Both the position numbers and the translations under genes were made by a program. A stretch of DNA of 64,000 nt from Vermamoeba vermiformis (lineage: Eukaryota), in assembly GCA_045837725.1 (NCBI GenBank), contig JBEWZL010000215.1:124001-188000 (forward strand), in the 5' to 3' direction. Positions 1 to 64,000 of this stretch are shown piece after piece. The notes under the pieces were generated by a model. That model was given only the letters and a program-made list of their open reading frames with translations. It had not been told where the DNA came from and made no database searches. The stretch's first letter is position 1. Every line of letters starts with the position of its first letter.

Positions 1-1017
1 AGGATGATGATGAGGAGGTGCGACGCAGCGAGATCAATGCACTTCTCGCGACTACACCGAGACTCAAGCAGATCGCTGAACTGTTTCGCAGTGGCAAATC
101 TGTTCCGCGTCAAAGTACGTCAAATAGACAGAAAATAATTTGATTAATAGGGAAATATTATATTTAGGCAAGGAGCACTTGTTGCAACGTCCAACATTTT
201 GCTTAGTGCCAGATCTGAAAGTGTGACAGCTAATTCATGTAAATTAACTGACTGGCCAGCGATATTAATACGACGCTATAATTAGGCACAACCGTGGTGG
301 GAGCCATCCGAATTTCCACTCGTTCAAGCCTTAGAGCGCGAATACAGTGCTATTCGCAGTGAAATACTGCACGTGCTGGGCGTGTCAGATGTGACCTTGC
401 AGCCCCTTGAGAGCGCACCCTCCGACATTACCAACACCACCAATACACACCCCCTCACCGCGCTGCCAGTCAGAACACCGCTGCACGAGATTCGTGCCTC
501 AGTCGCGCGTGGTGAGTGGCGTGCCCTGTATCTGTGGCGCGAGGGTCAAGCAGTGCCCGCCCATCAAGCGCTGTGTCCGCACACCTGCGCGCTGATTGGT
601 CAGTTCATCGAGCACGAGTCAGCCTTGCCCGCGCAGTCCGTGGTGATGCAGGGCACTGGTCTCGGCTATGTATACGTGTCGCTGCTGCAGCCCGGCACGG
701 TGATTCAGCCGCACTGTGGGCCCACCAATCTGCGTCTCAGAGTGCACTTGGGACTCAGCTGCGATCAGGGGTAAGTGCCTTGGTGTGCGTGCGTGGTGCA
801 CTGACTGAGCGCGTGCAGGGCCCAGCTGACGGTGAATGGCACGACACGACACTGGCGCGCAGGTGAGTGCTTGGTGTTCGACGACAGCTTTGAACACGCC
901 GTGCACATTGGTGCTGCACCGCGCCTGGTGCTGATTGTGGATGTGTTTCACCCGCACCTCACGCACCAGGAGCGACAGTTGATTCGTGCCCTGCTGCCTG
1001 ATGTGGGAGGTGATTGA
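1..1017 (+). CDS. Aspartyl/asparaginyl beta-hydroxylase-family 2OG-Fe(II) dioxygenase (5' end outside the window, spliced)
   Basis: Motifs PGTVIQPHCGPTNLRLRVHLGL and FDDSFEHAV..PRLVLIVDVFHP; GT-AG introns join the exons. Confidence 0.85.
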
Positions 1018-1149
1018 GTGCAGTAATAGATGCCTTAGTGTAGCGTCGCGATAACAAGTCGAATAAAGTTAACTATTAACTAATCAGTTGTGTGATCTGA
1101 TCGTGACATGTACGCATCAACACCGTGTATAATTACAATTGCATAGACA

Positions 1150-2678
1150 ATGACGAGTAGAGGACAGAAGTGGTACTTTACTAAAGAGGAGTTGTCAACT
1201 CCTGTGAAACCAGGAGGAACAGATGTGCAACAAGCAAACAAAATCCGTCGCAGCACCTGTGTATTTATTCAAAAATCAGGAATGGCACTTAGACTGTACG
1301 TGTATTAATGCAGCAACGCGATAATATTATTTGACAGCTTCAATTTCCAGAATAATTACTCTAATTTAATTCTTCAAATTTTACTTTCACTCTCTTATTG
1401 TAATTGAACTGCTACAACATGCGTTGTGCGTATTTAAAATAATAATATTTCATATCGCTCATATGTACCCTGACAGGCCACAATTAACCATAGCTACTGC
1501 GATCGTGTATTTTCATCGCTTCTTTGCGCGCAAAGATTTCCAAGACTTTGACCGCTATGTAAGTACTCGTTACTCGCGTATTATATGCCTATATTCTCGT
1601 CTTCCGCGACTGATGATGGGCGCGTCAGATCATCGCCACGGCGTGTCTGTTCTTGGGTGGCAAGGTGGAAGAGACGCACAAGAAGCTGCGCGATGTGATC
1701 GTGGAGACCTACAAGCTGCGCCACAAGAAGGAGATAGTGATGGACAGCAAGGAGTACTTGGACCTGCGCGAGGAGATACTGGTGGCAGAGCGCCAAGTGC
1801 TGCAAGCGATCGCGTTCGATCTGACGGTGGAGCACCCGTACAAGTACCTGCTCAACTACGTCAAGGTGATTGAAGGCAATCGCAATCTCGCGCAGGTGGC
1901 GTGGAACTTTGTGAATGATTCGCTGCGCACGACGCTGTGTCTGCAGTTCAGACCGCAGCTCATTGCCTCAGCAGCTATCTACCTCGCGAGCAAGTTCCTC
2001 AAGATACAGCTCACCAAGCCTGGGGAGAAGCCGTGGTGGGAGGTGTTCGATGCGAAGATTGAGGACTTGGAGGAGATCAGCAATCAGATACTGGATCTGT
2101 ACGACAAGAATCAGGTGCTGGATCAGATCAAAGAGGGCGATGCACTGCCGCACAGCGAGGACGAGGAGCTCAAGTCTGGCATGATGCCCTGGTCTCCGCG
2201 CGGTACGTGGTGATGATTGATGGATATTGATGTGTATTATTGTCGACACTGACTCATTTGACACCTGTCAGATGCCGATCCCCCCTCGAGTGCCAGCGAC
2301 AAAGAGACAGCTGTCAAAGTGCCACTGCCTGTCACAGACCACGCCGCGCCACCACCCCCGCCCCCGCCCTCTTCGCCCCCGCCCCCTCCGCCTCCCGAGC
2401 CCGCACTGCCGCCACCCCCCGAACCCCCCAAAGATCACGTGCGCTACGACTCGCACCACAGTCACCGCGAGTCACGTGATCACCATCGCGATCGATCGCC
2501 CGATCATCATCGAGAGCACAGTCACCGCCACCGCGACAGCGAATCACGTGATCACCACCATCACTCGCATCGAGATCGATCGCCAGATCACCACTCAGAG
2601 CGGAGAAATTCGCGCGAGTACCGCAGTTATTCCGACTCGTCACGTGATAGGGACCGTGACCGAGACCGCAAGAAATAA
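1150..2678 (+). CDS. Cyclin K/T family transcriptional cyclin with Pro-rich and Arg/Asp/His/Ser-rich C-terminal tail
   Basis: Spliced translation WYFTKEEL...PQLTIATAIVYFHRFF...ACLFLGGKVEETHKKLRDVI...FDLTVEHPYKYL...AWNFVNDS. Confidence 0.88.
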
Positions 2679-2915
2679 ATGCAATCATTGTACATAGCCA
2701 CTGCTACGTAGTATATACCAGTACATTTCTAAATTAGGCAATCACGTGCTTCAGCCAGGCAGTCTTTGCCGCTGTGAAATTCGTGCAAAATTAATGTGAA
2801 AAGTGCACGGAGAAGAGCACAGCTTGAATTTGATAAGACTGATTCGCACGAACACAAAGAACAAGAGGAGCACCATAATTAACACCGCCCTATTGACAGT
2901 GGTACACTATTATCA

Positions 2916-5859
2916 ATGCACAAGATTGTGATCAAAGCTCGCGCCAAAAGGTGAGTCACATCTGCAACCAGCGCAGCTACTAATCCCTGCGCATTAACAG
3001 CGACAAGTCGAGCACCTATTTGAATAAAATATACGACAATGTATCGTATTTGACCACATGGCTGGGAGGCAAACCAGCTACTTCACCAAACAGTCAGGAT
3101 GTGGAAGAAGAGCGCGATATAATTAATATAGCTAAATTTGTTAAATTAGAGATTGGCCCTGAGAGGTAATAACGATGTTACATCATCAATTATTATAATT
3201 ATTCGTCAATAATGAAAAATAATTAAAAAATAATTATTTCTTGTCTTTATCTCTACTAAACACGAATACTAGGAAATTGTGTCTATTCGTGGGCTATAAT
3301 AACGGATTTCAAGCCTATGACCTCTCATTTGTTGAAGACTTGCATTCTCAAACCACAAACATTCCCGAGATTTGCTCCGTGCGCTGCGGCAAGGTCAAAG
3401 TCATTTGCGTAAGTATCCCCTATATGAATAGCATATTATGCACGGCTAAGACTTGAATATCGCGCAGCCTTTGCCAAATCCAACCGAGCCAGACGAAGAG
3501 TCAGATCCGTTCTACAACAAACGACCAGTGGTCGCGCTATTGTACGTAGTTAACACACGGCATAAATACATATGCACCTCCCTCACCCTCGCACCAGGTC
3601 CGGCGAAGAGAGCAATCAGCAGCGCATCCAGTTCTACTCGCTAGCCACCAATGCACTGCTGCCGCTGAGTGTCGAGTTCGATGCTGCGCTGCTCGATCTC
3701 AAGGCCAATCGACACGTCATAGTAGCTACCTCTGCCACGCGGCTCTGGGTGCTGAATGCCAAGCAACCTGATCGCGTCAGACCCCCCTCGGAGCTCTACG
3801 CCGCACCAGATCTGCCACTCGCGCACGGAGTGTGTGCACTGGGACCGCGCTGGCTGGCCTATCCCACCCCTCACGCCCCGCACGCCGTCACGCCGAACGA
3901 CGATCTGGGCACGCCCCCTGGTCCGAGTGAGAGCACTCCGAGCAGTGCGCCACAGAGCGGCATCAAATCGACGTCAGATCTGCTCGCGGTGGCACGTGAT
4001 TCGATGCGCGGTGCGGCGAAGAATGTCATGTACTTGTCCTCAAAGACGATGGATGTGCTGAATCAGAGCCTCATCAACACGGAGCCCACGGAGCCAGGTC
4101 TCGCTGTCAGCACGGCGCACAGTGCCACTGCGCAGATGAGTGCCACCGCTGTGCCCGGTGTGATACGCGTGGTGGACATCATCTCCTTCGAGACCATCGC
4201 GCACTTCAAGGCACACACGCGACCAGTGGCCACACTCAGCTTCGATCCCACGGGCACGCTGCTCACGAGTGCCAGTCACACGGGCCAAGATCTCAAAGTG
4301 CACCTCATCACGCCACACACCTCGCCGCTGCACGCACACAAGCTGCTCTATTTGCTCGAGCGCGGTGTCACTGCTGCCGCGCTGCGTGATGTGGTTGTGT
4401 CGCACGATGCGCGCTTGATTGCAGCCACGAGCAGTCCCCGTGCCACCACGCACTTGTGGCCCATCACACCGACAGGGCAAGAGATCAGCGCTGATTCACA
4501 CCTCGATGCACGCCGCGCACGACCCCTCAATCCACTGCTGGCACAGAGCGTGCAGAACTTGCCGCACCGTCCTGATCGACTCTGCAAGCTCCCTGCTGCT
4601 GTCGCGAGTGATGACGTGAGTACTTGACACGTGTCAACACAATTCAGTGAAAATACTAACCAGTCGCAGCCACAATTCGCAGGCACAGTGTACTTTGCCA
4701 CGCGTCGCACCGAGGACTACTACGTGTACACCGTGGTCAAGAACGGACTGCTCTCACGATATCGCGTGCACTTGTTGCCGCACGAGCTCAATCAGACCAA
4801 GCTCGATTGTCAAGTCACGCCTGAGCTCGAGTGGGACTTGCAGCGACGCACGACGTGGAGCGAGCGTGCCTTCAAGAGCACACATCGCGAGGAGCCCGTG
4901 AAGCGTGGCGAACAACAGCTGATTGACGAGTGGCGCGCGAACATTGACGTGGAGACGTATCGCAGTCAGCAGCAGCACACACAGCTCGGTCAGAAGTTCA
5001 CGACCATGGCACAGTGGATTGGTCCGCAGTTCAGATTGGTGCCCTACACTGCCCTACCCGATGTCAAACTGCCACGCGATCCAGTGACGCAAGATCAGTT
5101 CTACCAAGCACTGCAGTCACGTGCGCTGCCCCCACCAGCAGCACTGCCTCCAGGACCCGAGGACGCAGCACTGCAGCACCGCATGAATGAACTGCTCGTG
5201 TCTGAACTCGATCTCGTTCCGCCAGGCCACAATGTGCACGCCAATGTCAAAGTGCCACAGCAAGGTGACAAGTTTGATCAATTCTTCCGCACCGCGAACA
5301 AGAGCAGCAATCTGATTCAAGACGAGAACGAGGCGTACAAGAACGATCATCCGATTGTGGACGGTAAGTGACAGCAGTTGTCGGTGCGGGTCAGTGATTG
5401 ACAGGTGTCACAGATGTCAAGCAGCGCAAGAAGAGTCTGGTCAAGTCCGACAAGAAAGACGAGCTGAAGGAGAGTGTTGAGCCTCTGATGCCGATCCCCG
5501 AGGACAAGAAGCACAACAACAACAACAACAACATGATGAACAGCAGTGTGCTCAACAATGTGCTGCCAGCACCTGTGCACAACAAGCGCGAGGACAAGAA
5601 GCGCGAGAATGTGGAGGTGAAAGAGGCCCTGCAGCGCGACGAGCCCCTCATTGACTTCGCACCCGTGCCGCAGCCTCTGCCCGCCCCACCACAGCCCTTG
5701 CCCGAGCAGCCACAGCCCAACAACAGTGCCAACAACAACTTGCCCGCGCCGAGCAACAGATCGAAGCGCAAGAAGAGCAAGAGCAAGTCCCCCGAGAATG
5801 CACCGCGCAACGACATCACGCAGTCTGTGCTCATGAAGGACGCATTCGACACCTTGTAA
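2916..5859 (+). CDS. BCAS3: BCAS3/ATG18-like WD40 beta-propeller protein
   Basis: GVCALGPRWLAYP, IAHFKAHTRPVATLSFDPTGTLLTSASHTG, LYLLERGVTAA, THLW and WRANIDVETY..WIGPQF motifs; several GT-AG introns. Confidence 0.8.
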
Positions 5860-5956
5860 ATAGCGACGATATCACTTGTCTTATATAGCATTAGGCACCC
5901 ATGTATAAAATCAACCCATCTATTTGTACAGTCATATTTACAAGTGTCCTAGTCTC

Positions 5957-8117
5957 TCAGTCGCGCAACAGACGCACCATCTCATCGACGTGCTCCTTCT
6001 TGTAGTTGTTCACGGTCGGTATCAGCCACTGCGCATTCCACGCACGCACACAGGCACGCAGCTCGTCGAAGGAGGAGTGCTCGCTGCGAGAGAGTTAGTC
6101 GAGTGCTCGTGCATGAGTGCTGCTCACCTGTAAGGCACACCGTACACCGCGACTGAGCGCGACTTGTTCTGACTCGGCACGGGCACGGCACTGGTGGCCC
6201 CTCCTTTGTAACTCCAGCCTGTGGGACGGAAGGCAACTACGCGACGATAACGCCGATTTTGCTGCAAGAGCGCTTCGAGCTCTGTGTTGACACGTGTCAG
6301 GTGAGTGAATGACATGTGACAGCACTTACTTTGAATGTTGAGTGACCACAGTGGCACAATGTGCACATTAGCTTCGTCCTGATTGCACGTGAAGAGTTGG
6401 AGCAGTCGTGCTTCGAGTTCCAAACACTTCAAGATCTGCATCCTAGGACCAACTGTGAGTGCGGGACATAATAAATACGAAAGGAGCCGTACTTGGACTT
6501 GTTGACAAATATCTTGCACTCGAATATGCTCGCCAAGGAGAGGAAGAACTTCTCTTTGCCAATAGTGTAGGTGCCAATCAGCACCAGGGTCTGCGGGTCA
6601 TGCACTGCGGCAGAGAAGATGTCGATCACGTGACTGATCACTGTGGATTGTGGCGGGAATGCGTATTTGGGGTTGCAATACGTTGTGTCCAAATAGAGAT
6701 TGTTGATTTTGAATTCGCCCAATACCTGTGCTCCATTAGTACCATGCACATCAATAATACAGACACCTACGCGATGATCTTCTAGCTCGGAATTATATCG
6801 GAAATCTCCGGAGTGCAGATGATAGGTGCCGTCAGCGAGTTTGAACAACATCAATACGGCCCCAGGGCAGTGATTGGCATCGAACAGCTGCACTGTGACA
6901 TTGGGCAGATTGGGCACTGCTGTCTCGACACGCATTGGCAGCACGTGGATGTACATGGCCTTGACGCGCAGTCGTGTCAGTAGCAGATTGGCAGTGATCT
7001 GAGAGCAGTCTGTGACAGGTGTCAAAGAGTGCATGCACGAATAGTGACTTACAAATCGGACCGCGATTGAAATTAGGCCCCAAGCCCTTGTAGTGATCAG
7101 CCTACACGTGTTAGCGAGTGATTGCCTAATTAGGAAATACATACATGAAAGTGTGACAAGAAGTAGATCGGATTAGCTGGTTCAGTGTACTGGCACGTGA
7201 ATCCATCCACTGAATGAAATGTGAGCACGTGATTGAATGCGGAACAACTATGTTACCAATTATGGGAGTGTGTGGCACGCGCTTGTAAAAAGGACAAATC
7301 TGGCGCTGAGGCTTGGTGGGACTGGTCGCATTGGCTAGAGGGCTATTTTTAGCAGCGGCGTTGACCACTGCAGTGTCAGAACGTGTCAAAGTCTGTGTTG
7401 CGGCACTGACACGTGTCAAAGTGTGGCCAGGAGAGTTCGGTGCGCTGTCAGTTTTGAACCACGACGTGATCTTGGACTGCACAGCGCGCACCATGCTGAG
7501 GGGCTGCGAGACACTCTTTGACAGCTGCGGACGCGGTGCTGAACTGACATCACGTGGTGCGACACGTGCAGTGACAGGCGTGCTCGGGGCAGTGGCAGGT
7601 GTCACATTGGTGTTGTTCTCTGATTGGTCCGTGTCCTCCACTGCCGGCTCGCTCTCCACGGCAAGTTCGTCGTCCCACACACCTGATTGGTCCAAACACG
7701 CAATCACGTGCTGTTCTCGCTCCTGCAAGGGGGAGTTAGTGAGCATGTGGACCTTTCTTAGAATTTCTCGCCTTGATTCGCTATTTAACTTTATCTTTGG
7801 TACCAGTCTCGTCGAATAGGACGAATTGATAACAAATATTAGATTAATATCATATTTACCTGCACTGATAAATGGTACAGCGGCCGATCGCACACCAAGC
7901 AAATTGAAAACAATTGTGACTGCGTAGATTGCGTGCTCGTATTATTCGCAGTGTTATTTGCAGGCACTGGCTCTATTTTGGGCTCTTTAGACGTGCTTAG
8001 CTCGCTCTTGATCTGCCGCTTCAGCTCGGGCTTCGGTTTCTTTGGCGGTTGAAAGTCATCCAAATCGTCATCGATGTCAATCACCTCAATAGCCTTCCTC
8101 TTCACTCCTACACTCAT
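5957..8117 (-). CDS. DCLRE1A: DNA interstrand cross-link repair exonuclease SNM1A/PSO2 (metallo-beta-lactamase, beta-CASP)
   Basis: Spliced motifs CPFYK, LSHFHADHY, DANHCPGA, HSGDFRY, LYLDTTYC, GTYTIGKE, FRPTGW, YGVPYSEHSSFDEL. Confidence 0.92.
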
Positions 8118-8281
8118 TGAGCTGCAAATAAATATCACTGGTCCTGTCACGCGATCCATTTTTTTCCCAGCAGACATTTGTCGGCCGCAGAAAAGTCAAC
8201 GGACTAGTCGCGAAACCGAGCAAATTAACCGAGAACAGTCGTCAGTATTGTCTCCATCAACCTATTCACAGACATATCACA

Positions 8282-8654
8282 ATGTATTACACTTCAGCGA
8301 TTATTGTATCAATTATTGTTTCATTTGTTATTGGAGTCATCGGCACCATCTTTGCTCCGGGCCCTGACAAGTCGTATGTGGAGCTGTAATCTATAAGACA
8401 ACCACATAATAATATTTGTATCGCATAGTCTCTCACGAGTATTTGTTTGGACTGCTGTATTTTGCCTGTGGTTCGTGTAAGTGGTTATTATAATTATTAT
8501 TTATTTCAAATAACCGCCATTGCTTAACTTACGAGCAATTCTATTCAAACTACATTTATAATGCTATAATTAATTAATGATATCCAGTTGGTTCATCGTT
8601 TACGCTTCGCAAGTCAACATCTTTTTAATCCCGATCAAGAAGCACTCCGAATAA
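8282..8654 (+). CDS. ATP6V0E: V-type proton ATPase subunit e (three small exons; absent from the ORF track)
   Basis: Splicing two GT-AG introns gives MYYTSAIIVSIIVSFVIGVIGTIFAPGPDKSLSRVFVWTAVFCLWFVWFIVYASQVNIFLIPIKKHSE*, with two hydrophobic segments and the C..W.....SQ.N....P pattern. Confidence 0.8.
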
Positions 8655-8751
8655 TCTCGCGATGCACACCTGTAGCTAAATAACACCACCTATTTATACT
8701 GCGCTTTTTTGTAATGTGAATAAACTTCCGATCGCACTTCAGATCAAACAC

Positions 8752-9160
8752 CTTCGAGGTCCAGCATGGGCTCAGTCTCGCCCTCCTCATCGCTCGAAGA
8801 CTCCAGCAGCTCCTCGTCCTCGGTCGTCACTCGCGCGCGCACAGCAGTGTGTGTCGTGTGCTCGCTCAGTGCGCGCAACAGCTTGTCTTGCCACGTCTGG
8901 TACTGCACGGCCAGATCTGTGCCGCTGTCTTGATCCAGCACCGCGACTGGCAGCACTGATGTCGCTGAGAGTGCGCGCAGGGCGTGGTCGAGATCACGTG
9001 CTGCCTTGCCAAATAAGGTGCTGCCATAAATAGAATTGCCGAGTCCCAGCACGGCACACTTGACACCAGCGAGGTGCGTCTTTGACACGCGGAAATCACG
9101 TGCTTCTTCACGCAACCAGCGCGCGAGGGGCTCAGCATTGGGCGGAGCACCACCGACAGC
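8752..9160 (-). pseudogene. TYW1: Isolated fragment of the TYW1 N-terminal flavodoxin domain
   Basis: WLREEARDFRVSKTHLAGVKCAVLGLGNSIY...acidic linker...EPMLDLE; no upstream start or splice acceptor and no downstream radical-SAM exons. Confidence 0.65.
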
Positions 9161-9361
9161 CGAGCAGCAGTGCCAATTAAAATATTTTATTTTACATACG
9201 AATGACTTCGAGGGAATAGATTGCCGCAACAAAAAAGGGTAGATAGGGGGGTATAATACAAGTATAATACAGAAACAGACAGTGCTGTCCGCGGCTAAAT
9301 TTGGTGCAGGGGGGTGATTGCCATATTTAGCCACAGGGAGGTGGTGCAGCAGGCCACGTGA

Positions 9362-11201
9362 TCAGTGATTGGTGTTGTTGGACCACTGATTGTAGCTCTG
9401 ATTGTGATAGCTGAATGCACTGCCGGGCTTGGCGTGCTGTTGATTCTGCTCCCAGTGCGTGCCCTGGTCGTGCTGCATGATGAAGTCACCTGCATCCGCG
9501 TCCTCTTGCATCAGCGGATCATCGAGCGGACTGAACGCACTGCCCTCATCGCCCATCTCATCGCCCGTGCTGTAGTTGTTCAGCTCGTATCCGCCACTCA
9601 GCGGCACTCGTGACTGCGCGTGTTGTTTGTGCCAGTCCTCCACGTGACTGTGCGGCACTGCAGTCTGCGCGTCGTACAAGACAGTGGCGTTCATCTTGTC
9701 CACAATCTGATGCGTGTCCACGGTCATCTCTTCTTTGATGAACGGCGCGTTGTGTGGCGCGTAGTGACTGTTCAAGTGCGGTGCAGTGCGATGTGGTGCG
9801 TGATTCAAATTGAGTTCGTTGGACACTATCTCGTGGTGCGCTGAATAGTAGCCACTGTGCGGACTGTTCACCTGCACGGCGGCACTGTTCGAGTACGACG
9901 CAGTGGTCTGACCGGGCAAGTGCACGTGAAAGGGCCCTTGTTGCTGCACGGGGTGCGAGTTCAACACGGGCTGCGAGGCCTGCGGAGGACTGCGCGGTGT
10001 TTGAAAGAAGAATCCGCCGCTCGGTGCATTGGGTGCCACGGGTGGGTGTGGCGAGGTCGGGGACTTGGCGCCCCAGTCCGCGTTGATGGTGATCTTGCCC
10101 GCACTGTTGTTCTGCAGCGAGTTGTGTGACATGCGATGCAACAGCGAGTCCCCGAATGGAATGTGCGAGTCTGAGTGCGAGCGTGCGCGCAACACGTGTG
10201 GCGTGGTGGGCGTGAGTGGTGCAGGCGAGGAGGGCGGGGAGGACGAAGAGGTGCGGCCAGTGCTGGGACTGTCGAGTGAGTCGCGCGCGGAGGTCACGGG
10301 ACTCGCATCGCGGCCTCGAATGTGCAGCGTGGGGATGAAGTCGCGCTCTCGCTTCACGGGACTGCCATCGCGCAGGGGACTCGAGTCACGTGACACAGAT
10401 TTCTTGTAAATCATCTCGGGGTGTTTGCTGCGATAGTGGTGTTTCAGCGCGCCCTCGCTACCATATGCCTTCGCGCAGCCTAGTTATAACACTGCATCAG
10501 CGCGGCTCTTGTAACGCGTACTAAATTTCTTATCGAAAATTCGTTGCGAGATTTTCCGGTCCGACTATTACGAAGGGTGTATTACCTGCAACGAGACAGC
10601 GAAACGTGCGACTAATTGTTGCTGCTTTGCGTCGAATCCGCTTCTTCTTGTTGAGTCTAAATTCTTTCTTGCTCTCCGCAAACTTGATGCATAAATCGTA
10701 GATAAAATGCTGAAACTCTTCGCATTCCTTGAATATTATTGTCATATTAAAAAACTGCTGGAGGAATACAAAGTGGATTAGATGCCCTTCAAAACTTACT
10801 CTGGCTGGTTTTTGAACCTGACGAGCTACCTCCTCCCAATTGAATTCGCCTTCATTAGGCGCTCTATAGTCAATAGTTTTGAACAGCTGATCGATTTGCT
10901 CTCGACTCCACAACTTCTCGTTCTAGAAAGGGCCAAGATTAGATTTCGGTCGCAGGCAAAAGCGCGTTATTGCAAAGCAAAAACCGAATAAAAAATTGGC
11001 GTAGATTAATAATATAGATAATATAAATAGGAAAGATAAACGCCACAATTTCGCTTTGGTAACGGTTATTCCATCCGAAAAACGTGTTGGAATTTCCAAC
11101 GCGGCAGATCGAGTGTGATTTACTAAATCAAAGCGCAGTTACGTAAATAAATAATTCTACGCATTAATACACAAAATGTTGCTCGTTAAACTGATTACCA
11201 T
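9362..11201 (-). CDS. Putative transcription factor with a SANT/Myb-like helix bundle, one C2H2 zinc finger and a long low-complexity C-terminus
   Basis: LWSREQIDQLF...FNWEEVARQV; FRCLVAG|CAKAYGSEGALKHHYRSKH across an intron; the first coding exon is only ATG (11201-11199). Confidence 0.7.
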
Positions 11202-11448
11202 TTGCACTAAAGTCCAAATCAGCCTCTTGAATCCTCTCGTATGGTTTTGGAACAGTAATGGGAACGACTAATGTGGAGGGCTGATCACAATATAAATATC
11301 GCCTGTGTTGTTGTAGTGATGGCTGTTAAAAGAGTGGGAAGTGGTTTTTTTCCCTGAAGAGCGCTTTTTCCTATTTAGGAATCGAGGATAGTTTCGGAGG
11401 TCAGGAGTGAACCGGCACGGATAGTAAAGCACGTTTATTACACGACAG

Positions 11449-14400
11449 TTAGTCATTGAACTCGTAATAATACATTCCTTGAGCTCCGGTGAGTGCATCC
11501 AGATTGGAGCTCGTCCGTGTGTACTGCAGTGTGCGTCGTTCTTCAGCCAGTGCACGCGTGAGTTCAATCGAGTCAACATCTTGCGCCTCATCGTCTTCTT
11601 CGCGCATTTGTTCGTCTTCAGCTGCGAGTACTGTAACGTGAAATTACAATGTTATTGTTAGCGCGTTGAATTTAAATTTCAGATCTGTACCTTGCGTGAG
11701 GAGATGCAACTGCTCCTCTTTCGTGCTGAGTGTTAGTGTGTTGCCAGCAGCTTCCAGCCATTCATGTGCAGACAAGACCTAATTAGGCAAATTAAACGGT
11801 TAGAAATAGTTTACGGCAAGTGTGGGCCTAGTCACCTCGAAGCTGTAGCCCTGATCGATGAGGAACTGTTGTCGCTTCGACGAGTAGTACATCTCGTGCG
11901 TATCTTGCGACACGAGCGAGTAGAAGTACGCGTCATACTTGTTTGATTTATCCGATCGTGCTTTCGGCCGCAGAATACGACCTAATGGTGCAAACATTAG
12001 CAATTACGAAAATATCGAGACACCATTACCTAATCGTTGTGCTTCTTGTCTTCGTGAACCAAAGTGCGATGAGATCTGGATGATTACATTTGCTTCGGGC
12101 AAGTCTATTGAATTGTCTCCAACCTGTACAGCATGAGCTACGAGCACAAGAACATAAATACTGCTTACCTTGGATATGAATATGGTTCGTACTGAGGCAT
12201 TATACTGGAACTGTGAAAAGATCCGCAATCTTTCGGTATTGGATGTGCCTCCATAAATGAACTCTTTGCCTAATTGCTTGGCAAACATCTTGAGCGCGAA
12301 TACATTGTCTGAGAATACCAGAATTTTGTCTCCACGATCCTCATGTTGCTGAATCAAGTGTTGACAAGCTCTGAATTTGTTCGGATTCAGCGTGTAGAGC
12401 AAGCGCTGTTTTCTCGGTGAAGCTTTTAAATACTCCTTATAGAACTCGGCAGTCATGCGGCACCAGACCTCACTGCACTGCACATTGGCAATGTGACCTA
12501 GCCGCACAAGGTCCATCCAGTTGGCCTCGTACAGCTTGGGTCCAATCAAGAAGTTGAGATCCGTAATCATCTCATCCTCGCGCACGAGTGTCGCTGTCAG
12601 TCCGAGCTTGGTGTGTGCTTTGATCTTGCCGAGCACTTGACGGAACATCTTGGCCGGCACGACATGCACTTCATCGAGCAGCACCAGCCCCCACTCGCGA
12701 CTCTCAATGAAGCGCATGATCGCTTCAGCCTCGAACGATCGCTTGCCTGAGAACGCGACCATCGTGTAGGTGGTGATGAGCACTGCAGTGTTGTTGCTGG
12801 CTTGGTGCATCTGACCGAGGTGTTGCTTAATCAACTTGTCCTTATTGTTCGCAGTGAAGCGTGCAATGTGCGCGTCATCGATGCTGGTCCAGAGCTTGAG
12901 CTGATGGCGCCACTGCTCCACCGACACACTCGACGTGCACAAGATGACCGTTGGCTTCTTCACCGTGGCACAAGCGGTGATGCCCACCAGTGACTTGCCC
13001 GCACCACAGGGCAGCGCGATAATGCCTGAGCGCGCACGACCATTGTTGAACATCTTGGCGAGGGACTTCTCCTGATAGGGCCGCAGACTGGTGGTGGGTT
13101 TGAGTTCAATGCTGATGTTCGCATTGGTCGTGTCTTTGCGGAACTCGTACTCCTCGACGAGTGGATGGCCGAGCTCAATGCAGCGCCGCTTGATGTCTTC
13201 AACACTGGTGGGATTGATTTCAAAGGACAGCACTGCCTCGTCGCGTCTCTTTTGTACTTGCGGGGCATTGTCTGTCCGGATGCGGTGAGTGCAAATCATT
13301 AACTGAACGTGACTAATGATGACGCGTACCTAGTGCATCAATCTCAGCGGTGATGTTGTCGGCTGAAGGGAATGCCGTGGTGTCGGTGGGCAGTGTGATG
13401 TGTGAACTGGTCAATTCACCCTACGTATTCCGAGTTCAGTGAACAAATCAGTTGACACGTGTCAAATCTTCGGGACCAATGAACTGCCAATCAGTGTTTA
13501 GCATACCTGCAGTGAGCCAGTGCGAATCACATCATCCTTGAGCAGTTCTTCGAGCACATCGCGGTGCGGTGATTCAATGAAGTACTTGCCCTTCTCCAAC
13601 AAGAGCTTCACCTTGCCAAAGCTGACAGTGCTCTCAGTGATGTACTCGATCACTGGGCGCGGCACTTTCACTTTGGACAGTCGCTCTAACACGCGCAGAA
13701 TGTCTTCAGTCTCGAGCCCTATGGACACAGCGGCATACAACGAGTACTGCGAGTGTGATTAGTGTCACCATGCCATATACTAAACTCATGCTAGTAGTGT
13801 ACCTGCGTGATCTTGTACTCGTGAATGTATTCAGGACGTGACACGGGCTCAGCAATGGCAATCAGAAAGTCATAGGCTGGCTTGTAAATAGGCGAGAATG
13901 TCTCGAGATATATGCGTCGATTAGGACAGACCCATATAGGTCTATTGGCGTGGTCTGGCTTCAGTTCCATATCTGAGAAATCGTTGAACGAGACAGATCC
14001 GTTGTCCGCCATAGTTGACAAGGACTTTCGTTTGGTGCCAGGTGACGCGCTCGATTTTTTGTTGTTGTTGGACTTGTTAGGTGTAGTTTTAGTTCTGTTG
14101 TTGGCACGAGGACTGTCTTCAACCTCATCGTCGTTATTACTGCTCGCAACGCTTGCAATCTCCTCAACACTGGGCTCACTGTCACTACTCTCGATAGGTG
14201 GTTGTTCTACAAAATCATCGTCTTCATCGATTGTTTTCTTGTTCTTTTTCTCTTGCGACTAATAAACGAATATTACAATTAAATTCAGAAATAGGGTCAA
14301 TAAATTCTCAGAATATACTAGGTGCACCAGATGACGTAATATTCATCGAATAACTGGGTATGTACCTTGGATAATTTTTGCTTCTTCACTGGGGTCGCTG

Positions 14401-14499
14401 TTGGTGGAATTAAAAAGTTAGATCCTTTTCCTGATCCGGCCTGAGTAATCCAATGTATTATCGATTCGTACCTGATTTACCCGAAGAACGTCTCTTCAT
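11449..14499 (-). CDS. ERCC3: TFIIH helicase XPB (SSL2/RAD25)
   Basis: [67 protein letters not shown]. Confidence 0.97.
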
Positions 14500-14582
14500 T
14501 GTTCTCACTATGTACAATACAAAATAATGACCTCAGCGCACACGAAATTGTTTGACATTTTCTCTCGCGAGACTTTTTATTT

Positions 14583-15895
14583 TCACTCCGCACTGGAGCT
14601 CGTTGACTGTACAAAAAAATTATTCGCAATAATATGTCTAAAGCATTGTAATATAGCACTGTGTTCTTTCTGGATTTCGGTGTGCAACAGCTAACGAAAC
14701 AGATCAGTACACGGAATACAACACGACTAAGGACCAAGTACCTTTTCGAGCAGCGATGACTTCTTGTGTGGGTCTTGTGATTGGCGCGGTTTCTTGCGCG
14801 GTGCCATCTAGTAAATAGTCGTTAGTCATGCCGATCTGATTGATTTGCTGCTCACCTCTTCGTGTGCGAATGTGCACTGCTCGCCCTTGAGACAACGGCC
14901 CTGCATAAAATATTTACAGCTTCGCTTGCGCTTCAGACCGTGCTCTTGTGTTAGTGGCGTGAGTGCCTCGCTGACTAGTGTCAGGCACGTCAGATTTGAT
15001 AATTTTGAGCTCTTCAGGCTGTTCATCCACACCACTGCCATGTGCTTCACTCGCGGTGTTGCTCACTTCTGGCGGCACAGGCAGCTCTTGCGTCACAGCG
15101 TGTGGCTTCGAGAATTCATTTCTATTGTTCCGCTTGTTGTTATTGCGGTTATTCTTGCGATTAAATCGTGAATTCTTGTCAAATATTTCTCCTCTTTCTC
15201 GCCGCCGTTGTTCTTCCTCCGTCTATGAGCATATGAGTCTCTAATCGTCATTATTCATATCCCAATTCGAAGGTACCTTTTTAGCCACCACTTCACTCGT
15301 GGGAAATCTCTTCTTGCGCTCTTCAATATAGCGATTGATCTCTTCAGGAGTCTCCATTTTGCCTATTGCAGAATTCAAGTGCCGCATTTTGTGCAGTTTG
15401 ACCACGCTGTATGCTGCGTTGAATGTGCAGCCAGGATAGGTGCACTTGACGTGACTCTTCAAATGAGCCTCGTGTTGCTGCAGTGTTTTAAAGTACTTCT
15501 CGCACGCATCGCAGCTGAACTCGCCCTCTTCATCGTCCTCAGCAGGCTTGGGGGGCTTGGGACGTTTGCTGTAGACTGGTGGCACGTACTGCACTGGCGG
15601 GGGTGGAGGCACAAAATTGGGTGCGTGTACTTGTGGCATGTAACTCGCCGCGCTTTGAGCTACAGGTGCAGGTATTTGCGGTGTGTAATTGACTGGTGGC
15701 ATGGCCTGGGGCTGAAATCGAGATAAGATCGGCTGGATCAAGGTGCGTGTCACTTACATAGTACGGGACATAGGGTTGATTGTATTGTTGCGGTGCAGTT
15801 TGATATTGAGGCTTACTTTTGTATTGATTTCGTGGTTGTTTGGAGGGAGTGTTCGAGCCGGCACCATAAAATTGAACTAGATCGCCAAGATTCAT
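14583..15895 (-). CDS. NUFIP1: NUFIP1/Rsa1 snoRNP assembly factor with C2H2 and CCCH zinc fingers
   Basis: CDACEKYF..HLKSHVKCTYPGCTF, ETPEEINRYIEERKKRFPT, CKYFMQGRCLKGEQCTFAH, LLEKLLHTEIQKEHSAILQCFRHIIANNFF. Confidence 0.85.
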
Positions 15896-16237
15896 AATGC
15901 TGGATCGATGAACAATTAATAATAATTTCAAAAATATAATTCATTAATTACATTTAGGAAGAGCATCAAATAAAAGAAAGAGAAATAACTGTCAGATCGC
16001 GGATCGGTTTTTGAATCTTAACCCGAACTTACTTGCAAACGGCGATTCGAGTAAATATGTATTAATTGTGGTCACGAGTAAGGGTTTCACGATAAATGCG
16101 CATTAGTGATGGAATTTCATATTAAGTCGCGCTCAATGGTTTTTATCAACTTTATTCGACCGTGACTTAACCGCATTGAAAAAATCTTTCTTGATAAAAT
16201 TACAGCGTATTGAATTTAGGAGCAAGCATATTACCAA

Positions 16238-17803
16238 ATGGCGAGCCAACAAGAAATTCAACAAATTATTACCAACTTTTTGTTGAACGCTCCTCCTGGA
16301 GAGTTTATGGAGGTCGTTACTGGTAAGATTTGACGAAAATTAAAATTCCTGCGATATAATAATTCTAATAATGGCTATAATAAATCAGACATTCGTGGCT
16401 TGTTGAAGAATGATGCTATTTTGAACTCGTTGGCTCCTTCAGTATTCAAACAATACAACACCGATCAGATGTTGAAAGTTAAAACTCCTTACAACTCTGA
16501 GGTACTTAAATATTATTATTGTGGCATATACTGTACAATCAGCATATTTATGGTGCAGCAACGTGTTTGCAGCTTCAAATCAACGATATTTCTATTTGTC
16601 AAGCAAACTCGTGATAATAATAATTTTTTATTATCAGTTCTTGATCACTAAGCAAGGCGAGGTTAGCGCCAACGAATACTTGGATCCTGCCACTAAGCAA
16701 ATCGTTACCTTCGATCACATTAGACAAGTAAGTAATATTGAGAAAACATTTATTTTGGTATCTGGACTTTTTATGCTAATTTTACCAACCAAGGAAATTA
16801 CTGGTGCTCGCTCTGCTGGTAATGCTTTGGATTCTGATGTTGAGCCCTACAGGTATGAAATGCTCGAATTAAATAACGTTAACGGGACAGATACGCTCGC
16901 TTTATTTACCGATAAACGACTAATTTGGAGCATTCTACGAATATTTTTGGAGCCTATTAAAAACATAATTCTTGGCTCCTGAATCGAAATTGAATTGGTT
17001 TATTCTCGGGCCACATCTTGTTGAAAAATTATCCATTAAAATAACAGCAATCATTCTTCATATTTATAGTTTGAGCGGTTGTCTACAGCACAAATAACAT
17101 TTTAGTGCTCATTTACTTGCGCACTGAGTATGCAGAATATCGAATCACGTGCGAGATACTGACGCGATTGTTATTCGTTCACAGAAAAGCCTTTGAGACT
17201 CAAGTCACTGAGTACGTCAAGGAACACTTCGAGAACGGCGCTGGAGTCGTGTACGGCACCAAGAACAACGACGGCACCTACACCATCACCACTTGCATCT
17301 CCTCTGTCTTGCTCAACCCCAACAACTTCTAGTAAGTATTCGTGGTCAATAACTCATTCGCTGCAGTGATATTAACACGTATTGCGCTTAGCACTGGCAG
17401 ATGGCGCAGTCTCTGGACTTGCACTTTCAAGCCTGGATCTGGCAATGCGGAGCTCAAGGGTAACATTCGCATCACCGTGCACTACTACGAAGACGGCAAC
17501 GTGCAATTGAACACCAACACTCCTAAAGTCAAGCAAGTTCAAGGCTCTGTAAGTACACGCATGCGATTGTTGTTGTCTCGCACAGGACTGACACCTCACC
17601 TGCAGGACGCTAACTCATTGGCCGCTGCTGCTGTCAAGGCGTTGTCTGCCTCTGAAAGTGACTTCCACAACGCTTTGGACGCGAGCTACAACTCCATGGG
17701 CACCACGACCTTCAAGGCGCTCAGACGTGCCTTGCCCATCACCCGAAAGAAAATTGAATGGAACAAGGTCTTGACCATGAAGATGGACATCGGCAAGAAC
17801 TAA
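16238..17803 (+). CDS. CAPZA: F-actin capping protein alpha subunit
   Basis: FLLNAPPGEFMEVVTDIR, NFYTGRWRSLW, VHYYEDGNVQL, TFKALRRALPITRKKIEW. Confidence 0.96.
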
Positions 17804-18010
17804 ATTCTTGTTTTACTCTCGCATTACTCGCTTCACAGCTATGCAATGTACATTAACGCCGATTTAGCTTAAGAAATACTACTCGCTGAAGTAGCTTCTT
17901 ATCTGCTCAATTCACCTTTGTTTGGCTAATAAATACTTATCTTAAAATTAATAAGCTTGCTAATCTTGTTTCAGCAGTACTGTTTGTTTGGGCCTTTTTT
18001 TCTACCAAAG

Positions 18011-18019
18011 CCCGCCAAA
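18011..18019 (-). promoter_or_regulatory. E2F-type site (TTTGGCGGG) upstream of MCM3
   Basis: cccgccaaa lies about 70 nt before the MCM3 ATG; MCM genes are classic E2F targets. Confidence 0.45.
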
Positions 18020-18085
18020 AACCATTTTATTTTTTGAATTTAAGTTCGTCGATTCTTGCATTAGTTCCGTGCAGCATACCACACC

Positions 18086-20992
<2,907 letters not shown>

Positions 20993-21279
20993 TCACGCAG
21001 CCCTCTTGTACTATTCAAATGTACACCATGTAAATTTTGTTTTGTGTTGCATGTTCAAAAGCGGTTACTAGCGCCACTCACTATTGCGGCAGCTATTAAG
21101 CAGAGAATCAATTGAGATGTGATCGAATTGCACGAGTGTGCATCAGAGATCAACGGGCAGATTTTGTTGCGTATCTTCGAGGGGGATTTTCGTTTGGTTA
21201 ACAAAAAACATTTTTTATTTCAACTACGCTCAGAGGCCCACAACCCGATCCATTACATATTTACGAACACTAAATTGTA

Positions 21280-24200
21280 ATGTCGGATAAGGAGGAGAAG
21301 AAGTCCTCCGGCTTGAAGAAATTGCTGACCCGGAAGGACTCTGAATCTAAAGAGTCCAAAAAGGACAAAGACAAGAAGGACAAGAAGGACAAAGATAAGG
21401 AAAGAGAAGAAAAGGATAGAAAGAAAGAGGAAAAGAAGAGACAATTAGCAGAGAGAAAAGCAGAACTAGCGAAGAAGAAGGAGGAAAAGAAAGGATTGTC
21501 ATCGACCCCGTCCTCGAGAGAGCTCCCAGTCATTTCAGAGACAAAAGTCGATGCACCAAAATTGTCTTCATCACCAGAGAGGTCGACATTAACCTCTTCT
21601 GGAAATGCCAGCAATGCAACTGCTCCTAATCCCGCGACGAACGGAGCTTCACCTACTCCCGGCGAGAAGAAGCTTCCTGCTCGTCGAAAACAGATGGTCA
21701 AGACACAGACTATTACAGCTGCGCAATTGGACCCGGCGACTATGCAAACGCAATTCGAAACCTTATTGGTAATTTTTAGATTGAAAAAATTGAATTTTGT
21801 TTGGGATAATCAATTAATTGTTCGTTCACTCGGACTTAGCTAATAATATTATTTAGAACGAATTAAAATACCCGCCCATGCAGCGACGAGAAATGATGAA
21901 TTGGAACGACAACCAAAAGATGGTGTTCATCCAAACTCATAAAGACTTTCTGGTACGTTACTAAATGCTTTTATAATACTAGTGAAGGACGCGCAATTTC
22001 ATATTTAACCCATAAATTCCGTTCTTCTATTTTATAATTTTTCGGTGGCTTAACCGCTGAATTGACGGCGCTAGCGCAAGCACGAGAATATGAAACTAAC
22101 CTCGCTTGTCAACAGGAAAAGGGTTCTGGCGAGTCAAAAGATACGCCGCAATATTACGTCAAGGCACTCAGCACAGATCTTTCATTGCCGATGGTGAAAG
22201 CACTCCGCGTGTCTATCAACTCGAATCCAGCGATGTGGATCACGACATTCAAAGATCTCGGTGGTGTCACAGGCCTCGTTGACGTGCTTGTCACTCTTGA
22301 AAAGCAACGTGAAAAAGAGAAGAAGGATCTTGAAATTCAGCTCGAATGTATTCGTTGTATTTTAACCATATTGAACGTTAAGGTACGGCAATGACACAGT
22401 GCCTAACAGCTGTCGCATGACTAATCACATTGCCACTTAGACGGCCATGGAGGACTTTGTTCACTCGCCCGAACTGATTAACCGCATTGCGCTGTTGACA
22501 GACAGTCAAGAAATGCGCGTTAAGAAGAGTGTCTATGAACTCCTCTCAGCCATTGTGTTCTTGCATCAGGACGGTCACAAGCGTGTGCTCGAGGCAATGG
22601 ACTACCACAAATTCTCCACCAAAGAGCGCCGCAGATTCCAAAATGTTATGGAGACCCTCAAGTTTGACAAGACACCTGAAATTCGAACGTAAGTCGTCGG
22701 CACTGCTATTCGTGCAAGGTATTAACGCAGTGTACAGAGCGGTCTTGACATTCATTAACTGTATCGTCAACACGCCTGATGATTTGGACGAGCGTATGGA
22801 TCTGCGACGCGAGTTCATTAGTCTGGGCATACTCGACTTTATCGCTAAGATTCGTGTCGAGGAGACTCAAGTGCCCGAGACTTTGTCAGTGCAACTCGAC
22901 AACTTTGAGAAGGATCAGGAGCAAGACGACGAAGAGTTTGCCGAGCGTCTCGGTGAACGCAAAGTCGACTTCGCTAACCCTCAGGACATCTACTCCAATC
23001 TGTTGCACTCCATCGAGGGCAAGCCCTATTTGCGTCAACCGTTCACGGAGTTGATGAAGCACTTGCTAGTGGTGCCTACTGATAAGAGCAGCGGTCTCAG
23101 AATTTGGCTCTTGTTAGGCAAATTGGCACATCACTTGGCGATTCAAAAGGACACTCTAGCACTGGACAATGATCAGCAAATCGACTTGACGGATCTCCTC
23201 GAGGCTGCTGATGATAAGGCTGCTCTTGAAGAACTGAAGGAGAAAGAATTCGAGTGGGTGCAAAAGTACGAGGAGGACGTCGGCAAGCTTAAAGAAGAGC
23301 TTGAAGAGAGCAAGAAGAAACAAAGCGACGTTGAAGTTACCATTGAAACTCGTGTTGCCGAGGTCAAGAAGGCGCTCAAAGAGAAACAAAAGTCTCGTAT
23401 TGCAAGAAAGGTTCAGGAGGCCGTGAAGAGCAAGGAAATGGAGTTGAAAGAGGTCGAAGAGTCCTTAAACTCCAAGACTGAAGAGCTCAAGGCCAAAGAA
23501 GCACAACTGTTGGAACAAGTCCGTGGCTTGCAAGATCAATTGCTGCAGAAGGACGCTGAGCTCGAGAAAAAGAAGCTCGAAATTGACGAGGCCAGAGAAG
23601 ATGCCAAGCGAGAGCTCAAAAAGCAACTCGGCGACCTCACTAAAGCTAAGCAAGATGCCATTGAAGAAGCAGAGCGCATCAAGGGCGAATTGTTGGCTAA
23701 GGAGAAGGACTTGCTGTTGTTGAAGCAAGAGCAAGAACAACGTGGTCGCGTTGAATTGATCACCATGCAACGAAACCTCGAGGACAAGCACAAGCGCGAG
23801 ACTGACGAGCTTCTTAAGCAAAACGAGGATCGCATCAACAAGCTGAAGGCTCAGAACAAAGAAGAGGTGAAGAAAGCTCTTGACATGCAGAGGCAAGAAC
23901 TCGACTCTTTGCACGAAGAGAAGATGAAAGTCACCTTGGAGAACTTGAAGACCAGCAAGTCTTCGGGAGAGTTCCACGAGCTCGAAATCTCCATGGCCAA
24001 GGAAGCTGAAGCCCGCAATCAGAAGGTTATGCAGTCCCTCAAAGAAAAGGAGAACGAGCTCGCTTCCTTGAGCAAGAAGCTCGACGAAGAGAAGCAGAAG
24101 TCTGAGACCTTGCAGAAACAACTCAATGACCTCTCGAGCAAACAAGCCGCTTCTTCCAAGACGATTGAGGACGAGAAGAAGAAATTGCAAGAAAAGATTT

Positions 24201-27200
24201 GGACCTTCGAATTTGAGCTGAAGGAAGCCACTTCTCAAGTGAAGAAGATCACTGCTGAGAAGCACACCGTCATTGAAGAAATGGAGCGCAAGAAACAAAA
24301 GCGCAAATGGAAGAAGGAGGAAATGGCAAAGAGACAGCGCGAAGAGAAGTCTAAGCTTGAAAACGAATTGATTGAGCTCAAGACTCAGTTACAATCCGAC
24401 AAGAACAAGTTGACGGCACAGATTACAGACCTCAAGTACGCTATCGAAGAGGAGAAGAAGACTGCTAGCAAGAGAGCGGAAGAGCATCGTAAGATTTTGG
24501 AGGACGAGCGTGCCAAAGCCAAGCAGAAGATCGACGAGTTGAAGCAACAACACGACGATAGTGTTGGCAAGGCTAATCAAGAACTCAAGGACCAATTGCG
24601 CTTGCTTGAAGTCGAAAAGATCAAGGTGGAGCGCAAGGTCGAACAGCTGAACAAGTCTATTGAAGACAACGAAAGAAAGTTGGCTGAAGTTAAGAAAACT
24701 TTTGAGGACGAAAAGGCAACGCTCGCACAACAGTTGGTATCTTTGCGCGAGAAGCACTCTCAACTGAAGCACGAGAATGCTGACCTCCAAGAGAGCTTGA
24801 AGAAGGCCCAAGCCCAAGCTGAAGTCAATACTTCCATGGCTCCAGTCCCCGCCAAGACCACTGCTTTGCTTGAACAACTTGAAGATCTCAAGGCTGAAAT
24901 TCAAGAGCTCACTGACGAGAACAAACAACTCAAGCTTGCGGCTCAACACAATGAGGCTAGCACTGGTGCAGTTGAAGGTGCTAGTGAGGCACACTTCAAG
25001 GAAGTGGTCGCCAAGCTCCAAACCGAGCTCGATGAAGCAGAGACTAAGATTGCTAGCTACTCACTCAAAGAAGACAAGCTCAAGGCCAAGGTGAAGGACT
25101 TGCAATCAGAACTGGCCGTCTTGAAGGCTGAAGATGACGATCCTGAGTCACCAAAGAGTCCTAAGGGCATCTCACCCGCTGCTCTGGAAGCACTCAAGCA
25201 GAACGAGCAGTTGCGCGAAGATATGAAGCAGCTCAAGGTCAAGATGGAGCAAATCAACAGCGAGAAGGAGAATTTGAATGCAGAGATTAAGAGACTCACC
25301 GCTGATAAGGCGAACGTCAAAGAGCAAGCCGATCGTTCTAACGCAGACATCAAGAAGTTGATGACTGAGCGTGACGATTTGGACAAGAGAGTCAAAACAA
25401 TGGAGGCTGAAATCAGCAAGCTTCAGAAGGCCAACGAACTCCGCTCGTCAGGATCATCTGTCACTGATAAACTCAAAGTTGAGCAATTGCAGAAGGACAA
25501 CGACAGCTTGAAACAAGAGATTGAGAAGCTAGAGAAGAAGTTGTCCACTCCTCCTTCCACTGCCCCTCTCTCTGCTGGTGAGCGCCTGAAACTTGATCGC
25601 TTGGAGCGTGAGACTGAGCGCTACAAAGCTGAAATTGAAAAGCTCAAAGCAAGCAGCTCCACAGCATCTTCTTCACCTCTCTCCAATGGCGAAAGATTGA
25701 AGCTCGATCGATTGGAGCGCGAGAATGAGCGCTACAAGGCTGAAAACGAAAAGCTCAAGGCTGGTGGTGTGTCTTCCAGCACTCCTGCAACTACAGGTGG
25801 CGCCTCACTGTCCGCAGCTGAAAAGGTCAAGCTCGAACGATTGGAAAAAGAGAACGAACGATTAAAGCTTGAGAACGAGCGATTGAAGCTTGAGGGCAAG
25901 AGCGGCGCGAGCACTCCTGGTACTTTGTCTCGCACTGGCTCAATCAACGCCAGCTCTGGTACATCATCTGCTGACAAAGAAAAGATGGAGAAGCTCCAGA
26001 AAGAGTTGGACACGCTCAAACAAGAACTGGAGAAATCCAAATCCAACGCTAACTCTTCCTCGTCCACGGACAAGAAGAAGTTGGAGATCTTAATGCAACA
26101 GAACGACGACTTGCGTGCTGAGCTCGAAAAGGCCAAGAAGGGCGGTGCAGTAACTGTCTCCGCTGCTGCCGTTGATGACAAGAAGGTGCAAGAGTTGCAA
26201 AAGGAGAACGACAAGCTAAAGAAGGAGTTAGATGCCGCCAAGCAAGCCAAGGGTCAACAAGATGACTCCAGCAAGTTGCAGGCACAGTTGTCTCAATTGC
26301 GCGCTGAAAACGACAAGTTACGTGACGAGTTGAGTCGCGCTGCTGCTGCAGGTAGTAGCGATAGTGCTCCACCTCCACCTCCAATCACTAACGATGGACC
26401 TCCACCACCCCCACCTCCTGGTCCTCCACCACCACCCGGCTTTGATGGCCCACCACCTCCACCTCCTCCTGGCCCACCACCACCACCTGGCTTTGATGGT
26501 CCACCACCACCTCCTCCTCCTGGTCCTCCAGGCCCTCCACCCCCACCTGGCCCACCCGGACCTCCACCTCCACCTGGTATGGGCGGTGCTCCACCTCCAC
26601 CTCCTTTCGGTAAAGTGGGTGGTGCTCCCGCTGCCAATGACTTGCCTGTTCCCGCTGGTCCCAAACCTACTCCTGGTGTTCAACTGCGTAACGTGCAATG
26701 GACTAAGATGCCTAAGAACAAGGCCGTAAAAACTTGGGCTAAGGATGTCGATCCTGGCAAGGTTGATTTGGACGTCAAAGAGTTGGAAGATCTCTTCGCT
26801 AAAAAAGAAGTTGTCAAGGCCGACAAAGGTGCCGGTAAGTAATATATATATGAATTCCTGATATGATTTAGAGTTTGTCTAATGCCATTTTAGGTGGTGA
26901 GAAAGAGAAGAAAGATGCCAAGATTAGTAACCTCGATCCTAAGAGATTACAGAACGTCGGTATCTTCTTGAAGACTTTCAAGTTGACCAACAAAGAGATC
27001 AAAGAAGCTATTCTCATGTTCAACGAGGACATTTTGAACTTGGAGAATACCAAGAAGTTGCGCGATAACTTGCCTCAGGACGAAGAAATGCAGCGCATTA
27101 AGCAGTACATTGCTGATGGTAGTCCGATTGACAAGTTGGAAGCTGTTGACTTGTTCTTCATGGAGGTCGACCAAATTCCCGACTTGAAGGCCCGCGTTGA

Positions 27201-28314
27201 CTGTCTCTACTTCAAGCTTCTGTTCCCGAGCAAATGGAACGAACTCCGTCCTGCCTTGTTGCGTGTTAAGAAAGCAACGACCGAATTGAAGAGCAAGGGA
27301 CAAAAATGGCTCAAACTGCTTGAAATTATTCTCGCTGTTGGTAACTTCTTGAACAGCGGCACTGCTAAGGGTGCAGCTAATGCATTCAGTCTTGACTCGC
27401 TTGGCAAGTTGAATGACACCAAGGCTGAGGGCTCGAACAAGACCTTGTTGCGCTACATTGTGGAATATGTGATGAACAAGTACGCCGATGTGCTCACATT
27501 CGTTGAAGATATTGGCGCGGTCAAATACGCCACCAAAGTCAGCTACGAGACCATCCAAGCTGATATCAACGAGCTGCGCAAGTCAATCAACGACACTGAC
27601 AAGAGAATCCCCACCGTGAAGAAGAGCGAGGACAAATTTGACGTGTTCCACCGTGTCATGCCCGACGCACTTAAAGACGCCCAAACAAAGTTCGACGAGC
27701 TCGAAAAGCTTTTCCAGAAGGTCGACGAAGAATACAAAGCACTGTTGGTATTCTACGGCGAAGACGCAAAGACACCTCCCGAGAAGTTCTACTCCACCAT
27801 CACCGACTTTATTGGTTTGTGGGACAAGATCCACAAGGAGATTCTCAAGGACAAAGAGAAGGAAGAAAAAGCGAAGGCCAAGGCCGTTGAAACTGAGAAG
27901 AAGTCAGCAGAGGCTGCCGCGCAAATCAAGAAAGATCGCGCGTCCTCGAAAGAAGAACGCGCCAGCAGACTGCGCAGCACAATGGAACAAGTCAGCTCAA
28001 GTGTCAACGCTGAAGTCAACGGCGAGAATGGCACGAGCACGCCAGCTGCAGCTCCGAAGGATGAAGAAGATGATTCTGGCCTGTTGGACAGCGCTCTTAG
28101 CTTGTTGAAGAAGCAAGGTAACGACAACATTATGGCCAAGAGGCGGTTCAGACGTCAAGAAACACTGCGCGCAAAGCAAAAAGAAAAGGACGGCATTACC
28201 TCGTCATCAACCACCACTACAACCACTACCAGCACCACCACCGCCAGCACTGCATCGAGTAGTAGCACTGCTAAAAAATCTCTCGCATCCCTCGCCTCGC
28301 TAACGAGGAAATGA
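21280..28314 (+). CDS. Diaphanous-related formin (GBD/FH3, very long coiled coil, FH1, FH2, DAD)
   Basis: FKDLGGV..ECIRC, FINCIVNTPDDLDERMDLRREF, poly-Pro FH1 at about 26368-26604, RLQNVGIFL and LEIILAVGNFLN FH2 motifs, LLDSALSLLK..RRFRR DAD. Confidence 0.93.
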
Positions 28315-28508
28315 GACTTGTAATTTGAAACCCTAATTTATTCTGTTTGCAATTTCAACTTTTGTGTTATAATAAAACTGTAAATCATTGTTTATCTTAA
28401 TTGCGCAGCACTTTGTGATCACAGACCCGAAGGAAACCGCGCCAAAAATAAAATCTCCACAAAATCTGTTTCGAAATCACTCGCAATTTATTATATTACA
28501 ACGTAATC

Positions 28509-29678
28509 ATGTTTACCTCAACTACTTCAAGTGCTAAAAACCGCTCAAAAACCGTTGTCGAGCGGATACACCTGAACACGCTGCTGTTACGAAACGGCAA
28601 GAAAGTAGATGCGTTTTACGAAAAAAGAAAATATTAGTACGTCATCATATGGAAATATTACAGCGATCGATTATTGTTAGCTAACAATTAAAATGCCAGT
28701 GCGAGCAAGTTTTTACAACGCCAAGAACAAGTCCGCCGATGGCTTGAAGATGTAGTTCACACAGAATTGCCGCAAAAGAGGTATTTTTCAGCTTTAACGT
28801 TGCTTTAAGCGCGTGTTGGATCGGGATCTGACTTCTTTATTAAAGTACTCAGCTTGCTCAAAGGCTCAGTGATGGGTATGTAAATAATTAATAATTTAGT
28901 TTATACAATGATCGCTTTAATCGGGTAAATTATCCAGTGAGATCCTGTGCGAGCTCGTAAATGAAATCCGCCCCAATGCTATCCCGAAGATTGTCCGCAA
29001 ACCAGAAGGGGCAGGTCCGTATTTGGCCTACTAAACTATATGTCCCTGACACTCCTTACAGAGAAGAGCTACAAGTCCATGGAGAACATTTTGGCCTTCT
29101 TGCGCGTGTGTCGTGAAGTGTTCAAGTTCCCCGAGGCAGATCTGTTCGAGCCAATTGACTTGTTCGAACAAAAGAACTGGATTAAGGTCATCTATTGTCT
29201 GCAGGCACTCGCTTCATTCGCAAAGAGGGCCAATCCAAAGGTGAAGTTGCCTCCACCAGTGGAAGTCAAAGAGCCTGTTATTGATGTGCCGCTTAATCTC
29301 TCCAATGAAGAGTCCCTGTCGCGCACAGCTGAACAGCAGATTGAAGCAATGGCCGCACAGTTCGATGAGGAGGAAGTCGAGCGCTTTGCTTCACAAGCAG
29401 ATCAGCTCCGCGCTGCAGAAGAGCACTTGCAAGAGATTAGTCTGCCGACACCGCCCAATTCACAGCCCTCAAGTCCACATGTCTCGCAAGTCATTGACCT
29501 CGAGGCCAGCAACAACAATGTCGCCGAGCCTGTCGTTGAAGTGCGTCCTCAGCTGCGGTCAGTAGGCGTCAAAGCACCTTCCAACTCCAACACTCCTGTG
29601 CTGCTGCTCCTCGGCCTCGCGCTCTGGTACTGGCTCTGGACCCTCAACAATGCTCGCGGTCAGTTGCACGTACTGTGA
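28509..29678 (+). CDS. Single calponin-homology-domain protein with a C-terminal hydrophobic (tail-anchor-like) segment
   Basis: VRRWLEDVV..LSDGEILCELVNEIRP..MENILAFLRVC..LFEPIDLFEQKNWIKVIYCLQALA; C-terminal VLLLLGLALWYWLW. Confidence 0.8.
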
Positions 29679-29848
29679 ACTGGTTGCTCGCTTTGTGTTA
29701 TTGTTCCGATCTGACGTCAGCGAAATTTGAGAACAACGAAATTTTTATTTGAACAATCAACCGAAAGATCAAACAACACAAAGCTATTTGCTTAACTATT
29801 CAATTGGGCAAATATACCATCACAAACTTGGAGCAGTTGAGCACAGCA

Positions 29849-30498
29849 ATGACAACAAGGAGAAATTACGCAATGTGCGTTTGTAAAAATATTTATTAAG
29901 TAATGTAAATAATTTAATTAATATATATCAAGACAGTAATAAGATTGTTTACTTTGAAGTGCTGTAGTCTTTACGAATATTTACAATTTTTTCAGATAAT
30001 AATTTTTGAATTTTAGCGAGCGAGGAAATTTGGGCTTAGATAAAACCGATTCGCCTCCATATGGATCAGGTGGTATCGGTGATCACCAAGAAATGTTAAT
30101 ACGAGACAACGATGAGCAGATCTCCCGTTTACACGAGAAGACCAGCGCAATTCGTGAAGTATGTGCAGCTTTTATAGTAATAGAATACAATTCCAATATT
30201 AATATATAAATAAGATTAGCGAACAAATCAGCATTGAAATTGGTCGCAGCTCGAAAGTAATTGGTCAAGTGGTAAGTTACGAAGCCTGAAATTATCTTTA
30301 GCTATATACTCATAAATTATCTATGTATATTAGGAAGAAGAAATGAATAGCGCTGAAGGACTATTAGCAACTGCAATGCAGAAACTGAGCTATTTGTCAT
30401 CTGCCGGTTCGTCAAGACACATCTGTTATTTGGTCACATTTGTGGTGTTCATATTTATAGTGCTTTATTTTGTTATCACTCGTACTGGCCGTTCTTAA
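29849..30498 (+). CDS. Bet1-like Qc-SNARE
   Basis: Spliced translation DNDEQISRLHEKTSAIREISEQISIEI...MQKLSYL..RHICYLVTFVVFIFIVLYFV (SNARE helix plus transmembrane segment). Confidence 0.78.
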
Positions 30499-30811
30499 TT
30501 TTGATTCATTAGTTTGTAAATAAACCCGAATTGTTATGACACGTGTCGCTGATCCATTGCTACCTCACGCAGCATAATTACAGGGAGATTAACGCATTGC
30601 ACGAGCTAATTGTTACGCAGCTTGTTCTATAAAAGGAAAAAAACAATCAAAAAATATCTGCTTGACCAATTTTCCGAGCTCTGGCTGACCAATCACGGAG
30701 CGAGGCCATTTGACGCGCAAAGCCCGCGTTGTAATCTCGCATTTCAATTACTTCTATTCGCATTGAACACTAAGCTCACTAAATAATTTTAATTTAATAT
30801 CTTTCTCACTC

Positions 30812-31664
30812 ATGGCTCACGAAGCGTTATTCCCTCCTGCTGGTATGAAAATGCATATTTGAATGACGGTTGTCTAGGTGCTGACACTAATCTATTGCAA
30901 CAGCCTATCCAGACATATTTAACATTACGCGTCAACAAGACTCTGAAGGCAATATTGTTTATACCAAGCTTCATGCTGCCAAGGCTTTCAAGAAAGGCGA
31001 AAAGATCTGCGACATTAGCAATATTGAACATGGTCGCGAGAAGGTAATATTATTATTCTAGCATAAAATACGCTTGCAACCGCGGATTGAATTCATTCAT
31101 TAACGATCCGTTTCAGAAATGGACCAGCGTGCAAGTCGGCAAGAACCAACACATTGAACTCTTAGACGAGCTGGTACGTAATATAGTGACAGTATTCTTG
31201 TCATTGCCTTGCACTGCAGTGTACACCAGTCCACGTCACCGCAGCTCAGTGCATTGACTTTGACACGCTGACAGGTGCCCTATACTCACGCCTATTGTCC
31301 ACTAGGTGTTCATGAATCACAGCTGCAATCCCCTCGTCAATTTGAATGTCACCGAGATGGTCATCACTGCGGCCAGAGACATCAATGTCGGCGATGAAGT
31401 CACCTTCTTCTATCCCTCCACTGGTACGTACTGCCCACGTGACACTTTGACACTCCACGCAATACTCACTTTGACACTTCAGAGTGGGAAATGTCGTGTC
31501 CATTCGCGTGCAATTGTCAGAACATCAACTGTCTGCGCGTGATTGCAGGTGCAGCACATCTGACCCCCGCGCAGCTGAGTCGTTACTTTGTCAACCAACA
31601 CATTGTCGACTTGATTGTGGACAATCTCGCGCCTGCTAGGACTAAGCGCGAGGATCGCAATTAG
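30812..31664 (+). CDS. Small SET + post-SET domain methyltransferase
   Basis: WTSVQVGKNQHIEL..FMNHSCNP..ARDINVGDEVTFFYPSTEWEMSCPFACNCQNINC. Confidence 0.85.
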
Positions 31665-32045
31665 GTGTGCGTAGCGACAAGCTAAAAATTAGTGTTATTC
31701 GCGAGGTACTTGGGCCTACTTAATAATGCACTATTATTAGCTATTAATCTACGTCATAATTATTGTAATAAAATCTCGTACATAGTTCAAAGCACTAGTT
31801 CGATGTTAAGTACTTGTAGCTGACGATAATTATTGATAAGCCATTGGCAAATAGCTAGTGATCACTTGATCGACAAGGCTTGACTGGCCTCGTAGAAAAC
31901 TATATATTGTGCACCAAGAATATTCCTTAACAATACCACTTGTGGTGTTCCGTTTCGTTTTCACGCGAAGAAAAAAAACAGAAAACAGCGCGGAGAGTTC
32001 AGGACAGTCGTTTCACTTCTTAGTCATATAAAGACCACACCTTTC

Positions 32046-34279
32046 ATGGCTGATCGCAGCAATACCAATGCGGCAAGGGTACGTAATCGGAATGCAGGAT
32101 CGTAGATCGTCGGAAGGAAGGATCAGATCCCAATATCTGAGAGAAGCACTTTCTTATTACGAATCAATTTATAAATATTTAACAATAATTATCACGTAAT
32201 TAACACCTCTAATTACGCATCTAAGAATGCGGAGCTCAAGCGGAGATCGTTATTACAGCACCAATCAGTCCTGTATTAATAATAGTAATAATTATATAGA
32301 ATGAACCCTTGATGGTCGACAAGCGCGATGGCTATATATCGCGACCTTTGTGGGTAGCAGATGCCACGGCCAAGACCTGTGCGGGTTGCAAAGCCGTCTT
32401 TTCAGTGACTGTGCGCAAGGTACGCAGCATATTAATACTACGCCCTTAATACAGCACTCACGACCCTCCAGCACCACTGTCGCATGTGTGGCAAGGTGTA
32501 CTGCCACAACTGTTCCAGTCACACGGCGTCACTGCCCCTCGAGTACGGCTACAGCACGGCACAGCGCGTGTGTGGCCCTTGTCACGCCGTGCTGAGTCAC
32601 AACGAGAAGCAGCGCAGCGACATGTTGATCCTCGTGCAGGTGAGTGATGATATGCACCCCATGGCACTATACTTAACGCGCTGCTAGTATCACTTGCGCG
32701 GCTTTGTCGATCACACGCTGGTGCAAGCAGTGCCCGAGATTGCACACCGCAGACCTCCCTTCAAGCACGTGACTCTCATTCGACACGAGAAGACCAAACA
32801 ACAGGCCCTCGTCTCACTGGTACGCAGCACTCGTGAGTGTCATATTCGTGTATAATAACCGCGATTGCTCTCAGCTGGTCTTGCCCGAGGCGACAAGTGC
32901 CGTGTACAACAGCGACAGCAAGCGACGACACGTGTCAGTGATCATGGCTGAACTCAAAGTGCGTCCGTATGCCATGTATCTATATTTAGTCATCGTCTAA
33001 CACAACGACAGCACCCCAATTTAGCACCGTTAGATCGCATTGAATTCTTGTCGAACAAAGAGGCGATAGTGGTGCGGCCATTCTACAGCAAGGGCTCGTT
33101 GAAAGATCGCATTGCACTGCGGGTACGAGCGGAGATTGTGATGTTCTTGGATGAACTAATTTCCTTATTAGGCAAACCCACTTAAACCCTATTTGACCAA
33201 GTATCAGAACCCCAAGACATTAGAACCAATTAAAGGCATGACTGTGGGCCCTAAGCTCATTTCTAAATTTGGAAGAGAACTGCTCGAAGTGATTTATTAC
33301 TTGCAACAGCGCAGCGTGCCGTGCATTCACGTGCACAGCGGCAATGTGTTGTTGGACAACGACACCGTGCTGTAAGTCACGTGGCTGATTGTTTGGTTCA
33401 GTGAACAGAACTAACACGTGATTGCAGATTGAGCGAGATTGAGAATAATTTGCTCGGTCTAGAGCCCCAATACATTGCACAAATTCGTGCAAACACTCAC
33501 TTGACACCCGAAGTCGTGTGTTTCGGTCACGTGCTCTATGAAATGACAGTTGGCCAGCCATTCTCGGGCGCTGAAGCAGACTTGACAGGTGTCAAAGGCG
33601 TGTGTCCGCCAGAGGTCTACGAGGTAAGTGCAGTGTTGGTGCACTAGCTGCGTGTACTGTCTGACACTGTTTGTTATCAGATCTTGCAATCTATCTTTGT
33701 GCGTCGTGAAGGGGCTGAAGTGCCAACGATCAAGTCACTCATGGCACACAGCTACTTCAATGTGGACACAACGCGCTTGACGACAGGCATGAAGTGGGAC
33801 ACCAAGTCCAAAACTATCATCAAATACGCGACCACACTGTGCACTGCCATGTACGCCCCTGCTGCTGCGAGCACTGAGAGTGAGACCAGTGGCACTGTGC
33901 CACCTGTCACTGTCACTGCCAGCAAACAGAGCAAAAAGAGCAAAGCCACAGCTGATGGTATGGACTGTTAATATAATTATCGCCGTTATCATTACTCATC
34001 TAACATTATGTACCACTAGACTTGCCGCGCACGCGTTCATCACGCCATGTCAAATCACCGTCAGACAGCAACAAGCGCAAGACTATGGCCCCAGGCGAAT
34101 TGATGCGCGCACAATCAGCGCTGTCAGTCGTGCCCCCGCCCCCTCCACCCCCTGGTCCTCCCCCTCCACCCCCTCCAGCTCTTGCTGCCGCACTGCCTGC
34201 CCCTCAAGCTGGTCGTACGGCCTTGCTCGATGCCATCAGGAACCCTGGCAATTTGAAGAGCTTAAAGAAAGTTAAATAA
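32046..34279 (+). CDS. FYVE - PXK/Slob-type pseudokinase - WH2 protein
   Basis: WVAD..CAGC..RKHHCRMCGKVYC (FYVE); RPFYSKGSLKD, HVHSGNVLL, FGHVLYEM (degenerate kinase); poly-Pro then GRTALLDAIR..LKKV (WH2). Confidence 0.85.
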
Positions 34280-34388
34280 GATAAGTAAAGATAGCCTATG
34301 TAATAATTATTGCGGACTTGTACACTAAAACACTGCGGAGTTAAATAAACCACTTATTTATTAAGAGTACTATTCACAAATCAACAAT

Positions 34389-36816
34389 TTAAATTTTCGG
34401 TGACAATGCTGTCAACAACTGCATGACGCGTGCAATGTCGTCGTCAGTGCGCACGGTGAATATCTCGCAGAATCCTTCAGCGCGACGAGGAGGCACGAAC
34501 ATGGTCGTGAATTTGTCCACAATCACGTGACCACTGTCGCCTTCAGGAATGGTCGGATGATTCTTGCGCACAGTGATGCGACTCTTGCACACTGCGGCGT
34601 CAATGTCGAACAACACGCAGAAGATGGTGTCAATGCGGTACTGCGCAGCCATCTTGACCCAGTTGTTGCGCTGTTGATAGTCAAAGTTGGTGCGGTCAAC
34701 AATCACACTCAGACCCTGTTTGAGCGCGGCTTCCATGCGCACTTCAACTGCTCTACGCGTGCCCAACTCGTCTTGGTTGACGCGCACCCAGCCACTCTGC
34801 TCTTGCAACTTCTCGGCAAAAGTGCTCTTGCCCGAGCCAGGAATGCCCACAGTGAGAACAATCTTCTGTCGCTGCTTGTACTCGTTGAACCAGGGCTGTT
34901 GATCAACACCCGCTTGCAACATCTCGTCGAGTGACTTGTGCAAACGAGCACGTGATAGATTGGGAATGGAAGAGACCATGGTCATAATGTCTCTTGAGAA
35001 GCGGTACCAGCCTCTCTCTGACAGATCAATTTCACTGAACGGCGTTAATGACCAGTCGATAATATTGTGCTGCACTTACGCTTTGATGTTGGCTTCATTG
35101 ACCTCCAATTCTTTCTCGAACACTTTGGCCAGTGCTTCGATTGCCTTGCCTTGCATTGGTGCATCGAATTGTTCCCAGTGGTACATTTCAATGTCCTTAG
35201 GCTTGATTTTGAATATACTCGTGCGCGTGACAGTCTCCAGTTTGTCGTTGAGCAAATAGAGCACTTTGCCTTCATAAGCAAAGCTCTCAAAATAGAAACA
35301 AGTGGAGATACCGAGCTTGGCGCGGTGTTGTTCGTTCAATTCCAGAGCTTTGGCCTTGATTTCATCGCACAACGAGATCAACTGCTCTTGCGTGAGTGGT
35401 CGAGGACCGATGTCTTGCTCGAGCAGCTGTGCACCTTGTGGCAATGGAGTTGCAACGGGTACTTCACCGCTGCTTTGCGCAATAACCCAAGCACCATACG
35501 GCACGATTGCACCGTTCAATTTGGTGACAAAGAGAGGCTTCAGCGCCACGTCAAATTCGTACTTGACGAGATGTGGCTGTAAGCTGCCACAGAGTTCAAG
35601 CGACAGCGACTGCAACGAAGGGTCCTGCAGACACGTGTCAATAACGGTGATGAGAATGTGAATTGCTCTTACCAATAGCGGTGCAAGTTGATCAGGGAGG
35701 TTCTTAAGTGTCAACCTGTCATCTAAAGACACGTGTCAATAAGTAACCGGTGAATTATTTAAAGACCTACTCTTCGGATGAAGATTGAGCGCTTGTTTGG
35801 TGAGGGACAATGTGCAGTCATATTGATGCATGTCACGCAATGTCGCGAATGGTCGTGGCTTGGCGGTGATGTATTCATTGCCCTCGTTGTCGTGGTACTT
35901 GAAGAAGGTGATATTGGTACCATTCCACTTGGTGGCAATGTACGCGTGCGTGCAGGCAGGGAACTGAATGTACTTGCTGACTGGCTCAGTGTTCTCAACA
36001 GCACTCGTAGCTTGTGTTTGCTTCTCACTCTCTGCAAGTGCAGCGAATGGATTGTTGGTCGAGAACTGAGGACTGTTGCTCTGAGGCTGTTTGGGACTGT
36101 TGTTCGTTGGACTCGCTGCTTTCTTGTTCTGTCGCGCACTGGCCCAGCTGTTCTCCTCGGCGGGGTAAGGCATTTGCAAGCTAGGCACGCAATGTATCAC
36201 TTCAGGCACGGTTAATAGCTCGCCACGGACATGCGTGATGACAATGGAACCAAACTGATTTCCTTCACTGCGACACAAGCCACCTTCGACTGGCCGTATA
36301 AAATAATCCACATTAATACAATGCTGGCTATATTTGTGACAGCAGGTGTGTTTCAGTGCCATGAATTTGTTGAGTAAATTTCGAGAAGCAGATCCACAAC
36401 GCCGTCATCTTTATCGTTTTACGAATGGATTTAATACTTACGCAATATTTTCGGATTAAATGGATCATTGTGGGTAAAATATTGAATATCTCGTTTGTTG
36501 CAGTTGAACGTCTTCGAGCCGCTGAAAAAACAAAAAATAAATCAATTAATATTTCATATAATAATTGAATAAATATAATACCGTTAAAATAACAATAATC
36601 GTGCAGTAGTATAAATAAAGAATACAGATCAATTTGAATTTTGTAATTCGTTAAAAACATTCTGCATTTTGGCAGAAATCAAAGCACCGTTCGCTATTAA
36701 TAGTGACCATACATATCTAAGGCTTGATCGAGGTTTGGATTTGAACTATCGCTGCCAGATCTGCCATTGGAATTATTGTAGTTGCGATTTCCACCTCGAC
36801 CACCTCTTTTGCTCAT
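34389..36816 (-). CDS. RNA-ligase-like nucleotidyltransferase fused to a C-terminal AAA_33-type polynucleotide kinase
   Basis: TKWNGTN, LELCG, YEGKV and FKIK in ligase motif order, then GIPGSGKST, VNQD and IVDRTN; exons join in frame through GT-AG introns. Confidence 0.75.
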
Positions 36817-37008
36817 ACTTGTAACTGATATCAAAGGAAGGTGTTGTGTGCTGTGCTGAGAATGCTCGACAATGTCCCACAACCAACCAGGAATTCTTTA
36901 AAATAGGTCTGGCTAGAAAAAGATAAGAACGAATGAGATTTCGTTGTCGGTCAACGGGACAAATGCGAGCCCATAAGCAACATAATCAATATACACTACA
37001 ACGACACT

Positions 37009-38732
37009 TTATCCACAAAATACTACAACTAATACATCAGATGTACCACCACCACGCGATGCGGTCATCACTCTACGTTCTTGGGTGTTCGGATTTCCTC
37101 CTATAATAGCATGAATATGATCGCGTAGTCTATGTACAAACATCAACTCCTGCTTCTGATAGTCCTCAACCAGTCTGGCCGGATAATGTGCGGTGGAGCT
37201 AATTTTGCGCTCGTATTCCTAAAATAGACTCGTCAGAAATGGTCTTTAAGTTGCTTGATATCGCAGGCATTACCTCTACAGACATGGTGTGACGTGCTTC
37301 AAGCGAGCTCAACATCTCATTCAAGTACTGCACTACTCGAGTCCTGTGTGCGTCGGACACAAACAATCGTTCGCGGCTCAGGTCTGCGTTGTCTAGCTCA
37401 TCGAAATCTTCTTTGTCCATCATATATATGCTCAACGCATATAAGAACTGCATGGTCCTGTCGCTCAAATCCAGAGTGTACTCGCTAAGAGTGGATTCAA
37501 TTAGTTCACTGAGTGATCACGCATAATCTACTCAGTACCTCGCGATGGGGATAGTATTCGCTTTGAGCACGTCTTGTTTCGTGGACAAGAAGCTAACGGC
37601 ATTGTAGAACGTGTCATCGAGTGTCCAAGGCATGAAGTGAAAGCGATTGAACGGCAACAAAAAGCCGTAGCAGAGAAAGAAATCTTCGTTCTGACTCTTG
37701 CCGTAACTGAAATAACATTGCGAGCCCTGGCTGACTGGATCGGTGGCTGTGATCACGAACCAACCAGACTCGGTGTGAAATTTAATGGTGTTGCTGATGT
37801 CGGGTTAGTTCTCGAGCCAGCAAATGACACGTGTCACTTACTCGTCAGCTCCCTCGTGCTGGCACTGGTGATTGAACATGTCTGCCATGGGTATCACTGC
37901 ATAAGCAGGGTTATCGAGCTCAAAAGCACGTGACAATACTATCCAAATCGCCCAGCGGTACTCTTGCAAAGTAATCACGCTTGTATCAAACAAGTGCGGA
38001 TTGTCCTAATACACTTAGTACAGTATCACCGCGAATTCATGGACTCACCTTCATGATAGGATAGAACACTTTGAAATACGCTTCGTTGAACACTTTCTTC
38101 TGTTGCTTCAGGCGTGCGTGCGTCACAGGGCACGTCTGTCGCATATCATCGAACAGGTGGTCTTCCCACAGCATCGGTAGACTGGGCTCTGGTAAAGCAT
38201 GTGCGAAACTAAGTTAAGAAACAATTTGGCAAAGTTGAATTGCTACATGACCGGTGCTGGTAAAAGGATATCAAAATAAGGGCGCCAGAACGAATTAGGC
38301 TTGGACTTTTCGTGCAACAGAAGCAATACTATAGAAGCGAACGGGTCTTGCAAGATGCTCGGATCTGTCAACTGCGTTTCTAGCGTTGTGCGCAATTCGG
38401 GGTTTATCATCGATATCATCATTGTCGGGGGAACTTTCAAAATTACTTGCCCAGCCTATAATAATGCATGTCATAAGGAAACAATGCACCTCCAAGATTG
38501 TTAATATCATTCTCGATTTAATTGTCCGAAAATCTGTAATAAATTCGGAATTAATTTAACGCACCTCCACTGGTTTATGCGCAATAATTCCACGGCCAGT
38601 GTCGTCAAAAAAATGTATTCCAAACATATTATCTTCTGGGTAATCAAGCTCTTGGCTATCAGCCACATCCGCAGCTCGGAGCGCGTGTTGGCGGTTATTA
38701 GACCAGAACCATTCTTCAAAAACTGCTTCCAT
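37009..38732 (-). CDS. Rubisco-LSMT/SETD3-like SET domain methyltransferase (contains an AT-AC intron)
   Basis: TGRGIIA..ILKVP, WRPYFDALP, WAIWIVLSRAF, IPMADMFNH, YFSYG..NEDFFLCYGF; 3' end approximate. Confidence 0.85.
38201..38271 (-). other. U12-type AT-AC intron, 71 nt
   Basis: 5' ATATCCTTTT, branch TTTCTTAAC (38221-38213), 3' CAC; removal restores WRPYFD-ALPEPSLPMLW. Confidence 0.9.
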
Positions 38733-38825
38733 GTTCTAATACAATACTATGATAGTTGTCGTGCATAGGAATTAAACAATCAATTTGAAATATTTTACAT
38801 CTATAATTACACGACGCACACTTTG

Positions 38826-41800
38826 TTACAGAATCAGACTCTGTTGCACGACATCTCGTGTTTGTTGATAGACCTCAATGCACGCACTGAGAAGTTGTTG
38901 CAAAATAGCAGCGGCACGAGGTCCCTTCGCATTGCTGACAGGTTGCTGGTTCGTCGTACGTTGCAGACGGTGCAACTCGTCGCAGTGCTCACGACAGTCC
39001 AATAGCCGAGGCTTAAGCTCGTCGTAGTGCTTGTGCACACTGCTGCACTGCTGCAACATCACTGCAATGACGCGTGTCAAGTCCGCAAGTGCACGACGTC
39101 CTGGCTCGCTGTCCTCCACGGTCGACAAACGGTCTTCAAGTTGGAGCAAGCCATTTGGGTTCTAGACTACAGTTAGCTCGCATATAACCAGCTACAATAC
39201 TACTGAGACGTACCGAAAAACTTGACGCATGATAAGAATCGCATCAACAGCCCGGCACGAAGAGTAGCGCGAAGAGCAGCGTCGTCAGTTGATTGCGCGG
39301 TAATTTCGTACACGCGCACTTGATTGACTTCACTCTGACCAGTGCGTGAGCGAGTCTCTGAAGCGAATTGATGCAAGAATGAAGCGGCCTTGAAGTGGCA
39401 AGTGTCGCCCAAAGACGTAACTAAAGAGATCTCAGACTGCTCTTTCAATGTCTCTTTGATCTTATTGCGCTGCTCATCATTGAAACAGTCAATCAAGAGC
39501 AACGAGGTCAGGAATCGCTTGGAGGTAGAGAACAAGCTGTTTAGCGCCACTGTCTCGTTTGACTGACTGCTAGCAAGAGCGTTCTGTTCTGGCTTAGCAC
39601 AAGTGATGAAATCGTCGCAAAAAGGCAAGCCAACTTTCAGGGACAGTGTGGCAGGAATAATAGACCTAGTCTGACCAACCACCGGTTGAAACTACAATAG
39701 TTAATTAGTACTTGTAATAGTAATATTTGTTGTTTACGTACTGGTTGTGAACGCGAATGAATGATCGAGTGGATTGACTGCCACAAAGCAGGACTTGTTT
39801 TCACGGGTTTCACTTCGCTCTTTGCCGCTCGGTTGTCTTCACCAGGCTGAATAATACTCGCACCAATCACCGTGTCGAAAGTTAACGATCCGTCCTTTAG
39901 CAAGGGCAACACGAAGAGCTTATCCGTTGAACTAAGCACAGAATGGTAGCTGAGACTAGGCGTAACTGTCAACACACCGTGGGAGGCGATCGAAAGTGCT
40001 TGGTCATAGATCCTGTTCAAATTAGTTACGTCGTCCTTCTGAACTTCAAAATATGAATACTTACATGACGCCACTATTAAAAGCAAGTGGTATCTGAAAA
40101 TTTTGAACGGATTTTGTGAGGCCTGGACTCGCGACTTGGAGCATATCTGAGAGCACTTGTTAGTTTCGAGTTACGAAGATAAGAACGAATGGCTTACAAA
40201 ACCAGTTTCGCGAGAAATAGCTCTCAAACCTTCCATTGTATCGCAGATCAGTCCTGATACTAACGGATATTTTTCCATTTGACTCTGTCACGCGCGGGAA
40301 GATCTTGCATTGAATGAGCCTACTGTTGGACTTAACCTCTTGCATGACGTGAATAGACTTATTGATACTCGTCAACTGACTATTTACATCCTATGCAAGT
40401 ATTAATAAGGTAACGTAAACAGAACTCCGTACCTCTTCCTCTTGTCGCAACGATGTTTGTCGTGAAGAAATAACAGTCATTTGATCCAAAGCTGCTTTGA
40501 CGCGTACTTCGCTCTGACTGAGATCTCCTTGGAGCGCGTGAGCGTCACTAAACAATATTAGACTGCAACTCAACTTGTGTCACAACTTACCTTAACTCTT
40601 TTGGAATGGTAAATGCGTAGAAATATCCCGAACTAGCTGTCGCACCATATCGTTGCTTAGCTTTGTCAAGTGAGAACACATTATAGACATCGGAAGGGAT
40701 AGGCAAGCGAACCGGTATCGTTCGGTCAATTACATCCCAGAGCTCCTCTTCAGGCTTTTGAGGGTCAGGAATGAGCGGAATAAAAAATATTGCAGAAGGG
40801 CTGCCAAATATTATATTGTCCTAAAATTATTAGATACTTGATAACATCCTCGAGTCTGAAACTTACTTGATCCAGCCAGCAAAATGTAACAGGCCCCTCA
40901 ATTTGGCATGACTTGATAACAAGGCGATCACCTCGATGCGCGAAGATGTTCATGTAACCCGAACGGCTATTGGAATTAAATTAAACGACTCTTGGGCAAA
41001 CAATCTTACCTTACAACAACCAAACTGTTGTTCTCTTTAACTTGGCCGGAACCCCAAGGGATAGCAAAAATGCCAAGCACTGAACTCTATTCGTTCGTTA
41101 GCTATGCATGACCTCGCTTCTAAGAGCTTACTTTAGTGTTGACTAATAGTTTTGAATCTGCTTCGTGCTCGCTGAACGGTCTAAAAAAGAGGTCTCCATG
41201 ATCATTTCCTATCAATAAAACGCTCCGCTTCATCAAGGTTCTATTGGAATGTTAAAACAAGGTCGTTATGATACTAGAATTGAAGAACGTACGGATCAGC
41301 CCCAAACAAAGCGGAATAAAACGGTTTTGAGATCAAAAGAGCATCAGTATGATCCTTCTCTGCCGATAACAGTAATTTAAGGTTAAGAAAAGCTCCGTAT
41401 AAAGAATAAATATAAAAGCATCGCTAATAATGGAAAGGATATGTTTTAGTGCTGAAATACTCGCTTGGTGTCGTGCGAGCAGCGTACTATGGTCACCAGA
41501 AGGAGAACATAGCTCTACTGCCGTATTATAAGCGGCTATTAAGCCCTTTGATGAGGGTAAAATGACTTTGCTGGGCAGCTAATCGCAAAATTGGTACGGA
41601 CATTTAGAATATATTAGGTAATTTACCTGAAACTCAGCTAATTTGAAAGAATAATCGATATTGCAACCGTAGGGAGCACTGGCTCTCTTATCGAGAGCAT
41701 TCTGCTTTCTTTGAGAACCAAGGGTAGATTCGCTTTTGAGTTTTTTTTGTGGCTGGGTCGAATCATCTCCAATATTTTTCCTCTTCTTGGATGAGCTATT

Positions 41801-42256
41801 TGAACTGTATAAAAATTGATAAAGAATAATTTAAAAATTTAGCCAATTTTTTTGGCTGATCGCGAACCTCAATCCGGTCGGAGAATTAAAAGGAGAAGCT
41901 ACCAAAAATAAACTGCATTCTATCGTTGAGATAAATGCCGCTGGTTCAGCTTCACCCGATAGCTGCCCGATAGCAAGGGAAGAAGCGTCCGAAGGCAAAG
42001 CCCATAAAGTCTGATCATAATATAAAATAGGTTAGTTTCCACTAATATCAATGGAATAGGGTGTAATGACTTATTTCTAACAAAAAATAATCCTTACCTT
42101 GAAGGTCGGGAGCTGATCCGCATCTAGATCGAAGAGGTGCAAAACTTTCGGCCGGTGTCTCAAAATCAATTTGCGAGACGCATGGTCATAGCATGAAAAA
42201 GCAGAGCCGACAGAATGAGAAATGATTCTAGCTCGAATAATATCAAAGGATTTCAT
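38826..42256 (-). CDS. FAAP100: Fanconi anaemia core complex protein FAAP100-like
   Basis: FYSALFGADPTLMKRSVLLIGNDHGDL, CQIEGPV, coiled coil LTSINKSIHV and C-terminal EVYQQTR..SLIL resemble remembered FAAP100 segments in the same order. Confidence 0.7.
41372..41442 (-). other. U12-type AT-AC intron, 71 nt
   Basis: 5' ATATCCTTT, branch TTTTCTTAAC (41391-41382), 3' TAC; removal is in frame (SALK-LLSAEK). Confidence 0.82.
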
Positions 42257-42780
42257 GCCATTAATCTAATCTGGGATTCGAAAATTTAGAAAAATTGTGG
42301 ACTAAAAATAATAATGGAAGGACCTCGGACACGATAAGGAGATTCGTAATCGAAAGAAAAAATGAAAAAATAGGAGGAACGACGACCGAGATCTGATCAG
42401 ATCGCATCAAAAAATATCAAAATCCTCCATAAAACGAATAAAAAGCAATAGAAACCAAAGAAAAACGATACATACCCAAGAATAATAAGAATCTCATACG
42501 TCTTAATAGGAAAAAGTACGGAACTCCACGAGGTAAGCGAAGGAGAGCCTCGGTCAAAGGAAGTCAAAACTTCCCCCTCGCCCAGAAAACTGATAGAAAT
42601 TTGAGTTATGGAAAAAGTTGTCCGAGGAAAAAATGGCCAAAACGACTCTGACCGACAAACAACCGAGAAACAAGAAGGGTGTCTGACCAGGACCGAAACA
42701 ATAAAGAGTTTTGTTTGCCCTCTCGTCATTTTAGCTTTTGTTTTACATAGCTAATCCACGCTTCAACCTTCAATAACAAC

Positions 42781-44127
42781 ATGGGTAAGGACAAGCCTCA
42801 CGTTAACCTCGTCGTCATCGGTCACGTCGACTCCGGTAAATCCACCACCACCGGCCACTTGATCTACAAGTTGGGAGGTATCGACAAGCGTACCATCGAG
42901 AAGTACGAGAAGGAATCCCAAGATTTGGGCAAGTCCTCCTTCAAGTACGCCTGGGTTTTGGACAAATTGAAGGCTGAGCGTGAACGTGGTATCACCATCG
43001 ACATTGCTCTCTGGAAGTTCGAGACCAACAAGTACTACTTCACCATCATCGACGCCCCGGGCCACCGCGACTTCATCAAGAACATGATTACTGGTACTTC
43101 TCAAGCCGACGTTGCCATCTTGGTCATTGCCTCCGGAAAGGGTGAATTCGAAGCTGGTATCTCTGAGAACGGTCAAACCCGTGAGCACGCCCTCTTGGCC
43201 TACACTTTGGGTGTCAAGCAAATGATCGTCTTGATCAACAAGATGGACGACAAATCCACCAACTGGTCTCAAGCCCGTTACGACGAAATCCAAAAGGAAC
43301 TTTCTTCCTACTTGGCCAAGGTCGGCTACAAGCCCGAGACTATCCCCTTCATCCCCATCTCTGGTTGGTTGGGTGACAACATGTTGGAGCGATCCACCAA
43401 CTTGCCTTGGTACAAGGGCCCCACTCTCGTCGAAGCCCTCGATGCCTTGAAGGAACCCAAGCGCCCCGTCGACAGACCTCTCCGTATCCCCATTCAAGAC
43501 GTCTACAAGATCGGTGGTATCGGAACAGTGCCCGTCGGTCGTGTCGAGACTGGTATCTTGACTCCTGGTCAACAAGTCACCATTGCCCCCGCTCAAGTCA
43601 CCACTGAAGTTAAGTCCATTGAAATGCACCACGAGCAAATGCCCCAAGCCACCCCTGGTGACAACATCGGTTTCAACGTCAAGGGTCTCTCCGTCAAGGA
43701 TATCCGTCGTGGTTACGTCGTCGGTGACAAGACCAACGATCCCCCAGCTGGCTGCGCTGACTTCACTGCTCAAGTCATCGTCTTGAACCACCCTGGTCAA
43801 ATCCACGCTGGCTACGCCCCAGTTTTGGACTGCCACACTTCTCACATTGCTTGCAAGTTCGCTGAGATCTTGTCCAAGGTCGACAAGCGTACTGGTAAGG
43901 CCACTGAAGAGAACCCCAAGTTCGTCAAGAAGGGAGATGCCGCCATGATCAAGCTTGAGCCCTCTAAGCCCATGTGCGTCGAGTCTTTCTCTGACTACGC
44001 TCCTCTCGGTCGCTTCGCCGTCCGTGATATGAGACAAACCGTTGCCGTCGGTGTCATCAAGGCCGTCACCAAGAAGACTGCCGGCTCTGCTGCTGACGCC
44101 AAGGGTGCCGCCAAGAAGGCTAAATAA
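42781..44127 (+). CDS. EEF1A: Translation elongation factor 1-alpha (intronless CDS, strong codon bias)
   Basis: [39 protein letters not shown]; lacks the opisthokont insertion (PWYKGPTL). Confidence 0.99.
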
Positions 44128-44425
44128 ATTTTGTAACTATCACTCGTGCGAATAAAACCTATTTAAAAACCATCTTTGTTTCACTTGTCTTCTTCCTTTC
44201 GTCTTTTCTACCTGGTGTTGATGATGCAACTTGGACACGCATTTAGCGCAGATCTGGCCATTGATGATAACGCCGTTGCTAAATGTTTTCGCTCATTTAA
44301 CGTATCTTCTCCCTATTCTTACTGTATTACGTGCCTATATGGTCTGGTCCCCGACCGGAGGCAATAATATAATTACTTTCTGATCTTGCAATCTTTTTTA
44401 AATATTTATTGTTAACAAACAACGA

Positions 44426-45886
44426 ATGGAGAAACTATTTGGTGTTGTTCGTAAAGCAGCTAATACTGCACGAACAATTGTTTCTGGTGATCGATATCGC
44501 TTCACTGAAGACGGATTTGATCTTGATCTGGTTTATGTTACTCCAAATATTATTGGTACGTTTTTAATATTAAATAACAGTACCAATTAGCACGCGATGC
44601 GCTGCGAACGAATATTTTAGCATTAATTTGAATTTTCGGAATATTTAAATAATTTTTTCAATTTCGCAGCGATGGGCTACCCCGCCGAGGGACCCGAGTC
44701 TGCATGGAGGAATAATATTAATGACGTTGCACGATTTTTCCGTACGAAGCATCCTGGACACTTCAAGATATTCAACCTTTGTGAAAAGACTTACGATATT
44801 ACAAAACTCGATAATATGGTAAAAAATTGGGCGTGGGCTGATTACTATCCTCCGTTGCTGTTGACGCTGTGGCACTTGCTCGAAGAGATGGATCACTGGC
44901 TGTCGCAAGATCCCCTAAACGTTATTGCCGTTCATTGCAAGGTAATTTTCATATCCTTTAGCATATTGATATTAATTGGCAACAGAATGGTCGTGGACGA
45001 ACAGGTGTTGCTATTGCATCGTACTTACTCTACAAAAGAGTGGTTACAGATGCCGACGAAGCACTCAAATACTTTAATCGTAAGCGCTCTGTTGTAGGAG
45101 AGGGCGTTACAATACCATCACAAAAAAGGTAAGAAACAATTTATCCTCGTATGGGGGCTTTACCTAATGCTATTAGATATACAAAATACATCGAGATGCT
45201 TTCGAGCCACCAGATCCCGATCACTCTTGTACATACACCGAAGCGAGTTCGACTTCACAAGTAAGTGCCTATTGATATCGAGAGATGTAAGCTAATGATA
45301 TGCAGGTTAATACTTCGTCCCGTGCCCGTGGCAGATATCTCAGGAAAAGGTACGCGTGATCCTACATGAGATAAAGTACATCTACTTGAACCTACTTACT
45401 CACGCTGTATCTTGTAGGATGCCGTCTTTGGTTCGAAATATTTCAGTCGCCAACTACCATGAAGAACGTTGAGCCTTTATTCGCGACGAAACCCGAGAGG
45501 AAGTACCTAGAAGAGGAGGCGGCAATGAGTTTGCCGTGCGATCTTGAAGTTCAAGGAGATATTTGCATCAAGGTAGTCATCGTGTGTAAATAGGTAGATC
45601 GTTATTAACATTGCTCAGGTCTTTCACAAGACTCAAGTCACATCCAAAGTGTCGATCGGAGCCAATTTGTTCTTGTTCCGATTCTCGTTCCATACTTCAT
45701 TCGTTAACGAATACTTTCATGACTTTACATTGAAAGAGCTCGAAGGAGAAGAGAACCCTTTGAATGAAGACAAGTACGTCATAACATTGCTGCTGATCTT
45801 AGAGATCTACAATAGCTCGAACTAACTTGCGTTGCAGGAGCTTTCATCGATCATTTACAGTGCGCTTAATATTCGGAGATTTGTAA
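44426..45886 (+). CDS. PTEN-like lipid phosphatase (phosphatase + C2 domains)
   Basis: DGFDLDLVYVT..IIAMGYPA, YRN-like WRNNI, HCK|NGRGRTG, GVTIPSQKRY, VQGDICIK, FRFSFHTSF. Confidence 0.9.
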
Positions 45887-46239
45887 ATAATGTGGTGTAA
45901 ATAAGACGTTTCAATCGGAATGGGTACTCGTGTTATTGCTGGCCAAGTTAGGACTACAGCGTTCAATCAGTATTGGAGCAGACTGAGGAGAATAAGGGAT
46001 CGAATTTGAGGACTCGTATAATGGATGTTCAATGGGAACAAGGACAAGTTGGTTGGGTTCCTCTGGAACTCCGATGTTCCACGACAAGGTTTGGATCTAA
46101 CGATGGCGCAATAGATTGACTTGATTTTGATAATTATAAGTAGTGAAGTTAATTCACGTTAATCTTTATATTGTCTGGATTAGTGCCAAATAAAAGTTGT
46201 TTCATTTCGCGATCCGACATTCGTTGCTTTGTATCAAAA

Positions 46240-49200
46240 ATGTCAGACCAAGCCTCCTGGTCTCAGTACTCTACCGAGGCTATTGTTAATTTTCTACAAA
46301 ACAAACCATGCCCTTCTATCCCTCCAACAGTAAACAAGTTCGATCTAGCCATCTATTTGTTGGAATCTGACCAGCATTACATCCCGCGCAAGCAGAGTTT
46401 TTTATTAGAGTGGATTACGAATGTATTAATCAAGTCGAGCGATAATTATAAGAAATTAGAGTCCGGAAAGGAGCCCAATACGTAAGCTGCAAACAAATTT
46501 GTTTATTAAATTAGAATATTTTTCTCATTGCCCCAATTACGTATTAAATAATTTATTAATCAAGCATATCAAGTATTTTGATTTATATTTTATTCTCGAT
46601 CGCGATCTGGAAGATGCGACAGACCCTAACTATGTAGCAGAAAGGACAATGCCAACAAGAAGAAGCCCATATTTTTAGAAAAAAGATGTTGGATTTTGTT
46701 GCTGGATTTATTGACAGATAACAACCTTGTTTCTGGATCCACGATCGTCCATACGAAACTTTTGACAGTTATCAGTTTGATCTTCAACGCAACATTTACA
46801 GATATAAGCAATGGCGCCAATAGCGAGGGTCAACATGAGTTACTATCAACTGCGCGTGCCATTCTTGAACTGCTGTTGACGAAGTTCGAAACAGCCTTCA
46901 AGCCTACTTTCGAACAGTTTGGACAGTTCATCGGTGATATGATCAAGATACAAGCTCACATTGGAGTCAACGAGGTCAGCAACAATGTGAATGCTGTAGA
47001 AGCGTACCTTGGCGTATTAGATCTGTCTTTGAAAGAATTCACTCGTCAGCTGGCTGATCAGCCAAACCAAAAGAAGGTATGCAAGAAGCGATATGATAAA
47101 TTAACTGATTAATAATGGTTCCGCATATTAGGTGTTCTCGTTGCTAGTTGAGAAGTTGCTCGTAGGATTTTTGACGTTGCGCTATAAACTCCACACAGTT
47201 AGTGAGGCTAGAATAGAGGTGAGTAACCCCAGGATATGTATACGTGACTCTAATACGCATGTAGGCACAAAAAAATGCCGTGTTGACTTCTTTAGAGTCA
47301 CTCATGGGCGAATATATTTTCCATCCTGAACACGTGCACGAGTTTGCGATGTCATACACAGCTACCAGAGCGAAAGAAGAGGGCTCAAAATCTAAAGGAG
47401 AAGATGGATCCGATGAGTAAGTAACCGTTGAATTTAATGACATCGCTAATGTGATTCATAGGCCCAAGGCCAAGCGACAGAAGACCACATCTGGAACCTA
47501 TTTGGGCCACAAGATTTTCAGCTACCCGAAAAAGTTCTTCGATGTACTACGCGAAATGATACTCCAACCAACTACTATTGCTGGTAGGTTTCGACAGATT
47601 GCTGAAATGTTGCATCGTCGTGCTCACATTTACTTTCCCAGCTGCTCTGCACTCGTTTGAATTTGTCTATCGAGCATTCTTAAGAACTATGAACGACGAT
47701 AGAGCCAAGAAAATTGTGCCGAACTTGAAAGTGAAGAAAGATGCTCTGAAGAGGAAGGAAAAAGCTGTGTTAATAGAGCAATATTCTGAATTCAACTTCA
47801 TGATGGAGTTGCACGACATGCTGAGTGGATTCTTTGCACAGAACACCGCGCAAGAGGAACTCGCTCGAACACGTACGTCACTCTAATGACTAATAGCCCG
47901 AATCTAAGCACGTTATATACAGTGAACAATAACGAAGAACGAGCGACCAACACTGCTCTTGCATTTGCAGCGATGAACAGTTTGTTGGACACCGTCATTC
48001 AGTTCAATGTCTACAGTATTCCTCTCGACACCGCTGATCGTTACCAGTACCATTTCTTCCTCAATCTCAGCGACACGCTCGTGCGGTTCTTGGCAATCAA
48101 CAAAGATTCGCTCAGTAAGTCATCGCTAGTTAGTACGAGCCACTAGTTACCGAACTAACGCCACATAGCTATCAAAGCAATGCCCGTGATTGAGAACACT
48201 TTCACAGGCTTCAAGTACTTGTTGCAGCTCAATCACAACGTAGTAGAGCCCAAGCTTGAGACCATCTTGCACGCAGCTTGGTGTTTGAAAGACGCAGAGT
48301 TCACTGAGCCGATTCAAGCATTCTCTATCACCCTCGTCAACACTTACGCGCTGTTGCGTCAATTTGATAAATTCCTTCAGTTGCTGATGACTAGCATGAA
48401 GAAAATCAAAATCACCTCGTTCTTCCCCCACCACTCCTACTGGAAGGCGTAAGTCACATTAGATGCATCAAGTCTATTTCAGTACTAATTGCACGATTAG
48501 GTTCAACACGAGTGTTGAAAATCTTCCTCCTTTACAACTCGTGCAGCTGTGGAAACAAGTGGCTGAATCCCTGTTCTCTGATTACATCACCCCTGTGTTG
48601 ATGCAAGAGGCGTCAATCAACTACCTTCACGCAGTCAATTTGTTCTGCGAGCTCATTGAGCACGTCAAGATCACTGAAGCGAACGTCAATCAAATTAATG
48701 GCCTCGTTGAAGACAACTTTTCAATGATGGTCGCACCTTTGTTGATTACGATTATTGACTCGACTAAGTCTGGGCTCAAGTACGTCATTGTTAATAACAT
48801 TAGCGCCATATTAATATATCCTTAATGCAGACAAAGCGATGCAGTTGTATTCGCCACGCTGTTGATGTACTACTCACTGACGCGACTGGCTACATTCATC
48901 AAGTACCGATTCAGTGGCTCGCTGGACCACATCGAGTCATCAATTGCATTGCCGTCATTCTTCAGCTCTATTCACGAAAATAACGTTCAATTGAGCGAGT
49001 TCGTTGAGAACTTTATGACCACCAAGAGCATTGATTTGAAGTTCATATTGGTAATGTCTACATATACGCACATGAACAAAACTAATATTATGGCAGATTG
49101 TTCTGTCAGTTGAAAGATGCAAGCAATTGTTCCGTCACATGCACGTGATTCGAAGCCAACATTTTGATCGCATTGTTGGTGCACTGTACGGCCAGACTAC

Positions 49201-52169
49201 TAAGACCGTTGAATCTGAGCTCGATGCTGAACATCACAAGTGTCAGCAAGAACTGACCAAGCTGTTCTCTATCCTCCATCGTTCAGTTCAAAGCGAGTAC
49301 AAGGTCAACAAGAATACATCTGAGTTCTGGGACGGACGCATTGTTTCAATCAAGAAATCCAACTTCACTGCGGCTCTGTTGACGTTGTTCTGTGAAAATA
49401 TCCATATTTGGACGTAAGTCCCTCGCTTAACACCTACAACATTACTAATATCCAAACAGCGATTGCGCGTCATCTGAAGAGTTGCAACAGTTCAGCACTA
49501 TGATTCTCGATGCGGGCTCGTTATTGGCTCGCAGTCATTGGCGCGTGTCAGATCCTATCAGTGTGCTGCTTAGCAACGCCACGTTCTTTGAAATACCAAA
49601 AGTCCAAGGTACAGCGTAGCAGTTGTGAGTTACTGTCCGTCCTAACATAAGTGCTTTGCAGATGCTCTTCTCGAAGGCTTTTCAAGTCTTTTGGTCTCAG
49701 CGCTTCAAAGCGTGCCCAACCAAGCAATGATCGAGTCCCGACGAGAGATCACCACTGAGAACATTTTGATCCAGCTCGATGAAGTCGTGAGTCAAGCTGG
49801 CACCATTAGAGCGCTTAATGGAGAGCATAAGACACTGTTAATCTCCAGTGCAGCGTTGACACCTGTCATTCACGCCTGTGACTTGCTGCACGCACTGCCA
49901 CTCGCACCTTCAAGCGCACAAGTCCAGAAATGTGTCGCGTTGTTGTGTGCTGTCAGCTGGTACACCCCGGCCAACAGTGCTGAACTGACCGCGCTGCACA
50001 AACTGATAGCCAAGTTAGTTCAAAATGATTGGAATTGCAACGAGGTACGTAACTGTAATATTATTTGTAGTATTGTGCAGGGCTTAATATTGCCTTCATT
50101 AGTGCCTGCTAGTCAATTACCTGATTCAAACGAACCTCTACCATACCTCTAATGCCTCGGATCTGGTCCTTCGAGCTTACATTAAGTACGTACCCGCAAT
50201 GATTATTAGTCCGTTACTAACACGTGCACAGCAATATCTGCGACACTAAGCGAGATAAGCTGCGTGCCACCACAATGGAGAAGAGAACAGTCCAATTAAG
50301 TAGGAACTTGTCCGGCGACAAAAAAACAGCCATGACCGCGAAGATCTTGGCTTACATTAGCAGCTTCTATGCTGAGAAAGAAGCACACTGTAAATATTTG
50401 AAACAAAGGTAAGTAGCTCATCAATCAGTGGCAGAATAATCGATACTAATTGGTGTGCAGCAAATCTATCACCAAAGAAACAGCCGACGAGCTTGAAGTT
50501 CGGTTCTTCATTCCGAAATTTGTCACGACACTCGTGCAAGAGTTGCAAAAGAATATTCAAAGCGCAATTGATGTACAGCACGACAACAGCGCAGCACAGC
50601 TCACGCAAATTGAGGTGCAGTTGAGTTTGTTGAACTTTTATCGGTTATATTCATCCAAGTTCAGAGGTAAGAGCAGATCACAATATTAAAACACAGAGCT
50701 AATAATCTATGATTAGAACGTGATCGTAATGAAGAGACGTTCAATGTGGACTTTGATTCGTTCTTGCCGCACATTGGTCACCTGACACGGTTGACAATCA
50801 ACGAACTGCTGAGACCTTCGGCTGCCAATAATGACGCCATGGAGATCGATCAAAGTGACCATTCACTGAAATCACGTGTGTTCTCATCACTGCTCACCGT
50901 CGCAGATTGTTTGCCAGTGTTGTCGAGTCTGAATATCAAAGGCTTTGGTTTGATCGTAAGCGTGGTGTTTGAGCTCATGATTCGTGCTCACAACAGTAAG
51001 TCACTCGTGCGTGAATAATTAAGTCAAGCTAACGGCGTGCAGGTCAAGTGGAGTCAAAACAACTTGAGCGCATTTACATTCATTTGATTCAAAACGCGAC
51101 CAAAGAGCAGATCGAGTTGATTTTGGATCACTTGAAGTTAGAGACACGCATTGATAATTTGGTGACTGACAACGCCGAGAATAACAACGCACGACTGATG
51201 ACTTCAATGGACTGTCTGTTGCTGTTTTTGACCAACACTGCTGGTACGGCACTTATGATGAGTATTAACGGCCCTAATATTGTTATTAGCCTCCATTCGC
51301 TATCAAATCATGAACAAACAAGCGCAGATTATTCTGAGCAACTGTTTGACACTTGTCACGACTGTGTCACCGCCACAGAATGCCACATCAGAACACTTGG
51401 TAATCAAGGCGTGCGAGATCATGAACAGATTGGTCGTTGATTCGGTAAGTTTTAAATGGCTACAATACACGCTAGATCTGACATTTGTTCGCGCAGTTCA
51501 CCAAGTTGAAGTCACGTCACTTGTCATTGATGTTGCAGCTGTTCAGTCCGTTCATGCTCAACGAGGCCAGTTCAGTGAACGGCGGCACAGACAGATTCAC
51601 CAAAGAGTATTTGATCTCTGAGCCTGTCTTCACTGCACTCTATTTCTTGTTGATTAACACGCTCAAGTCACGACAATACGAAGCATTCAAAGTGATTGCA
51701 CCGCTGTTAGATGGCATCAAATGTTCGTATAAGACTATTATTACTATTTGTACTAACCAGTCGTGCAGATCTGTTGCGACAAATAGTCCGAGCTAGACCT
51801 GACGGCTCATATTTGCCTGCTATTTGCATTCAAAACTTCTCGCGTCTGTGCGAAGAGTTAGCCAAGAACAAAATTGTCACCAAGAAGTTTGCCGAGTATT
51901 TCTTGGTAGACTTTGTCGTGCTGGTCAAATTGACGAGTCTGCCGCCCAAGATCAAGCAACACTTAATGCCTGGCGTGTACTCCATGATGGACACGTGCAC
52001 TGAATACGAGTAAGTATAGCACTTGATTTATCTACCTAATACGTGTATATTAATGTACTCTAACAGAAATCAACAAATCTTCGCCGCGTTGGACGATGTG
52101 AGCAAAGGTATCTTCAAGGGCATGTACAACGAGTACAACAGAGACCACAAGTTCAGCGGAAAGGTTTAA
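46240..52169 (+). CDS. URB2: URB2/Npa2 ribosome biogenesis protein (many exons)
   Basis: N-terminal YIPRKQSFLLEW; C-terminal NFSRLCEEL..LMPGVYSMMDTC..IFKGMYNEY..HKFSGKV* typical of the Urb2 domain. Confidence 0.8.
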
Positions 52170-52227
52170 AATACTGTTACTAATGTCAAATAATAAACTT
52201 TCTATTCTAATACTCGAACCGTCAATT

Positions 52228-53431
52228 TTATATCCGGATCCAAGTGTGATTTGTACCGCTGTATTTGTATCCTAGATCTGCATGCAATTTTTTCGACACA
52301 ACGTTGTCCGGGTCAATATAACTATGTACAATAGCGGTCTTGTGGCCCTCACTCGTGTCTTCACTGCGCAGTTGTGATATTTTGAGTGACAGATCTGCAA
52401 TCACAGCCTTGCCCAGTCCTCGTCCTCGATAGGCCTGTTTGGTGTGCACCATGCCTATTGAATAGTCTGCACCATAGTTGTTAATTCGATGATATTCGGT
52501 GATATATGGTGTACTTACCGCAGCGAGCAATGCCCCAAGACACAGCACGTGACTCGTAGCTAGGCTCGGTGTCAACCACGTGACATTGTTCGGTGGTTTT
52601 GATGCACGATGAAGGTCTGTTCTTGATGGCCTCGTGCACAATGTCGTAACTGCGCACATTGGAATAGGTCCAGTACTTGTGCACAATGTTGGTGTCTGCT
52701 TCGCTGAGCGGTTGAGCTGTCAAAGTGTCACAATTAGACCGACAAGCTTAATGTCATATTCAAGCTCGTACCTGGTGTGAGTTCATTGGTGTTGTCGCCG
52801 TTCATGTGTTTGTTCAGTGCTAGTGACGCTTTGTTAATGTCATCCAAGATCCACAACTCGTACGTGGCATCAGTCTGCAGCAGTTAGAATCGAATAAATT
52901 AGCAGTGCTATCATATGATCCTTACTACTGGTCGCTTATCTAACTTGCCCAGCGCAGTTTTGATCGCAGTTATAATCGGCTGTTCAGTGCACGCGAAGAG
53001 ATAATTGAATGCGAGGCCCTTGAAGTCACCCAACTCTGCCGCAGTCCAGTCCAATGTCTCGTGCAGCAGTTGGTCGACGTCATTAGGGTCTCCATACACA
53101 TTGTAATAGAAGTCACGCTCGTCGTACGACATGGCACCTTTTTTTTTTAATGTCAGATCTCCGTTAGAGGAACTTTAAAATGAAAAATACAGCACTGTAT
53201 TTAACTTGAATATTATCCCTCGCTTTTTTAAATTATTTGAGTGATCTGAACCGAATAATACTTACAAGAAATGTGATCGTTCTTCTTGATAAAAGTCCAT
53301 ACGGTATTATTAATTGAATATTCTCTGTTAATGTTAATAATGTTGGACAATCGAACACTCGGATGTCGCTTCAACAAGTGTAGATTGAGGTCTGAAATTT
53401 CCTCCTGTGTTATACGGCGCGCTCCTTTCAT
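52228..53431 (-). CDS. GNAT acetyltransferase (glycine-N-acyltransferase/FR47-like)
   Basis: IGMVHTKQAYRGRGLGKAVI (acetyl-CoA motif A), NVVSKKLHADLGY. Confidence 0.8.
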
Positions 53432-53581
53432 ATTAACTGCTGCAATATGTTACAGTTCTGTCGTGCCGCAGTAGGCGTCAAAAAATAAAATGCAGCGACA
53501 ACCACTTTAGTTGCTGATCCAAGCACGTGAACACAAAGCACCATATAATAATACTATTTGTTGTATAATCACTCTACGAAA

Positions 53582-54103
53582 ATGATGGAAAGACGAAGGA
53601 CGGCGAAAAGGTTGCAACGACCTAAGGACAGCAAAACGAACGAGTACGGATTTGTTGTATCCGCCAGCGATAAAGTGGACCCTAGCAATGCATTGGTAAG
53701 ACATGAGTAGGGATAATAAACTTAGATACGGAAATTAGTGTATTATTTCCTCTGGATTCACTGAACAAATATTTTCCGAATTTATTTTTTGTTTTACCGC
53801 ACGTGAAAAATATTTAAATAATACGGCAATATTAATTATAATAGTATTATTGTGGAAGTTAATATTTTTTCACCAATTTTTCTGACTTTTCTTTGTTCGA
53901 AGCTCACGGTGGATTTGAACCACATCGATATTGGCTCGTTACGCAACTACAAGCGCATTCACAAACTACGTACTAGACAAAATAATGCTTCTAAAGCTGA
54001 ATTAGTCTCCGCAGCGATCAAACACTTTCAATCTTGGAACACCTTGCCGCCAGAAGAAGAGATCATCGAAACATTCATCTTAAATATCAAAAGCTCACAA
54101 TAA
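53582..54103 (+). CDS. SAP30: SAP30 Sin3-binding domain protein
   Basis: VDLNHIDIGSLRNYKRIHKL..SKAELVSAAIKHF..EEEIIETF. Confidence 0.75.
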
Positions 54104-54399
54104 TAGCACTAACAATATGTTTTAACTCGATAATGTACAGTTTGCAGCTTTCAAATTGAAAGTTGAGCTTAAATCTACTAAAAAGGCAACTCTTTATGTA
54201 CAGGTGTAATAAATTCACGTTATATTACTTCAATTGTTAATATTTAGCAAATTCGTAAGTAGGGGGAAGAATAGAACAGCCTGACATGTGTCTGAATTGC
54301 CACACGTAACGCTGAAGTCTCGCTTAAATTAGAACCTTCGAATTTTACAAATAAATAAAACAATAACAAAATAATGATAATGGAAGATTATAGTAATCT

Positions 54400-55659
54400 C
54401 TACTTCTTCTTGAGTGCTTCAAGCTCTTGCTTCAATTTGGCATTCTCGCTCGTCAATTCGTCAATCTTTGCTCGCATTTCATTCAATTGCTTGCTCTAGA
54501 GTCAAGAATTAATACATGTACATAGGGATATATATAATATATTACATACAGTAGCCTGCTCATGCTCTTGAATGAGTGATTGGATCAGCTGATCAATCGA
54601 CTTCTTCAAAGGACCCTTTTGAGTGATCAAATGGTCAACAAACAGATCAACTACAGGACCACTAATAGTCGAAGTGTTGAGTAGCTGTGGGACACTCTCT
54701 GCCTTCTTAATCTCGGTCACAACAGGTGCTGCTGTCACGGGCACTGACTCCGTGAACTTGACTTGTGGCTCGCCGAATCTGACTTTGGGTTCTTCATTGA
54801 CAGTCACTTGAGCAGCGTGATGACGGGGCGAGGCAATAGTTTCAGACCTCTTAGTGTGCTTGTCTTTCTTGTCTTTCTTATCCTTCTTGTCTCGCTTCGA
54901 CTCGTGCTTGGATGTGCTCGTCGTTGTCGTTGCTGCAGAGGTCTTGACCGGCTCCAAATTCAAATGAATTGCGCTTGGTTTCTTACTGTGACTTCTCTTG
55001 TGCTTCTCTTTCTCCCTCTCTTTGTCTTTCTCCTTCTCTTTGTCTTTTTCTTTCTCTTTGCGATCTCGTTTCTCTAGATCGCCACGAGCAGTCTTTGGTG
55101 GCTCCGGAGCCTCTTCTCGCGGAGAATTCTGTTTGACTTTGCTATTCACGGCCACAGTACCGACTGTTTGTGAGCGAGGTCTAACTTGTCCTTCAGGATC
55201 ACGAGGAGATCTTTTGTCTCCACCTTGAACCAACGCCTCAGACGAAGATTGTCGCACAACCTTGGTAGGAGGGTACTTATACCATTCGCTTGCATATTTC
55301 TGTCGCTCTTAGAACGAATCTATGTGGCCGAAATTAGTTCGAAAATTCATGGATCCAGCTGTTTATCTCGAAAGCAACGATTTCATTAAAATAATAAATT
55401 TCAATTCCATCTTATATTTTTCGAATATTACCATAGATACATAGCCCTCTGCTGTTGAATTTTCCTTTTTTAACGCATACTTCATTCTGCGCGGGGAGAT
55501 CAGCTCGCTTTCCTCGGCTAACGGCACGGCACTATATTTATAAATATTAAGACATATTTATCCATAATAATATTGCAAGAACCGCGGCTGAATTTAGTAC
55601 CTGCGAGCGGCAGAATCTTGGGTAGATGTGATTTCTCCTGTAACTTGTGGAGCGCTCAT
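54400..55659 (-). CDS. Unknown low-complexity Lys/Glu/Ser-rich protein with a C-terminal coiled coil
   Basis: Long ORF 54502-55257 plus small flanking exons with GT-AG sites; no recognisable domain. Confidence 0.6.
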
Positions 55660-55930
55660 TTCGTATTCGATAATGTTGTTTCGTGGTGCTGGATCTGATC
55701 ACGAATCATGACGAATAACACCGTTCTGGAAAATCTTTTGTTGCCGTGACACCGATGACAGCTGTCATAGATTTCAGCCAAACAGACACCATTGCATAGA
55801 ACTGCGCCAAGTCAAGTATTATTCCGTGAGATGGTAGTAGCTTCCAGCAACGCACATGCATTCTCCCGGAGATTTTCTGCGTCAGGACTCGAGTAAGTTT
55901 TTTGGACCGTCACGGAAATATTTGCTAACT

Positions 55931-57005
55931 TCAAGTGTTGAACAAGCGAGAATACAGCGTGTCGTGCGAGCCCTGAATAATATCCAAAAGAGGACAAGTC
56001 TGGCCGAGCTGTTCTAACGGCCTGTCGATGTGCTCGCTCACAATCTTTTGTGCCAGCTGATAACAACTGGCTTGAATGCGCTGTCCTTCAATAGGTCCAA
56101 TCATATTCATCCGCACAGCTGCTGAGACTACAGCACGCAGTGACGCGTACATGAACACTTGGCCAATACGCACGTGATCTTCTTCGAGGTCCAGTCGCTT
56201 GCAAATAAGGCCAAATAGCGGTGCAAAATGACCTTGAATCGACTTGGTGACACGTGGCACTTTGACATCTGTCGGCGGATACTCGTACGTGTTGATGAAG
56301 GCCTTCACTTCTTTCAAGCGATTGTTCGGGAAACAATTGACTAGGCAACAGATCGTTAGAACTAATCGTAAAGGAGTGCTGCACTCGTACCAGCAGTGAT
56401 GATCAAGGACATGCCCATCGCAGTGCTGGCTCTGTGTGTCACGTGATTGCTGACCGTGCACTGCTCCGTCAACAAGTCCAACTCCGCGTACTTCATCAAG
56501 TCCTCGCCGTGCACAAATGCCTCGCGCACAATGGGCAATAGTGTGCCTGCAGTCTGTTGCACGTAGAGGCGCAAGTAGTGTGTCAAAGTGTCAGTGGTCC
56601 ATTTTACACGCGGCATCTCCGCTCTGAAGGCTGCTTCGAGTCCTCCGCTGTGCATGAATGCGCCGCTTGGAAAGGCTGAGTCAATGAACTGCCACAGCGT
56701 CCACTGCGGATCTGATCCGATTTGATGAGCTTGCTGTCGACGAAGAATATTTTAATGCTTACCAAACGGAGCGCTAGTATTCTCTGAGTTAACTCCGCCA
56801 ATATCATAATTATTTGAATTTTTTGGGGTCTTATTGCGAATCCACTCTATCAAATTGTCAGCATTATATTAGTCGCCCTAACACCAATACCTTCGCACAT
56901 ATCCTTCAACTCCTTGATGTTAAATTTGTCGCTTATTTGCTTTGCAAGCTCAAAGTTCTCTTCCGTCAACTTGAACTCGCGTGTATCCGATACAATGGAC
57001 TCCAT
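55931..57005 (-). CDS. ureF: Urease accessory protein UreF with an N-terminal extension
   Basis: WQFIDSAFPSGAFMHSGGLEAA, RASTAMG, GHFAPLFG, SAAVRM..IGPIEGQ, IIQGSHDTLYSRLFNT*. Confidence 0.88.
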
Positions 57006-57232
57006 TATAACTGCTGTAGTAAGGCAAGTATTAACACCTTTGAGGAAATGGCTTAGCTATCTCCTCGGTTATGAATCGAGAATGACTTCAAAAAAAAGAG
57101 CGGTTCTTTTGCACTGCTCCAGGGCTGCTTGGTAAAAAACGCCAGCCTGTGTCCATTATTAGACCTATTTATTAACGGTGGACCACTTATCACTCATTAT
57201 AATCAATACTGCAATATTGCTCTAGAAACTAC

Positions 57233-58409
57233 ATGTTCAAAAAGTAAGCAAATCTCAGATCTTTGTCGAATCTGCAATTCAGCAAGTTTCTTTTTAAGAT
57301 CATCCTGTAAATAACTCTAATTAGTTATTTCTGCGATCCTTAAAATAGAATATAACCTCTATGGCAGCAAAAAAAAAATAATTATTTTCTAAAATTATTA
57401 GTTCGGCTTTGCTAGCACCAAATAATATTATTTATGCACCAATGTTAACCGCAATATATTATAATTATTAAAATAATTTATTGTGCCTTTTAAATATTGA
57501 GAAGGCAATTTTATTGTCAGATCTCGTCCTGATCTCATTTTTGTAATCAACCAGATTTGACAACGAGTCAGTTACCTCAAAGAACCTGCTTAAGACTTCA
57601 GTACAACGTGGTATTCGATCATCCATCCTCGAACAGTACCCCGCTCTAGAGCCTTACATGGACGACATTATGCCCAAGAAACAACAAGGTCATTTGTACA
57701 AATGGTGCGTATTATTTGCTAATGCTAGGTTATTCTTTAACGACGTAATACTTATTATCGTATATAGCACCGGCTACATTACATTTTTGGTGATGAATAA
57801 CGAGCCTTTATTCTACAACGAGAACGACGGTCCTTGGTTCCCCACACTGCGCTTATTGCACAAATGTAAGTGTGTTGCAATACCCACGTCTCACGATTGC
57901 ATCTTCTCATCGTGTTTATGTTACAGATCCTTTCTTCATGACCACAGTTCAAGTAGATCGTGGTGCCATTAAATTCGTGTTGAGCGGTGCTAACATTATG
58001 TGCCCTGGTATGACGAGCAAGGGCGGCAAGTTGGAGCATGATTTCAAGGCTGGCACTCCTGTCGTAAGTCCCCTGTTTGATTGAACAACACTGCCACTCG
58101 TGCGCGATGTCATAAGATGTCCTAACTGAGCTAACCCTTGCAGTGCATTATGGCTGAAGGCAAAGAACACCCGCTAGCTGTTGGCATCACCAAGATGACT
58201 CGTGATGAAATGTAAGTCGTGAGAAAGTGTCACATGCACCCACTTCTATCAGCGAGTAATAACATTGATGTAGTGTTAAAACTAACAAAGGCATTGGTGT
58301 CGATAACGTGCATTATTTGAATGGTACGTAATATGCTTTGATTGTTCGTTCATGAAAACTGACTCACTTTCCTGTAGACGGATTGTGGAAGTTGCAGAAG
58401 TTCGATTAG
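57233..58409 (+). CDS. MCTS1: MCTS1/Tma20 PUA-domain translation reinitiation factor
   Basis: [60 protein letters not shown]. Confidence 0.95.
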
Positions 58410-58546
58410 ATCCTCAGTATGTATCGCTTGCTTGTAACTATTGCCCATAATAAACCTGTCTAGTTATTTGTAAGCTTGTGCCAAGTCAGGGCGAAAATCT
58501 TTTCTTTTTTTGTTGAAGCAATTTATACCACGACCACGCACAAATA

Positions 58547-59785
58547 ATGCAACGAGTAATTAAAGACGATAGAATATTTAAGCTATTTCATGCTAAAAAT
58601 AATTGGGTGCTGATTACAGAGCAGGTAAATGAACGAGATATCATTTTAAAAATTTTCAGTTTTTAAACTCAGCCGCCAAGGAAACAAAATTACCAAAAAT
58701 CATTAAATTATAACGATCTTCTAAACCTAATTATTTTGCGAATTAACAATCGAAATTTGCAATTTTAGAGGCCAGATCTGTCAAGTCAATCTTTATTGAA
58801 CGTAACAGGCGAATTTCCCTTCAAAGATATTAAAGATTATTGGGATCAAAACAAAAACATAACACACGTATGTATGATCCGCAATCATTACTCAGCCGTG
58901 AGTTAATTGCAGAACAGATCAGCCACCATGAAAAAAGTGGTTGGATGATTGTTGCAACCAAGTGGACCGAGGAGAAGTATGTTACAATCAAATACAAACC
59001 AGCTTAGCTTACGCTTATCATTAGGAATCGTCCTGTTCAAGGCATTTCGACACACCTTGAGCTTCCCTTGGAAAAAATTCAACAATGCTGGCGAGATGGA
59101 AAGAAGATATCAGATCTGTCGTATTGTAAGTAATGCCAAGGTCGCAGCATCCTACCTCGTCTTTCGATGGGGCCGAGAGAAGGGCTATTTCAAAAACAAC
59201 AAACAGCCTCCTTAGCTCAGATGGTAGAGCGTTGGCCTTCTAAGCCAAAGGTCGCGGGTTCGACCCCCGCAGGAGGCTAATTCTTTTTTTTCCTTTTCCT
59301 CGCCTTGCTTTTTGCCCTTCTTCTGCTTTGCTCTTTCCGACTGTACATATAAATCACAGCGATTTTTTTTTTGTAAAATTTGCTGATTTATGTTAGGCGA
59401 TGGGTTGTGGATCTTATTGACCGAACGAGTTCAAGGATCAGTTGTTGGCCAAGGATTCAGCTCCTCAACTGAATTCCCTAAAGAAGATTTAACCAAAGCC
59501 TGGGAGAGTGGCAGCGCAGTTGACATTCTGACATGGGGAGACAACCAATGGGTCCTCATCACCGGCAAGTCAACTGTCAGCCAAGGTTACTACGCGGTCA
59601 GCGGCGACTTCCCCGTCGATAAGATTCGCAGCTGGTATCGCGAAGAGAAGAAACTGAAGTCAGTAGCATACAGCAAGAAAGAGGACCTATGGGTTTTAGT
59701 ATGGGAACAAAAACCAGAGGTTACCCAAGCTATTTATGTCGACCCAAGTTTCCCTGAAGCGCGTTTGAAAGAAATGGGATTCTAA
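58547..59785 (+). CDS. Tandem-repeat protein (Q...FP...I...W..G..I....W repeats, DUF7477-like)
   Basis: Repeats GEFPFKDIKDYWDQN, LELPLEKIQQCWRDG, TEFPKEDLTKAWESG, GDFPVDKIRSWYREE; intron 59126-59396 hosts a tRNA. Confidence 0.7.
59206..59278 (+). tRNA. tRNA-Arg (anticodon UCU), intronic
   Basis: Full cloverleaf GCCTCCT/AGGAGGC, GCTC/GAGC, TTGGC-CT-TCT-AA-GCCAA, GCGGG-TTCGACC-CCCGC; T-run terminator follows. Confidence 0.95.
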
Positions 59786-59950
59786 ACGAGAAACCATTCT
59801 GTTTGTAATAAATTAACACTAATTACATGTTTATTGAGCTACGTAGTATAATTACATTCCACTTTGTAAGTTGCAGTGTCAGGGTTCAGATCAACTTAAT
59901 GATAAGAATCCATAGCCACCAGCAATACTCTATCAAAATCAAAGTGAATC

Positions 59951-62798
59951 CTAATCGTCGAGTTTCTCAGCAGCCTTGGCCAAGATTTGCTCTTCAGCCA
60001 TGCTCATGCCAAGAACAGACGAGTTCCAAAAGTTGTTGAAGAATGCGTCTTCTTTGCTGAAGCGTTGAGGACCATTCTGGACGTTCTTAATATCGAGCAC
60101 GAGCGAGCCCAACATCTTCAAGCGGTCAAAATCAACGCGACCTTCGCACTCAGATGAGGTCACTTCGAGCACGTTGAAAATGTCCTTTAAGCAAACAGCT
60201 GAAACATTTTGTTAGTACACGCACTCCGATGACTGCATGACTTATTATTAACTTACCAAGAATGGGCACAACAGGTTGCGGCTCTTTGTTGGCTAGATCT
60301 GCCTTCAAAGCCTTACGATAACCGCTGTAGTTACTCAACAGCATGTCTTGAACAGTGTCAAAGACCCTCTTGAAGTTCTTAGGCACTTCTTTCCAAGCAC
60401 TGGCTAAACGAGCTCGTTCACAGACAAGATTAATGCCCAAATAGATCTCGAGCATTGCGTTGTAGTTTTTCAAGTCAATTACGCTTTTGAGCAACATCAA
60501 CAGCTTCTTGAACTTGTGCAACTGCTCTTTGTGAGACTGACTCGAAATTAATTCGGCGGCAATCCAGTTGCTCATCTATAGAAGGAACATTAAAAGTCTG
60601 TCGTGGATGTGGTCGGATAGACTTACTCTGTTGCAATGCATGGTCATGCGGTGAATATTAGGTGTTCTCAGTGCAGCATCAGGTTTGTTCCAAGCACCAC
60701 TGTAGAGCTCTTCAATGGTCAAGGAGCGGAACATGTCGCCCTCGATCTTGGTCAGTTGGCAAGCGAATATTTCAGCATCCATATTCATGAATGTAGGCTT
60801 AAAGAGCGGCTCTTGTGTTTTCTTAACTTGAATACGAGCAGCAAGCGATTCCAAGATTTTCTACAGCAAAGTTAGATCTACCCCAGATTCGGTAAAAGAT
60901 ACGCACCTCGCTTTCTTCATTGGCAGCAGTCTGAGTGCGAGGTGATTGACGAGGAGAAGCGCGGCTCAAGCACTAAAAGCGGAAATGATCGGTTAATAAA
61001 TTTTGGAATTCACGATCGGGTATTGATTGACGCTGTCAACGCGATGCGTGACTGTTGACATCTGAAATTGGTCAAACGAGTACTTACGGTAGTAATTAAG
61101 CGCTCAATCTCGTAGTATTCTGATTGGTACTCTTCTCGTAACTTGTGCTTGAATCTGGACAACCGATCGTAGGCCTTGATGCCATCGGGGCTGCCAGTGT
61201 CAAAATCTCGTTCATAGCACAATTGGATCCAAGTCTCCATAAAATTAAACAGCCTAATTACAAAGATTTTGTCAGAATCAAATTGAAGAATCGGATCTGA
61301 AATTTAAAAAACTTACTTGCGAATTTCTTCAGGTCTACTAGTCTTCTCAAACCTATCAATATGCATATTTTAGCAAAATTGTGAGATGCATTGCGCTTCT
61401 TACATTTTAGTGACCCAGTACATGAGACGCGATGGATTTGTTGCCGTTACGAATAGATTGCTCGAACGGAAAGCCATAACGAAGCTGCTAGTAGTCTTCG
61501 CGTCGCCTATAAATTATAAAAATATTATTAAAATCATTCCTCACCGCGATCCGTGGAGATTCCCAATCAAATTGATCGCAGCCTTGATACGCACCGTTCA
61601 AAACGACCCACTCGAATATTTCTTTCATCGTTGCGTTCTCGCGTGGTGTTAGTTCTGCGCTGGATGATAAATCTAAACTCGAGCGTGCTGACTCGAATGA
61701 AAACTCCTGGATAGAGCCTTGAGAACTGTTCGATCCAGAACGAGCGCGGCTCAAAGGAAGAGTAGGGATCTAATAATATGATTGGTATTGTGTCATTGAT
61801 AGTTTCATTTACTAACCTCTTGGCTCGGGGCAGAATCTAAACGACGTTTTTTGCCAGGGCTAGATGCGACAGCGTAAGCGTTTGCCTCGACAGAAGACAA
61901 GGTCTTATTGATTAAAACTAATTATACTACATTAATATCGCACAATAAGCGAGCAAACAGTGTATAATAACACGTACCAGCCTTGTCTCGGCGTGATTGT
62001 CTCAACATTTCTCTCTTAGCTTCAGTTCTGCTCTTAATTGTAGCGCTCGGTGAGAAGGTTAATTGCACAGCATCAACCATCGTAAATTTAACGCGAGAAC
62101 TGTCAGGTTGTTCTGGTGCGAATGGATTCGCGGAGCCGGATTGTAATGCTGACAAATCCAATGGCGGGGTCTTGCCTTTAGGCGAAGAATTGCTGCTAGC
62201 AAGTCCTAACACTGCTGGACGAGCAGGACTGCTTCGTTTCTCTTTTTTAACGGGAGAATTCTTGGGAGATCCCGAGGCTGTCTTTTTCGAGACTTTGTCC
62301 TTGGGCGAGAAGTTAGTCAACAAGTTCTTCATAAACTCCTTGGCTTTATTCTCCTTATTCGAAGCTTTCATGCTCGAATGTTTCTCGCTGTAAACACAGA
62401 AAAATTAGTACGACTAGTCGTTTCAAAAAAATCACCAAGATTACGTAACACAAATCATTGTCTTATAAGCAATATTGCAATGCATACCTCTTGCTCGATT
62501 TAACAGGAGTGCTCGGCTGAGACTTTTCAATAACTGGATCGGATTGCACGAGATTCGCGTGATTATTTTCTATTTCCATTTGACCGCTTGCGAATAAAGC
62601 CGCTGCTTTAAATGGTGTAATAGACAGTGATTTTCTTCTATTAATCCTCGTCTTTCCATCGCCCAGAGAGTCAATAAAGGCTAGATCGGCATTACTCGCA
62701 TTTTCGAGCTCGCCGACGAGTTCAGAGACCTTTCTGCGATCTCCGGTACTAATAATATTGTCGTGATGAGTCGCCAAAGACTTTCTGCGGTGAGCCAT
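59951..62798 (-). CDS. RasGEF (REM + CDC25 domain) protein
   Basis: FACQLTKIEGDMFRSL..ELYSGAWNK..TPNI, NWIAAELI, LKNYNAMLEIYLGIN, PVVPIL, RVDFDRLKMLG. Confidence 0.88.
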
Positions 62799-63071
62799 GG
62801 TGATTACGAAAAGAATAAATAAAAATTGACCCGTTCTTTGATGGTGAAAAAATTGTGAAAATTTGACCGTTACCAAGTTCAAATTTTTAAGCGGGAAATG
62901 TTATAGTGAGAATATGTTAAAGACAGTAACAAGCCCACTCGTGCTAAATTATAATTATGTGAACTTACGAATAGTATCTTCGTCAGACAAACCAGCGGCT
63001 GAATCCAAGATCGAATTGTTGGGCAGATTTGAAGCATTACTGGCGCTGGCATGATTCGCAATAGTCAAAAT

Positions 63072-64000
63072 TTATTTCTGACGGCTAATTACAACTTCTG
63101 TCAAATCGATCAAGGCTTGTTTCGCAGGTGAGTCGCTAAAAACAGAGATGGCATCCAAAGCCAATTTACAATGATGCATGGCGAGCTGTTTCGTTCTGCT
63201 CAATCCTTCGCTATTTTGTACGAGTTCTTGTGCCTATAAATTATTATTAGAATTATTTCAGGCAATTTAAATCTGTTAACGTACTCGTGCCACATCTCCT
63301 TCTTGAGAGAATTGTCTTTGCACCATAGACTTGAGTTCAGGATATTGTTCAACGGCGTAAAGTGCAGGAGCAGTGGCGAGACCTAATTTTAAGTCGTTGG
63401 CCACTGGTTTGCCGAGTGACTCTTCGGTGCCCACGTAGTCCAGCATGTCGTCGATCAGCTGCGCCAGAGGTTAGACTGCTGACTCATAACTAGATAACGC
63501 AACACTTACTTGGAAGGCGAGACCGAGGTGACGGCCGTATTGAGTGGCACGTTCGATAATGTCCTTCTCGTAACCACCAATGATGGCAGCACAACGGCAC
63601 GAGTTGGCAATCAAAGAAGCAGTTTTGAGGTAAGTTTTCTGTCAATTAGGTCAGCTACGATGTTCTTCTCTAGCTCCATGCTCTATACATACCTCCATAT
63701 AGTAATTGAAATCGAGTGCGTGTTCAGGAGTGGCTTGCATAAACTCTCCTTCGACGAGATCCGAAATGACTCTGCAAAAAATTGTGTTAAGAATAATAAG
63801 ATCGCTGTGATATGAATAATAGGGCAAAAGACGGGGATATTTAAGCAGGAAGAAGGCAAAAAGCAAGGCGAGGGAAAAGGAAAAAAAGAATTAGCCTCCT
63901 GCGGGGGTCGAACCCGCGACCTTTGGCTTAGAAGGCCAACGCTCTACCATCTGAGCTAAGGAGGCTGTTTGTTGTTTTTGAAACCGCCCTTCTCTCGGCC
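63072..64000 (-). CDS. Trans-polyprenyl (deca-/solanesyl) diphosphate synthase, COQ1/PDSS1-like (5' end outside the window)
   Basis: DLVEGEFMQ, KTYLKTASLIANSC, LGLAFQLIDDMLDY, LGKPVANDLKLGLATAP; from 63772 onward is intron. Confidence 0.9.
63893..63965 (-). tRNA. tRNA-Arg (anticodon UCU), identical second copy, apparently intronic
   Basis: Exact reverse complement of 59206-59278. Confidence 0.95.

Follow-up and report, generated by a model that had tools for sequence, protein, structure and literature searches.

The stretch of DNA analysed here, hereafter the window (64 kb, positions 1-64000), carries a gene of 15 exons interrupted by introns with GT and AG ends and by a single intron beginning with AT and ending with AC, which is enclosed by an in-frame GT and CAG pair. 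A further AT-AC intron lies about 3 kb away in a neighbouring gene. The features of the two genes that enter the analysis are the following:

38826..42256, minus strand: FAAP100-like gene, 15 exons, with 13 U2 introns (42-87 nt) and 1 U12 intron, drawn from contig joints
41443..41578, minus strand: exon 4, 136 nt, from contig joints and the gene model; use of the outer GT would remove its last 18 nt (41443-41460)
41459..41460, minus strand: outer GT, in the context CGA/GTATTT, judged a non-functional decoy
41372..41442, minus strand: fourth intron of the FAAP100-like gene, a phase-1 U12-type AT-AC intron of 71 nt, from the sequence and a spliced contig
41434..41442, minus strand: 5' splice site ATATCCTTT, of the U11/U6atac-type consensus, matching the /RTATCCTTT quoted in PMC2846911
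41382..41390, minus strand: branch-site motif TTTCTTAAC, whose likely branch adenosine (41383) lies 11 nt from the 3' end
41372..41373, minus strand: 3' terminal AC; in plus-strand letters the joint ends are GT..AT, equivalent to AT..AC when read on the minus strand
41293..41371, minus strand: exon 5, 79 nt, from contig joints and the gene model; use of the outer CAG would remove its first 12 nt (41360-41371)
41360..41362, minus strand: outer CAG, judged a non-functional decoy
38201..38271, minus strand: U12-type AT-AC intron, 71 nt, phase 1, in a Rubisco-LSMT/SETD3-class gene, with TTTCTTAAC at 38213-38221

Head to head with the FAAP100-like gene lies an intronless ORF of 458 codons (42781-44127, plus strand), recognised by eye, which we take to be EF-1 alpha; the putative protein appears to be without the insertion of roughly 12 residues that is typical of EF-1 alpha in animals and fungi, which suggests that the organism lies outside the opisthokonts. 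Pfam searches on the long ORFs of the window (1-64000) detected a BCAS3-like WD40 protein, an XPB/ERCC3 helicase, a Diaphanous-type formin (FH3, FH2), an MCM subunit, a cyclin T-like protein, UreF and a flavodoxin-domain protein. In addition, two tRNA-Arg(TCT) genes with equal Rfam scores (73.5 bits) map to 59205-59279 on the plus strand and 63892-63966 on the minus strand, in opposite orientation and with about 4.6 kb between them.

The gene at 38826-42256 is predicted to be a DNA-repair gene distantly related to human FAAP100. Specifically, its exon 14 retrieved P0002, a protein of 897 residues with 81% identity over that exon, and the gene product is 79% identical to this orthologue. A profile built from P0002, P0008, P0014 and P0024 matched human FAAP100 (7kzp_P) with an E value of 3.6e-06, in a colinear fashion over about 310 positions (profile 216-526 against residues 242-593); a similarity this long and colinear to a known member of the FAAP100/FANCB family points to membership of that family. 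Moreover, in the Atlas P0002 is placed beside the FANCB/FAAP100 clusters (0.95, with 221 of 256 features in common); an Atlas search with exon 14 alone returned no usable match. Since Pfam gave no credible family for 13 exon pieces, for P0002 or for P0024, the protein would be a distant member. FAAP100, FANCB, SETD3, SETD4 and SETD6 are absent from 8 text supplements of PMC6717393, possibly not the full list, which gives no sign of minor introns in the human relatives.

In the last exon of the same gene (39143-39145, minus strand), the window is one base longer than the transcripts of runs X1 and X3: the former omits one letter at 39143, and the latter sets 16 letters apart, which would fit the absence of a base at 39145. 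The frame of the window is lost after ...FFEPKWLA and then meets a stop; minus one base, it reads on as P0002 does. The extra base is due to an assembly error or else marks a frameshift allele.

The RNA evidence consists of assembled contigs, as opposed to raw reads, of runs X1 and X3, which stem from close relatives or strains and are 95-99% like the window. These contigs skip successive introns and thus derive from spliced RNA; together, they define the 13 U2 introns on which the 15-exon model is based. The earlier note had proposed, from the letters of the window, an AT-AC intron of 71 nt at 41442-41372, and both its motifs and the spliced contigs agree with this, all elements lying where they had been placed. 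A contig of run X1 crosses the site with a joint between 41371 and 41443, from which exactly 71 bases are removed and which has 79 letters on its shorter side. This contig is 640 letters long, and its pieces (78+143+178+136+79+26) add up to 640, so that no letters stand between the two sides of the AT-AC joint; the GT-AG form would total 610. In the same run, 12 U2 introns of the FAAP100-like gene are excised along with 41372-41442. As for the raw RNA-seq runs X17 and X19, just 4 and 32 reads align, none near the intron; being only 90-95% alike, they come from another species and are uninformative on it.

On the minus strand, the layout of the site is ...CTAAAAC/ATATCCTTTCC...GCTTTTCTTAACCTTAAATTAC/TGTTATCGGCAG/AG, the 3' part of which reads ...GAGCTTTTCTTAACCTTAAATTAC/TGTTATCGGCAG/AGAAGG. 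The terminal AT and AC are accompanied by exact excision in RNA, as seen in the run X1 contig (95-99% like the window). At 41442-41434, ATATCCTTT contains the extended 5' site /[AG]TATCCTT that marks the AT-AC subtype of U12 introns, and at 41390-41382 a TTCCTT[AG]AC-like branch site (8/9) is found near the 3' site, in the absence of a pyrimidine tract. Overall, the U12 signals agree at 9/9 positions of the 5' site and at 8/9 of the branch site, the only departure of TTTCTTAAC from TTCCTTAAC being a C to T at the third position. The gap from TTTCTTAAC to the terminal AC is 10 nt.

We then asked how often such an arrangement is expected in the window by chance. The 5' motif [AG]TATCCT[TC] occurs 6 times on the two strands, and a branch-site-like motif follows in just 2 cases, which are the two AT-AC introns. 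A stringent U12 pattern (ATATCCTT, 20-130 nt, TTCTTAAC, 8-14 nt, AC) has 2 matches in the window, whereas 300 block shuffles gave 0.007 on average, a match of any kind being present in 2 of them. Looser U12 patterns were not above chance in the window (2 observed with 1.0 expected, 7 with 9.6 and 9 with 12.0), so that it is the complete set of signals, rather than the 5' motif by itself, that carries the case. A weak look-alike was noted at 63840 on the minus strand, where ATATCCCC is followed 48 nt on by TTCTTAAC and then by ...TTGCAG; its 5' site is off consensus, and we judged it not to be a U12 intron.

The earlier note had also pointed to an intron about 3 kb away, in an unrelated gene, with equal length and the same variant branch site, and this observation is correct. 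The intron at 38271-38201 measures 71 nt, opens with the same 5' nonamer ATATCCTTT and carries TTTCTTAAC 12 nt before the AC, which places the branch adenosine 13 nt from the 3' end. In run X3, one contig jumps over 71 bases here; the joint was placed at 38198->38270, with 2 letters fitting either side, and is equivalent to removal of 38201-38271, positions 154 and 155 of the record being contiguous. The exons of this second gene match Rubisco LSMT colinearly (E 7.9e-05 and 0.036), with further matches to SETD3 and SETD6; it is therefore predicted to encode a Rubisco-LSMT/SETD3-class methyltransferase, a gene unrelated to the FAAP100-like one. A word-based protein search with one of its exons gave no match. 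Both AT-AC introns are in phase 1 (that of the second gene being read by eye). The idea that the two 71-nt introns are copies of one element was considered and rejected: by eye, only the splice signals are in common.

To see which form of the site is carried by relatives, we turned to the orthologues. The cluster of P0002 has 22 members, of which 15 are listed, most of them on contigs of 2.5-3 kb; such a size is about that of the coding sequence, and suggests that the members are transcripts. Each of the 8 listed members spanning the site (P0002, P0008, P0009, P0011, P0012, P0013, P0014 and P0015) has the AT-AC form, which reads ...SSLKL(L/F)SAEKDH... across the junction and keeps the ten codons in question. 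In agreement with this, the AT-AC product of the window aligns gap-free to P0002, P0008, P0014 and P0024 (the last at 25% identity), while with the GT-AG product a gap of 10 columns opens against each of the four. Variant isoforms do occur within the cluster: P0009 (924 aa) keeps intron 1 in frame, with 27 additional residues. This retention, seen in P0009 and in P0006/P0016, corresponds to intron 1 of the window (42011-42097), which is 87 nt long and by eye contains stops.

Further searches for relatives across the site were negative in the sets covered. Scanning metagenome_contigs with P0002 gave 39 pattern matches, no relative among them; a word-based protein search with the frame that runs from exon 4 into the intron, which would pick up genomic ORFs of relatives with the 5' site, yielded no candidate; and in a search of representatives the fragments ran into other introns, none of them across the 41442-41372 site.

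The GT at 41460 and the CAG at 41360 that flank the intron were said by the earlier note to preserve the frame, and they do: the outer span is 101 nt, so that 30 nt, or 10 codons, fewer would remain. Up to exon 14, the product has 783 residues in the AT-AC form and 773 in the GT-AG form, with stops in neither. From this arrangement a twintron-like site or a U12-to-U2 conversion intermediate had been proposed, together with a comparison of the junctions 41443-41371 and 41461-41359. On the contigs, the first half of this comparison was borne out by the AT-AC joint described above. The GT-AG junction (41461/41359) was not seen among the listed joints of the spliced contigs, a kind of record from which rare isoforms drop out.

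We scored the outer sites with weight matrices from the 13 U2 introns of the same gene, the true donors being treated leave-one-out. The outer donor reached -3.95 bits, compared with 2.0-11.4 for the 13 true donors, and 67% of 129 exonic GTs scored at least as high. The outer acceptor reached 0.29 bits, compared with -0.6 to 10.5 for the 13 true acceptors, which places it under 12 of the 13; in this case, 22% of 159 exonic AGs scored at least as high. The would-be outer intron, at 101 nt, is longer than all 13 U2 introns (42-87 nt, median 50). Furthermore, in-frame outer GT..AG pairs are common around ordinary introns: they were found for 3 of the 13 control U2 introns within 20 nt upstream and 15 nt downstream, and for 7 of the 13 within 30 nt on both sides. 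Finally, the outer GT of the window is part of a serine codon, AGT, in whose place a relative has asparagine (AAY); with asparagine codons, the outer GT cannot be present there, as judged from the codons.

All together, these data are most readily explained by a single intron. We conclude, with a probability of roughly 0.9, that 41442-41372 is a constitutively removed AT-AC intron of U12 type which interrupts, in phase 1, a codon of the FAAP100-like gene, and that the outer GT and CAG are there by chance and delimit no second intron; the pair most likely represents in-frame exonic dinucleotides of no functional consequence.

A nested arrangement, in which the major spliceosome would compete for the outer pair while the minor one removes the inner intron, and in which the former would, at low level or in some conditions, give rise to a product lacking 10 residues, appears very unlikely to us. 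It is true that the outer GT and CAG are present and in frame, that TTAAC within the U12 branch motif, some 24 nt ahead of the CAG, could in principle function as a U2 branch site, and that contigs cannot reveal rare isoforms; in addition, U2-outside/U12-inside introns are known in NCBP2, PRMT1, dZRSR2/Urp, CTNNBL1, CUL4A and SPAG16 (PMC8329584). A twintron would, however, be expected to display both junctions in transcripts, outer sites as strong as real U2 sites, and conservation of those sites in relatives. What we found is the AT-AC junction only, in 1 contig and in 8/8 listed spanning orthologue transcripts; the outer joint is absent from the listed contig joints, and the short form occurs in none of those eight, even though the set includes the intron-1-retaining P0009. 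The donor scores below all 13 true donors and the acceptor below 12 of the 13 true acceptors, the donor being weaker than 67% of the exonic decoys, and the donor is not conserved where asparagine replaces serine. The deletion would leave a gap against all homologues aligned, and pairs of this kind arise by chance at a rate of 3 in 13.

The related proposal that the outer sites are strengthening and will eventually replace the minor intron is highly improbable. Change by way of nearby U2 sites is a published idea (PMC8329584; PMC2846911), yet here the U12 signals are near-perfect, the outer sites are decoy-like and not common to the closest relative, and conversion is usually described as a change at the ends of the intron itself, not as the loss of 10 conserved codons. 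The suggestion of a twintron or of a U12-to-U2 conversion is therefore not upheld, considering that no GT-AG junction is listed, that the scores are those of decoys, that the GT is excluded in a relative and that such pairs are common. Rare AT-AC introns of the U2 type exist, and removal of the present one by the major spliceosome has to be weighed on that account; we regard it as scarcely credible, given that ATATCCTTT together with a branch motif 11 nt from the 3' end and no pyrimidine tract is a U12 signature, from which the 13 local U2 introns differ by their GTAAGT or GTACGT donors and CTAAC or CTAAT branch sites. For annotation, the preferred reading of a single AT-AC intron carries a practical warning, as gene callers restricted to GT-AG introns would settle on the outer pair, which is in frame, and thereby lose ten conserved codons.

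On the reading of 41442-41372 as a U12-type intron, removal would proceed by the minor pathway, the acting spliceosome and its snRNA pairings being deduced from the motifs. U11, and later U6atac, would pair with ATATCCTTT, and the U12 snRNA would pair with UUUCUUAAC, with bulging of the branch adenosine, which lies 11 nt from the 3' end of this intron and 13 nt from that of the second; cleavage would follow the terminal AC. Canonical U12 snRNA has a G opposite the third position of TTCCTTAAC, so that the C to T change, the one departure from UUCCUUAAC, would form a G.U wobble if the U12 snRNA here is canonical. The presence of a minor spliceosome in this organism is suggested by the introns alone: no U11, U12, U4atac or U6atac gene was detected within the 64-kb window (Rfam gathering score; E up to 1). 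A search of the literature with the 9-mer branch motifs brought up only primers and unrelated text.

The co-occurrence of two such introns had been taken by the earlier note as a hint of a high minor-intron density. In order to put a denominator to it, we used a strict U2-intron pattern (40-70 nt) that recovers 10 of the 13 confirmed U2 introns, and which replaced earlier, looser intron patterns that did no better than shuffles in the window. The strict pattern gave 54 matches, compared with 9.5 in dinucleotide shuffles, leading to a rough estimate of some 58 U2 introns in the window, of which the 2 U12 introns would represent about 3%. In published data, the U12 share amounts to 0.276% for human and to 0.554% for the fungus richest in such introns (PMC10639083). 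The chance of at least 2 U12 introns in the window would be 1.2% at the former share and 4.2% at the latter, figures to be read in the light of the window having been picked for these very introns. The hint is thus weakly supported by 2 U12 against roughly 58 U2 introns, and a weak hint it stays.

The 2 local U12 introns are alike in their AT-AC ends, 71-nt length, phase 1 and branch variant. One might picture an unusual minor system in this organism, with a density of one to several per cent, dominance of AT-AC introns, lengths near 71 nt, and a consensus UUUCUUAAC matched by a compensating G-to-A change in the branch-binding stretch of the U12 snRNA; we consider this unlikely. If true, the altered branch consensus and U12 snRNA would constitute a second case of intron-snRNA co-evolution after Physarum, and if the pattern shared by 2/2 introns held genome-wide, it would indicate a lineage with expanded or altered minor splicing, which at n=2 is a lead only. 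Independently of this, two transcript-supported U12 introns are added for a microbial eukaryote that is apparently no opisthokont, one of them inside a distant FAAP100 homologue.

In comparison with canonical AT-AC U12 introns (PMC2846911; bioRxiv 10.1101/2020.10.12.336362), the introns described here share the 5' site /ATATCCTTT, for which the consensus is given as /RTATCCTTT (PMC2846911), a branch site 11 and 13 nt from the 3' end, the lack of a pyrimidine tract, the terminal AC and a phase other than 0. Their common phase 1 fits the bias of U12 introns away from phase 0 that is reported in PMC10639083. They differ from the canonical form in that both branch motifs are TTTCTTAAC and not TTCCTTAAC, and in their shortness, the 71 nt of each falling within the 42-87 nt of the local U2 introns. 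The nested introns of NCBP2, PRMT1 and other genes (PMC8329584) resemble the present site in that a frame-keeping GT...AG encloses a U12 intron; here, in contrast, the outer junction is in no transcript examined, its sites are decoy-like and its donor is unconserved, so that the likeness is one of layout only.

Two microbial systems offer further parallels. The minor introns of Blastocystis (PMC10639083) are likewise very short, AT-AC dominated and found in a protist, but they average 42 bp and 49% of them are in phase 0, whereas those reported here are 71 nt long and in phase 1. In Physarum polycephalum, which shows that a branch motif may co-evolve with the U12 snRNA (TTTGA with GCAAAGAA; bioRxiv 10.1101/2020.10.12.336362), an off-consensus branch motif also recurs in the U12 introns of a microbial eukaryote with short introns. 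There, the TTTGA motif goes with two compensating changes in the U12 snRNA, about 20,900 U12 introns and many non-canonical ends (bioRxiv 10.1101/2020.10.12.336362), whereas the two introns of the window combine canonical AT-AC ends with a single C to T change elsewhere in the motif.
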